Shown: positions 1-64,000 of the stretch, one piece after another
Position numbering within the stretch: position 1 is the stretch's first letter
Layout: each line of letters begins with the position of its first letter
DNA from: Myxococcota bacterium
Lineage (GTDB): Bacteria > Myxococcota_A > SURF-8
DNA length: 64,000 nt
Direction of reading: 5' to 3'
Assembly: GCA_965140415.1 (NCBI GenBank)
Contig: OZ223209.1
Coordinates: 2,048,001 to 2,112,000, forward strand
Made by a program: the position numbers and the translations under genes
The notes under the pieces: model-generated
Told to the model about the DNA's origin: nothing
Seen by the model: only the letters and a program-made list of their open reading frames with translations
Databases searched by the model: none

Positions 1-373
1 GCTGTATGCCGTCGGCCAGCAGTTCCAGAAATTCCTCGTGTACGGCGGTGATCTGGCGCGACATGCGATCCAGCATGAAACTGAGCGTCACCCGCCACAG
101 ATCGGTCACCGCTTCGTAATGTTCTTTGCGGGAACCTTTTACCCAGACTTTGCGGGCAAAGCCGCCTTCCATCAGGGTTTTTAATGCCGTGCTGACGTTG
201 CCGCGCGATGCGCCGGACAATTCCATGATCTCATCCTGGGTCAACGGACGGTTCGACAGTACCAGCCGCCCCAGAACGCGCCCCTCCGAAACACCCACAA
301 TGCCGATATCTTTGGCAAAGCGGCCCATTGCCTCAACGAGTTGGTTTTCGAGATCCGCGATTACGCGCGCCAT
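1..373 (-). CDS. GbsR/MarR-type winged-helix transcriptional regulator (3' end runs off the window)
   Basis: Manually translated, absent from the ORF track: MARVIADLENQLVEAMGRFAKDIGIVGVSEGRVLGRLVLSNRPLTQDEIMELSGASRGNVSTALKTLMEGGFARKVWVKGSRKEHYEA. This is a typical HTH plus wing of the GbsR/MarR group. Confidence 0.8.
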   Translation of the reverse strand, partial: MARVIADLENQLVEAMGRFAKDIGIVGVSEGRVLGRLVLSNRPLTQDEIMELSGASRGNVSTALKTLMEGGFARKVWVKGSRKEHYEAVTDLWRVTLSFMLDRMSRQITAVHEEFLELLADGIQ

Positions 374-393
374 TTTCAAACCTTTTTGAAAAT
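372..393. promoter_or_regulatory. Inverted repeat ATTTTCAAA-N4-TTTGAAAAT, candidate operator of the adjacent regulator
   Basis: Perfect 9-bp arms overlapping the regulator start codon in the divergent intergenic region. Confidence 0.5.
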
Positions 394-464
394 CATAAAA
401 ACAAAACCACTTTATCCTATTGTGTGCAGTGCGTCAAGAGCAGGATGACGCGTCATTTTGTCGC

Positions 465-492
465 TTGCCTATTCAAGGACAGCCGCTATAAT
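465..492 (+). promoter_or_regulatory. sigma70-like promoter of the 528 gene and rmuC
   Basis: TTGCCT-16 bp-TATAAT upstream of the RBS AGAGG. Confidence 0.5.
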
Positions 493-527
493 AAGCTTAC
501 ATTCAATAGCTTTATAGAGGTTGAACG

Positions 528-1769
528 ATGTTGCAGGCTGGATTCGGAAAACAGGAGATCACCCCGGCTGGGACGACGTCATTGGCTGGGTATTTCACGT
601 GGTTGAAGCAGCGTCGCTCCAGCCATATCCGCGATCCGCTTTTTGTGCGCGCGATCGCTTTGCGGGACGGCGACACGACCTTGATTCTATTGGCTTACGA
701 TCTGCTGCTGATCACCGATTCCATGCAACGCGACCTTTGTGCGCGTCTTAAAGGCTGCGGTGCAACGGTGATCGTGCATGCAACTCACACCCATTCCGCA
801 CCGGGAGGCTATTGGAATACCTTCACCGCACGCTTGGCAATGGGAGCTTATAAGCCGGGTATGATGGAGTTTCTCTGTCATGCAGGGGAGGGCGCAGCCA
901 GGCAGGCGATGGATGCATTGGCTCCCTGTCACTGGTCGGTGCGTAGCGGTCATCTGCCCGAACTGGCCAAAAACCGTCGCGACGAAAACGGCCCGGTGGA
1001 TGATGGCTTGTGGGCGCTGCGTTTCATTCGAGACGCCAAGGAAGACAAAGAGGGGCTGTTGGTGGGTTTCTCCGGTCATCCGGTGATCGTTGCGGAACGC
1101 GAACCAGGCGCCGTTTCCGCAGATTTTCCCGGAGAAGTCGTGCGGCGTATTGAGGAAAAGGTGGCTTTCGCTGCATTTGTAAACGGTGCGCTGGGCGGGG
1201 TAGACGTTCACTTTCCTGATGTGCCGATCCCGGTGGAACAGAATTTACAGGAGCAGGCCGAACCGATTGTAACCGAAGCGTTGAAAGTCCGCCGTCGCCC
1301 AAAACGCAAAAAGGCCGGTTTGCGCATCGCTTGGCGTGAGTTTGCATTGCCACCGCGTGCGCAGGTGACTCCGACCTTCAAGGATCAACCGGGATGGCGC
1401 ATTCTCACAAAACCATTGGCGGCGCTGGCGTCTACGCTGTTCGACAGGGCGGAGATTCGTTCATATACGCTCAAAGGCTTTGCGCTGGGAGATGTATTGT
1501 TTATCGGCACCCCTGCTGATCTGGGCGTGTCGGTGAGTCTGGCTATTCAGCAATATGCCCGCGACAAGGGCTTTGCCTTTCCCTTCGTTGCCTCGCAATG
1601 CGATGGCTATATCGGATACCTGCACCGAGAGTCGGATTATGAACGGACGCCCAGCAAGGAGACGCGCTCCATGGCCATCTATGAAAATGTCATGAACATC
1701 TTTGGTCATGCTGCCGGAGAAGAACTGCTGACCAATGCATGCAGCTTGATCGATGAGTTGGTGGTGTAG
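528..1769 (+). CDS. Neutral/alkaline ceramidase N-terminal-domain-like hydrolase
   Basis: AGFGKQEITP start, DPLFVRAIAL, ATHTHSAPG, GHP...SADFPG and terminal GYIGY motifs. Confidence 0.75.
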   Translation: MLQAGFGKQEITPAGTTSLAGYFTWLKQRRSSHIRDPLFVRAIALRDGDTTLILLAYDLLLITDSMQRDLCARLKGCGATVIVHATHTHSAPGGYWNTFTARLAMGAYKPGMMEFLCHAGEGAARQAMDALAPCHWSVRSGHLPELAKNRRDENGPVDDGLWALRFIRDAKEDKEGLLVGFSGHPVIVAEREPGAVSADFPGEVVRRIEEKVAFAAFVNGALGGVDVHFPDVPIPVEQNLQEQAEPIVTEALKVRRRPKRKKAGLRIAWREFALPPRAQVTPTFKDQPGWRILTKPLAALASTLFDRAEIRSYTLKGFALGDVLFIGTPADLGVSVSLAIQQYARDKGFAFPFVASQCDGYIGYLHRESDYERTPSKETRSMAIYENVMNIFGHAAGEELLTNACSLIDELVV

Positions 1770-1772
1770 TTG

Positions 1773-2975
1773 ATGGAACACATGTACGTATGGATGCTTT
1801 CCGGGGGAGTTGCGGCTCTGCTCTTGCTGATTGTCTTGATCTGGCGGCTGACTGTATCTGCGCGACAGGCTCGGCGCGATTTGGAGCGGCAGCAGTTGCA
1901 GACGCGACTGGAACAGGTCGAGCATCATGTGGCGCAGTCACTCGCTGATGTATCGGAAAAAACCGCGTTGCGCCTGAACGATCTGTCCGAACGGCTCGAT
2001 GCCAAATTTCAGCAGACGGCGCAAATCCTGGCACAGAACCTGGGCGATGTGTCCGGTCGTATCGATAAACGCCTGGGAGACAGCATTCAAATGGCCCGGC
2101 ATTCCTCCGAGCAGACCAACCAACGTCTGGAAGGAGCAAGCCGCGCCGTTGGCGATGTGCAGGCCCGGTTGGTGGAACTTTCCGAAGCCAACCGCCGTAT
2201 TTTCGAGTTGGGTCGCAGCATGAAGGAGTTGCAACAGATCTTGAGCGCACCCAAGCTGCGCGGTGTGCTGGGGGAAATCTTATTGGGAGAACTACTCGGT
2301 CAGATTCTCCCTGCCAGTCTTTACGAATTGCAATATGCCTTTTCTACGCGGGAGACGGTGGATGCCGTGGTGCGACTACAGGGAGGCATTTTGCCCATCG
2401 ACGCCAAGTTTCCTTTGGAGAATTTCCGCAAGCTGGCTCAGGCCACCGATCCGGACGAACGCGGGAAAATCAGGCGCGTCTTTCTGCGGGATGTCAAAAA
2501 GCGCATCGATGAAATTGCGACGAAATATATTCGGCCCGACGAAGCCACACTGGAGTTGGCGCTTATGTATATTCCGGCGGAAGGTGTTTATTACGAAAGC
2601 TTCCTGCGCCCCGATTCATACGGGGCGGACTTGTCCGACTACGCCCTTTCCCGGCGCGTGATTCCCGTTTCTCCCAATAGTCTGTATGCCTATTTGCAGA
2701 TCATCCGTATGGCGGCTCGTGGTTTGCAGGTGCAGTCGCATGCCCGCGAAATACTGGATCTGCTCGGTTCCTTGAAAGTGGAATTCGATCAGGCGAAAGA
2801 CGAAGCCGCCAAGCTTGGTCGTCATCTTGGCAATGCTGTAAACAGCCAACAGGCATTGGATCGCCGTCTGGATCGGCTGGGGAATACGCTGAAACGCCGG
2901 GATGACCTGTTCGACTTGCCGGAAAACTCACCTGGAAATGGAGAAGAGTTGGCGAGTCGAGATGCTTCAAGGTGA
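1773..2975 (+). CDS. rmuC: DNA recombination protein RmuC
   Basis: N-terminal TM anchor, coiled coil, PKLRGxLGE, DAVVRL...IDAKFP and MYIPAEGVY motifs. Confidence 0.92.
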   Translation: MEHMYVWMLSGGVAALLLLIVLIWRLTVSARQARRDLERQQLQTRLEQVEHHVAQSLADVSEKTALRLNDLSERLDAKFQQTAQILAQNLGDVSGRIDKRLGDSIQMARHSSEQTNQRLEGASRAVGDVQARLVELSEANRRIFELGRSMKELQQILSAPKLRGVLGEILLGELLGQILPASLYELQYAFSTRETVDAVVRLQGGILPIDAKFPLENFRKLAQATDPDERGKIRRVFLRDVKKRIDEIATKYIRPDEATLELALMYIPAEGVYYESFLRPDSYGADLSDYALSRRVIPVSPNSLYAYLQIIRMAARGLQVQSHAREILDLLGSLKVEFDQAKDEAAKLGRHLGNAVNSQQALDRRLDRLGNTLKRRDDLFDLPENSPGNGEELASRDASR

Positions 2976-3051
2976 CCGATTTGTGCTGTCGGGGTTTCGA
3001 TCAACAGTCAGTATGCCAATCTGCTGGTCAGTTGTGGGAGGCCTGGATCGT

Positions 3052-4560
3052 TTATTGTACCACTTTCGCAACTAATGCATTTTCGTCTTTGTATACAATC
3101 TCGAACCCTTGGCCGGTATTGATCTGAGCTAACAGACCAGCGGCAGTTCCCGAGAACAGTTTTGAAATCACAACATAATGAGAATTGAATCTACTGACGA
3201 TGATGTGATTTGCGTTGGCGTTAGGTTTGCGTAACAGTAGAATGAAGTCTTTGTACAAATCTGCGTCGTAATAGGCCATTAGCGAATGGTTTGCACCTTC
3301 GGTGTAGCGGTATTCCGGTGCATAGTACAGCAGTTCGGAAAAGTCACCGCTGTAAACGTTAAAAATGACAGACCCCTTTTCCACGTTCGCCTTCAGGTAT
3401 TGGGTAACCCCTTTCATCCGTTCCGGGGTGAATGCGGCTTTCTGACGCAGATTGTATAGATCCGGAATCGTATGCATCGAGGCTGCGATCAAGGCTACAG
3501 CTAAAAGAGCCGCTCCCAGTGTATTACCCAATTTCTTACGAGCGGTTTCCTCGCTTAGCAGAAATCCTACTGCAAGTATCGGGAAAAGTCCGAAGTATTC
3601 AAAAAAGCGTACCGAGTGTACGGTTGCTGCGAAGTACAGCACGCAAAGTGCAAGCAAGTGCAAACTTTCCACTTTGGGTATTTTGCGATTGAGTAAATGC
3701 AGGCTCATGGCAATTCCCAATAGAATCAATGGGATAGTGCATTCTGTCAATACTCGGAAGATGCTTAATCCGTGCCATTCCGCAGGAGCGGCGACTCCAA
3801 CTGGGGAGTGGGATAAAAACAATGTATGACCCACCAGAAACGTGATTGAGTTGGGGAAGGTCGGGTTTAAAACCAGCGATACGGAAAAGCCGAGCACTGG
3901 TGCAAGCAGCAACGTAGACACCCACTTTCCCTCTCGTAGTCGAACGAGAAAAAAGTAAAGGAAAGCGATTGGAATTATTTGTAAAGAAGCATGATAAAGC
4001 CAGCCATAAATCAATGACACAATAAAAATCGGTACTTTTTTCCTTTGGTACAGCGTGTGTAAGAACAAAACGAGAAAGAATACGGATGCGGTGACCGGGC
4101 GAGGCATCAATAGGCGTTCAGCAAACGGCATGATCCCTAGAAATAGTAATAATAACAGCAATGTAGGGAAGCGTAATTTCATTTTGGCAAATAGAATGCC
4201 GACTGCCAAACAAACCAAGGCCAGCCATACCAATGTTGCAGTGGAAGTGGCAAGCAGTGGATCATCGATCAGCAGTGCAAAGGGAGAGAGGAGCAGATTG
4301 AACAGCAAGTGTTGATCGGCGAAATGCGTCGCCAGATCGGAAAATGGCAATGTCGGAAATTGCCGTATAAAACCATGCGTTGCGTAAAGCTTGGCCATGG
4401 CGAGATGGTAGTAGCCTAAGGGGTAATTCGTCGCATGCTTGGCTCCCAAGTACATCGCAGCAAGAATCAGTACAAGAATTGACACAGCAATAAAAGTAGC
4501 GATTTGCAGGGACTTTTGAGGTTTGGAATGAAGGGAGGAAACCTCTATTTGGTTAGCCAT
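3052..4560 (-). CDS. Polytopic membrane protein, GT-C-fold glycosyltransferase-like
   Basis: About 11-12 hydrophobic segments, N-terminal loop YYHLAMA...DQHLLF and a C-terminal soluble domain. Visibly AT-richer than the flanks. Confidence 0.55.
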   Translation of the reverse strand: MANQIEVSSLHSKPQKSLQIATFIAVSILVLILAAMYLGAKHATNYPLGYYHLAMAKLYATHGFIRQFPTLPFSDLATHFADQHLLFNLLLSPFALLIDDPLLATSTATLVWLALVCLAVGILFAKMKLRFPTLLLLLLFLGIMPFAERLLMPRPVTASVFFLVLFLHTLYQRKKVPIFIVSLIYGWLYHASLQIIPIAFLYFFLVRLREGKWVSTLLLAPVLGFSVSLVLNPTFPNSITFLVGHTLFLSHSPVGVAAPAEWHGLSIFRVLTECTIPLILLGIAMSLHLLNRKIPKVESLHLLALCVLYFAATVHSVRFFEYFGLFPILAVGFLLSEETARKKLGNTLGAALLAVALIAASMHTIPDLYNLRQKAAFTPERMKGVTQYLKANVEKGSVIFNVYSGDFSELLYYAPEYRYTEGANHSLMAYYDADLYKDFILLLRKPNANANHIIVSRFNSHYVVISKLFSGTAAGLLAQINTGQGFEIVYKDENALVAKVVQ

Positions 4561-4898
4561 TCGATGGTTCGCTTTCGTGAAGATTGTGTGTCCAATTCAA
4601 ATAAATGCTATCCTAAAAATGGAAATTCAACAAGAAAATTAAGGGCTAAGGCAGATTCTGAGATCAAGCTGAAAATTATTAATTTAAGGTTGCGTAATGA
4701 TTATAGGCAAAACTGTGTCGGCTCTTTTGTCTGAATGCAATAAAGTGCAGAAAATGCAAACATCAAATGTCAATATTTTTGAAATAAGCAGAATATAAAT
4801 ATAGTGAATTCTAAAAAATGCGAAATAAGAAGAAAACAGTTGACAGTTTTGTGTAGCGAGGGGTAGCTTTTCCTAAATGAATGACAAGGAGAGTTACC

Positions 4899-6239
4899 AT
4901 GCTTCGCCAAATGGAAATCAAGTTGGACAGGGACAACAAGATCTCGATAGGGATGCTGCTGCTGTTGCTTTTTCTGCCGAATGTAGCTTTTGCCGAATCG
5001 GGAGCGGCGACTTTGCCGGTGGATACGGGAACCACGGCCTGGATGCTCATTTCCACAACACTGGTTCTGTTGATGGTGCCCGGTCTGGCGATGTTCTACG
5101 GCGGTCTGGTGCGAACCAAGAATGTCTTGGGAACGATGATGCACAGTTTCGCCGCCATGGCGATTATCGGTGTGATATGGACTGTATTCGGATATGCCAT
5201 GGCGTTTGGACCGGGGACAGGCTGGGCCGGTTGGGACTGGGATCTGGTGTTGCTTCGCGGTATCGATAGTGGTTTGATGCCGATTGACGTCAATGGTCAG
5301 CAGATGGCGATTCCCATGCTGGTATTCGCCATGTTCCAGGGGAAATTCGCCATTATTACTCCGGCTTTGATTGCAGGTGCTTTCGCCGAGCGTGTACGCT
5401 TTAAAAGCTACTGTATTTTCATAGCTCTATGGAGCATCCTGGTGTACAACCCGCTCTGTCACTGGGTCTGGTCGGGCGATGGTTTCCTGGCGGGAAAAGC
5501 GATTGATTTCGCTGGCGGAACGGTCATTCATATCAGTTCCGGTGTGGCCGGTCTGGTCATTGCGCTTTTCCTTGGATCGCGCCGAGGCTATCCTGCAACT
5601 GCCATGCATCCTTCCAGTCTGGTTATCACCATGATCGGGGCAGGGCTGTTGTGGGTCGGCTGGTTCGGTTTCAATGCCGGCAGCGCGGTTTCCAGTGGCT
5701 TGCAGACCGCTCAGGCTTTGACTGTCACACAGGTTTCGGCGGCTATGGGCGCATTGACCTGGATCGTGATCGAAAGCATTCATCTTAAGAAAGCCACAAG
5801 CCTGGGGATGGTCTCCGGTATCTTGGCGGGACTGGTGGCCATCACTCCGGCGGCTGGAGATGTGCAACCTGCTGGTGCCATCGTACTTGGCGCGTTGGCT
5901 TCGATGATCTGCTACGGCGGTATCCAGTTGAAAAACCGTCTTGGTTACGACGACTCGTTGGATGTGTTCGGTATTCACGGCGTAGCGGGAATTGTTGGCG
6001 CCATCGGACTGGCGTTTCTGCTTCGTCCAACCGAAGGACGCCCGCCATTTCTGGAGCAGTTGATGTACCAGGGAGAAGGGGTGCTTATAAGCATCGTGTA
6101 TTCCGCTGTAGTGACCTTGGTACTTGTAATTGCTATCGAAAAGCTGTTCGGTTTCAAGATGAGCGAGACGGAGCAGATGGTGGGAATGGATCACGCTCTG
6201 CACGGGGAGCATGCTTATGGATTGTTGAATCTGGACTGA
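4899..6239 (+). CDS. amtB: Ammonium transporter
   Basis: PGLAMFYGG, DFAGGTVIH, WVGWFGFN and DDSLDVFGIHG motifs, with both pore His intact. Start placed after RBS AAGGAG. Confidence 0.97.
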   Translation: MLRQMEIKLDRDNKISIGMLLLLLFLPNVAFAESGAATLPVDTGTTAWMLISTTLVLLMVPGLAMFYGGLVRTKNVLGTMMHSFAAMAIIGVIWTVFGYAMAFGPGTGWAGWDWDLVLLRGIDSGLMPIDVNGQQMAIPMLVFAMFQGKFAIITPALIAGAFAERVRFKSYCIFIALWSILVYNPLCHWVWSGDGFLAGKAIDFAGGTVIHISSGVAGLVIALFLGSRRGYPATAMHPSSLVITMIGAGLLWVGWFGFNAGSAVSSGLQTAQALTVTQVSAAMGALTWIVIESIHLKKATSLGMVSGILAGLVAITPAAGDVQPAGAIVLGALASMICYGGIQLKNRLGYDDSLDVFGIHGVAGIVGAIGLAFLLRPTEGRPPFLEQLMYQGEGVLISIVYSAVVTLVLVIAIEKLFGFKMSETEQMVGMDHALHGEHAYGLLNLD

Positions 6240-6289
6240 ATGATGCTACAGGATTGATTGTTTAACGCATCGAAACGGAGAACGAAGCC

Positions 6290-6631
6290 ATGAAAATGAT
6301 TGTTGCCATCATTCAGCCGGATATGCTGAACCAGGTTAGAGAAGAACTGGTTAAAGCGGAGATTACAAGGATTACCGTCAGTCGCGTAGCCGGGCGAGGC
6401 CGAGCGACGGAAACCTATTTGTATCGCGGTCAGGAAGTTCCTCCGACGCTTCATCCGAAAATCCGGTTGGAGATTGCCTGTAATGACGAATTCGTCGATA
6501 TCACCGTAGATACCATCCTCAAGGTGGCTCGTCACGGAGATGGAACTACGGGCGATGGAAAGATCTTTATCCTGCCCTTGGAAGAATGTATCCGCATCAG
6601 TACGGGGACACGTGGAGGAAAGGCGATTTAG
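6290..6631 (+). CDS. glnK: P-II nitrogen regulatory protein
   Basis: MKMIVAIIQP, YRG T-loop and GDGKIFI. Directly downstream of amt. Confidence 0.93.
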   Translation: MKMIVAIIQPDMLNQVREELVKAEITRITVSRVAGRGRATETYLYRGQEVPPTLHPKIRLEIACNDEFVDITVDTILKVARHGDGTTGDGKIFILPLEECIRISTGTRGGKAI

Positions 6632-6643
6632 AAATCGAATCTG

Positions 6644-7570
6644 CTAGGATTCATCGAGCTTGCGGTTTCGATTGAACGCGGCGCGGGGCAGTGGTTGAAT
6701 GACTGTCGGTTCGCTGGTGTAAGGCTGGAATTCTTCGCCGCCATATAACATGTAATAGCGCGTCCAATGACCGTCGCAGCGATCCTGAAACACACAGTGC
6801 TCGCAGGCGTCGGCATGGGCTTTATCCGGATGTTTTGTGTATGTATACTGTTGCTGAATGGTCATATATTTATCGGCGCAGTCTTCATAACCTTTCAAAA
6901 AGCAGATCGGAATACCGCAGATGTCCGGTACACGACCAGTAACGCCAAGCTTGCGACACTCATCCAGTGCCGCATGTAGCTCCGCTTGAAAGTCCGTGAT
7001 TTTTGGAATCAGAGCCGGTGTCTGCCAGGCACGGTAGTAGGGATTGATCACGCTGAACACTAATTCCACTTTCGAGCCGAACAGGCGATGCATCACCCGC
7101 ACATATTCGGACATATGTCGCATATTCGGTGTGCAGATCACGTAGTTCAGCGTAACGGAAACACCTTGGTCCAGTAGGTTGCGGATGCCTTTCAATGTTA
7201 GTCGAAATCCACCGGGACGGCGGGTCAGATAGTCGCTTAGAGCTTCAGTGGCTGCGTGCAGCGACACAAAGCAGTCCGTCAGTCCAGCGTTTACCAATGA
7301 TGCCGTAAAGTCGGGATCGGCAAAGCGCATGGCGTTGGACTGGATACTGGCGCGGCGTTGTTTTTGCCGGATATAGTCGAGCAGTTTCGGTAGCATCGGC
7401 GATAGCGTCGGCTCGCCACCGGATATCTCGATTGCTTCATCCGAGGCGACGTTATCCAGAATGTGTTGAATGTCCGACCATTTGGAAGTGAGATCCTGAG
7501 TGTTTTTCGGATCGGCACCGCAGAACAGGCAATTCTGGTTGCAGTGTTTTTCGATCCGAAGCAGTGTCAT
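6644..7570 (-). CDS. Radical SAM enzyme with auxiliary Fe-S (partial SPASM-like) motif, third gene of the cluster
   Basis: CNQNCLFC, SGGEPTL, IPIC and CEHCVFQDRCDG. Start MTLL follows RBS GAGGAG, 1 nt after the upstream stop. Confidence 0.9.
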   Translation of the reverse strand: MTLLRIEKHCNQNCLFCGADPKNTQDLTSKWSDIQHILDNVASDEAIEISGGEPTLSPMLPKLLDYIRQKQRRASIQSNAMRFADPDFTASLVNAGLTDCFVSLHAATEALSDYLTRRPGGFRLTLKGIRNLLDQGVSVTLNYVICTPNMRHMSEYVRVMHRLFGSKVELVFSVINPYYRAWQTPALIPKITDFQAELHAALDECRKLGVTGRVPDICGIPICFLKGYEDCADKYMTIQQQYTYTKHPDKAHADACEHCVFQDRCDGHWTRYYMLYGGEEFQPYTSEPTVIQPLPRAAFNRNRKLDES

Positions 7571-7571
7571 C

Positions 7572-8606
7572 CTATTTCTCCTCGGTGATGGCGGAAAATT
7601 CCGATTCGCCATAGATTTCGAGGTAGTTGGACCAGACGCCGCCGCAGATTGGCAGCCACAGACAGGATTTGCAGGCGGTTGTCAGGCTTTTAAGCTCCTC
7701 TTTTTTCAGATCCTGCCAGATAAAGCGCTGCGTACCTTCCTCATCGGTCAAACGGTCGGTGGGATTGCCGAAGGAGGAGACGAAGGTTCGAATGTCCGTG
7801 TATTCGCCGATATAGCGGTGGCGCTTGTCCAGATCGTTGAAAAAGTCGGGTGGGAACGCACAATAGGGAATTTCACCAAAGGTTAAACGAATCTTGAACT
7901 CTCGTTCATTCAGATCGATCAGATCCAGAATCTGAGGGATGGCCTCATGGTAGCGGGGAACCAAGTCCTGTTTGTCTTTCGCTCGTCCTTCCGGACGGAT
8001 GTAGTTGAAACGGATATCGCTGATTCCGAGTTGCCTGAAAAAACGCACGAAACGCGGCAAGGTCGGCAGATTCTTTTGATTCAGCACGGCATTGATGCTG
8101 ATTACCGTTTTGCATACGCCATCTTTGCGCAGGCGTATCAGATTGCGGATGGCGCGAAGCTTGCGGATAAACGCGCCTTTACTGTTGGACAGGTAATCCT
8201 CTATCGAAGGAACTTCCGAATGGATGGACAGGCAATAGCGGTTCACGCCCAATTCCGCCGCTCGCTTGGCGAATTCCCAATCTCCCAATCGATACCCGTT
8301 GGTGTTCAATGTGATATCGTTAAATCCCAAGTCGCGAGCGGTTTCGAGCGTTTCGGTGAACCAGGGATACAGCGTCGGTTCGCCGCCCAATAAGCCCAGG
8401 CTATGCAGGCCGTGTTCCTGCGCGTAAAAACGCAACTCCCCTTTCAGTTTCTCCAAAGGAACCCAGCGTCGTTGCGCAGCCGAGGAATTGCTTTGCATGC
8501 AAAACAGGCATTTGTGATTGCAGGCATGACCCAGGTTGATGTCCACCCGTTCGCCACCGCCCTGTTTTGAAGAGAGCGGAATGTCCATGTTGCGCGGCTT
8601 GTCCAC
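7572..8606 (-). CDS. Radical SAM enzyme with auxiliary Fe-S motif, second gene of the cluster
   Basis: CNHKCLFC, LGGEPTL, TNG, IPYC and CKSCLWLPICGG. GTG start after RBS GAGGGGAG. Confidence 0.9.
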   Translation of the reverse strand: MDKPRNMDIPLSSKQGGGERVDINLGHACNHKCLFCMQSNSSAAQRRWVPLEKLKGELRFYAQEHGLHSLGLLGGEPTLYPWFTETLETARDLGFNDITLNTNGYRLGDWEFAKRAAELGVNRYCLSIHSEVPSIEDYLSNSKGAFIRKLRAIRNLIRLRKDGVCKTVISINAVLNQKNLPTLPRFVRFFRQLGISDIRFNYIRPEGRAKDKQDLVPRYHEAIPQILDLIDLNEREFKIRLTFGEIPYCAFPPDFFNDLDKRHRYIGEYTDIRTFVSSFGNPTDRLTDEEGTQRFIWQDLKKEELKSLTTACKSCLWLPICGGVWSNYLEIYGESEFSAITEEK

Positions 8607-8608
8607 GA

Positions 8609-9658
8609 TCAGCGCTCCCCTCGTTCTAAAATTGTCGGATCTTGTAGAAGAGATACGCCTTCTACCAGGGTGCCGCTTACCGGGACAAATTCCCGCGTTC
8701 CGCGCCGCCTGACGTATTCGGTATGTACTCCCTCGCAAATATCGCGATAGCGACAGCGAGTGCAACTTGCAGGCTTGATTTTGTAATGTCCCTTGGTGAT
8801 AAGGTTCTGAGGTTGTTTGCGGCTGGAGTTGGTTGCCACGAACTTGTTGACTTCACGCTCAACGGCACTTTCGCTCCAATACAACTCATCCATATATCGT
8901 TCTATGCCCTTTAAACGGCACAGCGGAACGTGTCCGATTGTAATTGGGATTTCCGGTTGTGCAAGTTTCAGCGCCTCACGCAAGGGCGCGTCCAACTGCT
9001 TATAGGTTGGCACCAGATTTTCGAAATGATCGTAAGCGCCGCCGATGGGACGCACGAAGGCCCAGAACAGGCGCTGTGCGCCGGAATCCAGTTGATGGCG
9101 CATCATATCGGGCAGTCGTTGCACGTTGCCGTTGTAAATTACGCTGCTAAGCGAAAACGGCATATTCTGCACTTTCAGGTTCTCCATCGCCAGGCAAACT
9201 TGATCGAAAGCTCCCGGCGATTGTACCGCCGCATCGTGCGTTTCGGCGTCGTGTCCGTGTAGGGACAGATAAAGCCGTGTGATGCCCGCAAGTTGCAAGG
9301 TGCGTGCGAACTTCTCATGGCGCAGCATGCGCCCGTTTGTGGTGAGCATAATGGTTTGGAATCCCAAGCGTTTCGCTTGAGCCACCAAGGTCGGAAAGTC
9401 CTTTCGAATCGTCGGTTCACCGCCCAGAAAAGTCAGATGTTGGAAGCCGCGCCCATACAGATCCTTCAGTGTTTTTAGCAGGAATTCGGTCGTTAAGGTT
9501 TCATGGACCTGTTTTGAAATATTCTGTTCACGGTTGCAGATTTCGGAGCAGAACACACACCGGTTGTTGCAGGCGTAACCTAAATTGATTTCCACCCGTT
9601 TTTGCTTGGGGTGCAGCAGCAAACTGTCGCTGACGTGTTCCGGGTTCTGTGTGGCCAT
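8609..9658 (-). CDS. Radical SAM enzyme with auxiliary Fe-S motif, first gene of the cluster
   Basis: CNNRCVFC, LGGEPT, TTNG, VPLC and CTRCRYRDICEG. Confidence 0.9.
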   Translation of the reverse strand: MATQNPEHVSDSLLLHPKQKRVEINLGYACNNRCVFCSEICNREQNISKQVHETLTTEFLLKTLKDLYGRGFQHLTFLGGEPTIRKDFPTLVAQAKRLGFQTIMLTTNGRMLRHEKFARTLQLAGITRLYLSLHGHDAETHDAAVQSPGAFDQVCLAMENLKVQNMPFSLSSVIYNGNVQRLPDMMRHQLDSGAQRLFWAFVRPIGGAYDHFENLVPTYKQLDAPLREALKLAQPEIPITIGHVPLCRLKGIERYMDELYWSESAVEREVNKFVATNSSRKQPQNLITKGHYKIKPASCTRCRYRDICEGVHTEYVRRRGTREFVPVSGTLVEGVSLLQDPTILERGER

Positions 9659-9702
9659 CGAATATCCGACTACCTTTGCAAGGACTCGTTACTCATGTTC
9701 CG

Positions 9703-9731
9703 ATCATGGAACCCGGATGGGGAAAAGTCAA
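9703..9731 (-). promoter_or_regulatory. sigma70-like promoter of the radical SAM operon
   Basis: Minus strand TTGACT (9731-9726), 17 bp spacer, CATGAT (9708-9703). Confidence 0.6.
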
Positions 9732-9778
9732 GGATCTGGCCGGTGTTTGTAACTCGAACGTTGCAAAATCGCTTGTTA

Positions 9779-11965
9779 TCACTGGGAATCGCTACGTTGG
9801 TAGATGCCATCCAGCAAATCCAGCATTTCAGCCGGGCTGTTGGTGGGTAGTTGACAGGCTTGATTGACACACACATAGGCCGTTGCCTGTCTGTTACGCT
9901 CCGTATGGTCTTTTGTAAAGGTAGCGTAACTGCTTATTCCAGGTAGGCTTTCCGTGCTGGGACGGAATAAGACCACTTTGTTCGGAAGAAACGTCTTTCG
10001 GAGAGCATGAAACATTTTCCCGACATCTTCTTTTCCTGGTTTGCCTACTATTACAACTTCCGCCGACGGTCCCAGGCCGAAATCCACCGAAAGCAGCAGC
10101 CGGGTGTATTCGAAGGGGGCGCGCTGCACACTGGTGGAAAATGAGCGCCACAGCATATCCGCACGCATGATATAACCCAGATCGCCGGTAATGCGACCCA
10201 GGCGCAGCAAATTCATAGCGGCGACTGAATTGGCGGAAGGTACGGCACCATCGTAAATTTCCTTTTGGCGCGTAATCAACTGCTCGCCGGATTCATCGTA
10301 AGAGTAAAACCCGCCGGAAACCTGATCCCAGAAACGTTCAATGAAATCATCCATGTATTCGTTAGCCAAGTGAAGATACTGGATGTTGAAGGTCGCTTCA
10401 TACAGATCCAGCATGGCGGCAATCGTGAAGGCGTAATCGTCGGCGAATGCGGCGATGGCTGCCTCGCCGTCCCGATAACGGTGCAGCAAACGTCCGGCAT
10501 CGTCGGTCAGGCGATGATGTAGAAATGACGCCGCCCGCTCTGCGGCTTTCACATACCGATCATTTTCGAATACGCTGCCGGCCAGAGCCAATGCGGAAAT
10601 CATTAGCGCGTTCCAGTCGGTCAGGATTTTGTCGTCGAGATGAGGCCGCACACGTTCGTTGCGGGCCTGGAAAAGTTTTTCTCTAATGGGCTCCCACTTT
10701 TCCCTGATCTGACTGATCTGCCAAGCAGAAAGGGTATCGTTTTGTGTTAGCAATTCCGAACGATTCAGGATGTTCAACCCAGTAGCCTGTCCGCTGGCTT
10801 CCTCTTCGAAGTTACCTTCGCTTTTGACGCCATATTCCTTGTGGAGAAATTCCATTTCCAGAGGAGTAAGCAACTCTTTCAATTCCGCTTCGCTCCAGAC
10901 GTAAAACTTGCCCTCTACTCCTTCGCTGTCGGCGTCTTCAGCGGAATAGAAACCGCCATTGGGTGCTTGCAAATCACGCAGCACATAGCTGAGGATCTCA
11001 TTGGCAACCTGCTTGAACAGATCGTCTCCGGTGGCTTGGTAGGCTTTGGTGTATAGGCTTGCCAGCTGCGCCTGATCGTAGAGCATTTTCTCGAAATGCG
11101 GCACCAGCCACTGACGGTCGGTGCTGTAACGATGGAAGCCGAAGCCGACGTGATCGAACATTCCCCCGGCATACATGGCTTTCAGACTTTTCTTGACGAT
11201 GTCCAGCGGCATCGATTCGCCCGAACGTTTCCAATAATTCAGCAAGAATTCCAATTTATGCGGAGTGGGAAACTTGGGTTGGCTACCAAAACCGCCCCAT
11301 TGCCGATCTACCATGCCCAACAGGCGCGTATAGGCGGCATCCAGTACGCTTCGATCTATGGCAGGACCGGGAGCATCCTGGACCATTTCCTCAAGTGCGG
11401 TCTGTACCTGCTGGGCGGATTGCAGCAGTTTTTCGCGGTGGGTTCCCCACAATTCACCGACTTTGTTGATTAAATCCATCATTCCCAGTCTTCCGGCCTG
11501 GGTCTGCTTCGGAAAATAGGTGCCGGAAAAGAACGGTTGTTTATCGGGTGTCATGATAATCGTCAGCGGCCAGCCGCCGTTACCGTTCATCATTTGACAG
11601 ACCGTCATATACACTTGGTCGATGTCCGGGCGTTCTTCCCGGTCCACCTTGATGGAAATGAAAGCCCGATTCAGCGCCTCGGCCACTTCCGGATCTTCAA
11701 AGGATTCATGCTCCATTACGTGGCACCAGTGGCAAGTCGAGTAACCGATGGAAAGAAAGATGGGCTTGTCCTGTTCTTGCGCCCTGTTAAAAGCCTCGTC
11801 ACCCCAGGGATGCCAATCCACCGGGTTATAGGCATGTTGCAGTAAATACGGGCTTTTCTCGTTTATCAAACGGTTGGGTTGGCCAGATGCAATGGCTCCC
11901 GGACTCGAAGTTGTCTGACTTTGTTGTTGTTCTTGCCCTGCCATGACTACGACTCCGATCGTCAA
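9779..11965 (-). CDS. Thioredoxin-domain protein, YyaL/SPATA20 family
   Basis: [42 protein letters not shown] and DDKILTDWN. Start uncertain. Confidence 0.93.
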
Positions 11966-12228
11966 TGCAACCCATAACAGGTTGCTTGAAATTGAAAATA
12001 GCGTCTTCTAAGCCTTGTCTTAAAGCTGTGATGGTAACGGTGCATCACTTGGTGGCTACGTCGATTTCATGACGCTTGCAAGGCTTGTAGGTGGGACTTG
12101 AACGGAAAGGGCTTTATTCCCATCGAATCGGATGCGAGGAATTTTGCAAACAGGCGCAACCCTGCGATATCCGCGGTGAATTGCCGGGAAAGGAGAGGAT
12201 AAGGCACATTGGTGATGTGAAACGGTGC

Positions 12229-12897
12229 TTATTTTTCCAGGCCAACGAGCTTTTTGAACTCATCCAGGCCGATTTCTTCTATCCATTTTCCGATTCTGCG
12301 GGATGGTCCCTGTTCTTCGAAGACGGAGATCACTTTGTCGGTCAGTTCTAACGCCTGCTCGTCGCTGAGTTGATCTGCCAGCGGTTGTGCAATGCGGGGA
12401 ATCAGACCGCCGTTGCCGCCCACAGCGGCCTTCCAGCCTTTCGGTGTACCGTACAGTGCGAAATCCTTGATGGCGTTTTCCGCACACTGCATGTGGCAGC
12501 CGGAAACTCCGATTTTGAACTTGAACGGAAGTTTCTTGCCGTGGAAACGTTTGTCCAACTCCATTCCGATTGCATATGCGTTTTGCTTGGCATAGGTGCA
12601 GTAAGGCGTTCCGGGGCAGAATTTGACACTGCGAATGCAAGCCCCGATGGCCTGGCCCGGTTCGACTCCGACATCCTGCCAGAATTCACCCAGGCGTTCT
12701 TCATCGATACCGATGAACATGAAGCGCTCGGCGCTGGTCATTTTAATGGCGTCTACCTGGTACTTTTCCGCGATATCCGCGTACTTACGAAGTTCTTGCG
12801 GAGTCACGAAGCCACCCGGCGCATGCGGGGCGACGGCATAGCGTCCGTTTTTCTGCACGACGGCCACCTGTTCGGCTATTCGAAGTTTTTTTTCCAC
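12229..12897 (-). CDS. Stand-alone nitrite/sulfite reductase-like (NIR/SIR half-domain plus 4Fe-4S) protein
   Basis: PGGFVTPQEL...KMTSAER, RSVKFCPGTPYC and KFKIGVSGCHMQCAE motifs. Confidence 0.8.
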   Translation of the reverse strand: MEKKLRIAEQVAVVQKNGRYAVAPHAPGGFVTPQELRKYADIAEKYQVDAIKMTSAERFMFIGIDEERLGEFWQDVGVEPGQAIGACIRSVKFCPGTPYCTYAKQNAYAIGMELDKRFHGKKLPFKFKIGVSGCHMQCAENAIKDFALYGTPKGWKAAVGGNGGLIPRIAQPLADQLSDEQALELTDKVISVFEEQGPSRRIGKWIEEIGLDEFKKLVGLEK

Positions 12898-12971
12898 CGG
12901 CCACACCTCGTTGTTGTGATCCTGTTGACCGGAAGTATAGCATTCTTCCCCCCTGGGTACAAGCTCACCGA

Positions 12972-13058
12972 TCAGTCCGGAATGCAGCTTTCTCCTTGCG
13001 GGACGTAACCGCTGTTACAGCCGAATCCGCATTCACCCTCGGTGCAGATGCCAGCAAC
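12972..13058 (-). pseudogene. Orphan Cys-rich coding fragment (VAGICTEGECGFGCNSGYVPQGESCIPD*)
   Basis: C-x4-C-x3-C-x2-GY-x6-C spacing typical of Cys-rich extracellular repeats. No plausible start codon or RBS. Confidence 0.35.
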
Positions 13059-13128
13059 AAAATAAGATATGCTTTTACATCGGAAATTGTTTTGAAGAGT
13101 TAAGCGAATATGAAAAACGTTGTATCTT

Positions 13129-13617
13129 TCAGTATCTTTCGTCGCGCATCTGTCGGCTGACATCGCGCTGCTTGATGTCCTCGCGGCGGTCGAAAAGTTT
13201 TTTACCCTTGGCCAAGCCGATTTCCACCTTGGCGAGGCCATGCTTGAAGTAGATGGATAAAGCCACGATGGTGTAACCACGTTCTTTGACTTTTACGGAT
13301 AAGCGATGAATTTCGCGGGCGTGCATCAGCAATTTGCGTGGGCGCAGCGGATTATGGTTGTAACGATTGCCCATTTCGTATTCGGCGATGTGGCAGTTTT
13401 CAAGCCAGAGTTCACCATTCTTGATGCGCCCGAATGCATCGACCAGCGAAGCCTGCCCCGCGCGCAGCGATTTGACTTCGGTGCCGGTGAGTACGATCCC
13501 TGCCTCGAATGTATCTGAAATATGGTACATAAAGCGCGCTTTGCGATTGCGCGCAACGACTTTGTGACCTTCTGCGGTTACGCCGCCGTTTTTCTTTTTC
13601 TTGTTCTTTCCTGCCAC
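13129..13617 (-). CDS. smpB: SsrA-binding protein
   Basis: NRKARFMY, EAGIVLTGTEVKSLR, RKLLMH and GKKLFDRRE. GTG start after GGAGG. Confidence 0.98.
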   Translation of the reverse strand: MAGKNKKKKNGGVTAEGHKVVARNRKARFMYHISDTFEAGIVLTGTEVKSLRAGQASLVDAFGRIKNGELWLENCHIAEYEMGNRYNHNPLRPRKLLMHAREIHRLSVKVKERGYTIVALSIYFKHGLAKVEIGLAKGKKLFDRREDIKQRDVSRQMRDERY

Positions 13618-13690
13618 GATCACGCCTCCTGCGGCCATCTTAGCTGTAGAACGAATGCGATGCCATGTTTTTTTCCGTTATAGCAAAAGC

Positions 13691-16651
13691 TTAGGATTTG
13701 GCGGTTTTCGATTTGGCTACCGTGGTTTTCTTTTTCCGTTTTGCAGCAGTGGGTTTAGTGGCTGTGCGCTTGGGTGTTTGTTTGTGGCTTTTCTGTGACC
13801 CGGTTTGTGTCTTTCCTGTTTTGGAAGATCCACTGTTTCCGAGTTTGGCTTTCAGAAAGCGTCCCGTATGTGAGTTCGAACTCGTTGCGATTTCTTCCGG
13901 CGTGCCAGTGGCAACGATTGTGCCGCCTTTATCGCCACCCTCCGGTCCCAGATCGATAATATAATCCGCCGTTTTGATGACATCGAGGTTATGCTCGATG
14001 ACAATGACCGTATTGCCGCTTTCTGTCAGGCGGTTCAGTACGTCGAGCAGTTTGTTGATATCGTCGAAATGCAGGCCAGTGGTCGGCTCGTCCAGAATAT
14101 ACAGCGTGCGCCCCGTAGAGCGCTTTGAAAGCTCACGAGACAACTTGATGCGCTGCGCTTCGCCCCCGCTTAACGTCGTTGCCGGTTGACCCAGTCCGAT
14201 ATATCCCAGTCCGACTTGCTGTAACGTTTTCAGCTTATTATTGATCGAAGGGATGTTTTCGAAGAATGCTGTGGCCTGATTGACGGTCATCTTGAGGATG
14301 TCGCTGATGTTTTTCCCTTTGTAGCGGATTTCCAGGGTTTCCCGGTTGTAACGCTGGCCGCCGCACTGTTCGCATTGCACATAGACATCCGGCAGGAAAT
14401 GCATTTCGATGCGATTGACGCCCGCGCCTTCGCAGGATTCGCAGCGTCCGCCTTTGACGTTGAAGGAAAAACGTCCGGCCTTGTAGCCGCGAGCCTTGGC
14501 TTCCGGTAATTGCGCCAGCAAATCGCGAATCGGAGCAAACACCTGGGTATACGTGGCCGGATTGCTGCGCGGCGTGCGCCCGATCGGAGATTGATCGATG
14601 GCCACGACTTTGTCGATGTGCCGTAAACCGCTTACCTTTTTGCAGTTGACCGGCTTACGGTTGCGACGCGCACGCAAACTCAGACTTGGAAGCAGGGTAT
14701 CGATCACCAGGGACGATTTACCGGAACCGGAAACTCCGGTGACGAGGATCAACGATCCAAGCGGGAAGGAAACATCCAGGTTTTTCAAATTGTTTGTATT
14801 GCAACCGGAAAGTGTCAGCTGCTTTTCCGACTTCGAACGACGTTTGACCGGAACCGGAATGCTACGTTTTCCGCTTAAGTATTGACCGGTCAAGCTTTTC
14901 GAATTTGCCAGAATCTGTTTGGGCGTTCCCTGGGCGACGACTTCGCCTCCGTGGATTCCAGCGCCCGGTCCCATATCCACCACATGATCCGCGCTTAGGA
15001 TGGTGTCTTCGTCATGCTCTACGACGATGACCGTATTGCCGATGTCGCGCAGGCGTTTCAAGGTGGCCAATAGCCGGTCGTTGTCGCGCTGATGCAGACC
15101 GATGCTCGGTTCATCGAGAATATACAGTACGCCAACCAGCGAACTGCCGATCTGGGTTGCGAGTCGGATGCGCTGGCCTTCTCCGCCGGAGAGCGTAGCC
15201 GAACTGCGATCCAGAGAGAGATAATCGAGACCGACGTTGTTCAGGAAACCGAGTCGCTCCCGGATTTCCTTGAGCAGCCGCCCGGCGATGAATTCATCCC
15301 GCTCCGAAAGCGTCAAGGTGCTGAAGAAGTCAAGGCATTGCTCGATGGTCAGCCGTGTCAACTCGATGATATTTTTATTTTCCACGCGAACGTGTAAGGC
15401 TTCCGGACGCAAGCGGTTGCCGTTGCAGGTGGGACAGAGCGTATAGCTCATGTAACGTTCCAGTTCTTCGCGTACCTGCTCGCTCTGCGTTTCACGGTAG
15501 CGTCGCTCCAGGTTGGGAATAACTCCCTCGAAGGGACGATGATAACTGTGATGCTGCTCGGCGCCGTTGAAATCGAAATGAATGCTCTTGTTTCCCGAGC
15601 CGTACAGAAGGACTTGCTGGACCTTTGCGGGAAGTTTGGCGAAAGGCGTCTCGACCGACGCTTTATAGGCGTTTGCCACCGATTCGAGCATGAAATAGTA
15701 ATAAAAACCGGTGCGTGAGTTCCAGGGCATCACCGCGCCTTCACGCAAGGACAGGCTTTCGTCGGGGACGACCAGTTCGCGGTCGAAGTACATCTTCATA
15801 CCCAGGCCGTGACAGTCGGGGCAGGCTCCGTGGGGGTTGTTGAAGCTGAACAGGCGTGGCGAGATTTCCGGGTAGCTGATGCCGCAATCCACACAGCCGA
15901 AATGCTCGGAGAAGGTGTAGCTTTCTCCTTCCGTGGTTTCGATCAGAGCTAGCCCGTCGGCCAGTTTCAACGCCAACTCCATGCTTTCCGTCAGTCGATT
16001 GGCGATGCCTTCGCGCAGCACCAGTCGATCCACAAGGACTTCGATGGTGTGCTTGAGTTTGCGATTCAGTTCCGGTTCCGTTTCAGACAGATCGATCATT
16101 TGACCGTCAACCCGCACGCGGATATGACCGTCGCGCCGGAACTGTTCGAATTCCTTGCGGTATTCGCCTTTACGACCTCGAACGACCGGCGCAATGACGA
16201 GAAAGCGGGTGCCCTCCGGCATTTTCAGGATCTGATCGACCATCTGCTGCACGCTTTGCTTGCTGATGGCTTTGCCGCAGCTGTAGCAGTAGGGCTGCCC
16301 GATGCGCGCGTAAAGCAAACGGAAATGATCGTAGATTTCGGTTACGGTGGCGACGGTGGAACGCGGGTTCTTACTGGCCGTTTTCTGCTCGATGGAAATC
16401 GCCGGGGAAAGACCCTCGATGGCGTCTACATCCGGTTTGTTCATCTGTTCGAGAAACTGGCGGGCGTAGGCGGAAAGCGATTCCACGTAGCGTCGCTGTC
16501 CTTCCGCGTAAAGCGTATCGAAGGCGAGGGAGGATTTACCCGATCCGCTCAGTCCGGTAATGACGACGAGTTCGTTTCTGGGCAGACTGACGTGGATGTC
16601 TTTCAGATTGTGTTCTCGGGCACCCTGGATAATGATGTTTTTCTCGGTCAT
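13691..16651 (-). CDS. uvrA: Excinuclease ABC subunit A
   Basis: GAREHNLK, two GxSGSGKSS Walker A motifs, LSGGE signatures and zinc fingers. Confidence 0.99.
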
Positions 16652-16693
16652 GAAAGGCTGCCGTTTCCGTATGTCGCGTGATAAGGATGTGCG

Positions 16694-17719
16694 CTAACTC
16701 GATTGGGATTGTTGTTTAATGCGGTCTGCGGCAAAAGCCGCCGCCTGGATGATGGCGGAAAACAGGCTTTTTTCCGAGGCATAGCCTTTGCCAGCGATAT
16801 CGTAAGCGGTGCCATGATTGGGAGAGGTGCGGATAATCGGCAATCCCAAAGTGATGGTTACGCCGAAGGAGTTATCGATCAGACGATGGGCGATGGCTCC
16901 CTGATCATGATACATGATGATGACGGCATCGAATTCTTCATCCCGTGCACGTAAAAACGCATGTTCGACCGGCAAGGGGCCGGTAACGCGCATTCCCTGG
17001 TTTCTTGCTTCTGTTACCGCTGGCATGATGTGTTCGGTTTCTTCCATGCCGAACAATCCGTTCTCGCTGGCATGAGGATTCAGACCGACGACCGCCAGGC
17101 GTGGGCGTTTGATTTTGAAAGATGTTTCCAATGCCTTGTACGTCAAGGCAATGGCGTTGTATACACGTTCTTTGCAGATCAGGTTCGGCACTTCACGAAT
17201 GGGGACATGACTCGTCACACGGGCGACGCGCAAGTGATCGCTGGCGATTAGGGTGGCGCTGTGCTTTGTTTTGGTAATCGATTTCAGCAGATCCGTATGA
17301 CTGTGATGATCATACCCGGCTTCGTGCAGCATGGCTTTGTTGATCGGACAGGTCACCAAGGCATCTACCTGATTGGAGACGGTCATCTCCGCTGCTTTAA
17401 CGATATAAAAGGTGCTGACCAGTCCCAGATCGGTGCGCGGCTGGCCATATTCGAACTGATCCAGATTGATGTTCGAGAGTGGAATGAGGTTCGCCGTTTT
17501 GTCTTGGGCCTGATCGGGCGATTGGATCGGATTGAAAATCACCGAGCCGCCCATTTCGCGCTGAACTTTACGCAATACCCCTTCATCGCCTAAAACGATT
17601 GGTGTGCAGTGCTCGTAAATATCGGGACGGGATAAACTGCGGATAATAATTTCCGGGCCGATCCCGGCAGGGTCGCCCATGGTGATTGCCAGCTTTGGAT
17701 GCCGCATTTCCGCTGTCAT
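16694..17719 (-). CDS. pdxA: 4-hydroxythreonine-4-phosphate dehydrogenase family protein with divergent active site
   Basis: ITMGDPAGIGPE, LNPHA, MYHDQG and RTSPNHGTAYDIAG. Lies after surA as usual. Confidence 0.88.
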   Translation of the reverse strand: MTAEMRHPKLAITMGDPAGIGPEIIIRSLSRPDIYEHCTPIVLGDEGVLRKVQREMGGSVIFNPIQSPDQAQDKTANLIPLSNINLDQFEYGQPRTDLGLVSTFYIVKAAEMTVSNQVDALVTCPINKAMLHEAGYDHHSHTDLLKSITKTKHSATLIASDHLRVARVTSHVPIREVPNLICKERVYNAIALTYKALETSFKIKRPRLAVVGLNPHASENGLFGMEETEHIMPAVTEARNQGMRVTGPLPVEHAFLRARDEEFDAVIIMYHDQGAIAHRLIDNSFGVTITLGLPIIRTSPNHGTAYDIAGKGYASEKSLFSAIIQAAAFAADRIKQQSQSS

Positions 17720-18744
17720 TATTGATTCTCCTGCCCGGATTCTTCCAGATCCAGGATAGCCTGCTTGGGGGGCTGATTCATTTTAATATCGATGAAGGCT
17801 TTCGAGCGTAACTGCTGTACCCAGGTTTTCATTTCTCGCTTCATCGCTTCTTCGCGAAGGCGAGCGCTGATTTCCGCTCTTGCTTCTTCGTACCCTTTGG
17901 GGGGAACCGGGCGTTTATCTGCCAGTTGAATGACGTGGAATCCGAATGGACTTTTAACCACTGGAGAAACTTCGTTGACACTCAACTTCAAGACCGCGTT
18001 TTCAAAGGCTTTTACCATGACACCTTTTCGGAAGTATCCCAGATCGCCTCCGAAACGCGCCGTCGGCCCTTCCGACAGTTCCCTGGCCAGCGCTTCGAAA
18101 TCTTCACCTGAACGATATCGGGCGAGGGCATCTTCGGCGCGTTGGCGTTGTGCCTGCTCCACTTCCGCCGTGTCGGATTTCAACAGGCGAAACAGGATGT
18201 GGCGGGCGCGGTATTCATATTCCTGCGCTGCGGAAATGTTTTCCTTTTCGTAGGCGGTTTTAACTTCCGCTTCGGAAATCTTTACGCGGTTTCCGACCTT
18301 GGCATTGATGAAGTTCCATTTACGTAATTGCTTGCCGATTTGCTTTCGATACTCGGTCCATTCGATGCCTTGCTGGAACAGCGCTTTCTTCAGTGTTTCC
18401 TTGTCCGGAATGTTGTTCTGTGCCATGACTCGTTCGATGGCGGCATCCACTTCTTTTTCATCGACATCGAATTTGAGTTCTTTCAACTGTTGCTCAAGCA
18501 GCATGTCTTCGATCAGTTGATCCAGCACTTTCGTGTAAATCTCGTTCTTTTTCGTGGTGAGTTGCTCAGGATCGCGGATGCCGACCAGCATACTCTGGTA
18601 GCTTTGGGCCTGTTCCTTGACTTCCGAAAGCAGAATGATTTCGTCGTTTACGACGGCTGCAATCCGTTCCACAACTTCAGCTCTGGCTATGGGAGACAGT
18701 AATAGCAGGCATGCCAGCAGCAGACCGATCATGTTTCGTCTCAT
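17719..18744 (-). CDS. surA: SurA-like chaperone / parvulin peptidyl-prolyl isomerase
   Basis: Signal peptide, VERIAAVVNDEII, ARHIL, GGDLGYF and SPFGFHVI. Confidence 0.85.
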   Translation of the reverse strand: MRRNMIGLLLACLLLLSPIARAEVVERIAAVVNDEIILLSEVKEQAQSYQSMLVGIRDPEQLTTKKNEIYTKVLDQLIEDMLLEQQLKELKFDVDEKEVDAAIERVMAQNNIPDKETLKKALFQQGIEWTEYRKQIGKQLRKWNFINAKVGNRVKISEAEVKTAYEKENISAAQEYEYRARHILFRLLKSDTAEVEQAQRQRAEDALARYRSGEDFEALARELSEGPTARFGGDLGYFRKGVMVKAFENAVLKLSVNEVSPVVKSPFGFHVIQLADKRPVPPKGYEEARAEISARLREEAMKREMKTWVQQLRSKAFIDIKMNQPPKQAILDLEESGQENQ

Positions 18745-19682
18745 GGGGAGACCCTCGTTTTCTCGGCGAAGCCGGGGTTAAGTTCCACCGGAAAACGTCG
18801 CCGTAACGTTTTCATCAGCGTTTCTTCCGCTTCGGTCTTCTTTTCTTCGAATAACTCTTTTTCAAGGTCCATGCGTACCTGTTCGAAAGTCAGTTGACGA
18901 GCAGGCAAATGGTCCGTGATCATGAAGATATGATAACCGAAATCGCTTTTAATGGGTTTATTCGGCGTTCGCCTAGGCAGATCGAAAACCAAATGGAATG
19001 GATCGGGTAGTTTTCCACGATGGACCCAGCCCAGATCGCCACCTAATTCCTTTTCCGGTGTGATGGACAATTCCTGTGCGAGATCCTCGAAGGCTTCTCC
19101 CCTGAACAGGCGGCGACGTACTTGTGTGGCTTCTTCTTCTGTTGCTACCACAATTTGTTTTACGCGCACCATTTCCGGTTGAGCATAACGCTCCGGTTGC
19201 TTGTCGAAAGCGGCCTTTGCTTCCTGTTCCTTGACCAGGATTCGCGAATAGATCTCCTCGCGAAACAGTCGTTGAATGGTGGCCTGTTCGGCGGTCCGTT
19301 TGATCAGGTCGTTGACGCTCATCTGAACCTTGTCCGCAGCGGTTTGCAGATCCGCTTCCAAAGCGGAGCCAAACAGGTCTCGAAGGCGCTCATCCAAGGC
19401 ATCTTGTGGAAGCACGACCTGACGACGTTTGGCTTCTTGAAGCAGCAATTTACGGGAGATCAAATCTTCAAGCGCCGACTGTTGCATAGCCAAAAAGGCT
19501 TCGCTTCCGATATCCGGAATGAATTCATCTCCTGCCAGTAGCCGGACTTCATCGAAAACTTCGCCTTCCGTAATCGTTTCGTCTCCCACGCGAGCAAGCC
19601 AAGGAACCTCGTTGCTGGCTTCCTGGTTGGTGCAACCGAGCAGAATCCCCGCGAGTAGCATTGTCAGTATTAATGCGCGCAC
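18741..19682 (-). CDS. Parvulin-type PPIase lipoprotein
   Basis: Lipobox LLGC, VRVKQIVV, GGDLGWV and SDFGYHIF. Confidence 0.88.
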   Translation of the reverse strand: MRALILTMLLAGILLGCTNQEASNEVPWLARVGDETITEGEVFDEVRLLAGDEFIPDIGSEAFLAMQQSALEDLISRKLLLQEAKRRQVVLPQDALDERLRDLFGSALEADLQTAADKVQMSVNDLIKRTAEQATIQRLFREEIYSRILVKEQEAKAAFDKQPERYAQPEMVRVKQIVVATEEEATQVRRRLFRGEAFEDLAQELSITPEKELGGDLGWVHRGKLPDPFHLVFDLPRRTPNKPIKSDFGYHIFMITDHLPARQLTFEQVRMDLEKELFEEKKTEAEETLMKTLRRRFPVELNPGFAEKTRVSP

Positions 19683-19766
19683 GCCTCGTCCGCTCCTGTG
19701 GTTGGCCCGCTTACTAAGACAGGCGCTTGTGTTCTGGGTCGCAACGCGTGTTGCGGTGCATCTGAT

Positions 19767-20843
19767 TTACTTCGGTTCCGTCGGCTTCGAGTCGTTCTTT
19801 TCATCTTTGCTGCGGGGACGAGTGTTTTCTTTGCTGATACCGTTTTTAGGAACATCGTCAGGACCGGCACCCGGCACCGAGTATTGATTGAGCAGTTGCT
19901 CGTTGATGTTGATTGCGGCGCCTTTTTGCAGCTTCGCCACGAAATTGTCCATCATATCGGTGCGGCGCTGCTTGTACAGGCGATGCTGAATCTGACCTTT
20001 GACCTGTTCGAAATCGCGCTGAATGGCATCGCGTTTGCCGGTCAGGCGCAAGACGTGATAACCCAATTTCGTTTTCACCGGACCTGCGATGTCGTTGATC
20101 TGCTTCATCTTGAAAACCGCATCGGAAAGCGCTTTCTCCAGCGGTCCGCCATCGGTTGTAGAAGCGAAATATCCCAGATCTCCACCACGGTTTTTGTTGG
20201 CGTCGTCGTCACTGTTCTTTTTGGCCAGTTTACGGAAGGCGTTGGGGTCTTTCTTGGCAGCCTTGGCTTCTTTTACCAGTTTCTTCGCTTTTTTCAGAGC
20301 TGCTTTCCGCTCTTTGTCCGTGGCATCTTCCCCAACTTTGATAAGAATGTGGCTGGCGCGCCGCATAGCCGGTTTGTTGTACTGGTCCTGGTGTTCCTGG
20401 TAATATTTCTTAAGTTCTTCGTCGGTGATATCCTCGCGCTTGACCTTGTTTTCCAGTTCATCGCGCATCAGTTTCTGTGTCATGACTTGCTTCGCCGAAC
20501 GTAACACTTCGGGATCTTTGTCGTATCCCTGTTTTTGTGCTTGCTGCACGATCAACTCGAAGCGGATCATGTTATCCAGGAATTCCTTCTTTTTTTCCAG
20601 CGTGTTGTAGCGTGCGCGGATATACGGCGATTGCTTTTCCATGCGCTCGGTGAATTCGTCCATGTAGATCTTGTAGCCGTTGATTTCGGCCAGAACGTCG
20701 CCTTTGCCCTCGGCTTGCAGCCAATCGGAGGAGGGGGTGGAAGATGTTGCGGTTGAGGAACCGGAATTCTTGTCGCAGCAGCCGAAAACGAGCAAGCCCA
20801 GCCCAAGCACGATCATATTCAAGAATAGGATTGTCCTTGTCAT
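19767..20843 (-). CDS. Parvulin-type PPIase lipoprotein (PrsA-like)
   Basis: Lipobox VFGC, RASHILIK, GGDLGYF and TKLGYHVL. Start after GGAGG. Confidence 0.9.
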   Translation of the reverse strand: MTRTILFLNMIVLGLGLLVFGCCDKNSGSSTATSSTPSSDWLQAEGKGDVLAEINGYKIYMDEFTERMEKQSPYIRARYNTLEKKKEFLDNMIRFELIVQQAQKQGYDKDPEVLRSAKQVMTQKLMRDELENKVKREDITDEELKKYYQEHQDQYNKPAMRRASHILIKVGEDATDKERKAALKKAKKLVKEAKAAKKDPNAFRKLAKKNSDDDANKNRGGDLGYFASTTDGGPLEKALSDAVFKMKQINDIAGPVKTKLGYHVLRLTGKRDAIQRDFEQVKGQIQHRLYKQRRTDMMDNFVAKLQKGAAININEQLLNQYSVPGAGPDDVPKNGISKENTRPRSKDEKNDSKPTEPK

Positions 20844-20883
20844 TTTACTAACCTCCAAGATAAAAAATCTTTAACAGTTCCGA

Positions 20884-23800
20884 TTAGTTGAGTCTCGAAC
20901 CGGTGCTTGTACCATAATCCAGTAGCTTGTGCAAGAGGTTTTTGGCGGTCTGGATGGGGTCTTCCATTTCGTGTGTCAAGAAGGTGTACACCAGGCGATT
21001 GTCTGGTGTGAATTGATAGGGACTTTTCGTTTTCATGACCAGTTCCACCACGGCGTCGGGGGAAACGCGTCCGTGCTGACCCAGTTGGATGGAGACGCGA
21101 TCGTTTGCCAGGTCCAAACCGGCGGCATTGAGTTTGCGCAGCAATACCTTCAATTCGATCAGACGAATCAACGTGCGGGCGGGTTTGGGTGCATGACCGA
21201 AACGATCGACCATTTCTTCTTCGAGCGTTTCCACGGTTTCCTGTTCCCGGCAGCCGGAAAGGCGCTTATATAATTGTAGGCGCTGCGTGGCGTCGGGCAC
21301 ATAGGAATCGGGCAGATAGGCGGGTTGGGCGCAGTTGATCTGCGGCTCGATTTCCGGGTGAACCTCCTTGCCGCGTAATTCCATAACGGCTTCTTCTATT
21401 AACTGCATATATAAGTCGATGCCGACCGTGGCGATGTGACCGGATTGCTGCTTGCCCAGAATATTTCCCGCACCGCGAATTTCCAAATCGTGCGAGGCGA
21501 TGCGGAAACCGCTACCCAGTTCGGTGAATCGAATCAGCGCGGCCAGCCGTTTCTGGGCGTCGCGTGTCAGATTGGAAGGGGAGGGGACCAGCAAATAGGC
21601 ATAGGCGCGTTCGCGTCCACGTCCCACCCGTCCGCGAAGCTGGTAGAGTTGGGCCAAACCGAATGTGTCGGCGCGGTTGACAATCATGGTGTTGACGGAG
21701 GGAATGTCGATGCCGGATTCGATGATGGTGGTTGTGACCAGCACGTTGCATTTGCGCTGCACGAATTCGAGCATGACCTTTTCCAACTGGCCTTCGCTCA
21801 TCTGCCCGTGTGCGATGCGGACCGTGGCGGTCGGCACCAGACGTTTGACCATCAAAGCCACGCTTTCAATCGATTGCACCCGGTTATGCACCAGATAAAC
21901 CTGGCCGCCGCGGGATAACTCGGTATTAATGGCGTCACGGATGACTTCCTCATCGAACTTGGAAACGAAGGTGCGTATCGAGAGCCGGTCCGCAGGCGGT
22001 GTTTGGATGACGGAGACATCGCGCACACCGGAAAACACCATGTTCAGCGTTCGGGGAATGGGAGTGGCGGTGAGCGTGAGAACGTCTACTTCCGTGCGGA
22101 ATTTCTTTAGTCGCTCCTTGTGAGCTACTCCGAAGCGTTGTTCTTCATCGATGATCAATAATCCAAGGTTCGGGAATTCGACATCTTTGCTCAATAGGCG
22201 ATGGGTACCCACGACGATATCCACTTTGCCTTGCTTGACACGCTTGATGATCTCGTTCTGCTCTTTCGTTGTACGAAAACGCGAAATGGTCTCGATTGTG
22301 ACCGGGTAGTTCTTGAAGCGCTCGATCATCGTTTCGCCGTGCTGCAAAGCCAGAACGGTCGTTGGAACCAGAATCGCAACCTGTTTGCGGTCCAGTACGG
22401 CTTTGAAGGCCGCCCGGATGGCCACTTCCGTTTTGCCGAAACCGACGTCGCCGCAAACCAGCCTGTCCATCGGTTTGGGTTTGGTCATGTCGCGCAGCAC
22501 ATCCTTGATGGCGCGCTCTTGGTCGGGTGTTTCTTCGAAAGGAAAGGTCGCTTCGAACTCGCGAAAGTAGTTGTCCGGAGCACTGAAGCTGAATCCGACG
22601 GCAACCTCGCGCTTGGCGTAGAGCTTAAGCAGTTCTTCCGCCATTTCCCGGATCGAGGCTTTCACCTTCGTCTTCATGCGCTCCCAGCGCGTGCCGCCCA
22701 TGCGATCCAGTTGCGGTACTTTGCCATCGGCTCCGGAGAATTTCTGGATTTTGTCTAGTTTCGTGACCGGCAAGTACAGTTTGTCGCCGCCCAGGTATTC
22801 GATGAACAGGTAATCGTTACCGATGCCGCCCGCAGTCAGGTGCTCCAGCCCGCGATAGACGCCGATGCCGTACTCGATGTGAACGATGAAGTCGCCTTCC
22901 GAGATTTCATCCAGAGAGGTCAGGAATGCGTCTTTATCGAAGTCCAGCGTTTTAACACGCTTTCTTCGTTTGCGTTCCCCAAAGATTTCCTCTTCCGAAA
23001 TAAGAACCAGTTTCGATCCAGGCCAGACCTGCCCGGTTTTCAGCGTTCCGACCACGATGTGAAACTGATCGGGGCGATAATCTCCCGTTTTCGCCCACAA
23101 TGCCGGGAAACTGCCCGGCCAGAAAGCTGCTTTTAGACCGTACGGTTCGAACATTTCCGTAAGTCGCTCCGCTCGTGTGGAGGAGCCTGCGACCAGGGTG
23201 ACGAAATAGCCGGTTGCGATCCAGTCGCGCATCTGCTTGATCAGCGGTTCCAGAATCTCCACCCGTCCGCGTCGCTGCAACAACTCCTGCTTAAGGGGCT
23301 CGTGGTCGTCCCAGCGAAACTTGAAAGCGGTATCGGGTTGACTGTCTCCGACGCGCAGATGGTGAGAGCGAATTTGATGGCTGTGCTGGAAGCGCTGTTC
23401 GATTTCATGCCCGGTCTGGATGTAGTTCTCGACCGGCAGTGTCAGATCTTCATCGTGCTTACGTTCTTCCTGCTGAACCAGCAGGCGTTCCAGGCGATTG
23501 TCGAACAGTCGTTGCAGACCGCCAGGATTGTCCAGCAGAATACGGGTGTTGGACGACAGATAAGCGAACAGCGGTGCCAGTTCTTCGTAGAATAGCGGGA
23601 GAAACGGGTCCAATTCCGAATCGTACAGCCCTTCATCGAGATTTTGCAGCATCGTCTGCATGTGACGGTCGAACAGGCCGTGCTCGCGAGCCAGTGACGT
23701 CAACTGATTCCGGCCACGTTCGCAGATTTCCGGGGTCAGCACCAGTTCGCGTACCGGGATCAGGTAGGCTTCTTCCAGTTCCGCGACGGATTTCTGGTTG

Positions 23801-24462
23801 CCGGGATTGAACAGCCGGATCGATTCCAGCGTGTCGCCGAAAAATTCCATGCGCAGCGGCCAGCGGTACAGCGGGGAAAAGGCGTCGATAATTCCCCCGC
23901 GCTTGGAGAAGCCACCAGCATCTTCCACGATAGGCGTGGAGATGTACCCACCCTGAACCAGCCTTCTCAGCACTTCGTCGCGATCGATATCCGCCCCGGC
24001 AAGCAGGTATTCGGTTTGGTTCAACAAGGTGCGTTTGGGGATATAGCGCCTCATCAAACCCCATGCGGTAGTGATGGTGATTGCGGGTCGAAACGGCTGC
24101 GACAAGCTGTAAAGCGTTGCCAGGGTGTCCATTTCACGCTGGCGTGAGGGAAGCAGCCTGCGGGTTTGATAAGGAGAAAGTTCTTCCGGTAGCAATGGAG
24201 CTACACGACGTTCACCCAGAAAATGGACATCTTCTTCATCTTTGCCAAGGAAAAACTGTAGATCCCGGACCAGTTCGTGGGCATCGTCTTCTTCAAGCAT
24301 CACGACAAGCAGTGGTTGTCTGCTCTGCTTGATCAAATCCGCCACGAACGCCGCGCGCGCCGGTCCGCTGACGCCCTCCAGATCGACGCTTTCCTTCTGT
24401 ACTCGCTTCAATACATCATCGGCGAGCGTAGAGAGCAGGGGATGGAATTTTTCGGTACTCAT
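20884..24462 (-). CDS. mfd: Transcription-repair coupling factor
   Basis: UvrB-like N-terminus, VHIEYGIG, CGDVGFGKTEVA, DEEQRFGV, QLRGRVGR and TRCF domain. Confidence 0.99.
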   Translation of the reverse strand: MSTEKFHPLLSTLADDVLKRVQKESVDLEGVSGPARAAFVADLIKQSRQPLLVVMLEEDDAHELVRDLQFFLGKDEEDVHFLGERRVAPLLPEELSPYQTRRLLPSRQREMDTLATLYSLSQPFRPAITITTAWGLMRRYIPKRTLLNQTEYLLAGADIDRDEVLRRLVQGGYISTPIVEDAGGFSKRGGIIDAFSPLYRWPLRMEFFGDTLESIRLFNPGNQKSVAELEEAYLIPVRELVLTPEICERGRNQLTSLAREHGLFDRHMQTMLQNLDEGLYDSELDPFLPLFYEELAPLFAYLSSNTRILLDNPGGLQRLFDNRLERLLVQQEERKHDEDLTLPVENYIQTGHEIEQRFQHSHQIRSHHLRVGDSQPDTAFKFRWDDHEPLKQELLQRRGRVEILEPLIKQMRDWIATGYFVTLVAGSSTRAERLTEMFEPYGLKAAFWPGSFPALWAKTGDYRPDQFHIVVGTLKTGQVWPGSKLVLISEEEIFGERKRRKRVKTLDFDKDAFLTSLDEISEGDFIVHIEYGIGVYRGLEHLTAGGIGNDYLFIEYLGGDKLYLPVTKLDKIQKFSGADGKVPQLDRMGGTRWERMKTKVKASIREMAEELLKLYAKREVAVGFSFSAPDNYFREFEATFPFEETPDQERAIKDVLRDMTKPKPMDRLVCGDVGFGKTEVAIRAAFKAVLDRKQVAILVPTTVLALQHGETMIERFKNYPVTIETISRFRTTKEQNEIIKRVKQGKVDIVVGTHRLLSKDVEFPNLGLLIIDEEQRFGVAHKERLKKFRTEVDVLTLTATPIPRTLNMVFSGVRDVSVIQTPPADRLSIRTFVSKFDEEVIRDAINTELSRGGQVYLVHNRVQSIESVALMVKRLVPTATVRIAHGQMSEGQLEKVMLEFVQRKCNVLVTTTIIESGIDIPSVNTMIVNRADTFGLAQLYQLRGRVGRGRERAYAYLLVPSPSNLTRDAQKRLAALIRFTELGSGFRIASHDLEIRGAGNILGKQQSGHIATVGIDLYMQLIEEAVMELRGKEVHPEIEPQINCAQPAYLPDSYVPDATQRLQLYKRLSGCREQETVETLEEEMVDRFGHAPKPARTLIRLIELKVLLRKLNAAGLDLANDRVSIQLGQHGRVSPDAVVELVMKTKSPYQFTPDNRLVYTFLTHEMEDPIQTAKNLLHKLLDYGTSTGSRLN

Positions 24463-24523
24463 GGCAACTTCAGAAACCAACCGGGTTACGTGTACCTGCC
24501 GTAGGTTGGCGGGGCAGGTTACA

Positions 24524-25579
24524 TCAGGATCTGGGCATCACTCCCAAAGCCAGCCGCACTTTCTCCATTGTTTGCTGTGCGATCTCGGAAGCTTTTTGCG
24601 CTCCGGCGTTCAGGATGTCGCGTATGTCATCTGGATGCTTGGCCAACTCGGCGCGTTTTTCACGAATCGGCATGATGACGGCATTGATGTGATCCGCCAC
24701 TTTGCGTTTGCATTCGAAGCAGCCGATTCCTGCTGTGCGGCAACCTTCCGCCGCCCACTGCTGTTCTTCTTCGCTGGAAAAGATTTTATGCCATGCATAG
24801 AGGTTACATTCTTCGGGAACGCCCGGGTCTTTGCGACGTTGCCGGCGCTGGTCGCTAACGGACTGGCGTGTGACCAGTTCGATGACCTGTTCTTCTGTCG
24901 CGGTCAATGGGATGTGATTTCCCAGGCTTTTGGACATTTTGTTTTCGGCGTCCAGGCCCATCAGACGGGAGGCGTTGGAGAGCAGCGGGGCGCACTCGGG
25001 GAAGACCTGCCCATAGCGATTATTGAAGCGCCGGGCGATATCGCGCGTCAGTTCGACGTGCTGGATCTGGTCCTCTCCCACCGGTACGACTTCTCCCAGG
25101 TAGAGCATGATATCCGCCGCCTGCAAGACCGGATAGGTAAACAATCCGGCATTGACGCGCCCTGCCTTGGCCAGGAAGCTGCCCCGGTCTTCTTCGTCCA
25201 GGTAGTCTTCATTATCTTCGGCTTCATCGGCGAATTGTGCGGTTTTCGCCTTGAACTGCGTCATGCGCATCAACTGACCCAGCGGCGTGACCGAGTTCAG
25301 GATCCAGGCCAGTTCGGTATGTTCGCGCACGTGCGATTGCACGAAGATCGTACATCGTTCCGGGTCCAATCCACCGGCGATATAGTCCATGGCCGCATTG
25401 ACGGTGCGGTCGGACATGACGGCGATATCGTAAGGAATGGTGATGGCGTGATAATCCACGATGCAGAAGATGCAATCGTAATCGTTGATCAGATTGACCC
25501 AGTTTCTGAGGGCACCCATATAATTACCAAGGTGAAGTTCGCCGGTTGGCTGCATGCCCGAAAATAAACGCTTTTTCAT
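24524..25579 (-). CDS. trpS: Tryptophan--tRNA ligase
   Basis: SGMQPTGELHLGNY, YPVLQAADI, VPVGEDQ and KMSKS. Confidence 0.98.
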   Translation of the reverse strand: MKKRLFSGMQPTGELHLGNYMGALRNWVNLINDYDCIFCIVDYHAITIPYDIAVMSDRTVNAAMDYIAGGLDPERCTIFVQSHVREHTELAWILNSVTPLGQLMRMTQFKAKTAQFADEAEDNEDYLDEEDRGSFLAKAGRVNAGLFTYPVLQAADIMLYLGEVVPVGEDQIQHVELTRDIARRFNNRYGQVFPECAPLLSNASRLMGLDAENKMSKSLGNHIPLTATEEQVIELVTRQSVSDQRRQRRKDPGVPEECNLYAWHKIFSSEEEQQWAAEGCRTAGIGCFECKRKVADHINAVIMPIREKRAELAKHPDDIRDILNAGAQKASEIAQQTMEKVRLALGVMPRS

Positions 25580-25588
25580 GTGCGCCTC

Positions 25589-26056
25589 TTACTTGATCGA
25601 ATTAAAAAGTTCCGGCTGCGTCTGGCGCAGCGCCTCAAACAATACAATGGAGACGGCATTTGACAGGTTGTAACTCCTGATCTGGCCGACAATGGGTATC
25701 CCTATCACCTGCTCACCCGCTTTGGCAAGAAGTTCTTTATCCAGCCCGCGAGTTTCGCGCCCGAACACAAGGACATCGTCCGGGTGGTATTTGACGGACG
25801 AGTAGTAGCGGTCTGAGGTTTTGGTTGCATACCACATGCGGGAGCTTCCATTGGTTTCCAGAAAAGCCTGCCAAGAAGGATGTACCGTCAGGTCCACATG
25901 AGGCCAGTAGTCCAGTCCTGCGCGCTTCAAATAACGGTCTTCCAGCGAGAAACCAAGCGGTTCGACAAGGTGAAGAGGAATCTTCATGCCCGCGCACAGT
26001 CGCGCGATAGACCCTGTATTCGGAGGAATTTCCGGTTCTACAAGTACAACTTTCAC
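25589..26056 (-). CDS. trmL: tRNA (cytidine/uridine(34)-2'-O)-methyltransferase
   Basis: PEIPPNTG, KRAGLDYW, FGRETRGL and RSYNLSNAV. Confidence 0.95.
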   Translation of the reverse strand: MKVVLVEPEIPPNTGSIARLCAGMKIPLHLVEPLGFSLEDRYLKRAGLDYWPHVDLTVHPSWQAFLETNGSSRMWYATKTSDRYYSSVKYHPDDVLVFGRETRGLDKELLAKAGEQVIGIPIVGQIRSYNLSNAVSIVLFEALRQTQPELFNSIK

Positions 26057-26067
26057 GTGATGTCTCC

Positions 26068-27063
26068 TTATTTCAAGCCGGGTTGCCAGAGATAATAAAA
26101 GCCGGTGCGTGGGGAAAGTACGGACATATCCGCTCCTACACCCAGTTCCATCAGGGAGCGTGGGGCAGGTGACTGTGTGGTGGAGCGGTAGAAATTGTCG
26201 TTGCTTACATAATTGTGACGGTAAACCACCACGCGGGCATTGTCGGGTAAATTTGCCAGTTCCTTCGCCTTGGCAATGGCGTCGTTGGCATAGCCGATCG
26301 AATCGATCAGTTTGAGTTGCAATGCCTGCCCGGCAGTATAGATTCGGCCATCGGCAAGTTCGCGCACCTGCTCTTTCGTCAGTTCTTCGCGTTCATCGGC
26401 AACGACAGAAATGAAGCGGTCGTAGAGTTCATCGATCATGCTTTGGAAAATGGCCCGCTCCTGCTCGCTCATGTTTCGGAAATAGGAACCCATGTCCTTG
26501 AACGATCCTGATTTGATTGTATGTGCCCGAACGCCGATTTTCTGCGACAGTCCCTCAAACTCGATGGTTTGAAAAACCACTCCGATGGAACCCGTAATGC
26601 TCGTCGGATGCGCCATGATGTGATCGGCGGCAACGGCAATGTAATATCCGCCACTGGCAGCGACGTCCATGATCAGGGCGACAACCGGAACACCGGTATC
26701 TTGTTTGTAGCGTTGAATTTCCCGGTAGAGGATATCGCTGGCTGTGGCAGTGCCTCCTCCGCTGTCGATACTGAGTAACAATGCTTTGATGTCGGGATCG
26801 CGGCGTGCTTTTTGCAAAACTGCGGTCAGTTCTTCCAGCATGGAAGGTGTACTTGAAAGCAAGCCTCGTTTAGGGCGCGTGTCGATCGTCCCATTGACGG
26901 TAGCCAGTAATATTTTTTGATCTGTCGTACCCTGTAGCGTCGTTTCTCCAAACTCGCTGTAGTGGTCCGGAAAGAGGCTGATTCGTGGCGAACATCCGGG
27001 TAGAGAGGCCAATAGCAACAGTAGCAGAGCGGTTGCAAATGGAATTGAAAGACTGGTTTTCAT
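26068..27063 (-). CDS. sppA: Signal peptide peptidase SppA (S49 family), lipoprotein
   Basis: IDSGGG, AASGGYY, TGSIGV and ADGRIYTA. Lipobox LPGC. Confidence 0.93.
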   Translation of the reverse strand: MKTSLSIPFATALLLLLLASLPGCSPRISLFPDHYSEFGETTLQGTTDQKILLATVNGTIDTRPKRGLLSSTPSMLEELTAVLQKARRDPDIKALLLSIDSGGGTATASDILYREIQRYKQDTGVPVVALIMDVAASGGYYIAVAADHIMAHPTSITGSIGVVFQTIEFEGLSQKIGVRAHTIKSGSFKDMGSYFRNMSEQERAIFQSMIDELYDRFISVVADEREELTKEQVRELADGRIYTAGQALQLKLIDSIGYANDAIAKAKELANLPDNARVVVYRHNYVSNDNFYRSTTQSPAPRSLMELGVGADMSVLSPRTGFYYLWQPGLK

Positions 27064-27294
27064 GTTCTGCTCTCCTTGTTTAGACCTATGAAAACATCAA
27101 AAAGGGCTGCATTCTACGGCGGTGCTCGGTACATGTCAATTGAAAGCAACAGTGGAGGAAATTCTTTTGAATATACTCTAAGTTTTGGAAAAAACTTGGG
27201 AATTAGGTTCGTTTTGGGCCTGTATTCATGGGGGGGATCTGGAGCCTGTTCCCGCAGAGCCGCATATTTTCAAGCAGAGATCGTTTTTTTTTGC

Positions 27295-27323
27295 TTGACT
27301 CTTCCTTATAAGGTGACTATAAA
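27295..27323 (+). promoter_or_regulatory. sigma70-like promoter of the HU gene
   Basis: TTGACT-17 bp-TATAAA. Confidence 0.7.
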
Positions 27324-27378
27324 TATAGTGAAATTATTCCGGCAAGTGTTTTATCAACGTCCCAGAGGGAGAGGAAAA

Positions 27379-27858
27379 ATGGCAGAGAAAAAAGCCAAGA
27401 AGGCACCGGCGAAAAAAGCTCCGGCCAAGAAAGCAGCTGCGAAGAAAGCCCCGGCCAAGAAAGCTCCGGCCAAGAAAGCTGTAGCGAAGAAAGCCCCGGC
27501 GAAGAAAGCTCCGGCCAAGAAGGCTCCGGCCAAGAAAGCCCCGGTCAAGAAGGCCCCCAAGGCGTTCAAAGCTAAGGCCGTCTCCACAAAGGCTGCTTTG
27601 CTTGAACAGCTCAAAGACAGTGTCGGTGCTGAACTGTCTGCAAAGGCGACTGCGGAAATCGTTGAGAACCTGTTCTCGATCATCTCGCTTTCCATCAAGA
27701 AGAATGCTCGTTTCACGATTCCGGGTTTCGGAACGTTCAACGTCAAAAAACGGAAAGCTCGCACGGGCCGCAATCCTCGCACTGGCGACAAGATCAAGAT
27801 CAAAGCCAGCAAGACCGTCGGCTTCAAGCCCACCCCGAAATTCAAGGACATGCTGTAA
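27379..27858 (+). CDS. hup: HU-family nucleoid protein with N-terminal histone H1-like AKKAP repeats
   Basis: IPGFGTF...[12 protein letters not shown]...[10 protein letters not shown] core. ATG follows RBS GAGG. Confidence 0.93.
27394..27558 (+). repeat. 11 imperfect 15-bp tandem repeats encoding AKKAP
   Basis: Units such as gccaagaaagctccg, counted from the translation. Confidence 0.9.
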
Positions 27859-27889
27859 GCATCAGGGCTTAGCGATCGTATGTGTAAAG

Positions 27890-27914
27890 AGGCTCCGGGT
27901 TCCGGAGCCTTTTT
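27890..27914 (+). terminator. Intrinsic terminator after HU
   Basis: AGGCTCCGG-gtt-CCGGAGCCT followed by a T run. Confidence 0.8.
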
Positions 27915-27983
27915 ATATTAATGACGTTTCATAATATCCTGTTGCTATGGAACAGGAACTCTTGCTTTGACGAAATCTGCCGA

Positions 27984-29027
27984 TCAGGCCAGTTGAATCG
28001 CCTGATTTCCCGGTGGGTGAACTTCTCCGATAATACGAGCGTTCGTGAGCCCATTGTTTTGTAAAGCTGTAAGAAGATCGCTGGCGATTCCTGAAGGCGC
28101 AGACATCAGCAACCCCCCGGAGGTTTGCGGGTCCAGCGCCAGCCACTTGCGGTTGGCGGTGAGAGAGGGCAGGAAGGCGACCCTCTCGCGGACGAAATCG
28201 AGGTTTCGCATGCAGCCGCCGGGGATTACTCCCTGATCGATCAGATCCAGCGCGCCAGGTAAAACAGGGAGATCGCGGGATTCAATTCGGAAACTGACCC
28301 CGCTGGCATTGGCGAAGCGATAAGCATGACCCAATAATCCGAAGCCGGTAACGTCGGTAGCTCCTTTGATGTCGAATTCGTTCATCCGTTCCGCTCCCGA
28401 GCGATTGAGCAGGCACATGGATTCCACTGCCGGACGGACTTCCTCTTCCGTAATCAGATCGACTTTCCTCGCTCCGGTTAAAATAGAGGTGCCTAGCGGT
28501 TTCGTCAGAATGAGTTTGTCACCGGGGTTTGCGCCACTATTGGTAACAAGCCTGTCAGGGTCGACAAGGCCGCTTACCGCCAATCCGAATTTGATCGGGT
28601 GATCGTCGATGGTGTGTCCGCCTAAGATATAAGCATCCGATTCCGCAACCTTGTCTGCCGCTCCTTTGAGCATGGAAACCAGTACATCCGACGGGAAATG
28701 CTGCGACGGAAACATGACCAGCGACAGGGCGCAGATGGGACGGCCTCCCATCGCATAGACATCCGAAAGGGCATTGGCTGCCGCAACCTGTCCGAAGTCA
28801 TAGGGATAATCCACCATCGGCGGAAAGAAGTCGGTTGTTTGCACGAGATATTCACCGCTGGGAAGTCGCAGGATGCCGGCGTCGTCGTGCGTACTTGCTC
28901 CCACAATGATATTCGGATGGCTGGGCAGGGGTACTTCGCGCAGGATCTCTTCCAACGCTTTAGGACTCAACTTGGCGGAGCAGCCACCGGCTTCCACGGT
29001 TTGAGCAAGTCGAATTACATCGTTCAT
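27984..29027 (-). CDS. selD: Selenide, water dikinase (Cys form)
   Basis: GGCSAK, DDAG, QTTDFFPP, AANALSDVYAMGG, GGHTI, TDVTGFGLLGH and DPQTSGGLL. Confidence 0.97.
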   Translation of the reverse strand: MNDVIRLAQTVEAGGCSAKLSPKALEEILREVPLPSHPNIIVGASTHDDAGILRLPSGEYLVQTTDFFPPMVDYPYDFGQVAAANALSDVYAMGGRPICALSLVMFPSQHFPSDVLVSMLKGAADKVAESDAYILGGHTIDDHPIKFGLAVSGLVDPDRLVTNSGANPGDKLILTKPLGTSILTGARKVDLITEEEVRPAVESMCLLNRSGAERMNEFDIKGATDVTGFGLLGHAYRFANASGVSFRIESRDLPVLPGALDLIDQGVIPGGCMRNLDFVRERVAFLPSLTANRKWLALDPQTSGGLLMSAPSGIASDLLTALQNNGLTNARIIGEVHPPGNQAIQLA

Positions 29028-29064
29028 CGTTTCTGCCTCGATAAAAGCTACGATTTGAAAACAG

Positions 29065-29667
29065 CTACGGTTTAATGACCTTGCCTGCCTGGCTCAGGAT
29101 AGACAGAATATCGTACATGTTGGAAACTTTACCGCAGGCGCGTTCATCCATAAGGTTGTAGTAGTCCAGGCAGGTGCCGCAAACGATCACGGAAATTCCC
29201 TGTTGCTCCAACTCTGCCACCGCTTCGGCGGTTTTCGTACCTTTCTTCAAAAGCTGTACGCCGCGATGCATGAAAAGCAGGTGAGACGGGCGCGGGGTGA
29301 CGTCTTTGATCGTTTGCAGAAAGGTTTGCATCAATGCTTTACCGAAATCCTCTTCGCCGTCAACGCCGACGCGATTGGTGGAAACGTAAATGACGTGGGG
29401 AGCCGTGGTGCTGCAATAGCTTTCCGCCTGACCCGATTCCGCCTGGACGCCTTTGGTGATGGTCAGTGTCGTTACCGACCCCTCTTTTTCAAGTTTCACC
29501 TGGCCGCCCGATTCCTGCACGAAGGTCTCTACATTCTTGGCCGAGGTGTCATTATCGACCAGCACTTGCATCTGATCACCTTCTGCAAGTGGATCGAAAA
29601 CTTTCTTGGTCATGACCAACGGCACTGGACAGGTTTTTCCTTTTGCATCGACGATCGGTTTGGACAT
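29065..29667 (-). CDS. yedF: Selenium-metabolism sulfurtransferase-like protein YedF (TusA plus DsrE domains)
   Basis: DAKGKTCPVP, CGTCLDYY and VSNMYDI. Adjacent to selD. Confidence 0.88.
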   Translation of the reverse strand: MSKPIVDAKGKTCPVPLVMTKKVFDPLAEGDQMQVLVDNDTSAKNVETFVQESGGQVKLEKEGSVTTLTITKGVQAESGQAESYCSTTAPHVIYVSTNRVGVDGEEDFGKALMQTFLQTIKDVTPRPSHLLFMHRGVQLLKKGTKTAEAVAELEQQGISVIVCGTCLDYYNLMDERACGKVSNMYDILSILSQAGKVIKP

Positions 29668-29703
29668 GGAGTACTTCCTTTCTAGGATTGACCTAAATAT
29701 GTT

Positions 29704-30135
29704 TTATTTTGATTGGTGCAGCAATTCCTGAGGCGGTTGATTGGGGACTTCGCCAAGAAAAATATTGGTGGCTGTGGCTATGGCGATGACTTCGCCTGTT
29801 TTCTCTCGAACGAGCCTGGTTTCAATCACGGCCTGGGTTTTACCGTATTTCACGACGTTTGCCGTACCCAGCAGAACATCTCCCGCCTTTGCGGGGCTGA
29901 GATAGTGGGTGGACATTTGCAGTGTGGTGGTCTGGCGATCCGGCACGGCGGAAACGACCGCCGGTCCGATGCAGTTGTCCAGCATTCCTGCTAAAAGGCC
30001 GCCCTGGATCAGGCCATAAGGGTTTTCCATTTGAGAATCGGGAGAAAATCGCACAACGGCACGACCGTCTGTTGCCTCGATCAGTTCCGCATGAAGAAAT
30101 TCAAAGCAGGGAGGCGGAAAAGTAGGAATTCGCAT
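29704..30135 (-). CDS. PaaI-family hotdog thioesterase
   Basis: NPYGLIQGGLLAGMLD motif. Confidence 0.88.
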   Translation of the reverse strand: MRIPTFPPPCFEFLHAELIEATDGRAVVRFSPDSQMENPYGLIQGGLLAGMLDNCIGPAVVSAVPDRQTTTLQMSTHYLSPAKAGDVLLGTANVVKYGKTQAVIETRLVREKTGEVIAIATATNIFLGEVPNQPPQELLHQSK

Positions 30136-30406
30136 GAGATGTCGATCCTTTCGATACTTGAATCAGGATGCACGCAAGAAGAATGAAGCTTATCGTAGTA
30201 AATTTCCGTCGTTTGTCAACTAAGTCTATCGATCTCATCAAACAATGATTGTGCTCGCTTTAGTGAACGGCAGGATTGGTTACAGTGAACGAAGAGTGAA
30301 AAATCGGACAAAGAAAAGTGTTTATAATTTTCAAAAAATTGATAAACTCCTCTGAATTGTGAAGGAGACTTTTTTACTACAACAACTAGGATCGCATTAC
30401 AGTACG

Positions 30407-30874
30407 ATGAAACAATGGCCTTCAATCATAGTCGATGTCCTCTACCTGTTTTGTGGAGCCTTGTGTTTTGCTGGCTTGGCCGCCCTTTATCTGATTCACC
30501 TGGATGTCTCCTGGTATAGTGTCGACCTTTACCTTTTTCCCGCGCTGATCGGGGTCATTATTGGAGGATTGTTTCGCATTGCAAGCATTCGACAAGCCCA
30601 TGAAGTGCAACTCCAGGCCAGCACGGATTTCAGCAGCAGGGATGTATTGACCTTGTGTGCGTCCTGCAAGAAAATCCGAATCGACCACGAGCATCCGTTA
30701 GACCCGAATTCCTGGCGTTCAATCGAATGGTATCTTTCCTACCTTACCGATCTGCCTTCCAGTCACGGGATCTGTCCCACCTGCGCGGATCGTCTTCTAG
30801 ATGAAATCGAACATGATCGAAGAACCGAACGTACTGAAACCAGTATCCGTCCGGGTGAAGGCAGTACGCACTGA
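30407..30874 (+). CDS. Two-TM membrane protein with C-terminal putative zinc-binding domain
   Basis: Two hydrophobic helices, then CASCKKIR...W..IEWYL...SHGICPTC. Confidence 0.7.
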   Translation: MKQWPSIIVDVLYLFCGALCFAGLAALYLIHLDVSWYSVDLYLFPALIGVIIGGLFRIASIRQAHEVQLQASTDFSSRDVLTLCASCKKIRIDHEHPLDPNSWRSIEWYLSYLTDLPSSHGICPTCADRLLDEIEHDRRTERTETSIRPGEGSTH

Positions 30875-30993
30875 CCTGAAGTACATAAGCAATCCAATTC
30901 GCTGCTTCCATATCCTCGTTTCCGGGTGTCTTCGTCTGCGTCTACCTATAAACTGAATGTGTGCTTTACTAGCTGTCGGGGAAGGTGCTAAAC

Positions 30994-31012
30994 TGTGTAG
31001 GTAAACTACACA
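30994..31012. promoter_or_regulatory. Inverted repeat TGTGTAG-N5-CTACACA, candidate operator
   Basis: Perfect 7-bp arms about 90 bp upstream of the TIGR02147 gene. Confidence 0.45.
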
Positions 31013-31102
31013 ATAATGTGAGAATTGTCAAACTTTGTTCTTGTAATAATTGAAAATCGGCAATACGATTTAGCTAGTGATAACAGAGCGAAAGAACGAG
31101 TT

Positions 31103-31969
31103 ATGCGTATAGGCAAGAAACTATTGAGTGTGTATGAGTTTACGGATTGCGTTGACTTCCTTCTTGCGACTTATCATGCTCGACACAACGAAGACCCGGA
31201 TTTCTCGTATCGCTACCTTCAAAAACGAGCGGGCTATTCAAGCAACAGCAATCATTTCTGGCAAATCCTGACGCGGCGCATGGAACTGAGTCAACAGGCC
31301 GCCAGGCGTTATGCCAAGGCCCTGGGGTTATCGGCACGTGAGCGGCAGTTCTTTGCGATCATGGCGTTGATGAACCAGGCCAAAACCGATGAAGACCGAA
31401 ACCAATACTACCAGCAGCTTAGACAATTTTCAGAGTTCAAGAACCGGGCGCATGGCGTGGACCTTCGTTATGAATACTACGAGAAGTGGTATTACCCGGC
31501 TTTACGCGCGCTGGTGACCTTGGATGGATTCAAGGAAGAAGCAGGCTGGATGGCGCGTCAGCTTTGCCCGGCGATTACCGCCAAGCAGGCTTCCGACGGG
31601 ATCGAGCGATTGTTGAAATGGGGGTTTCTCGTTCGGGACGAGCAAGGAAGATTGCAACAGGCGGACCCGTTTATTGGCAGTGTGGCTGATCGGGCCGATG
31701 ATGGCGTAGCGAAACTGGCGTTGCATAACTATCACAGGCGCATGATCGAATTGGGTTCGGAAGCCATCGAATCATTTTCCCAGAAGCAGCGCTATGTGGC
31801 GGGAGCGACTCTGGCGCTTTCGAAACGGCAGGTGGAAGAAATACGAAAAGTGACCGAGCGCTACCTTGAAGAAGTGAATGCCCTGGTGGCGGAAGAGGAG
31901 CCGATCGAAGCGGTGTATCGCTTGAATGTGCAACTTTTCCCGCTGGCTGGAATAAAGAAAACAAAATGA
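31103..31969 (+). CDS. TIGR02147-family (DUF4423-like) putative DNA-binding protein
   Basis: FSYRYLQKRAGYSS HTH-like N-terminus, YYEKWYYPALRALV and C-terminal VYRLNVQLFPL. Confidence 0.88.
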   Translation: MRIGKKLLSVYEFTDCVDFLLATYHARHNEDPDFSYRYLQKRAGYSSNSNHFWQILTRRMELSQQAARRYAKALGLSARERQFFAIMALMNQAKTDEDRNQYYQQLRQFSEFKNRAHGVDLRYEYYEKWYYPALRALVTLDGFKEEAGWMARQLCPAITAKQASDGIERLLKWGFLVRDEQGRLQQADPFIGSVADRADDGVAKLALHNYHRRMIELGSEAIESFSQKQRYVAGATLALSKRQVEEIRKVTERYLEEVNALVAEEEPIEAVYRLNVQLFPLAGIKKTK

Positions 31970-32011
31970 AGACGAATTCGCCTATAATTCAATAGTAGTA
32001 GGAGAAACAAG

Positions 32012-34180
32012 ATGAAACGAAAAAACGTCCATAACATCGGAATGTGGTTATTGCTGTTGTTGTTATTGGGACTTTCTGCCTGTTCCAGCGGAGGGGATGT
32101 CGAGTTTACGGACGGCGACATTGATTCCAGTTCAGATGGCGACACGGAATCCATTACAGACGGCGATACGAATGAAAATGCTGAACTCGGCATCGTTTAC
32201 TATGAATGCGGTAACGGTTCCAACGACGGCAACCCGAAAAAGATCGATATCGTCCTGCGTCTGGCGGACTTTGCTCCTTCCGAGCAAGCTGTTCAGTGGG
32301 AACAGGTTTTAGTGACGCTTCATAAGGTGATTTTGCAGGATGTGGAACATTGTGGGACTCAGCAAGGAGAAAGCCTGGAACCCCAGCAGGGAGATGTACG
32401 GCTGGACATGGCTACGGAAGAAAAAGAAGGACTACGCTTGTATCCCGATGGGACGCAGTATTGCAGCCTTCGACTGGATATGAAGGATTATTTCTCTTTT
32501 GAAGCGCGGGGGAGAACGCCGGATGGGGCGGGAGTCTCGATCGTTGGGACTTTGCCCGATGTGGTGTTTCAACTACCCGATGCACAACTGTTCCAAACGG
32601 ATCTCGAAAGCTGGTTGCTCCTGCTCGATTCCCGTTTCATCATGCCGCTCTCAGATTTGGAGGGTGCACATCAGGGAACAGACGGCTGGTACCGCTTCAA
32701 TTCTGAATCGAACGTGGTGTGGATGGAGAAGGTGGTCGAGCGTATCGCCCAGGGCTTCATGCTGGTTCGCGATCTGGATGAGGATGGCGAGTTGGACGAA
32801 GAAGAGAATACGGGAGAGAATATCCTTTATGATGGGCGCAATCAACAATGGATGCAGAGTCCCGAAATTCAGGTGCAAAGCGAAGTCAATTTCGGTGCAG
32901 TGGACGTTGGTTTGATGGCATCGAGGGAACTTGAGATCATCAATGTCGGAGAAGGAATGTTAACAATTTACGGAATGGAAATATCGCCATCTGAAAGCGG
33001 CGAGTTTTACATTGCCTACGAATCGTCACAACCGCTGATTCCGAATATCCCACCAAACGAATATGAAATCGTTACGATTCATTTAATACCTGTGAGGCCC
33101 GGACATCATGAAGCCGATTTGGTGATCGCTAGCAACGATCCGAACCAGCCACTTACCCACGTGCGCTTGCATAATGAATGCAAGGGTTTGAGTGATGTCG
33201 TAGTGTCTCCCTCTTCGGTCGATTTTGGTTCGGTGGCAATTGGAAATGAAGTTTCTCGACGCATCGAGCTGATGAATTACAGCTCGGACATGTGCACCGA
33301 TCTTAGGATAGACGGCTTTTCCATCGAACCGGAAGGTGTGTTCGAGGTTGTGAATGCTGATGCCATCGGTATGACTCTAGAGCCCTTTGCTTCCACGTTC
33401 GCAGATATCCGTTATCGTCCAACTCAACTCGGAGAAGACAGCGCAGTGCTGACGATTTCCTATTACAGTGACGGTCAGACCCGTCAGGAAACGGTCCCAC
33501 TTTCCGGCCAAGGGGGGCAGGGATGCTTGGCAATGGCTCCTGCCTTTCTCGAATTCGGTCATGTCGCGATTCGAGACACGAAAAATCTACAGCTTGAGTT
33601 GTCGAATCCATGCGCTGAAGCATTGACTTTCTGCGGATTCAGCGTGGGTGATCTGACTCCTGGGATGGGTGTCATTGACATCCAGGACTCCAATGGTCTG
33701 GCAAATTCGGTGTTGCAGCCTGCCGAAAGCGGAGTGATCCAGGTGAGTTGTACACCCTACATTTCAGAAGAAATCCAGACCGACATCTCGATTTGCATCG
33801 AGAACGATGCGAATTCCCCCTACAAGGTTCCGGTAACCTGCAATGGTGTCAGCGGACTCGTAACAACACCAGACTCGCTTGATTTCGGCACAGTGTCGAT
33901 AGCTGCGACAAAAACGATGGCTTTTACAATTCGAAATGTGGGTGATGGTAATGTTACGATCCACAGTATTGCTTTGGAAGAGCAGCTTCAGACGTCTTCT
34001 TTCAGCATTCAATTTTCCTCTGAACTGCCGTTCGTGCTCGCTAGCGGTGAATCTGAAACAGTAGAGGTTAGGTTCGCTCCTGTGGATGGACTCTTGCATG
34101 AAAACCAGGTGGTCATCTTGTCTAACGATTCGGAGCATCCCATCCTTCGAGTGCCGGTGAAAGCCCAGGGTGGTAACTAA
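32012..34180 (+). CDS. Surface lipoprotein with four choice-of-anchor-D/ASH-type Ig-like domains
   Basis: Lipobox LSAC, DGD tether and EF-hand-like DLDEDGELD. Four repeats begin VNFGAV, VDFGSV, LEFGHV and LDFGTV. Confidence 0.8.
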   Translation: MKRKNVHNIGMWLLLLLLLGLSACSSGGDVEFTDGDIDSSSDGDTESITDGDTNENAELGIVYYECGNGSNDGNPKKIDIVLRLADFAPSEQAVQWEQVLVTLHKVILQDVEHCGTQQGESLEPQQGDVRLDMATEEKEGLRLYPDGTQYCSLRLDMKDYFSFEARGRTPDGAGVSIVGTLPDVVFQLPDAQLFQTDLESWLLLLDSRFIMPLSDLEGAHQGTDGWYRFNSESNVVWMEKVVERIAQGFMLVRDLDEDGELDEEENTGENILYDGRNQQWMQSPEIQVQSEVNFGAVDVGLMASRELEIINVGEGMLTIYGMEISPSESGEFYIAYESSQPLIPNIPPNEYEIVTIHLIPVRPGHHEADLVIASNDPNQPLTHVRLHNECKGLSDVVVSPSSVDFGSVAIGNEVSRRIELMNYSSDMCTDLRIDGFSIEPEGVFEVVNADAIGMTLEPFASTFADIRYRPTQLGEDSAVLTISYYSDGQTRQETVPLSGQGGQGCLAMAPAFLEFGHVAIRDTKNLQLELSNPCAEALTFCGFSVGDLTPGMGVIDIQDSNGLANSVLQPAESGVIQVSCTPYISEEIQTDISICIENDANSPYKVPVTCNGVSGLVTTPDSLDFGTVSIAATKTMAFTIRNVGDGNVTIHSIALEEQLQTSSFSIQFSSELPFVLASGESETVEVRFAPVDGLLHENQVVILSNDSEHPILRVPVKAQGGN

Positions 34181-34316
34181 ACATTCAACTAAAACCTCTG
34201 TTCTTTTCCAACTTATAATGCCGATTCCTCTTGACGCCGGGCCGAACTCTGTTTACGTTTTGTTAGGATTCTGTTAGGAAACGATGAGCTTGCCCTGGTT
34301 GTATGGAGGTATTGGG

Positions 34317-36020
34317 ATGGAAATTTGGATAAAGTCGTGTGTTTTCTGTGCGTTAGTAATCCTGCTCGGATTCGGAGTGGTAGCCTGTTCCGACGATGAG
34401 CAGGATTTTTTTGGTGACATGGAATACGAAGACGGTGATGGCGATATCGATGGCGACAGTGATATGGAGACCGTGCCGCAATTGGTAGCTGTGACGACAG
34501 TCAGCAGAACGCTGGTGCCTGTTGAAGAGCTGGAAGATGGTTTGTGCGCGGAACCGGAAGACAAGCTTTATTGCGAAAATCCGGCGGTATCCCTGCAAGA
34601 TCTGACACCATATGAAAATGTGGGCATGGGCGAATGGGAGGAAGCAGAAGGTCTTCCATTCACGTTATACGAGGATCTGGTAGACACCTCTGCCGACGAC
34701 AGATCTCCTCGTTCTCTGCTCGTCTGGGCACAACTTTCCGATGTTCACATCACCGATGAAGAGTCTCCGATTCGCATCGGTCTCTTCGACAATCAATCCG
34801 CACCGGGTGGTTTGCGCACGCAAGATCCTTACTCCCTGCATCTATTGGATGCCGCAGTCAATACGATCAATGCATTTAACGAAATCCATCCCATCGATCT
34901 CGTCATGGTGACCGGCGATATCAGTGACAGCATGCAGAAAAATGAAATCGAGAACGCAATCGCAGTGCTTACGGGAGGTCCGGTCGATCCCGACAGCGGC
35001 GCGGATGACGATCCAGTTGCGGGAGAGGGAAACGATCCGCAAGATCCGTTTACGGCTGTCGGTTTGGGTGAAATTCCCTTGTTGACGGTGCTGGGAAATC
35101 ATGACGAGGCGATTATCGGTACCACGGCGCTTTCCGATGGCGCCATCGAAGATGCGATGGGCGACAACGCCAAAGGCGGCACGCGAAATGGCCAGAGCTA
35201 TGAATTGGTTACGGGCGAGGTCGTGGCGGATGCCGAGCGCAAGCCGTTACTGCATAATGAACTCATTCAGGCTTTCTATAACGCGCCCGGATTGCCGCAA
35301 GGACATGGTTTTTCGGACCAACATGCCGACGACGACCAAGGCTACTTCGTCTATGATCCCAGCGAGGATGTCCCGCTACGCATTATCGCGTTGGACACTG
35401 GTTATCGTCCGCAGCCTTGGGGGCCGGAAGGTCAACTTAGCTATGCGGAAGGAGTGCTGGATCGCGTGCAGATCGATGATTTCCTGATTCCGGAATTGGA
35501 TCGTGCACAAGAAGAAAAGAAACTGGTTTTCGTCGTTGCACATCATCCGTTAGGCGATATCGGCGACGATGGTTTCCCTGAGCGCTATGCCAAGGGCGAT
35601 GAAGTGGAAAATATCCTGTTCGAATATCCGAACGTTGTGTTGTATCTGGCAGGACATCGACACGAGAACGATATGATCGTGCACGCCAATCCGGACGGCG
35701 GCGGATTTTTCGAAGTGCATACGGCTTCGTTGATCGATTGGCCGCAGCAGTTCCGGATGTTCGAACTGGCTGATAATGGTGACGGAACGCTGTCTGTGTT
35801 CTCGGCGGCAGTCGATCACCAGGAAGAGGTTGGGTCATTCGCAGAAACGGCGCGCCGCCTGTCGCTGATCGACATTCAGTCGGGTTGGGGAGAAGGTGAC
35901 GCCGGTATGCCGGAAGTGGGCAACGTCGAACTCGTCTGGCCGATTCCAGCCGCACTACAAGACAGCATCGCGCAGTGTCCTGCCGCATCGGACACCATGA
36001 TGTCTCAGCAGGTTTGGTAG
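34317..36020 (+). CDS. Calcineurin-like metallophosphoesterase lipoprotein
   Basis: Lipobox VVAC; SDVHITDEESP, TGD, GNHD, HHP and GHRH motifs. Confidence 0.88.
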   Translation: MEIWIKSCVFCALVILLGFGVVACSDDEQDFFGDMEYEDGDGDIDGDSDMETVPQLVAVTTVSRTLVPVEELEDGLCAEPEDKLYCENPAVSLQDLTPYENVGMGEWEEAEGLPFTLYEDLVDTSADDRSPRSLLVWAQLSDVHITDEESPIRIGLFDNQSAPGGLRTQDPYSLHLLDAAVNTINAFNEIHPIDLVMVTGDISDSMQKNEIENAIAVLTGGPVDPDSGADDDPVAGEGNDPQDPFTAVGLGEIPLLTVLGNHDEAIIGTTALSDGAIEDAMGDNAKGGTRNGQSYELVTGEVVADAERKPLLHNELIQAFYNAPGLPQGHGFSDQHADDDQGYFVYDPSEDVPLRIIALDTGYRPQPWGPEGQLSYAEGVLDRVQIDDFLIPELDRAQEEKKLVFVVAHHPLGDIGDDGFPERYAKGDEVENILFEYPNVVLYLAGHRHENDMIVHANPDGGGFFEVHTASLIDWPQQFRMFELADNGDGTLSVFSAAVDHQEEVGSFAETARRLSLIDIQSGWGEGDAGMPEVGNVELVWPIPAALQDSIAQCPAASDTMMSQQVW

Positions 36021-36041
36021 AGTTTTACGAAACTGAAACGG

Positions 36042-38476
<2,435 letters not shown>

Positions 38477-38480
<4 letters not shown>

Positions 38481-39673
38481 AGCGATTCTGGTTCCTCGGG
38501 GATTTTTTGTCTGCGAGGGAAGAAGTCCAGGTAATAGTTGATCAGCCGACGCGCCAGCTTTTCCGCCGAATACAATTCGCTGACCCGACGGGCTTCCGCG
38601 CTGGCCTTTTCCAGATCCAGTTCCAGTGCTTTGCTCAGCGCCTTCTTCAGTTCGCTGCTTCCCGCCTGCTGGAACAAAACCGAGCAGCCCGGCGACAGCA
38701 CTTCCGGAATCGCTCCCACCGCAGGAGCGACCAGAGGTTTGCCAAAGCTCAACGCCAGCATCATCGAACCGGAGTTGAGCACGTCTTTAAAGGGCATCAC
38801 GAAAATATCTGCTGCCTGGAGGTAATATTGCAAATCGTCGCGGGAGACGTAGCGCAGGAACGTGTGAACGTTGTCGTACTGGGCGCATAACCCTTCGATA
38901 GTTGCAGCATAGTGCTTGTTGGACGGGTTGCCCGCAACGATCAGTGTATGTTCCTTCAACGGATGTTTTCCGAATAGGGGGATTACGTCGGTCAGTCCTT
39001 TGTATGGGTGAATTCCGCCGAAGCAGATAAAAACTTTCCCCTTTGGACGGATACCCAGGTAGTCCCAGGCTTGCCGTTTGGAAACCTGTTTCGGGAAATA
39101 CCCCTGGAAATTGTGATGCGGCAGGTGCACCACTTTCCAGTCCGGCAGTGTGGGATAGCGTTCCAACAGCAGGTTACGGGTTGTGTTGGACGGGCAGAGG
39201 ATTTTATCTGCCTGATGGAACATCATCTTGCGTCCCAACCGCTCCAGTCGCTGGCTGCTGAAGTTTCCTTTCGGCTCATTGTAGAGTGTCCAGAAAAGCT
39301 TCATCCCCATTTTTTTGGCAACGGTCAGATTGAAGAAGCGTTTGGCGAAGTGTTCGGCCTGGTGCAGCATCTCCGGCGATGCAAAGGGGCTGGTATATTC
39401 CTCGATGTTGAAGATATGCAGAATATCGTGTTTGGGTGCCAGTCGCAGCAGTTCGCCACTGTCCAGGCTGTGCAGCATCGTGACTTTGCCGCCCAGGTTT
39501 TCGATCTGATCGCGAGTTACAACAAGGAATGGATTCTGCTCGGCAGCCGGGTACATCAGTACGCGCACTACGGGACGCTGACTGCGCAGTACAGCCACCT
39601 TTTCTCGAAACCAGTTGTTGACTTTGATCAAACTTTGAACGGTTTCGGTTTTGCTTTTCCGATGGTTTGTCAT
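38477..39673 (-). CDS. Glycosyltransferase, GT-B/family 4-like
   Basis: FGGIHPYKGL and ADIFVMPF..VLNSGSMMLALSFGKP. Confidence 0.85.
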
Positions 39674-39693
39674 CGTCCACTTCCAGTCACAGG

Positions 39694-41685
39694 CTATAGT
39701 TCACGGCAGAGGTGGTACCCCTGCTGGATGGCATTAAAGGCATCTCGTACGGATACCGCATCACCAACCGTGATGGTGGTTCCACTGAAATCTTTCGCGA
39801 AATCCTCCAAAGGATTATAGGACGACATGCCTGCCGCCAGCACCACGGTGTCTGCTTTGAGCCGCTGTTCTCCATTCTGGGTTTCCAGAATCAGTTCGTT
39901 ATTTTCATAACCGATTGCCTTGGCATCGGTAATCGTTTCAACGCCGGTCTCACCGATTTCTTTAATGGCTACCCATTTGGTTGATTTTCCAATGCCGTTT
40001 CCGACCTTGGAGAGCATCTCGACGATGGTGACCTTTTTCGTTCCGTGCCAGAGCATGTCTCGAATGATCGCCGGATCTTCGGCGTTATGCTTCAACAAGA
40101 AGGCGGCGGTATCCGATGAGATGGTGCCCATGTGCGCCACCATCAACGCCGTTTCAACTCCGATAGGACCACCGCCGATGATCGCGACCTGATCTCCCAG
40201 TGAAGCGCGATTTTCCAGTACGTCGATGGCTGAAACCACGCGATCCTCGGGTAATCCGGGAATCGTCAAGTGAATCGGTTTCGCGCCTGTAGCGATGATC
40301 AGCACATCCGGTGAAAACGCTTCGATTTCCGCCGGGGTGGCTTCTTTGTTAAGAAGAATCTTCACTCCCATGCTTTCCGCCTGGTGTGCCAGGCCAGGAA
40401 TCATTCCTGCCCATTCTTCTTTGTCGGGAATCGTCAGGCAGGCCAGAATCTGGCCACCCAACTGTTCGCGTTTCTCCATCAGCGTGACCTGATGACCGCG
40501 TTCGGCGGCGGTGATCGCCGCAGACAATCCACCGGGACCACCACCCACGACCAGCACTTTCTTGGCAGTGGCAGCAGGGGTTACCGGGTTGGCTTCGTGA
40601 CCGGCACGGGGATTGACCATGCAGGATACCTGCTTCAATTCGAATACTTTATCCAGGCAGCCCTGGTTGCAGGCGATGCAGTGAATGATGGCGTCGCTTT
40701 CGCCGCGTTCGGCTTTTTGCGGCCAGTAAGGATCGGAAATAAGCGAGCGGCCCAGGCTGATCATGTCGCACCAGCCTTCGGAAATCAGTCGTTCGGCCAA
40801 TTCAGGGGTCGTAATGCGATTCGCTGCGGCGACCGGCGTTTTGACCTGGCGCTTGATGTTCCGTGCCAGATAGGCATAGCCTGCGTTTGGCAGCGCACCC
40901 GTAATCTGCGGAATACGCGACTCGTGCCAGCCGCCGGTGACGTTGTACATGGCCACGCCGATTTCGCTCAGCATAGCGGCAAAGCGAGCATTTTCCTTAT
41001 TGGTATTGCTGTCAGGAACGAAATCATTTCCGGCCAGGCGCACGCCCACCGGGAAATCGGGACCGACTTCCTTCATGACCGCCTGCACGACTTCCAGACC
41101 GAAGCGCGCCCGGTTTTCGAAGGAGCCGCCGTATTCGTCGGTGCGTTGATTGGTCAGCGGCGAAAGGAACTGGTTGACCAGATATCCGGCGGAGCAGATC
41201 ACCTCGACGATGTCGAAACCGGCTTCTTTGGCGCGACGGGCGGCGTCTGCGAAATGCTGGACGGTCTGCTTGATTTCATCGATCGTCATCTCCCGCGACA
41301 TTTCTCGGGTAAGGGGACTCATCGTGGCCGAGGCGGATGGTGCTGGTTTGCCGCCGGTGAAGAAACTGTAAGTGTAGCGCCCGGCGTGATACAATTGCGT
41401 ACCGCAGTAGGCTCCCTCTTCGTGAATGGCGGCGGTCAGTTTTTTTAAGCCGTCGATAAATTTATCGTGATTCAGACCGATCATGAATTCGGCTCCGGCT
41501 TCCGGATCGATGGGGCAGCCGCCAACGATAATCAGTCCTACACCGCCTTTGGCGCGTAAACGGTAGAATTCAACCAGTGTGTCGTTAGCGAAGCCGTCCG
41601 GGGTGAAATTCATGTGCATGGCGGGCATCACGATGCGATTGCGCAGAGTCAGCGGACCAACATTTATCGGCGAAAACAGTTTCAT
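39694..41685 (-). CDS. fadH: 2,4-dienoyl-CoA reductase (NADPH) / NADH:flavin oxidoreductase
   Basis: OYE barrel (GYLVNQFLSP, NQRTDEYGGS, GWHESRIP), CIACNQGCLD...CMVNP and GGGPGG. Confidence 0.88.
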   Translation of the reverse strand: MKLFSPINVGPLTLRNRIVMPAMHMNFTPDGFANDTLVEFYRLRAKGGVGLIIVGGCPIDPEAGAEFMIGLNHDKFIDGLKKLTAAIHEEGAYCGTQLYHAGRYTYSFFTGGKPAPSASATMSPLTREMSREMTIDEIKQTVQHFADAARRAKEAGFDIVEVICSAGYLVNQFLSPLTNQRTDEYGGSFENRARFGLEVVQAVMKEVGPDFPVGVRLAGNDFVPDSNTNKENARFAAMLSEIGVAMYNVTGGWHESRIPQITGALPNAGYAYLARNIKRQVKTPVAAANRITTPELAERLISEGWCDMISLGRSLISDPYWPQKAERGESDAIIHCIACNQGCLDKVFELKQVSCMVNPRAGHEANPVTPAATAKKVLVVGGGPGGLSAAITAAERGHQVTLMEKREQLGGQILACLTIPDKEEWAGMIPGLAHQAESMGVKILLNKEATPAEIEAFSPDVLIIATGAKPIHLTIPGLPEDRVVSAIDVLENRASLGDQVAIIGGGPIGVETALMVAHMGTISSDTAAFLLKHNAEDPAIIRDMLWHGTKKVTIVEMLSKVGNGIGKSTKWVAIKEIGETGVETITDAKAIGYENNELILETQNGEQRLKADTVVLAAGMSSYNPLEDFAKDFSGTTITVGDAVSVRDAFNAIQQGYHLCREL

Positions 41686-42026
41686 ATAACGTCATCCTTC
41701 GAAGCAGGGGTTAGACATAATTACTTCACGAAACCTACCATAGCCGAAGTGGAAAGTAAAGATTGCGACTGCACCTTCCAGGGCCATGTTTCCCTTCCTT
41801 TCGAGGTGATTATTGACTGTTTCAAGCTCGACTTGCAAGGTCTTTATGGCAGTTCGAAAGACAAGTTCACAGCGGAAAGGTTTTTGAGGTTTCAAATCGG
41901 TGCGCGTGGTTTGCTTTCCTTTTAGGCTTTGGCTATAGTTCACACGAAGGAGACCTGTTTCGAATGAGAGTCTGGTGATTCGAGACGATCCGAGAGACTT
42001 GGAGTTCAACTGGGAAGGAGCGATTG

Positions 42027-42749
42027 GTGAAACTTTATTTGAAAGTGGATCACGTAGCGGGTATGCGATCCGCCGGTGGCGGACGAGAGCCGGAGCCTGC
42101 CGTGGCGGCGGCATTGGCCGAATTGGAAGGGATCGAGGGCGTCACCATTCATCTGCATTCCGATCGGGCTTACGTTAAACTGCGTGATATCCAAGTGCTC
42201 AAAGAAACGCTTTCGGTTCCCCTGAACCTTGAATTGGCTGCCAGCAATAAAAACCGCGAGCATGCCTTCGATTTGCGTCCGCAGTCCGTGACCTTGGTGC
42301 AGGAACCGAAAGACGTTAAATCCGATCGCTGGCCGCTGGATGGCAAGGAACGGGAACCGGTTGGGGCCTTTGTTTCCGCACTTAAAGAAGCGGATATCCT
42401 CCCCGGTTTGTTGGTAAAACCTTCCATCGATGCCGTTCGTTGGGCGCATAAAGTCGGGGCGGCGGTGGCGGTTATCGATACGGTTCCGTTTACACAGGCG
42501 AAAACCAGAAAAGAACAGGAAGACCAGTACCGGCGACTTTCGGACTGCGTCCGCTTGTGCACTAAATTGGGAATGGAGCCGCATGCCGGAGGCGGCATCG
42601 ACTATCGGAATATCCAGTATGTTGCCAAGTTGCCGTTTGTCGCGCTGCACGTCGGGCACGCCATTGTGGCCCGCTCGTTATTGGTCGGCATCCGCGAAGC
42701 GGTGTCGGATATGCTTTCGTTAATGGAACGTGCGAGGATTCGGTCATGA
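42027..42749 (+). CDS. pdxJ: Pyridoxine 5'-phosphate synthase homolog with degenerate catalytic residues
   Basis: VDHVA, TIHL, LNLE and VGHAIVAR motifs; length and position before nnr-tsaE fit pdxJ. Confidence 0.8.
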   Translation: MKLYLKVDHVAGMRSAGGGREPEPAVAAALAELEGIEGVTIHLHSDRAYVKLRDIQVLKETLSVPLNLELAASNKNREHAFDLRPQSVTLVQEPKDVKSDRWPLDGKEREPVGAFVSALKEADILPGLLVKPSIDAVRWAHKVGAAVAVIDTVPFTQAKTRKEQEDQYRRLSDCVRLCTKLGMEPHAGGGIDYRNIQYVAKLPFVALHVGHAIVARSLLVGIREAVSDMLSLMERARIRS

Positions 42750-44449
42750 CAATTAGGTTGGCCACCGCAGCGCAGATGCGCGAAATGGACCGGGTAACCA
42801 TCGAAGAACGCGGTATTGCCGGTGTAGATTTGATGGAAGCCGCCGGGGAAGGCACTTTCCTTGGAATGCAGCAAATCGGGATTCCCGAAGGGGAGATCGC
42901 GATTTTGTGCGGCAGCGGCAATAACGGCGGAGACGGTTTCGTGGTGGCCCGTCACTTGAAGCAGGCTTGGTACAATCCGGTTGTGTATTTGCTGACTGAT
43001 CCCAAAAAGCTAAAGGGCGATGCCCTTACGAATTTCAAGCGCCTGCCCAAAGATGTCGAAACCCTAAAAGTTACAGCAAAAACATTCCCTAAACTCTCCC
43101 GTCGCATACAGCAGTCAACCTGTATTGTAGACGGACTATTGGGTACCGGCTTGCAGCGCGAAGTACAAGGCTTGTATGCGGATGTGATCCGAGTGGCAAA
43201 CGCAGCGGGCGCGTTGCGTATCGCCATCGATATTCCCTCCGGGTTGAATTCCGATACCGGACAGATTATGGGCGTGGTTTTCGATGCGCATCATACGTTT
43301 ACCTACGGCCTGATGAAATTGGGAATGGCGCTTCAACCCGGCGCGAGTCTGTGTGGCGGGCGACATGTGGTGGATATCGGAATTCCGGCGGATGTCGTCA
43401 GGCAGGTCGGAATCTGCGGGGAAGAAATGGAGGAATCCGACTGTATCCGGTGGCTGCGACATCGGGCCTATCTCGCGCACAAACAGTATGTAGATGGTAT
43501 CTGCGTACCGGTGGATACGACGATTCCTGAGGAGCTTTACGAAGAAGAAAACTTGTCCGGAATATTTGATTATGTCGATCGAATGACGCTCCGGGTGGTC
43601 GATTCTCACAAAGGAACGTACGGCCACCTTATGCTAATGGCGGGATCGCCGGGAAAAAGCGGAGCGGCGATTCTAGCGGCGGGTGCCGGGTTGCGCTCCG
43701 GCGTGGGGTTGCTTACTTGCGTAACGGATGCCCAGACGCAGGCAGGCTTGCTTTGCGTGTACCCGGAAGCCATGAGCGAGCTTCACCCCTCATTCCTAAA
43801 AAAAGATCACCTTACAATCTACCGGAAGCTGCGAGAAGGAAAAACGGCACTGGCTGTAGGGCCGGGATTCGGCATTTCCATCAGCAATCATGATGGGTTG
43901 GAGTTCCTGCTAGAAGAATGGTCCGATTTGCCTGCGGTGGTGGATGCCGATGCGCTGACCATGCTGAATGGAAACAGTTTGAATGTGTATCGGGATCGAG
44001 CAAAAAAGGGTGGGGTGACGGTGTTGACGCCGCATCCTGGCGAGGCGGCGTATTTACTGGAAACGACTGCCGCCGACATTCAGGCGGATCGACCGCGCGC
44101 CGCTGCTGAACTGGCGGAGCGTACCCAGGCGATTGTCGTTCTGAAAGGAGCGGGAACGCTGATCACGACGCCGGACGGTTATCACACGATTTGTCCTTTC
44201 GGCAATCCCGGAATGGCGACGGGCGGCATGGGCGATGTGCTGACCGGTTTATTGGGTGGCTTGATCGCAGGTGGCGGCGATGTGTTGCAAAATGTGAAAT
44301 TCGGTGTGTGTCTGCACGCTTGCGCCGGGGATCTGGCTGCGCAAGCCTATGGCCAGCATGGACTGATCGCCGGGGATGTCGTTCAGGGAATCGGAACGGT
44401 TTGGCAGATGTGGGAGTCGGGAGAATATGTTTCGAATTCGGACGAATAG
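42746..44449 (+). CDS. nnr: Bifunctional NAD(P)HX epimerase/dehydratase
   Basis: GSGNNGGDG, DIPSG, SHKGTYG, VDADAL, TPHPGE and ATGGMGDVL. Confidence 0.95.
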   Translation: MTIRLATAAQMREMDRVTIEERGIAGVDLMEAAGEGTFLGMQQIGIPEGEIAILCGSGNNGGDGFVVARHLKQAWYNPVVYLLTDPKKLKGDALTNFKRLPKDVETLKVTAKTFPKLSRRIQQSTCIVDGLLGTGLQREVQGLYADVIRVANAAGALRIAIDIPSGLNSDTGQIMGVVFDAHHTFTYGLMKLGMALQPGASLCGGRHVVDIGIPADVVRQVGICGEEMEESDCIRWLRHRAYLAHKQYVDGICVPVDTTIPEELYEEENLSGIFDYVDRMTLRVVDSHKGTYGHLMLMAGSPGKSGAAILAAGAGLRSGVGLLTCVTDAQTQAGLLCVYPEAMSELHPSFLKKDHLTIYRKLREGKTALAVGPGFGISISNHDGLEFLLEEWSDLPAVVDADALTMLNGNSLNVYRDRAKKGGVTVLTPHPGEAAYLLETTAADIQADRPRAAAELAERTQAIVVLKGAGTLITTPDGYHTICPFGNPGMATGGMGDVLTGLLGGLIAGGGDVLQNVKFGVCLHACAGDLAAQAYGQHGLIAGDVVQGIGTVWQMWESGEYVSNSDE

Positions 44450-44903
44450 TGCAGAAGAAACGCAGCGCATGGGCCGGGAATTGGCCGCACTGCTGCGAGC
44501 CGGAGATGTGCTGGGCCTGATCGGCAGTCTGGGTGCCGGCAAAACGACGCTGGTGCAGGGCATTGCACGAGGGTTGTCATTGCCGGATGGCATTTATGTC
44601 AACTCGCCGACCTTTACCATTGTGAACGACTATCCAACCACACCGCCTCTGATTCACTTCGATTTTTACCGCATCAGCGACCCGGAGGAATTGTACGAAA
44701 TCGGCTTTGACGATGCTTCCCGCTCCGAAGCGATCTGCGTGGTGGAATGGCTGGACAGCGTACCCGATGCCGGATTGGATACGTACCTGCGGATTGAAAT
44801 CGATGGCGACGACGAAACGCGCGAGTTCCGCCTGATTCCCATCGGCGAGGACTGGCAGGGACGCCTGGATGGATGGAGCATGGCGCAGCGTGAGGCATCG
44901 TGA
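44427..44903 (+). CDS. tsaE: tRNA threonylcarbamoyladenosine biosynthesis ATPase
   Basis: LGAGKTT, SPTF, HFDFYR and VEW. Confidence 0.96.
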   Translation: MFRIRTNSAEETQRMGRELAALLRAGDVLGLIGSLGAGKTTLVQGIARGLSLPDGIYVNSPTFTIVNDYPTTPPLIHFDFYRISDPEELYEIGFDDASRSEAICVVEWLDSVPDAGLDTYLRIEIDGDDETREFRLIPIGEDWQGRLDGWSMAQREAS

Positions 44904-45328
44904 GGGAGCGCACCTGGATTGCATTGCTGATTCTGGCTGCGCTTCTAGGGTATTTCATCGGGTATGAACAAGGGAGCAAGCGACTGCCGCCGGTTGCCGT
45001 CGAGAAAGAGGCAACACAGAAAATCGAGCCGCCTTTGCCTGCTGCCGAACCGATATCACAGCGGTTATCCGATTCTTCCAAGCCTGCCACTGAGCGGCAC
45101 GATTCGAAAACGACATCCAAATTGGAAGTAAAGGTCAATCCCAATACCGCCACGATAGGACAACTCACCGATTTGCCCGGTATCGGACCGGTGCTGGCTG
45201 GTCGCATCGTTGCGTCTCGCGAAAAGCTGGGAGCATTTAAAAATCTCTCCGATTTGCAGCGCGTGCAAGGCATCGGACCCAAGCTACTGGAAAAGATCAC
45301 ACCCTTTGTGGTGGTAGGGGAAGAGTAG
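44900..45328 (+). CDS. comEA: ComEA-like helix-hairpin-helix DNA-binding protein
   Basis: N-terminal TM, then VNPNTAT..LTDLPGIGP..A.RIV..R and VQGIGPK. Confidence 0.85.
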   Translation: MRERTWIALLILAALLGYFIGYEQGSKRLPPVAVEKEATQKIEPPLPAAEPISQRLSDSSKPATERHDSKTTSKLEVKVNPNTATIGQLTDLPGIGPVLAGRIVASREKLGAFKNLSDLQRVQGIGPKLLEKITPFVVVGEE

Positions 45329-45342
45329 CGCTACTCCCCCGA

Positions 45343-47169
45343 CTACCTCTCATGCGTAATCACGCCGAGATAAACATCCGGGTCCGAGGTGGAGATGGTG
45401 ATTTTCAGGCTGCCGGTCAGACCGGTTAAATCCAAAAATTTCGCGCTGGTGGAACGGATGACATCCTCGAAGGGATTGATCTGGTATAGTGACACCGCCG
45501 GACCGGAATAGGGAATTTTTTCCGAAATGGACGGGTGGCTGCGCTCGCCGTGAGTCAGAATGCCCACTTCTCCACCGGTCAGGGGATCGATGCGAATGGG
45601 TTCGTAGTTGTAGCGCGAATCGTTGCTTAACTCGGTGCCGTCTGCGATCAGCGTTACCAGCCAGTCGAAGAAGAATTCTTCAAACGGTCGCCCGGTCGCT
45701 TCTTCCAAACTGTCGATGCCGTCTTTTTCCGAAAAGATGAGCTGCTGCAAAAAGTCCGCGCCGCCACCGTCGATCAGACTACCGTCGTCATCCCAGTCAA
45801 AGCCTCCCGCCTGTTCCATCAGATACACCATCAGCATCATTCCCATGCCGCGCTGCGCGATGGAATCGTCGCCACCGGTCAACGAGGTCTGATCGATATC
45901 CTGCAAGAACAACGCCGCAAGGGCGCTGTTGTCCACGCCGTAGCCGCCGATTTCCTCCGAGGCGTGCGCCAGGGCTTCATCTAACCACACGGGGCTGTTG
46001 GTTGCATTCGGATTCGAACCGGTCAGATAGGGCGCCCAGGTATGATTGGTGAAATTCAAGACGTGCTCGTACTCGTGGATGATCGTGGCTTCGATGGAGG
46101 TGATTTCTTCCGGCGATTGCGGCAGGGCCACGTAAATCATGTCGCGTTCGTTACTGGGATAACTGGCGTCGTCGTCGGGAAAGAAGTCGGCGCTGTTAAA
46201 GAAGCCCCAGACTTCCTCGCGGTTGACGTTGTAGCTCAGCAGAACGTGCAGCAGACCGTCGCCGTTGGGATCGGAGAAATCGACTTCTTCACCGTTGTAC
46301 CAGAAAAGCGGACTGCCGAAGAAAAAGCGGTCGCGCGGAACGATTACGTTCTCACAGGCGTTGAGCAATTCATCCAGATCTTCCTCGGAAACGTCGCCGA
46401 CATCCTGCTTGTCGACAAGAATGGCGCAGCGCGTACCACGACGAAGAACGTAGGCGGTCAATTCGCTATGAATGGACCAGCCGTCGAAATACAGATTGGC
46501 TCTATCCGTGCAGATGCCGTTCTCGCAGATTTCCAAGCTGCCACATTCCGTGCTCAACGTGCAACCGCCCGCTTTGAAACGAGGGGTGGAACGTCGCGCG
46601 CGTGATTTGCCGTCGCTCCATAGTGCCTTTTGGCGCACTCTTTGGTACCGGTCGAAGTCGAACTGCCGGGGACGATCCTGCAAGCGGGGCGACTGAAACA
46701 CCTTGTCCGTTTTTGAGAAAGTGGTTGGACTGGCAGTCGCGGGAATCGAACCGGTGAAGGTTGACGTCGCTCCCGATCCGGAACCGCTTCCCTTTAAGAG
46801 ACTGGGATCGAAGTCGCCCTGTACCTTGATTTCATAGGCGATATCCTGATTACTTGGCGAGGTTTGAAAGGGAACCAGATACAGCGTGTTCTTGCCGACA
46901 TCGAGGTAAAAGGAACTGCGCTCTTGTGCATTGTGAAACAGAAACGACAGGGTAGAGGAACTACAGCCGCCATCCAGGCAGATTTCGTTGCTTTCCGAGC
47001 AGTTGTCCTGGCTGTAGAATACGCCGTCGGAGCAGATTGCCGCTGATCCGTCGTAGCAACCGGCTTCTCCTTCATCCGAGCAACTGAAAGGACTGTAAGT
47101 GTCTTCTTCACAGGCGATTTGTAGCAATCCGATCAGCAACACGATGAAAAGGATCTGAATTTGTCGCAT
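45343..47169 (-). CDS. Zinc metallopeptidase lipoprotein (gluzincin, M30-like) with Cys-rich modules
   Basis: Lipobox QIAC, TIIHEYEHVLN...WLDEALAH and two small Cys-rich repeats. Confidence 0.72.
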   Translation of the reverse strand: MRQIQILFIVLLIGLLQIACEEDTYSPFSCSDEGEAGCYDGSAAICSDGVFYSQDNCSESNEICLDGGCSSSTLSFLFHNAQERSSFYLDVGKNTLYLVPFQTSPSNQDIAYEIKVQGDFDPSLLKGSGSGSGATSTFTGSIPATASPTTFSKTDKVFQSPRLQDRPRQFDFDRYQRVRQKALWSDGKSRARRSTPRFKAGGCTLSTECGSLEICENGICTDRANLYFDGWSIHSELTAYVLRRGTRCAILVDKQDVGDVSEEDLDELLNACENVIVPRDRFFFGSPLFWYNGEEVDFSDPNGDGLLHVLLSYNVNREEVWGFFNSADFFPDDDASYPSNERDMIYVALPQSPEEITSIEATIIHEYEHVLNFTNHTWAPYLTGSNPNATNSPVWLDEALAHASEEIGGYGVDNSALAALFLQDIDQTSLTGGDDSIAQRGMGMMLMVYLMEQAGGFDWDDDGSLIDGGGADFLQQLIFSEKDGIDSLEEATGRPFEEFFFDWLVTLIADGTELSNDSRYNYEPIRIDPLTGGEVGILTHGERSHPSISEKIPYSGPAVSLYQINPFEDVIRSTSAKFLDLTGLTGSLKITISTSDPDVYLGVITHER

Positions 47170-47303
47170 GATTGAACTCTCGTTAAAGAAAAAGTGTTAT
47201 GTGGTCGAAGGTTGTAAGTCTGACATATTCATAACGATATAGGAAAGAGAGGTTTCTGTACAATCTTATTGCGATTGTTTTTCACTGAAACTAAAGTACG
47301 ACT

Positions 47304-48488
47304 ATGAAAACCGGTGAGATTGCAAATAACTGGCGATGTGGGGTCTACATTCACTGGCCGTATTGCGAGCGCAAGTGCCCCTACTGCGACTTTCACTCCG
47401 TCGTGTCTGGAAATAAAAGTGATTCCAGTATGATAGAAGCGATGTTGTCCGAGCTTCGTTTGCGCTCGCCAGCCTTTACACAATATCCATTGGAATCGGT
47501 TTACATCGGCGGTGGGACGCCATCGTTGATGCGCCCGGAGGATATCCGGCAATTGTTACAGGCTATCGAAGATTGCTGGTCGGCCAAGGCTCAGGAAGTA
47601 ACGGTGGAAGTCAATCCGCATTCTGCAATAGACGGCTTTTTGCAACAAATACGAGAGGTTGGTGTAAATCGACTTTCCATCGGCGTGCAAAGCTTCAATG
47701 ATGCTGTTCTCCGGTTTCTGGGGCGCTTGCATGACGCTAGGCAGGCTCGTCAAGCCATTGAAAGTGCCCGTGCCGCTGGTTTCGATAACTTGAGTCTGGA
47801 TCTGATTCTGGCCAGCCATGTTTCCAGCCCCATGACTTTGGAAAACGACCTTGAGTCGATAGCCGAGTATGCCCCAGAGCACGTTTCGGCGTATTTATTA
47901 ACGATAGAGGAAAACACGCCTTTCGGTCGAAGCCAGGCGAAAGGAAAGAAACTCGTACTGGAGGAAGACGAAGCCATCGGGCAATGGCTGCGCTGTCGGG
48001 ATCGCCTGGCGGAATTGGGATATTCTCAGTACGAAGTGTCAAACTATGCCAGACCGGGATTTCGTTCCCGGCACAACCAGCTTTATTGGTCCGGGGATGC
48101 CTACTTGGGACTAGGACCGGGGGCGCATAGCTATCATCCAATAAGCTCACAACATCCGGCCACGCGAACGGAAAACTTGAAAGATCATGATAAGTATATC
48201 CAAAGCTGGAATCTTCCAGAACCGGCGTTTGAGTATGAAGAGCAGCTACTCAAAGAAGATTTGCAGCGTGAAACCATATTGACTGGGTTACGGCGTCTTG
48301 AAGGTATCGGAGAGCAGGAGTTCTATTTTCGAACAGGTACGGAGTTACTTGAAAGTTACGGAGAGGCAATCGAGCGGCTTTGCCAACGCGGGTTGCTTTA
48401 CTGGGATGGAGCGGCAAAAGAGAGGCGGATTTGTCCCACATCTCAAGGGGTACTTTTACTCAATGATGTGCTTGTAGAGTTTTTTTAA
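47304..48488 (+). CDS. hemW: Radical SAM heme chaperone HemW
   Basis: YIHWPYCERKCPYCDF, GGGTPS, YEVSNYA and HNQLYW. Upstream of grpE-dnaK. Confidence 0.92.
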   Translation: MKTGEIANNWRCGVYIHWPYCERKCPYCDFHSVVSGNKSDSSMIEAMLSELRLRSPAFTQYPLESVYIGGGTPSLMRPEDIRQLLQAIEDCWSAKAQEVTVEVNPHSAIDGFLQQIREVGVNRLSIGVQSFNDAVLRFLGRLHDARQARQAIESARAAGFDNLSLDLILASHVSSPMTLENDLESIAEYAPEHVSAYLLTIEENTPFGRSQAKGKKLVLEEDEAIGQWLRCRDRLAELGYSQYEVSNYARPGFRSRHNQLYWSGDAYLGLGPGAHSYHPISSQHPATRTENLKDHDKYIQSWNLPEPAFEYEEQLLKEDLQRETILTGLRRLEGIGEQEFYFRTGTELLESYGEAIERLCQRGLLYWDGAAKERRICPTSQGVLLLNDVLVEFF

Positions 48489-48497
48489 GTGCATTTC

Positions 48498-48526
48498 TTG
48501 ACATGCGTAATTTCATTGAATAATCT
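48498..48526 (+). promoter_or_regulatory. sigma70-like promoter of grpE-dnaK-dnaJ
   Basis: TTGACA-17 bp-TAATCT. Confidence 0.6.
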
Positions 48527-48605
48527 CTCTGGATGGTAGTAGCCGGCGAAGCTCTGTCTTTCGCTCGGAAATTAGTCGTTCAATTCGTGTAGAGTGAGGA
48601 ATCAG

Positions 48606-49742
48606 TTGACGAACAAGAAGCGTGCTCCAAAATCAACGGAAATCAATCTGGAAGACATGGACGAGCATTTCCAGGATCTGGATTCGCTGGCAAGTGCTCT
48701 GAACAACGCTTTACAGGATGCTGACAAGGTCTTGAGCAAAGGGCGGACTAGCGAGGAAGGAACTCCTGAAACTGCGCCTGCTCAAACCGATCCATCAGAC
48801 AACGAAACGCAGATCCTGTCCGGCGAAGAAACGATTCCGATAGAGATCGACGAGAGTATCGATGTCATGGAAAAGCTGGGCGAAGAAATGGTCGCTGAAA
48901 ATACCGGTGATAGCGAAGTAATCGAGATCGAAGAAGCGGAAATAGAAGTTGCACCGGAAGTTGAAGAGGTTGTTGTGGAAGAACCCGAATCTGAAGTGGT
49001 TCAAGAGGCGAAACCGGTAGAAGAAGAGCCGAAAAAAGAAAGCCCGGCCCCGATGGGATTGGCGGATCTTCCCGATGAAGAGCAGGAAGAAGACGACCCG
49101 CAAGAAGACTCGAAATCGGGCAGCGCACGCGAGGAAGAGTTGTACGAACGCCTGTTGCGCAACATGGCGGATTTCGAGAACTATAAAAAGCGCGTCAACC
49201 GGGACAAAGAAGACCTGCGGCGTTTCGCCAATGAAGATATCATCATGCAATTGCTGCCGGTGATGGACAACTTTGAACGCGCCATCACTCATGTGAAAGA
49301 ATCGAAGGATATTCGGGCCTTGCTGGAAGGCGTCAATATGATATTCCGGCAAATTCGGGAAATCCTTAAGAAATACGGTGTTCGAAGTTTCGAAAGCATT
49401 GGCAAGCCCTTCGATCCTACCAAACATCAGGCGGTATCGCTTCGTGAAACCGCAGAAACGCTGCCAAACACTATTCTGGAAGAATTCCAGCGCGGATACT
49501 TTCTACATGATCGTCTGATCCGTCCGGCGATGGTTGTGGTATCATCTGCGGCGGAAGGCGAAAGTGGTAAAAAAGAATCCGAATCGGCGCAAGCCGAGGA
49601 GGTGGTTGAGGAACTGGAAGAATTGTCACCGCTGGAAGCTGAGGACGAGGCTGATGGGGCAGATACGGAAGCCGTCGACTCCCAGCAGGAGGATGACTCC
49701 GATCAAGAAGGCGAACTTGAGGAATTGGAACCAATTTCATAG
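48606..49742 (+). CDS. grpE: Nucleotide exchange factor GrpE with long acidic extensions
   Basis: ADFENYKKR, LLPVMDNFERA, FDPTKHQAV and RLIRPAMVVV. Start is 48594 or 48606. Confidence 0.93.
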   Translation: MTNKKRAPKSTEINLEDMDEHFQDLDSLASALNNALQDADKVLSKGRTSEEGTPETAPAQTDPSDNETQILSGEETIPIEIDESIDVMEKLGEEMVAENTGDSEVIEIEEAEIEVAPEVEEVVVEEPESEVVQEAKPVEEEPKKESPAPMGLADLPDEEQEEDDPQEDSKSGSAREEELYERLLRNMADFENYKKRVNRDKEDLRRFANEDIIMQLLPVMDNFERAITHVKESKDIRALLEGVNMIFRQIREILKKYGVRSFESIGKPFDPTKHQAVSLRETAETLPNTILEEFQRGYFLHDRLIRPAMVVVSSAAEGESGKKESESAQAEEVVEELEELSPLEAEDEADGADTEAVDSQQEDDSDQEGELEELEPIS

Positions 49743-49831
49743 TAGATATCAAAGTTTAAAGTAGCAGAAGAGCTGATGACTCCAGGAACTGCCGATTCCG
49801 GGAGCCTTTTTTGACACGGCAAGGAGACACC

Positions 49832-51709
49832 ATGAGCAAAATTATCGGGATTGATTTGGGGACAACCAACTCGTGCGTAGCAGTGATGGAATCGCAAGAT
49901 CCGGTTGTAATAGCAAATTCCGAAGGTTCTCGCACCACCCCGTCTATGGTTGCCATTACCGAGCAGGGGGAGCGGCTGGTCGGTCAGATCGCCAAGCGGC
50001 AATCGATTACGAATCCCGAAAATACCATATTCTCGATCAAGCGACTGGTCGGGCGTCATTTCGATTCACCGGAAGTGCAAAAAGCCACCAAGATGGTTTC
50101 CTACAATATCACCAAGGCGGAGAATGGGGATGCCTGGGTGAAGATTCTGGACAAGCAGTTCAGTCCGCCTGAAATTTCCGCCATGGTTTTGCAGAAAATG
50201 AAGCAGACGGCGGAAGACTACCTTGGCGAGCCGGTCACCGATGCCGTGATTACGGTTCCTGCATACTTCAATGACAGTCAACGGCAGGCGACCAAGGACG
50301 CGGGTAAAATCGCGGGTCTGAACGTTATGCGTATCATCAACGAGCCCACGGCTGCTGCATTGGCTTATGGCTTGGATAAAGAAGAAAAAGAGCGAATTGC
50401 GGTATACGATCTCGGCGGCGGCACCTTCGATATTTCCATTCTTGAGTTAAGTGATGGCGTGTTCGAGGTGTTGGCTACCAATGGCGATACCTTCTTGGGT
50501 GGCGAGGATTTCGACCAGCGCATCATCGATTGGATGTCGGACGAGTTCAAGCGCCAATATGGCATCGATCTGCGTAGCGATCGCATGGCCTTGCAGCGCC
50601 TCAAAGAGGCGGCTGAATCCGCCAAGCACGAGTTGTCCACCTCGCAGGAGACGGAAATCAACTTGCCGTTTATTACGGCGGACGCTTCCGGTCCCAAGCA
50701 TCTGCATTTGCAGTTGACTCGCGCCAAAATGGAAACTTTGGTGGAGGATCTGGTGGAACGTACCATCGATCCTTGCAAATTGGCTCTAAAAGACGCCGGG
50801 ATTACAACAGAGTCGATCACCCAGGTTATCCTGGTTGGTGGTATGACTCGTATGCCGAAAGTGCAGCAACGGGTCTCCGAGTTCTTCAAGAAGCAGCCGT
50901 ATAAGGGCGTCAATCCGGATGAAGTGGTGGCCATCGGCGCATCGATTCAGGGCGGCGTTTTGAAGGGTGATGTCAAAGATGTGCTGCTGCTGGATGTGAC
51001 CCCGTTGTCCTTGGGTATTGAAACACTGGGTGGCGTTTTCACCAAGCTGATCGAACGCAACACAACCATCCCGACGACCAAGAGTCAGGTGTTTTCAACC
51101 GCTTCGGACAATCAGCCGGCGGTTAGTGTGCATGTCTTGCAGGGTGAGCGCGAAATGGCCGTCGATAATAAAACGCTGGCCAGATTCGAATTGGTGGGTA
51201 TTCCGCCTGCACCTCGCGGAGTGCCTCAGATCGAAGTTACGTTCAACATCGACGCCAACGGCATTTTGAATGTCTCCGCCAAGGATTTGGGAACCGGCAA
51301 AGAGCAGGCGATTCGCATTACCGCCTCCTCCGGCCTGTCCGAAGACGAAATCAATCGGATGGTATCGGATGCCGAATTGCAGAAAGATGCCGATCAGCGC
51401 AAGCTGCAACTGGCGGAATTGCGCAATGACGCAGATACGCTCATGTATACCACCGAGCGCGCCTTGAAAGATTACGCCGACCAGATCGATGCGGAAGATC
51501 GGGTGGATATCGAACTGGGCTTGAAAGAACTGCGAGTGGCCTTGGATACCAATGATGGGAATACCATCCAGATGGCCATTGCTAAACTGTCCGATTCCTC
51601 TCATAAAATTGCGGATATGATGTACGCGGAAGCTTCGCGTGTGGCGGAGGAAGCCAGTTTCGCCAGCAGTGCGGATATGCCGGAAGATGAGAACGGCGGA
51701 AAAGAGTAA
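49832..51709 (+). CDS. dnaK: Chaperone DnaK
   Basis: [26 protein letters not shown] and [13 protein letters not shown]. Confidence 0.99.
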
Positions 51710-51768
51710 AAACAATTTTCCGCTTGTTACTTGCCAGGCTCAGAAGATCTTTGCTGACGCTGGCGATG

Positions 51769-51870
51769 GCGACAGCCGGGAGGCTGTCGCGGTAAAAATT
51801 GTATCGATGAGAATTTGTTGTTTCTTGGGGGTTAGCCGGATGCTATAAGCATCCCGGCTGTTTTTGTTTT
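51769..51870 (+). terminator. Two hairpins between dnaK and dnaJ, the second terminator-like
   Basis: GCGACAGCC-ggga-GGCTGTCGC, then AGCCGGATGCT-ata-AGCATCCCGGCT followed by GTTTTTGTTTT. Confidence 0.55.
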
Positions 51871-51902
51871 CGACCCCGAGAAAGATACTAGAGGTTAAAG
51901 AA

Positions 51903-53048
51903 GTGGCACCTGAGAAGCGAGACTATTACGAAGTATTGGGCGTTGGGCGGGATGCAAGTGCAGAGGAGATCAAGAAGGCATTCCGTAAAATGGCGGTCAA
52001 GTACCATCCCGACCGTAACAAGGAAGAGGGCGCGGAAGAAAAGTTCAAGGAAGTTGCAGAAGCTTACGATGTGCTGTCCAATGCCAGTAAGCGCCAAACC
52101 TACGATCGTTTCGGTCATGCCGGAAAAAGCCGTGGTTTCGGTGGGTTCGATTTCGATTTCAATTCGTTCACCCAAAGCAGCGCGTTTTCGGACATCTTCG
52201 GCGATATCTTTGGCGATATCTTTGGTGGTGGCGGTTTCGGAGGCAGGCGCAGTTCCGCGCGTCGCGGACACGATCTGCGCTACGATCTGGAATTGGACAT
52301 GCTTGAAGCGGCGCAAGGTTGCGACAAGGAAATCGAAGTTCCCAGAATGGAAACCTGCAATACCTGTAGCGGTTCCGGTGCGCGCCCAGGATCGTCTCCT
52401 ACGACCTGCTCACGCTGCGGCGGTTCGGGACAGATTCGCATGCAGCAGGGCTTCTTTTCCGTTGTGCGTACGTGCAGTGAATGCGGCGGCGCCGGGCGTG
52501 TAATCAAAGATCCCTGCGCGGATTGTCATGGTCGAGGGCAGGTAGAAGTAACCCGTAAACTGAGTGTAACACTTCCTGCGGGCATCGATCATGGACAGCG
52601 GCTGAAGTTGCAGGGAGAAGGCGAAGCCGGAATCGGTGGAGGTCCGCGCGGTAGCTTGTATGTGGTGGTCAGTATTCGCCCGCACGAGTTTTTCAAGCGC
52701 GCCGACGATGATATTTACATCGAAGTTCCCATCAGTTTCGGTCAGGCCGCTTTGGGAGCCAAGATCGACGTACCCACGCTTGAGGGCAAACACTCTCTGA
52801 AAATCCCAGCCGGAACGCAGCCGGGAGCGCAATTCACCTTAAAGGGGAAGGGCGTTCAGCATTTAGGCGGTTTTGGAAAAGGGGATCAGCATGTGCACGT
52901 ACAGGTGGAAGTTCCCGTTCATTTGAGCAAGGAACAGAAGGAATTGATTGAAAAATTCGATCAATCCTGTTGCGAAAGCAGTGACAAGGCCCATCCGCAG
53001 CAGACCAGCTTTTTCGAGAAGGTAAAGCAGTTTTTTAGCGTGGAATAG
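51903..53048 (+). CDS. dnaJ: Chaperone DnaJ
   Basis: [13 protein letters not shown] region and four CxxCxGxG repeats. Confidence 0.99.
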
Positions 53049-53111
53049 GCTTCGGGATTTCGTCATTTCGAGAATGACAAAGTGATTTTAGCCGCTCCGG
53101 ATTGGATGCGG

Positions 53112-53930
53112 CTATTTTTCTGCCTGCTTGGCCTTTTGCCAAAGAGCCTCCAATTGATCGACGCTCGCTTCATCCAGGGGGATTTCCGCTTTCGCCAGTT
53201 CTTTTTCGATGGATCCGAAACGCCGCCGGAATTTGCTCATCGTGCGCGTCAAGGCATCGTGTGAACGAATGCCCAGCTTGCGGCCCACGTTCACCAGCGT
53301 GAACAGGGTGTCGCCCAACTCATCTTCCAATCGTTCCTGCGATTCTCCCAGCATAATCGCTTCTTTCAATTCCGCGACTTCCTCATCCAGCTTGTCCAGC
53401 ACGTCTTCCGGTTTTTCCCATTCAAAGCCGACGGCCACTGCTCGTTCGGAGATGCGCAGCGCCTGTAGCAAGGGCGGCAGGCTGCGCGGGACGCCTTCCA
53501 GGATGGATTCTGCCGGTTTTTCTCCGCCGTTCTTTTCTTTCTTCTCTTCCGCTTTCAACTTTGCCCAGCGTCCAGGAACTTCCTCCGCCTCGTGGACGAT
53601 CTCATCGCCGAATACGTGTGGATGACGACGGATCAGCTTATCGTGAATCGAACGGATCGAGTCGTATACGGAAAACCATCCGGCTTCTTGTGCAATGCGG
53701 GCGAGGAAACAGACTTCAAACAGCACGTCTCCAAGCTCTTCCTTGATCGCCTCCGGGTCGCGCTCGTCGATGGCTTGCAGCGCCTCATGCACCTCTTCCA
53801 GGAAATAGTCCTTGATCGACATCATGTTTTGCTTGCGATCCCAGGGACAGCCATTCTCGCCGCGCAGGCGGGCCATGATCTCTACCAGATCGTCGAAACC
53901 GATCGTTTCTTTTGTTTCACTTCCAGACAT
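53112..53930 (-). CDS. mazG: Nucleoside triphosphate pyrophosphohydrolase MazG
   Basis: LRGENGCPWD, EELGDVL, KLIRRHPHVF and DELGD. Confidence 0.96.
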   Translation of the reverse strand: MSGSETKETIGFDDLVEIMARLRGENGCPWDRKQNMMSIKDYFLEEVHEALQAIDERDPEAIKEELGDVLFEVCFLARIAQEAGWFSVYDSIRSIHDKLIRRHPHVFGDEIVHEAEEVPGRWAKLKAEEKKEKNGGEKPAESILEGVPRSLPPLLQALRISERAVAVGFEWEKPEDVLDKLDEEVAELKEAIMLGESQERLEDELGDTLFTLVNVGRKLGIRSHDALTRTMSKFRRRFGSIEKELAKAEIPLDEASVDQLEALWQKAKQAEK

Positions 53931-54070
53931 TGTTACCTCCAGCAGTGGCCCTACCACAGTAAAGGGGGAAAGGCAAGGTTAGTGATCGATAACGGTTGCG
54001 GCAGATTGCCGATTATGGCATGGTCGAATCATCTCGGTATGAACATGAGTTTTAGTAAGGAGAGGCTTGC

Positions 54071-56251
54071 ATGCAATGGATGGCATTCGTTCGACTTGTG
54101 GCTGTTTGCCTGTGCATATCCGTTTTTCCGGTGCTGAGCTTGTCGTGTTCGGAGAACCCAAACGATCCGGTGACGGACGGAGATTTGGAAGCAGAGCAAC
54201 GCGAGGCAGAGGATTCCGAGCGGACGGGGGACGAATATGCAGCGCTGGAACTGAGCGAATCCTTAAACGCCACGTTTGACGATCCGATCCTGTTGACGAT
54301 GGCGGCGGAGAAAAGTCGCAGCCACTATTTCGTGGATGAAGGCTATACGTTAACGCGCGATGAAAGCGGGATCGTATCTTTTGTTACCGATACCGCTGGG
54401 GATTTCGGCTTGGCGCTAATGGTGGATGGCGTTCCGATTCTGTCCGATTCCGAGATGTTTTCGCCGGTTTCCATTCAAGCGGTGACAAGCGATGCCGTGG
54501 TGTTGACCTATCAGCCGGTGGAAGATCTTGTTGTGGAACTGCGTTTTGCGGTGCTGAGTTCGCGGGTTGCAGCGATGGAAGTCTGGCTGCGAAATCAGGG
54601 AAACGTCGCATATTCCGTTGTCGTGCAACCCTGGTTGCGTCGCTGTGAGTTAGGGTATTCCAAGGTAGCAAATCACTCCACGGGGCTCTCTTTGAACCAC
54701 CACGTCGAGATCGGGGTAGAGGAAAAGATGTTTGGTGCCGGAACTTTCGTAGAGGATCTGGCGGGACGCCTGGTGATCGATCAGGATGAGTTCTCGGTTA
54801 AGGTTGTGGAGAGTTGCGGAGACAGTCTTCTGAGCGATCTGACATCTACAAATAGCAAGCAGAGCTATCCCGGACAAGCGGCATTTGTGGCATTGACTTC
54901 GCACCTCGATCTACCGGCAAAGTCGGATCGGGTCGTTCGTACATACCGGGCGGTTGTCGATTCGGAGAAGGCGGCAAGCCTGGAAGATGAATTGCAACTG
55001 GCGCGGCAGCTTTCAATCTCGGAAATTATCCTACAGGGAGATCAGCGCCTGCAAAGCATGCTACAGGCGGCACCATTAAGCTTGAACCGGGAAGATGCCC
55101 TGCTATACCGTTCCTGCTTTACTTTGCTGGATCAACTACGTCTACCTGCCGAGGGAAATCTTGCGCACGACTATTACCTCTTTTCCCGTGAGCCGACCTG
55201 GTGGTTCGGGCGGCTGGGGCAGCACATACACGAGAGCATGGCCATGATTCTGATGGCTCGGCTTAATGCGGACTTCGCCATGGAGTCGCAACGGGTGTTT
55301 ATCGACCGGGTGGAGGCAGATGGGTATCTGCCCTATAACATCGGGCCGGTGTTGGAACAGACGGCCATGCGTACCGCCAGCGCTCCACTATTCAACTTCG
55401 TTTCCTGGGAGATGGCACAGATTATAAATGACCGGCAGTTTTTACAGGATAGCTACGACGCCGGGGTGTTACTGCATGGTTTCTGGGTGCGTGAAAGGGA
55501 CAAGGATCAGGACGGATTGTGCGAGTGGGGCGGTTACGGTCTGACCGAATCGGTGCGCGATCTGGAAAACGTGATCTGGGAGCAGGTTGCTGCACCGGAA
55601 AATCTGGAGGCGATCGGCCTGAACACGATGCTGGTCAAGGAGGAGCAGTCCCTGGCGGCGATGGCGCAGGCATTGGGACTTACTGACGAAGCCACGCAAT
55701 GGCAGCAAGCCGCGCAGGCGCGAGCCGACTTGATCAACGCAACCATGTGGGATGAACAAACCGGCTTTTATTACCATGTTACGATGGTGGACAACGATTT
55801 TTCCTATGCTTCCGAAAACGATCTCAAACGCATGGAAATCGCCGGATTCTTGCCGTTATGGGCGGGAATCGTACCGGAGGATAGAAAGCCCGACTTATTG
55901 AATACGCTTACAGATACGGCGCGTTTCTGGCGTCCCAACGGCGTTGCTGGATTATCCGCCGAGGATACCTATTACGACCCGGCGGCGTCGCAGTGCTGCC
56001 GCTGGCGGGGACCGGTGTGGGTGCAGTGGCAATGGATGCTGTTTAGAGCCTTAGTGGATATGGGAGAGACGGAACGTGCCCGCGAATTGGCCGAGAAGGT
56101 GATTTCTGCGGTACGAGTGCAACTGGCAAAAGAACATCAGTTCCGTGAATTGTACGATGCCGACGATATCGACGCGGAGAACCACAGCATGTCGAACTAC
56201 ATCTGGACGGCTTTGACCGGACAGTTGATGTTGGAAGCCGACCAGCTTTAG
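54071..56251 (+). CDS. Secreted or lipoprotein (alpha/alpha)6 glycoside hydrolase (GH63/MGH1/trehalase-like)
   Basis: Signal with SC, RDKDQDGLCEW, MWDEQTGFYY, GFLPLWAG, WRGPVWV and FRELY. Confidence 0.72.
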   Translation: MQWMAFVRLVAVCLCISVFPVLSLSCSENPNDPVTDGDLEAEQREAEDSERTGDEYAALELSESLNATFDDPILLTMAAEKSRSHYFVDEGYTLTRDESGIVSFVTDTAGDFGLALMVDGVPILSDSEMFSPVSIQAVTSDAVVLTYQPVEDLVVELRFAVLSSRVAAMEVWLRNQGNVAYSVVVQPWLRRCELGYSKVANHSTGLSLNHHVEIGVEEKMFGAGTFVEDLAGRLVIDQDEFSVKVVESCGDSLLSDLTSTNSKQSYPGQAAFVALTSHLDLPAKSDRVVRTYRAVVDSEKAASLEDELQLARQLSISEIILQGDQRLQSMLQAAPLSLNREDALLYRSCFTLLDQLRLPAEGNLAHDYYLFSREPTWWFGRLGQHIHESMAMILMARLNADFAMESQRVFIDRVEADGYLPYNIGPVLEQTAMRTASAPLFNFVSWEMAQIINDRQFLQDSYDAGVLLHGFWVRERDKDQDGLCEWGGYGLTESVRDLENVIWEQVAAPENLEAIGLNTMLVKEEQSLAAMAQALGLTDEATQWQQAAQARADLINATMWDEQTGFYYHVTMVDNDFSYASENDLKRMEIAGFLPLWAGIVPEDRKPDLLNTLTDTARFWRPNGVAGLSAEDTYYDPAASQCCRWRGPVWVQWQWMLFRALVDMGETERARELAEKVISAVRVQLAKEHQFRELYDADDIDAENHSMSNYIWTALTGQLMLEADQL

Positions 56252-56270
56252 AGCAGGAAAACGAAAGCAA

Positions 56271-57287
56271 TTAGCAGACGAAGAGGTAATTTACACCTTC
56301 CTGCAAGCCCATTTCTGCAAGTTGTCCACGAACTTCCTGTCGCTTGTGGTTCGGTCCTTTCTGCCCGACCGCCGCCAGGACGAATTCCGCCCGTAGTTTG
56401 GGAAGATCATTGATGGCGTGAACGGGAATGCCATCAATCTTGCGACCGATGCGGCGCGTACTGACATCGAGCAGTGCGACCACTGGCAACTCGGTTTCCA
56501 GCAACAGTCGCAACCACATTTTCCCTTGATGTCCGGCACCTTGAATGACAATACGAGGTGCTTTGCTGAGATGCATCGCTGTCAAGTGTTGCAGTTTTAT
56601 TCGAGCGAAGATTTTGCTGTCGAAACGACTGTTGCGGCTTTTTCCCTGTGGATGAATGCGCCAGGATAAAAGAACGTCCGGGCATTTGCCGAAGCGCACC
56701 CCGGCTCGCAACATGCGCAGCCACAACTCGTAATCTTCCGGGCCCTGTTCCAGTCGGTAAGGATGTTGGCGGAAAAGTTCCGTTTTTGCAAACATGGTCG
56801 AATGCACGAAAGGTGAATCGATGAGAATTTCGCGTTCGATTTGTTCGTGTTCGAGCAGTTCGTTTGTCCAGTCGATATACGCCGCGTATCCGGGAAAAAG
56901 CTCGTTTGCGCCCAGCGCTTGAGCGCGGGTAGAAAGCATGTCGATGCGCGGATTTACGGTGAGATAATCCAACTGCCGTTGCAGACGCTGCGGGTGGCTG
57001 ATGTCGTCGGCATCCATGCGCGCGAGATAACGACCCTGCGCATGAGCGATGCCGAAATTGGAAGCATGAACCACGCCATGGCCATCACTTTGAAAAAGGC
57101 GCAGCCGGGGTTCCTGTTGCTGGAAATCATGTAGCAGGCGAGGGGTGTCGTCCGTTGAGCCATCGTCGATTACGATCAATTCCCAGTCCGTTACCGTTTG
57201 CTGTCTCATGCTGGTAATTGCTGCATCAAGATGCTCTGCGCCATTTCGCACGGGCATGACAACGGAAACCAGAGGCATAGAAGACAT
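56271..57287 (-). CDS. Glycosyltransferase family 2 with C-terminal Rossmann-like domain
   Basis: VSVVMPVRN, DDGSTD, ARMDADD, EDYELWLR and GAGHQG. Confidence 0.9.
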   Translation of the reverse strand: MSSMPLVSVVMPVRNGAEHLDAAITSMRQQTVTDWELIVIDDGSTDDTPRLLHDFQQQEPRLRLFQSDGHGVVHASNFGIAHAQGRYLARMDADDISHPQRLQRQLDYLTVNPRIDMLSTRAQALGANELFPGYAAYIDWTNELLEHEQIEREILIDSPFVHSTMFAKTELFRQHPYRLEQGPEDYELWLRMLRAGVRFGKCPDVLLSWRIHPQGKSRNSRFDSKIFARIKLQHLTAMHLSKAPRIVIQGAGHQGKMWLRLLLETELPVVALLDVSTRRIGRKIDGIPVHAINDLPKLRAEFVLAAVGQKGPNHKRQEVRGQLAEMGLQEGVNYLFVC

Positions 57288-57295
57288 GATGGAAC

Positions 57296-57688
57296 TTAAT
57301 TCTGGATGTCGGTAGGTTTATTCTGCGTGACTTCCACCAGCGACCACTCGTCGTTTTGTTTCAGCAGGCGCACGTAATGGTCAAATGGATATGTCCGGCC
57401 ACTGCGGTAAGTGTCGGATGGCAGAAACGAGCGCGCTCCCGCCTGGAAATAGTCGCTGCGCGTACAGTTGATATCACCCTTGACATGCGCCCAGTAGCCT
57501 TGAGCGCCCTTGTTGATGGCAATGACCGAAACGGACTGAGGATGAAAGGCGCTGTCCTGCTTGCCGACGGCGTTCTCTACCAAAGGGATGATGTCATCTT
57601 CGTCAGGGGCATCCGAGCACCCCCCGAAAATCAAGGGCAGGGCGAAAAGAAGGACGAGAATGACAAGATAAGCGGCCCGGCTCGTCAT
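57296..57688 (-). CDS. Hypothetical lipoprotein
   Basis: Lipobox FGGC. Its start overlaps the stop of the upstream gene. Confidence 0.65.
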   Translation of the reverse strand: MTSRAAYLVILVLLFALPLIFGGCSDAPDEDDIIPLVENAVGKQDSAFHPQSVSVIAINKGAQGYWAHVKGDINCTRSDYFQAGARSFLPSDTYRSGRTYPFDHYVRLLKQNDEWSLVEVTQNKPTDIQN

Positions 57689-59601
57689 TGCCGATCCTCC
57701 TTGACGACGTTATACACCTTGTGGGTTTTAAACGCTTCCAACAGGTCTGGGTCCAGTTTGCCTGCTTCCATTTCCCAGGTCAGAATCTGTAATGCTTTCT
57801 CAAAGGAAACGGCGCGTTTGTACGGACGGTCACTGGCGGTCAGTGCATCGAAAATATCGCATATCGCCATCATGCGGGCGGGCATCGACAGATCTTTGGC
57901 GGTCCAACCGGATGGATAACCCTTGCCGTTCAGGCTTTCATGATGCTTGAAGGCGTAGTCGGCGACATGCCCCAGTTCTGGTGTCCAGGGAATCTGGCGC
58001 AGGAAGTTGTAGGTGTGCGTTACATGCGATTCGATTTCCAATCGTTCTTCCTGGGTCAGGCTGCCACGCGGAATACTGAGAATTTTCACTTCGTCTTCCG
58101 TTACAAGATGCAGCGGTTCCCCTTCGAAGTGAGTATAAACATGTTCCACCAATTCGGTCAGTCGGTCGAAATTTCCTTCCGCCAGGACGGTCGGCTCGTT
58201 GGAATCCAAGACCAATTGCAGGTCGTTTTCCAATTGCATGAGCTTTTCCAGCGTGTCTTTTTCCATCTGGACTTGTTCGAATTGCAAGCGGTCCATCCCG
58301 TTTTTCTTGGCCAGATCCAGCCGTTTTTTCAAGTCCATCATGCGAATCGCCGCCCGGATGAAGATCGCACGTATGCGGATCAACTCTTCCTGGCGTGGAT
58401 ACAGCTTTTTGGCTTTCACCAAGACATGTTCTCGAACGCCGACTTTACCGAAATCGTGCAGCAGCGAGGCATACCGGATTTCCCGCAGTTCCTCTTCGTT
58501 GTAGCGGTATTTGGCCAATGGACCGCGATCTTCACGGTTTACGGCTTCCGCCAGAGCGACCGTCAGTTTGGCGACTCGCTCGGAGTGACCGGAGGTGGTC
58601 GGATCACGAGATTCAATGGCTTTTACGCTGGCTTTCACGAATCCTTCGAACAGATCTTGAATGGCTTCGTACAGCATGTTCTTTTCAAGCGTGACCGCTG
58701 CAAGCGAAGCCAAACTCGTCACCATGTCTATGGAGTGCTGGTCGAAAGGCTGCACCATGACCATGGCGGTTACCGGATCGGTCAAGCGCACCCGGAAATC
58801 GCGCTTGCGATTGATCAGTTGCAAACCGCCTAAAACTTCTCCCTTGAGGTTTTTCAAGGGAACGACCAGGCTTGTGATGGTGCGGTAGTTGTTCAGTTTA
58901 TCGATCCAACGTGCATGACTGTAGGGCTTGTCCGGATCGATTTCATAGGCGTTATTGATGACCAACGGTTTTCCCGTAAGAATCGCATACCCGGCCAGAG
59001 ACTGGTAATTCAACGGCATACGGAATTCTTTTAGATTCAACGTGATGGAGTCGTTCTGCGCCATTTTGAAGATCAACGACTGTTCCCCGTTGACCTGATC
59101 TACCAGATAGAAAGAACCGGCATCGCAGTTGGTGATCTGACGGGTTTTGGTCAGGATCAGATCCAGCAGTTTGTCCGTATCTTTTTCCGAAGAGAGCAAT
59201 ACACCAATATGGGTGATTTCCTCCAGATCGTTTTGTGTGGCTTTCGATTTGTTCTGAAGAGTCAATAATTCGATGGCATTTCGGATAAATGCCGACAGGA
59301 TGCGCCATTCGTCGCGTTCATCCAGTAGCGGCAGTGTGCAGTGGATAAATTCCTTATCGAATCGCGGCATCGGGCTGCCCGGCATCGCTTCGGTCACGAT
59401 GACTCGCACTCCATTGTTTTTCAGCCGGTCGATATGTCGTGGATGGACTTCCGAGAGTTCCCTGGCCGGAGCGATGATCACCGCAGCGCGTGGTTTGTTG
59501 CGATGTTGTTCCAGATCCGATAGGTCATGCAATTCCACATTGCGCGGGAACCCTCGCCCGGTCAGTCGGATATTTTCGGAAGCGTAAAGGTCAACGCGCA
59601 T
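57685..59601 (-). CDS. GAF plus HD-GYP cyclic dinucleotide phosphodiesterase
   Basis: GAF domain, GHSERVA, LLHDFGKVG, HHESLNGKGYP and DIFDALTASDRPYK. Start uncertain. Confidence 0.9.
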   Translation of the reverse strand: MRVDLYASENIRLTGRGFPRNVELHDLSDLEQHRNKPRAAVIIAPARELSEVHPRHIDRLKNNGVRVIVTEAMPGSPMPRFDKEFIHCTLPLLDERDEWRILSAFIRNAIELLTLQNKSKATQNDLEEITHIGVLLSSEKDTDKLLDLILTKTRQITNCDAGSFYLVDQVNGEQSLIFKMAQNDSITLNLKEFRMPLNYQSLAGYAILTGKPLVINNAYEIDPDKPYSHARWIDKLNNYRTITSLVVPLKNLKGEVLGGLQLINRKRDFRVRLTDPVTAMVMVQPFDQHSIDMVTSLASLAAVTLEKNMLYEAIQDLFEGFVKASVKAIESRDPTTSGHSERVAKLTVALAEAVNREDRGPLAKYRYNEEELREIRYASLLHDFGKVGVREHVLVKAKKLYPRQEELIRIRAIFIRAAIRMMDLKKRLDLAKKNGMDRLQFEQVQMEKDTLEKLMQLENDLQLVLDSNEPTVLAEGNFDRLTELVEHVYTHFEGEPLHLVTEDEVKILSIPRGSLTQEERLEIESHVTHTYNFLRQIPWTPELGHVADYAFKHHESLNGKGYPSGWTAKDLSMPARMMAICDIFDALTASDRPYKRAVSFEKALQILTWEMEAGKLDPDLLEAFKTHKVYNVVKEDRQ

Positions 59602-59718
59602 GCCTATCTCCACCGTGTACTCATAATAGTGCAATCACTCCAGCATAAGCAGAAGCAAATCATATCATGCTCTTGCGGCATTTCCAAATCACTTTTACCC
59701 TTCTTGAAGAAGTGTCGT

Positions 59719-62688
59719 TTACGGTTGAAGGGTAAAACCCGGTTGTAAAAAGACCGCTTCTCGCTCGCTGCCGTCGATCTTGAGTATCGTTGGTTCCGGC
59801 AAGTGCAGCAGTCTCAGAAAGGTCGTTTCCTGTTCGGCAGGTTGTTTCTCCAGCCAATCCCAGTTCACATGTCCCAGGTTTCGGGATGCGTCGATGGTCA
59901 GGTAACCGATGCCGAGTGAGGTGATGTTCTGGAAAAAATGGGTGCCGTTGGAAGGGTCTACGCGGAAGTCGGGTAAGGAAGTTTCGATCATGGCTTTGGC
60001 GCCGGAAATGTCCGCCCAGCCGACACCGACTCCCAGCCAGGGATCGGATGAACCCCAGCGACCGAAGCCCAGCAGGGCATACGGACGTTTTTCGGCGACC
60101 AATCGGGCGTTGATCTGGCCGATTTGTTCGATCATTTCCGCATTGCGGACTCGGTCGAAGCTGTCCGGTTTTAAATAAACGATATCCTGGATGGTATCGA
60201 TAATGCCATTACCCAGCGCCATTTTGGTCGAACACCACGCGTGCTGCCGTTCTTGTTCGTGAATGCTGACGCTTTCCCGTTCCGCCTTGGCAATTTGTGG
60301 CCGCAACTGGAGGATTTTCATTTCCGGTTTTTTAGGACGCGGATTCATGTTGACGGCAAACTCCATCTCAACGGGGCAGCCCATGGCATGAGAAAACAAC
60401 TCGAAGAGGTTGTTTAAAACATCACAAAGTGGAAATTCGTTATATTTCAGTATCCCAGAAAACGTTGCCACGCGCGGACCCGGAATGGATAACGTATCGC
60501 GGATCACCTGATTGTCTGCGGAGTACACCGAAGCGATCAGATCGAGTTCATGATCTTGTTCCGCCTGCTGAAGATCCAATAGTGCCAGGTTTTCTTCCGG
60601 ATCCATGCCGACGAAAGCCGCTCCCCGGTCCATACGCAGGGCGTAAAAACTTTTCTGGCTGTTTTGGAGCCAGTCCGCTGGCGATGAGAACTGGGGCAGC
60701 ACATGGGGATAGCGGGGCGAGAAACGCAGGGATTTTCCTCCATCGACGACTGTTTTTCCCAGACCCACAGCCACGTGAGCGACACCTTCCTCCGGTTCCA
60801 TGCTGCCGAAGGGATAGAAGTTGAACGATTGTCCCACACCGGAAAAGGTCGGATAAAAATACTTGCCGTGTTGCTTGCCGACCAACTGCTGTATGACAAC
60901 CGCCATGCGTTCTTCTTCGATGCGGTGTGATGTCGCTTTGAAATAAGACTTCGGATTGGGACCGAAGGTCGAAGCCCAAACCATTTTAATAGCTTGCAGC
61001 AGCCGCTCCAGGCGTGTGGCATCCGTGTTGGCGTTATTGGGAAGCATGTACGTGGCGTACAGCCCGGCGAAAGGTTGCAGGTGCGAATCTTCCAGCAGGC
61101 TTGAGGAGCGAACGGCAAGTGGTGTATTGACCAACGAGATGTATTGAGCCAATCCTTCGCGCAATTCGTTGCGAATGCGTCCCTTGGTGAAACGACGTGC
61201 TATACGGCTTAAATCCGTTTCCTCCAGTGCAAAGCGCCACAAATCGTTTTCATTTAAAAAGATTTCGAACTCTCCGGCTCCCACTACCAGCGTTTTCGGA
61301 ATACCCAGGTCGATATCCGGGAAATTGCCGGAGTAGTTGGCCCGATCCGCCAGATATTGCACGAAGGCCAGCCCGCGTCCTTTACCGCCCATCGATCCTT
61401 CACCGATATGAGTGACATCCGCTGCCTGCAAGGGTCGATTGGGTGAATAGGTTGCAACGATACCGCGTTGCTTATTGGCCAGCACTTCACCGATCGTATT
61501 TAAAATGTATTCTCGGACTTGCTCGTGGGTTTCGAAATCGCTGACTTTACGCGGGCGGAGTTGATCGGCCATCGTGATTTCGGTGCGTGCGACCAGCCAG
61601 TTTGAAAAGTGATTGTTCTCCGCGTGGAAAATCAGTGATTCGATTGGGATTGATCTTAATTTGTCTACGAATTCATAGACATCCATAGCGCGTCCGACTT
61701 CCGACATGTCGGGCATGCGGAATATGAAATCACCGAATCCCAAGCGTGTTTGCAGGTAGTGACGCAGATCCGAAAGCAGGGCAGGGGAGTTCTTATCCAG
61801 AAAATCCGCCCCGATCTGGTAGGCTCTCGGACGATTGACTTCCGGCTCGGCGGATTGCAGCAGGACCGGCAAGTCGAATACTTCCGATTTGACTTCTTTG
61901 ACGAAATCGAAACCGGCGTCCGGGTTCATCTCTCCGTTACGCCAGAAGCGGACATCTGAAATAACGCCCATGATGCTGCGCTGATATTTCCGGTACAGGG
62001 CCATGCCCTCTTCGTAATTGTCCGCCAGCAGAATTTTGGCACGGGAGCGCATACGCAACTGTTTGTGCAAGTCATTGAAACCGGCGTCTATCAGGTTGCG
62101 GGTCAAACCCATAATGACACGATACATGATCGGCAGAAAGGCGGAGTAGTAGATCGGGGAATCTTCCAGCACCAGAATCGCTCTGACCTGACCATACCTG
62201 ATATCGTGATCGGCATTCAAGCGGTCTTCCACTAGCTTGATGATCGCCAGCAGGATTTGAGGATCGTTGTTCCATACGAAAACCCGGTCGATGCCGGACA
62301 ACTCACTGGATTTGGGCAGGATTGCCAATTCTGCGGGATCGATGGCCAGCAGCATCACTGGAAGATCTTTATCGATGGCTTTGACTTCCTGGGCGAATTG
62401 AATCGGGTCGCCATCGCCCAATCGGGTCATCAGCAGAACCAGGTCTACTTTCTCGGTTTGAATGATCTGGCGGGCCTTGACGACGGTTGACACGCGCCGG
62501 ACGCTTGGTGGGGCGGAAAGTCGCATTCCCACGTACTGACCCCAGATCAACTCAGATAAACTGCCGTCTTCTTCCAGCACAAATGCATCGTAGAGGCTTG
62601 AAACCACTAGGATATTCTGAATTCGGCTGGGCATCAACGAGCGGTAACCGCTAAATCGGGGAGTATATTCGTCGTCCAAGTGTGTCAT
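59719..62688 (-). CDS. Receiver-domain / PEP-pyruvate-binding (PPDK N-terminal) domain protein
   Basis: Two REC-like segments, GSMGGKGRGLAF, AVRSSSLLEDS..QPFAGLY and GRWGSSDPWLG. Downstream of gdhA. Confidence 0.88.
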   Translation of the reverse strand: MTHLDDEYTPRFSGYRSLMPSRIQNILVVSSLYDAFVLEEDGSLSELIWGQYVGMRLSAPPSVRRVSTVVKARQIIQTEKVDLVLLMTRLGDGDPIQFAQEVKAIDKDLPVMLLAIDPAELAILPKSSELSGIDRVFVWNNDPQILLAIIKLVEDRLNADHDIRYGQVRAILVLEDSPIYYSAFLPIMYRVIMGLTRNLIDAGFNDLHKQLRMRSRAKILLADNYEEGMALYRKYQRSIMGVISDVRFWRNGEMNPDAGFDFVKEVKSEVFDLPVLLQSAEPEVNRPRAYQIGADFLDKNSPALLSDLRHYLQTRLGFGDFIFRMPDMSEVGRAMDVYEFVDKLRSIPIESLIFHAENNHFSNWLVARTEITMADQLRPRKVSDFETHEQVREYILNTIGEVLANKQRGIVATYSPNRPLQAADVTHIGEGSMGGKGRGLAFVQYLADRANYSGNFPDIDLGIPKTLVVGAGEFEIFLNENDLWRFALEETDLSRIARRFTKGRIRNELREGLAQYISLVNTPLAVRSSSLLEDSHLQPFAGLYATYMLPNNANTDATRLERLLQAIKMVWASTFGPNPKSYFKATSHRIEEERMAVVIQQLVGKQHGKYFYPTFSGVGQSFNFYPFGSMEPEEGVAHVAVGLGKTVVDGGKSLRFSPRYPHVLPQFSSPADWLQNSQKSFYALRMDRGAAFVGMDPEENLALLDLQQAEQDHELDLIASVYSADNQVIRDTLSIPGPRVATFSGILKYNEFPLCDVLNNLFELFSHAMGCPVEMEFAVNMNPRPKKPEMKILQLRPQIAKAERESVSIHEQERQHAWCSTKMALGNGIIDTIQDIVYLKPDSFDRVRNAEMIEQIGQINARLVAEKRPYALLGFGRWGSSDPWLGVGVGWADISGAKAMIETSLPDFRVDPSNGTHFFQNITSLGIGYLTIDASRNLGHVNWDWLEKQPAEQETTFLRLLHLPEPTILKIDGSEREAVFLQPGFTLQP

Positions 62689-62761
62689 TACGTCGTATCC
62701 ACTTTCCAATCGGCAAAAAGATGAAAATCCCATTATGGACGGAGCTTGCGTCTGGCACAAG

Positions 62762-62791
62762 AAAAAACCCCTGGCCAGAAGCCAGGGGTTT
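62762..62791 (-). terminator. Intrinsic terminator after gdhA
   Basis: Minus strand AAACCCCTGGC-ttct-GGCCAGGGG followed by TTTTTT. Confidence 0.8.
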
Positions 62792-62815
62792 ACAAGCACT
62801 TATGTTGTTCAGGGA

Positions 62816-64000
<1,185 letters not shown>

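Follow-up and report, generated by a model that had tools for sequence, protein, structure and literature searches.

What do three adjacent radical SAM enzymes modify when no conventional substrate gene accompanies them? The question is raised by genes A, B and C, which lie within the 64-kb stretch of Myxococcota chromosome analyzed here (the window). The first-pass annotation had proposed an uncharacterized, free-standing modification pathway. The reading favored here, with slightly more than even confidence, is that the three enzymes form a maturase set for a protein whose gene lies elsewhere, probably with a distal HxsB.

The three genes are intact, consecutive minus-strand ORFs separated, as first annotated, by gaps of only 2 nt (A/B) and 1 nt (B/C). 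The 2-nt gap after the TGA of A applies if B starts at the GTG at 8606, which GAGGGGAG precedes; a start at the next ATG (8588) would widen the gap to 20 nt. The ATG of C at 7570 follows the TAG of B with GAGGAG just before it, and starting instead from an ATG further upstream (7612) would make C overlap B. Downstream, C converges on a P-II gene (6290-6631), the glnK of the first-pass annotation, with 12 nt between the two stop codons. Upstream of A on the same strand is a DUF255, thioredoxin-domain gene (9779-11965), and the scan gave no terminator-like site between the two. A dedicated promoter had also been proposed for the trio. The sequence TTGACT-17-CATGAT is indeed present, but the 4 kb scanned contained 2 promoter-like sites versus 2.8 +/- 1.7 in shuffled sequence. 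Since such sites are no commoner than in shuffles, the match alone shows nothing, and its function as a promoter is unproven.

Coordinates of the three genes and their features in the 64-kb window.
Feature	Position	Strand	Basis
Gene A, predicted HxsC-family (HxsC4-like) radical SAM enzyme	8609-9658	-	ORF, 349 aa, ATG start
Gene B, predicted HxsC-family radical SAM enzyme	7572-8606	-	ORF, 344 aa from GTG at 8606
Gene C, predicted HxsC-family radical SAM enzyme	6644-7570	-	ORF, 308 aa from ATG at 7570
Promoter-like TTGACT-17-CATGAT upstream of A	9703-9731	-	Consensus scan, 9/12 positions matched
A: CxxxCxxC, C30/C34/C37	9548-9571	-	Invariant in 20/20 A-type sequences
A: four extra Cys C247/C299/C302/C308, candidate auxiliary Fe-S site	8735-8920	-	Invariant in alignments A1, A2, A5
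B: CxxxCxxC, C29/C33/C36	8499-8522	-	Sequence and B-type alignment
B: extra Cys C249/C312/C315/C321	7644-7862	-	Invariant in 15/15 sequences of alignment A3
C: CxxxCxxC, C10/C14/C17	7520-7543	-	Sequence and C-type alignment
C: extra Cys C223/C256/C259/C265	6776-6904	-	Invariant in 14/14 sequences of alignment A4

The 120-nt gap upstream of A contains no precursor-like small gene, only a 29-aa ORF with a GTG start. No similar small ORF upstream of A was apparent among the listed ORFs of the related loci L001, L002, L003 and L006, which were read unaligned. An Rfam scan of the whole window returned 0 matches, hence no riboswitch and no leader RNA. The GC content of the trio equals that of its surroundings, and the window is ordinary core chromosome with a housekeeping context, free of defence genes, mobile genes and defence islands.

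Each protein contains the CxxxCxxC motif (CNNRCVFC in A, CNHKCLFC in B and CNQNCLFC in C), GGEPT, a C-terminal C-x2-C-x5-C-x-G (CTRCRYRDICEG, CKSCLWLPICGG and CEHCVFQDRCDG, respectively) and a Y...G-x2-EF tail, all of which had been recognized at first pass. The internal P-x-C attributed to every copy occurs in A (P-L-C) and B (P-Y-C), but the aligned site in C is P-D-I-C, with P-I-C three residues further. All seven Cys are invariant among 20 A-type, 15 B-type and 14 C-type sequences. When A, B and C are compared with seven core HxsC-like proteins, 21 residues are invariant, including the seven Cys, GGEP and Y..G..EF. The invariant residues that mark the HxsC family, in the broad sense used here, are, in A numbering, the 3+4 Cys, GGEP, N108, D142, P245, Y315, G320, E323 and F324. 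The four conserved extra Cys suggest that each enzyme probably binds one auxiliary 4Fe-4S cluster. In having extra C-terminal Cys that could hold such a cluster the trio resembles the SPASM/twitch maturases PqqE, anSME and SuiB. Unlike these, A, B and C have no match to Pfam SPASM (PF13186) and four extra Cys, whereas full SPASM domains have seven or eight. No RRE-like N-terminal domain was detected in the three proteins.

All three proteins matched PF04055 (radical SAM) above the gathering threshold of 29.5 bits, with 71.9 bits for A (E 9.4e-20), 74.9 for B (1.1e-20) and 53.2 for C (5e-14). Because every copy matches this family at E 5e-14 to 1e-20, their paralogy is not due to chance. Among the NCBIfam models, HxsC4 (NF038332, a 'rare' variant) was best for all three, with 169.5, 133.5 and 104 bits for A, B and C, respectively, against a curated cut-off of 500. 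Alignment to this 335-position model was near full-length for A (10-335) and B (13-334). HxsC (TIGR03977; cut-off 267.9) was second for A (91.7 bits) and C (93.2) and third for B (63.5). The MoaA, PqqE, NirJ and AhbD models gave at most 87 bits versus cut-offs of 231-515, and matches to many SPASM/twitch maturase models were weak. Prokaryotic viperin (pVip) was considered and rejected: the PADLOC matches (41-58 bits) were weak, generic and limited to the radical SAM core, and the viperin-type model NF038283 gave 34-55 bits versus a cut-off of 180. With the NCBIfam scores all under their cut-offs, no characterized family fits A, B or C. The HxsC-type resemblance noted in the first-pass annotation is borne out by the top models and by the shared hallmark residues. 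As far as sequence can tell, A, B and C are an uncharacterized branch of the HxsC family, in its accessory HxsC4-like part. Any function shared with HxsC would be extrapolated over a large distance, given scores so far under the cut-offs. Literature searches found no experimental work on HxsC4.

The closest solved structures were SkfB (6efn; Foldseek E 7.6e-12) and BlsE (7vob; 5.3e-11), with TM ~0.5 over ~230 columns and 21-24% identity. These alignments cover a partial TIM-barrel radical SAM core only, and the C-terminal Cys-rich part found no good match among solved structures. A sequence-profile search of solved structures gave BlsE as the best match, with SkfB also among the matches. SkfB and BlsE have unrelated substrates, the sporulation killing factor peptide and cytosylglucuronate, respectively. 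The solved-structure matches, all restricted to the core, include further non-peptide enzymes, namely GDGT-MAS, viperin and MoaA. The ESM Atlas returned only radical SAM clusters without names, from Elusimicrobiota and Myxococcota.

PMC13128918 describes the HXS system of E. coli. There, maturation of HxsA needs both HxsB and HxsC; HxsA acquires a +8 Da change at a specific site and is processed at its N terminus, and HxsC binds HxsD (PMC13128918). The same paper presents HXS as an antiphage barrier that requires HxsC, shown only in 2026, and treats the chemistry of the +8 Da reaction on the SHRSS motif as still undefined even for canonical HxsC. It gives an adjacent HxsD-HxsB-HxsC-HxsA array for 99.6% of HXS systems and places 99.7% of the systems in Pseudomonadota (PMC13128918). 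The trio has no such array, its host is not a member of the Pseudomonadota, and it comprises three diverged copies rather than one. What it has in common with HxsC is a radical SAM protein of ~300 aa with the motifs described above, and relatives of A and C that adjoin HxsB, HxsD-like and His-Xaa-Ser repeat genes.

Pairwise identity among A, B and C is 27-33%, and by sequence they are old, anciently diverged paralogs. The trio occurs together, in the same order and each gene with its own ortholog, in three other Myxococcota genomes (L001, L002 and L003). Identity to orthologs reaches at most 57% for A, 64% for B and 51% for C. In the tree, the A clade contains 10 rows (SH-aLRT 99) and the B clade 6 rows (support 100), and B has a further ortholog in L006. 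C is orthologous to the first half of two-domain proteins (593-608 aa) of the three genomes, the other domain being a fourth type, D, that is absent at this locus. In branch length, A, B and C resemble their orthologs. In the IQ-TREE subset, neither the B-type nor the D-type clade includes a CPR or DPANN member, an observation that counts against the maturase reading; FastTree joins B to CPR paralogs (support 91, unstarred). Of 11 window neighbors compared with 74 related loci, none gave a homolog at E≤1e-8. Two of them, the DUF255 gene and the gene for a 502-aa membrane protein (3052-4560), were considered as conserved partners and rejected, as neither recurs in any of these loci.

The relatives' loci contain HXS components. 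Genes co-located there encode bona fide HxsB (416-544 bits versus a cut-off of 370), an HxsA4-type repeat protein (89 bits versus 55) and an HxsD-like protein (40 bits versus 50), and 18/74 loci contain a His-Xaa-Ser run of 5 repeats or more. At L014, A-type and C-type genes lie beside HxsD-like, HxsB and three HxS-repeat genes, and core HxsC is absent. L005 contains HxsD-like and HxsB, with an A-type gene ~6 kb away from them, and also encodes a secreted protein of 1858 aa. The giant Cys-rich proteins encoded between the A-type gene and HxsD-HxsB in L005, and at the matching place in L004, were rejected as HxS-repeat substrates, with 3 and 2 HxS tripeptides versus 1.5 and 1.7 expected. The HxsD query from L005 yielded only 2 candidates in the protein collection, both close relatives of the query. 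Across loci, the only consistent named partners of the family are HxsB, HxsA and HxsD; glycosyltransferases (PMT_2 in 13 loci, GT2) and B12-radical SAM genes (15 loci) are also often found.

Fusions of the A/B/C/D family are common, accounting for 116/142 further representative proteins. Their types include A-C-B (P0209, P0210), A-A-C-B (P0207, P0208), B-D and C-D, as labeled by five small HMMs that are biased towards 'A'. At least two family domains were found in 54/74 loci and at least five in 22/74. Among the more distant relatives, clusters of 2-11 paralogs are found in CPR bacteria and DPANN archaea, the smallest known cells. These clusters contain bona fide HxsB and HxsD-like genes as well, and such arrays adjoin very long His-Xaa-Ser repeat proteins. 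Most accessory paralogs of the CPR/DPANN loci score best with HxsC4, and 0/49 paralogs tested from related loci reach its cut-off. Natural fusions such as A-C-B and C-D support the idea that the copies act together. The earlier proposal of sequential action or a complex gains from them to this extent. Complex prediction for B + C (alignments A3 and A4) gave a score of 0.00, which speaks neither for nor against binding.

The window was examined for the same partners. Within it, phmmer found no ORF similar to HxsB, HxsA or HxsD, no run of at least 3 HxS repeats was present in the six frames, and neither an A24-like membrane protein nor a DUF483 gene was found. This agrees with the first-pass statement that no His-Xaa-Ser precursor lies nearby. 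Nor were HXS partner genes present within 10 kb of the trio in the three Myxococcota genomes, and both absences count against the maturase reading. One protein, P0093, is HxsB (559 bits versus 370) and is probably encoded by the trio's genome outside the window, its contig of 5,975,757 bases having exactly the length of the window's own. HxsB proteins (P0086, P0089) are also encoded on the contigs of L002 and L003. Since HxsB is common among Myxococcota-type sequences (6501 matches at E≤1e-20), its co-occurrence with the trio in three genomes is weak evidence.

The 2- and 1-nt spacing, the retained A-B-C order, the lack of any conserved neighbor and the C-D and other fusions point to a working set. 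In the favored scheme, A, B and C would be translated from one tightly coupled operon, each enzyme having a 4Fe-4S site that cleaves SAM and, probably, a single auxiliary Fe-S cluster, and would work as a complex or in successive steps. Together with an HxsB-type radical SAM/SPASM maturase, apparently encoded outside the window, they would use radical chemistry to modify covalently a substrate whose gene lies elsewhere on the chromosome. We infer that this substrate is a protein and that the distal HxsB cooperates. The biological role could be antiphage, as in the E. coli system, or the enzymes could help to produce a polymer of the surface or periplasm.

A pathway independent of HXS, with only ancestry in common with HxsC, would instead have a different target, either a non-HxS peptide or protein or else a small molecule, for instance a lipid, a sugar nucleotide or the precursor of a cofactor. 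The self-contained operon without conserved neighbors, the absence of HXS components from the window and from the 10-kb flanks in the three genomes, and scores far under the HxsC and HxsC4 cut-offs would all suit such a pathway, as would core-only structure matches to non-peptide enzymes (BlsE, GDGT-MAS, viperin and MoaA) and the frequent glycosyltransferase and B12-radical SAM genes of related loci. We nevertheless felt that it was rather unlikely, as A- and C-type relatives lie within a full HXS-type locus (L014) or near HxsD-HxsB (L005), the only consistent named partners are HXS components, and HxsB is apparently in the same genome. For the same reasons, the free-standing pathway of the first-pass annotation is probably not the correct description.

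As a special case of the maturase reading, the trio could be part of an HXS-like antiphage defence split over two chromosomal sites. The only characterized relative system, that of E. coli, is antiphage and HxsC-dependent (PMC13128918), and HxsB is probably in the same genome. The housekeeping window without defence or mobile genes, the weak, generic pVip matches as the only PADLOC result and the unremarkable GC content make this improbable, and the huge CPR/DPANN arrays with their long HxS-repeat proteins look more like structural-polymer production. Decay is still harder to reconcile with the locus. The missing D domain and the 12 nt between C and the convergent gene could suggest a functionless remnant of a larger cluster that lost D and its partners, but the three ORFs are unbroken, no family-invariant residue has been lost, translational coupling is kept and the branches are about as long as in the orthologs, so that a remnant seems very improbable.

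A tentative extension, which we consider doubtful at present, is that the trio is a minimal version, fixed in the chromosome, of a large and undescribed machinery in which many enzymes are assembled from HxsC4-like modules. Each module type would introduce its own kind of radical modification into a secreted protein, His/Ser-rich or otherwise, to yield heavily cross-linked polymers of the surface or periplasm. HxsC4-like machinery would then extend well beyond the antiphage HXS of Pseudomonadota, its modules occurring in CPR bacteria and DPANN archaea as arrays of up to 11 paralogs or fusions of 2-4 domains. A compact three-gene set in a free-living bacterium would offer a tractable entry to this chemistry and to the question of whether several enzymes act on one substrate. 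The family of HxsC-like enzymes is in any case much larger than the single-copy Pseudomonadota example: distinct paralog types form conserved sets, natural proteins fuse several domains, large arrays occur, and the A-type profile matched 3274 representative clusters at E≤1e-30.

Three intact ORFs occupy the minus strand from 6644 to 9658, which we term the trio A, B and C. The start of B was placed at a GTG located 2 nt past the stop of A (upstream context GAGGGGAG); the nearest ATG lies 18 nt further in. C begins with an ATG 1 nt past the stop of B and has GAGGAG upstream. The first-pass annotation had described three consecutive minus-strand genes 1–2 nt apart that converge on glnK. This observation is confirmed, with only 12 nt separating the stop of C from that of a convergent P-II gene, which follows an ammonium transporter gene. 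A dedicated promoter had also been proposed. The TTGACT-17-CATGAT element is present upstream of A, but the promoter scan yielded 2 promoter-like sites in 4 kb vs 2.8 +/- 1.7 in shuffled sequence, and no terminator-like site was found between A and the upstream same-strand gene. That this promoter is dedicated to the trio is therefore unproven. The GC content of the trio is that of its surroundings. No similar small ORF could be seen ahead of A in the window or in four homologous loci (L001, L002, L003 and L006).

Coordinates of features in the window and in homologous loci (L numbers) from the genome scan
Sequence	Coordinates	Strand	Feature
Window	8609-9658	-	A, 349 aa
Window	7572-8606	-	B, 344 aa if the GTG start is used
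Window	6644-7570	-	C, 308 aa
Window	9731-9703		TTGACT-17-CATGAT
Window	3052-4560	-	502-aa polytopic membrane protein
Window	13691-16651		UvrA with a Lys-rich tail at its end
Window	17719-20858	-	Three consecutive SurA/PpiC-type peptidyl-prolyl isomerase paralogs
Window	27076-27855	+	HU-type DNA-binding protein
Window	27987-29667	-	AIR-synthase-related gene (SelD-like) adjoining a 200-aa TusA-domain protein
L004	9962-18870		A-type gene, giant protein, HxsB
L005	9974-18882		A-type gene, 1858-aa secreted protein, HxsD-like, HxsB, then IS-like ORFs
L012	7269-12767		Five-gene array
L013	317-5821		Five-gene array
L046	11190-13282		HxsC-like paralog and A24-like pair
L055	7531-9633		HxsC-like paralog and A24-like pair
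L057	18228-20299		HxsC-like paralog and A24-like pair
L074	13891-16033		HxsC-like paralog and A24-like pair

A, B and C match the Pfam Radical_SAM model (E 9.4e-20, 1.1e-20 and 5e-14, respectively), and none matches the Pfam SPASM domain model. A shares 33% identity with B and 27% with C. Their alignment bears out the motifs read from the DNA: C-N-x2-C-x-F-C, GGEPT, an internal P-x(1-2)-C, C-x2-C-x5-C-x-G and a Y...G-x2-E-F tail. Seven Cys never vary across 20 A-type, 15 B-type and 14 C-type sequences: the three of the radical SAM motif and four others. HxsC4 (NF038332), a variant of the radical SAM enzyme HxsC of the His-Xaa-Ser (HXS) system, is the top NCBIfam model for A, B and C at 169.5, 133.5 and 104 bits vs a cut-off of 500, while HxsC itself (TIGR03977) gives 91.7, 63.5 and 93.2 bits vs 267.9. 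Lower scores were obtained with MoaA, PqqE, NirJ, AhbD and viperin, and with many peptide maturases. The suggested resemblance to HxsC is thus upheld, and core HxsC-like proteins have every hallmark residue in common with the trio. None of the three reaches a curated NCBIfam cut-off, which places the trio outside every curated family. PADLOC gave weak pVip matches to the trio and nothing else.

Against solved structures, the A-type profile aligned with the radical SAM core only (BlsE, PqqE, GDGT-MAS, SkfB and MoaA). The AlphaFold2 model of A (pLDDT 83.7, pTM 0.83) was compared with the PDB using Foldseek. The best matches were SkfB, BlsE, GDGT-MAS, viperins and MoaA (TM ∼0.5 over ∼230 columns), and the Cys-rich C-terminal part has no good counterpart there.

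A has 83 detectable homologs in a collection of 5.8 billion proteins, few of them with names. The genome scan generated 74 loci, in which ORFs were called and queried with A, B and C. The neighborhood comparison showed the trio to be co-conserved, with the A-B-C order found in three Myxococcota genomes (L001, L002 and L003). The C counterpart in these genomes is 593–608 aa long and has two radical SAM domains, C and a fourth type, D. The order is A-B in L006; in L007 and L014 a family member of 540 aa precedes an A-type and a C-type gene; and A is alone in L004, L005 and L009. Eleven neighboring proteins in the window had no homolog at E≤1e-8 in any of the 74 loci. The trio is the sole conserved part, so the term "self-contained" is apt.

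Two trees were built, one with FastTree from all 247 family domains and one with IQ-TREE from 62 domains, those in the window and 16 loci with a length of 250 aa or more, the other 185 being left out. Each window protein groups with its own orthologs in both trees, which indicates that the A/B/C paralogy is ancient. In the IQ-TREE analysis the A clade has 10 rows (support 99, up to 57% identity), the B clade 6 (support 100, up to 64%) and the C clade 4 (support 99, up to 51%). The C clade is nested in a 15-row clade (support 96) containing CPR and DPANN paralogs. The B and D types have no CPR or DPANN members among the 62 domains; FastTree joined B to CPR paralogs with support 91.

An A-type profile found 3274 matches at E≤1e-30 in a 1.84-billion representative library. 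Among the matches listed, 116/142 further representatives contain at least two family domains. Typing with five small HMMs, which is crude and biased towards A, gave the fusion architectures A-C-B (P0209, P0210), A-A-C-B (P0207, P0208), B-D, C-D, A-B and core HxsC-A. Together with the tight spacing and conserved order, the fusions support the domain types acting as one unit.

DPANN archaea and CPR bacteria account for the majority of the 74 loci. Family domains number at least two in 54 loci, at least three in 40 and at least five in 22, with a maximum of 11 (L021). To define partner genes, 445 ORFs within 3 kb of a family gene were clustered and cluster representatives were scanned. The recurrent partners were a 471-aa radical SAM/SPASM protein corresponding to HxsB (33 loci), a membrane protein weakly matching Peptidase_A24 (27), DUF483 (20), a B12-binding radical SAM protein (15), a PMT_2 glycosyltransferase (13), an HxsD-like protein (10; 40 bits vs a cut-off of 50) and a His-Xaa-Ser repeat protein (9 by cluster; HxsA4, 89 bits vs 55). 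One HxsB cluster representative and the HxsB-like proteins of L014 and L005 scored 416, 544 and 540 bits with TIGR03978 (cut-off 370). HxS runs of at least five repeats occur in 18/74 loci. Of 49 paralogs scanned from eight HXS-type loci, none reached any curated cut-off. One paralog was clearly nearest canonical HxsC in each of seven loci (165–211 bits), and most of the rest had HxsC4 as the best model (94–185 bits), like the window trio. In L014 the 540-aa, A-type and C-type genes are the only family members, and are followed by A24-like, HxsD-like, HxsB and three HxS-repeat genes. In L005 the A-type gene lies ∼6 kb from HxsD-like and HxsB genes, with the gene for a Cys-rich secreted protein of 1858 aa in between.

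The window has none of these partners. All members of the 20 commonest co-located families were searched against it with phmmer; no HxsB, HxsA, HxsD, A24-like or DUF483 ORF was found, and the only matches were an unrelated HemN-like gene and a GT2 gene. HxS runs of at least five repeats are absent from the window, in agreement with the earlier statement that no His-Xaa-Ser precursor is nearby. The window is ordinary core chromosome (UvrA, SmpB, Mfd, PdxA, SurA-like genes, SerS, GrpE-DnaK-DnaJ). P0093, a protein 61% identical to the L005 HxsB query that scores 559 bits with TIGR03978, is probably the HxsB of the window's own genome, encoded outside the window. The evidence for this is indirect. 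HxsB is common in such bacteria; it is also on the contigs of L002 and L003 (P0086, P0089) among the matches listed. The proposal of an uncharacterised modification pathway is partly supported: A, B and C are HxsC-like, uncharacterised and conserved together, and have no substrate gene nearby. A wholly new pathway is not favored, as relatives of the trio are tied to HXS components. Most likely the trio belongs to an HXS-type protein-maturation system with its other parts elsewhere.

In PMC13128918, the E. coli HXS is described as an antiphage system in which HxsA maturation (N-terminal processing and +8 Da on an SHRSS motif) needs both HxsB and HxsC, HxsD is bound by HxsC, and 99.7% of HXS systems are in Pseudomonadota. 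PMC9062424 points to Haft and Basu for the original bioinformatic definition. Full-text literature outside subscription journals yielded no paper on multi-paralog HxsC arrays, HxsC4, or CPR/DPANN HXS-type loci.

Arrays of 5–11 HxsC-family paralogs were seen in L017, L021, L034, L036 (a complete Fermentimicrarchaeum genome), L044, L046, L047, L052, L055, L057 and L074, as arrays of CPR bacteria and DPANN archaea. Most adjoin HxsB (one or two genes) and long His-Xaa-Ser repeat proteins, whose runs reach up to ∼160 residues. The A24-like membrane protein (∼385–440 aa, weak prepilin-peptidase match) directly follows the most HxsC-like paralog in 4/4 mapped loci having one, and may carry out the so far unexplained processing of the HxsA N terminus. 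L012 ("archaeon") and L013 ("Campylobacterales") share one five-gene array, its ORFs almost equal in length between the two, and L057, labelled Pseudomonadales, lies with CPR paralogs in the tree, which suggests binning errors or a recent transfer. The 1858-aa Cys-rich secreted protein of L005, which has CDG-x-DNDCDG-type repeats, was considered as an HxS-rich protein and rejected (3 HxS vs 1.5 expected). The A-type gene, the giant protein and HxsB recur in L004, with no HxsD-like ORF detected.

Elsewhere in the window, the 502-aa membrane protein had no Pfam or PADLOC match, and is no match to the PMT_2 family seen alongside radical SAM arrays at other loci. Rfam identified no family at gathering score in 1-64000, and hence no tRNA, rRNA or riboswitch was detected. 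The SurA/PpiC-type paralogs are located between mfd (upstream) and pdxA (downstream). The HU-type protein has a long histone H1-like (HC2) Lys/Ala-rich N-terminal extension, and the SelD-like and TusA-domain neighbors may act as a pair in the transfer of selenium or sulfur.
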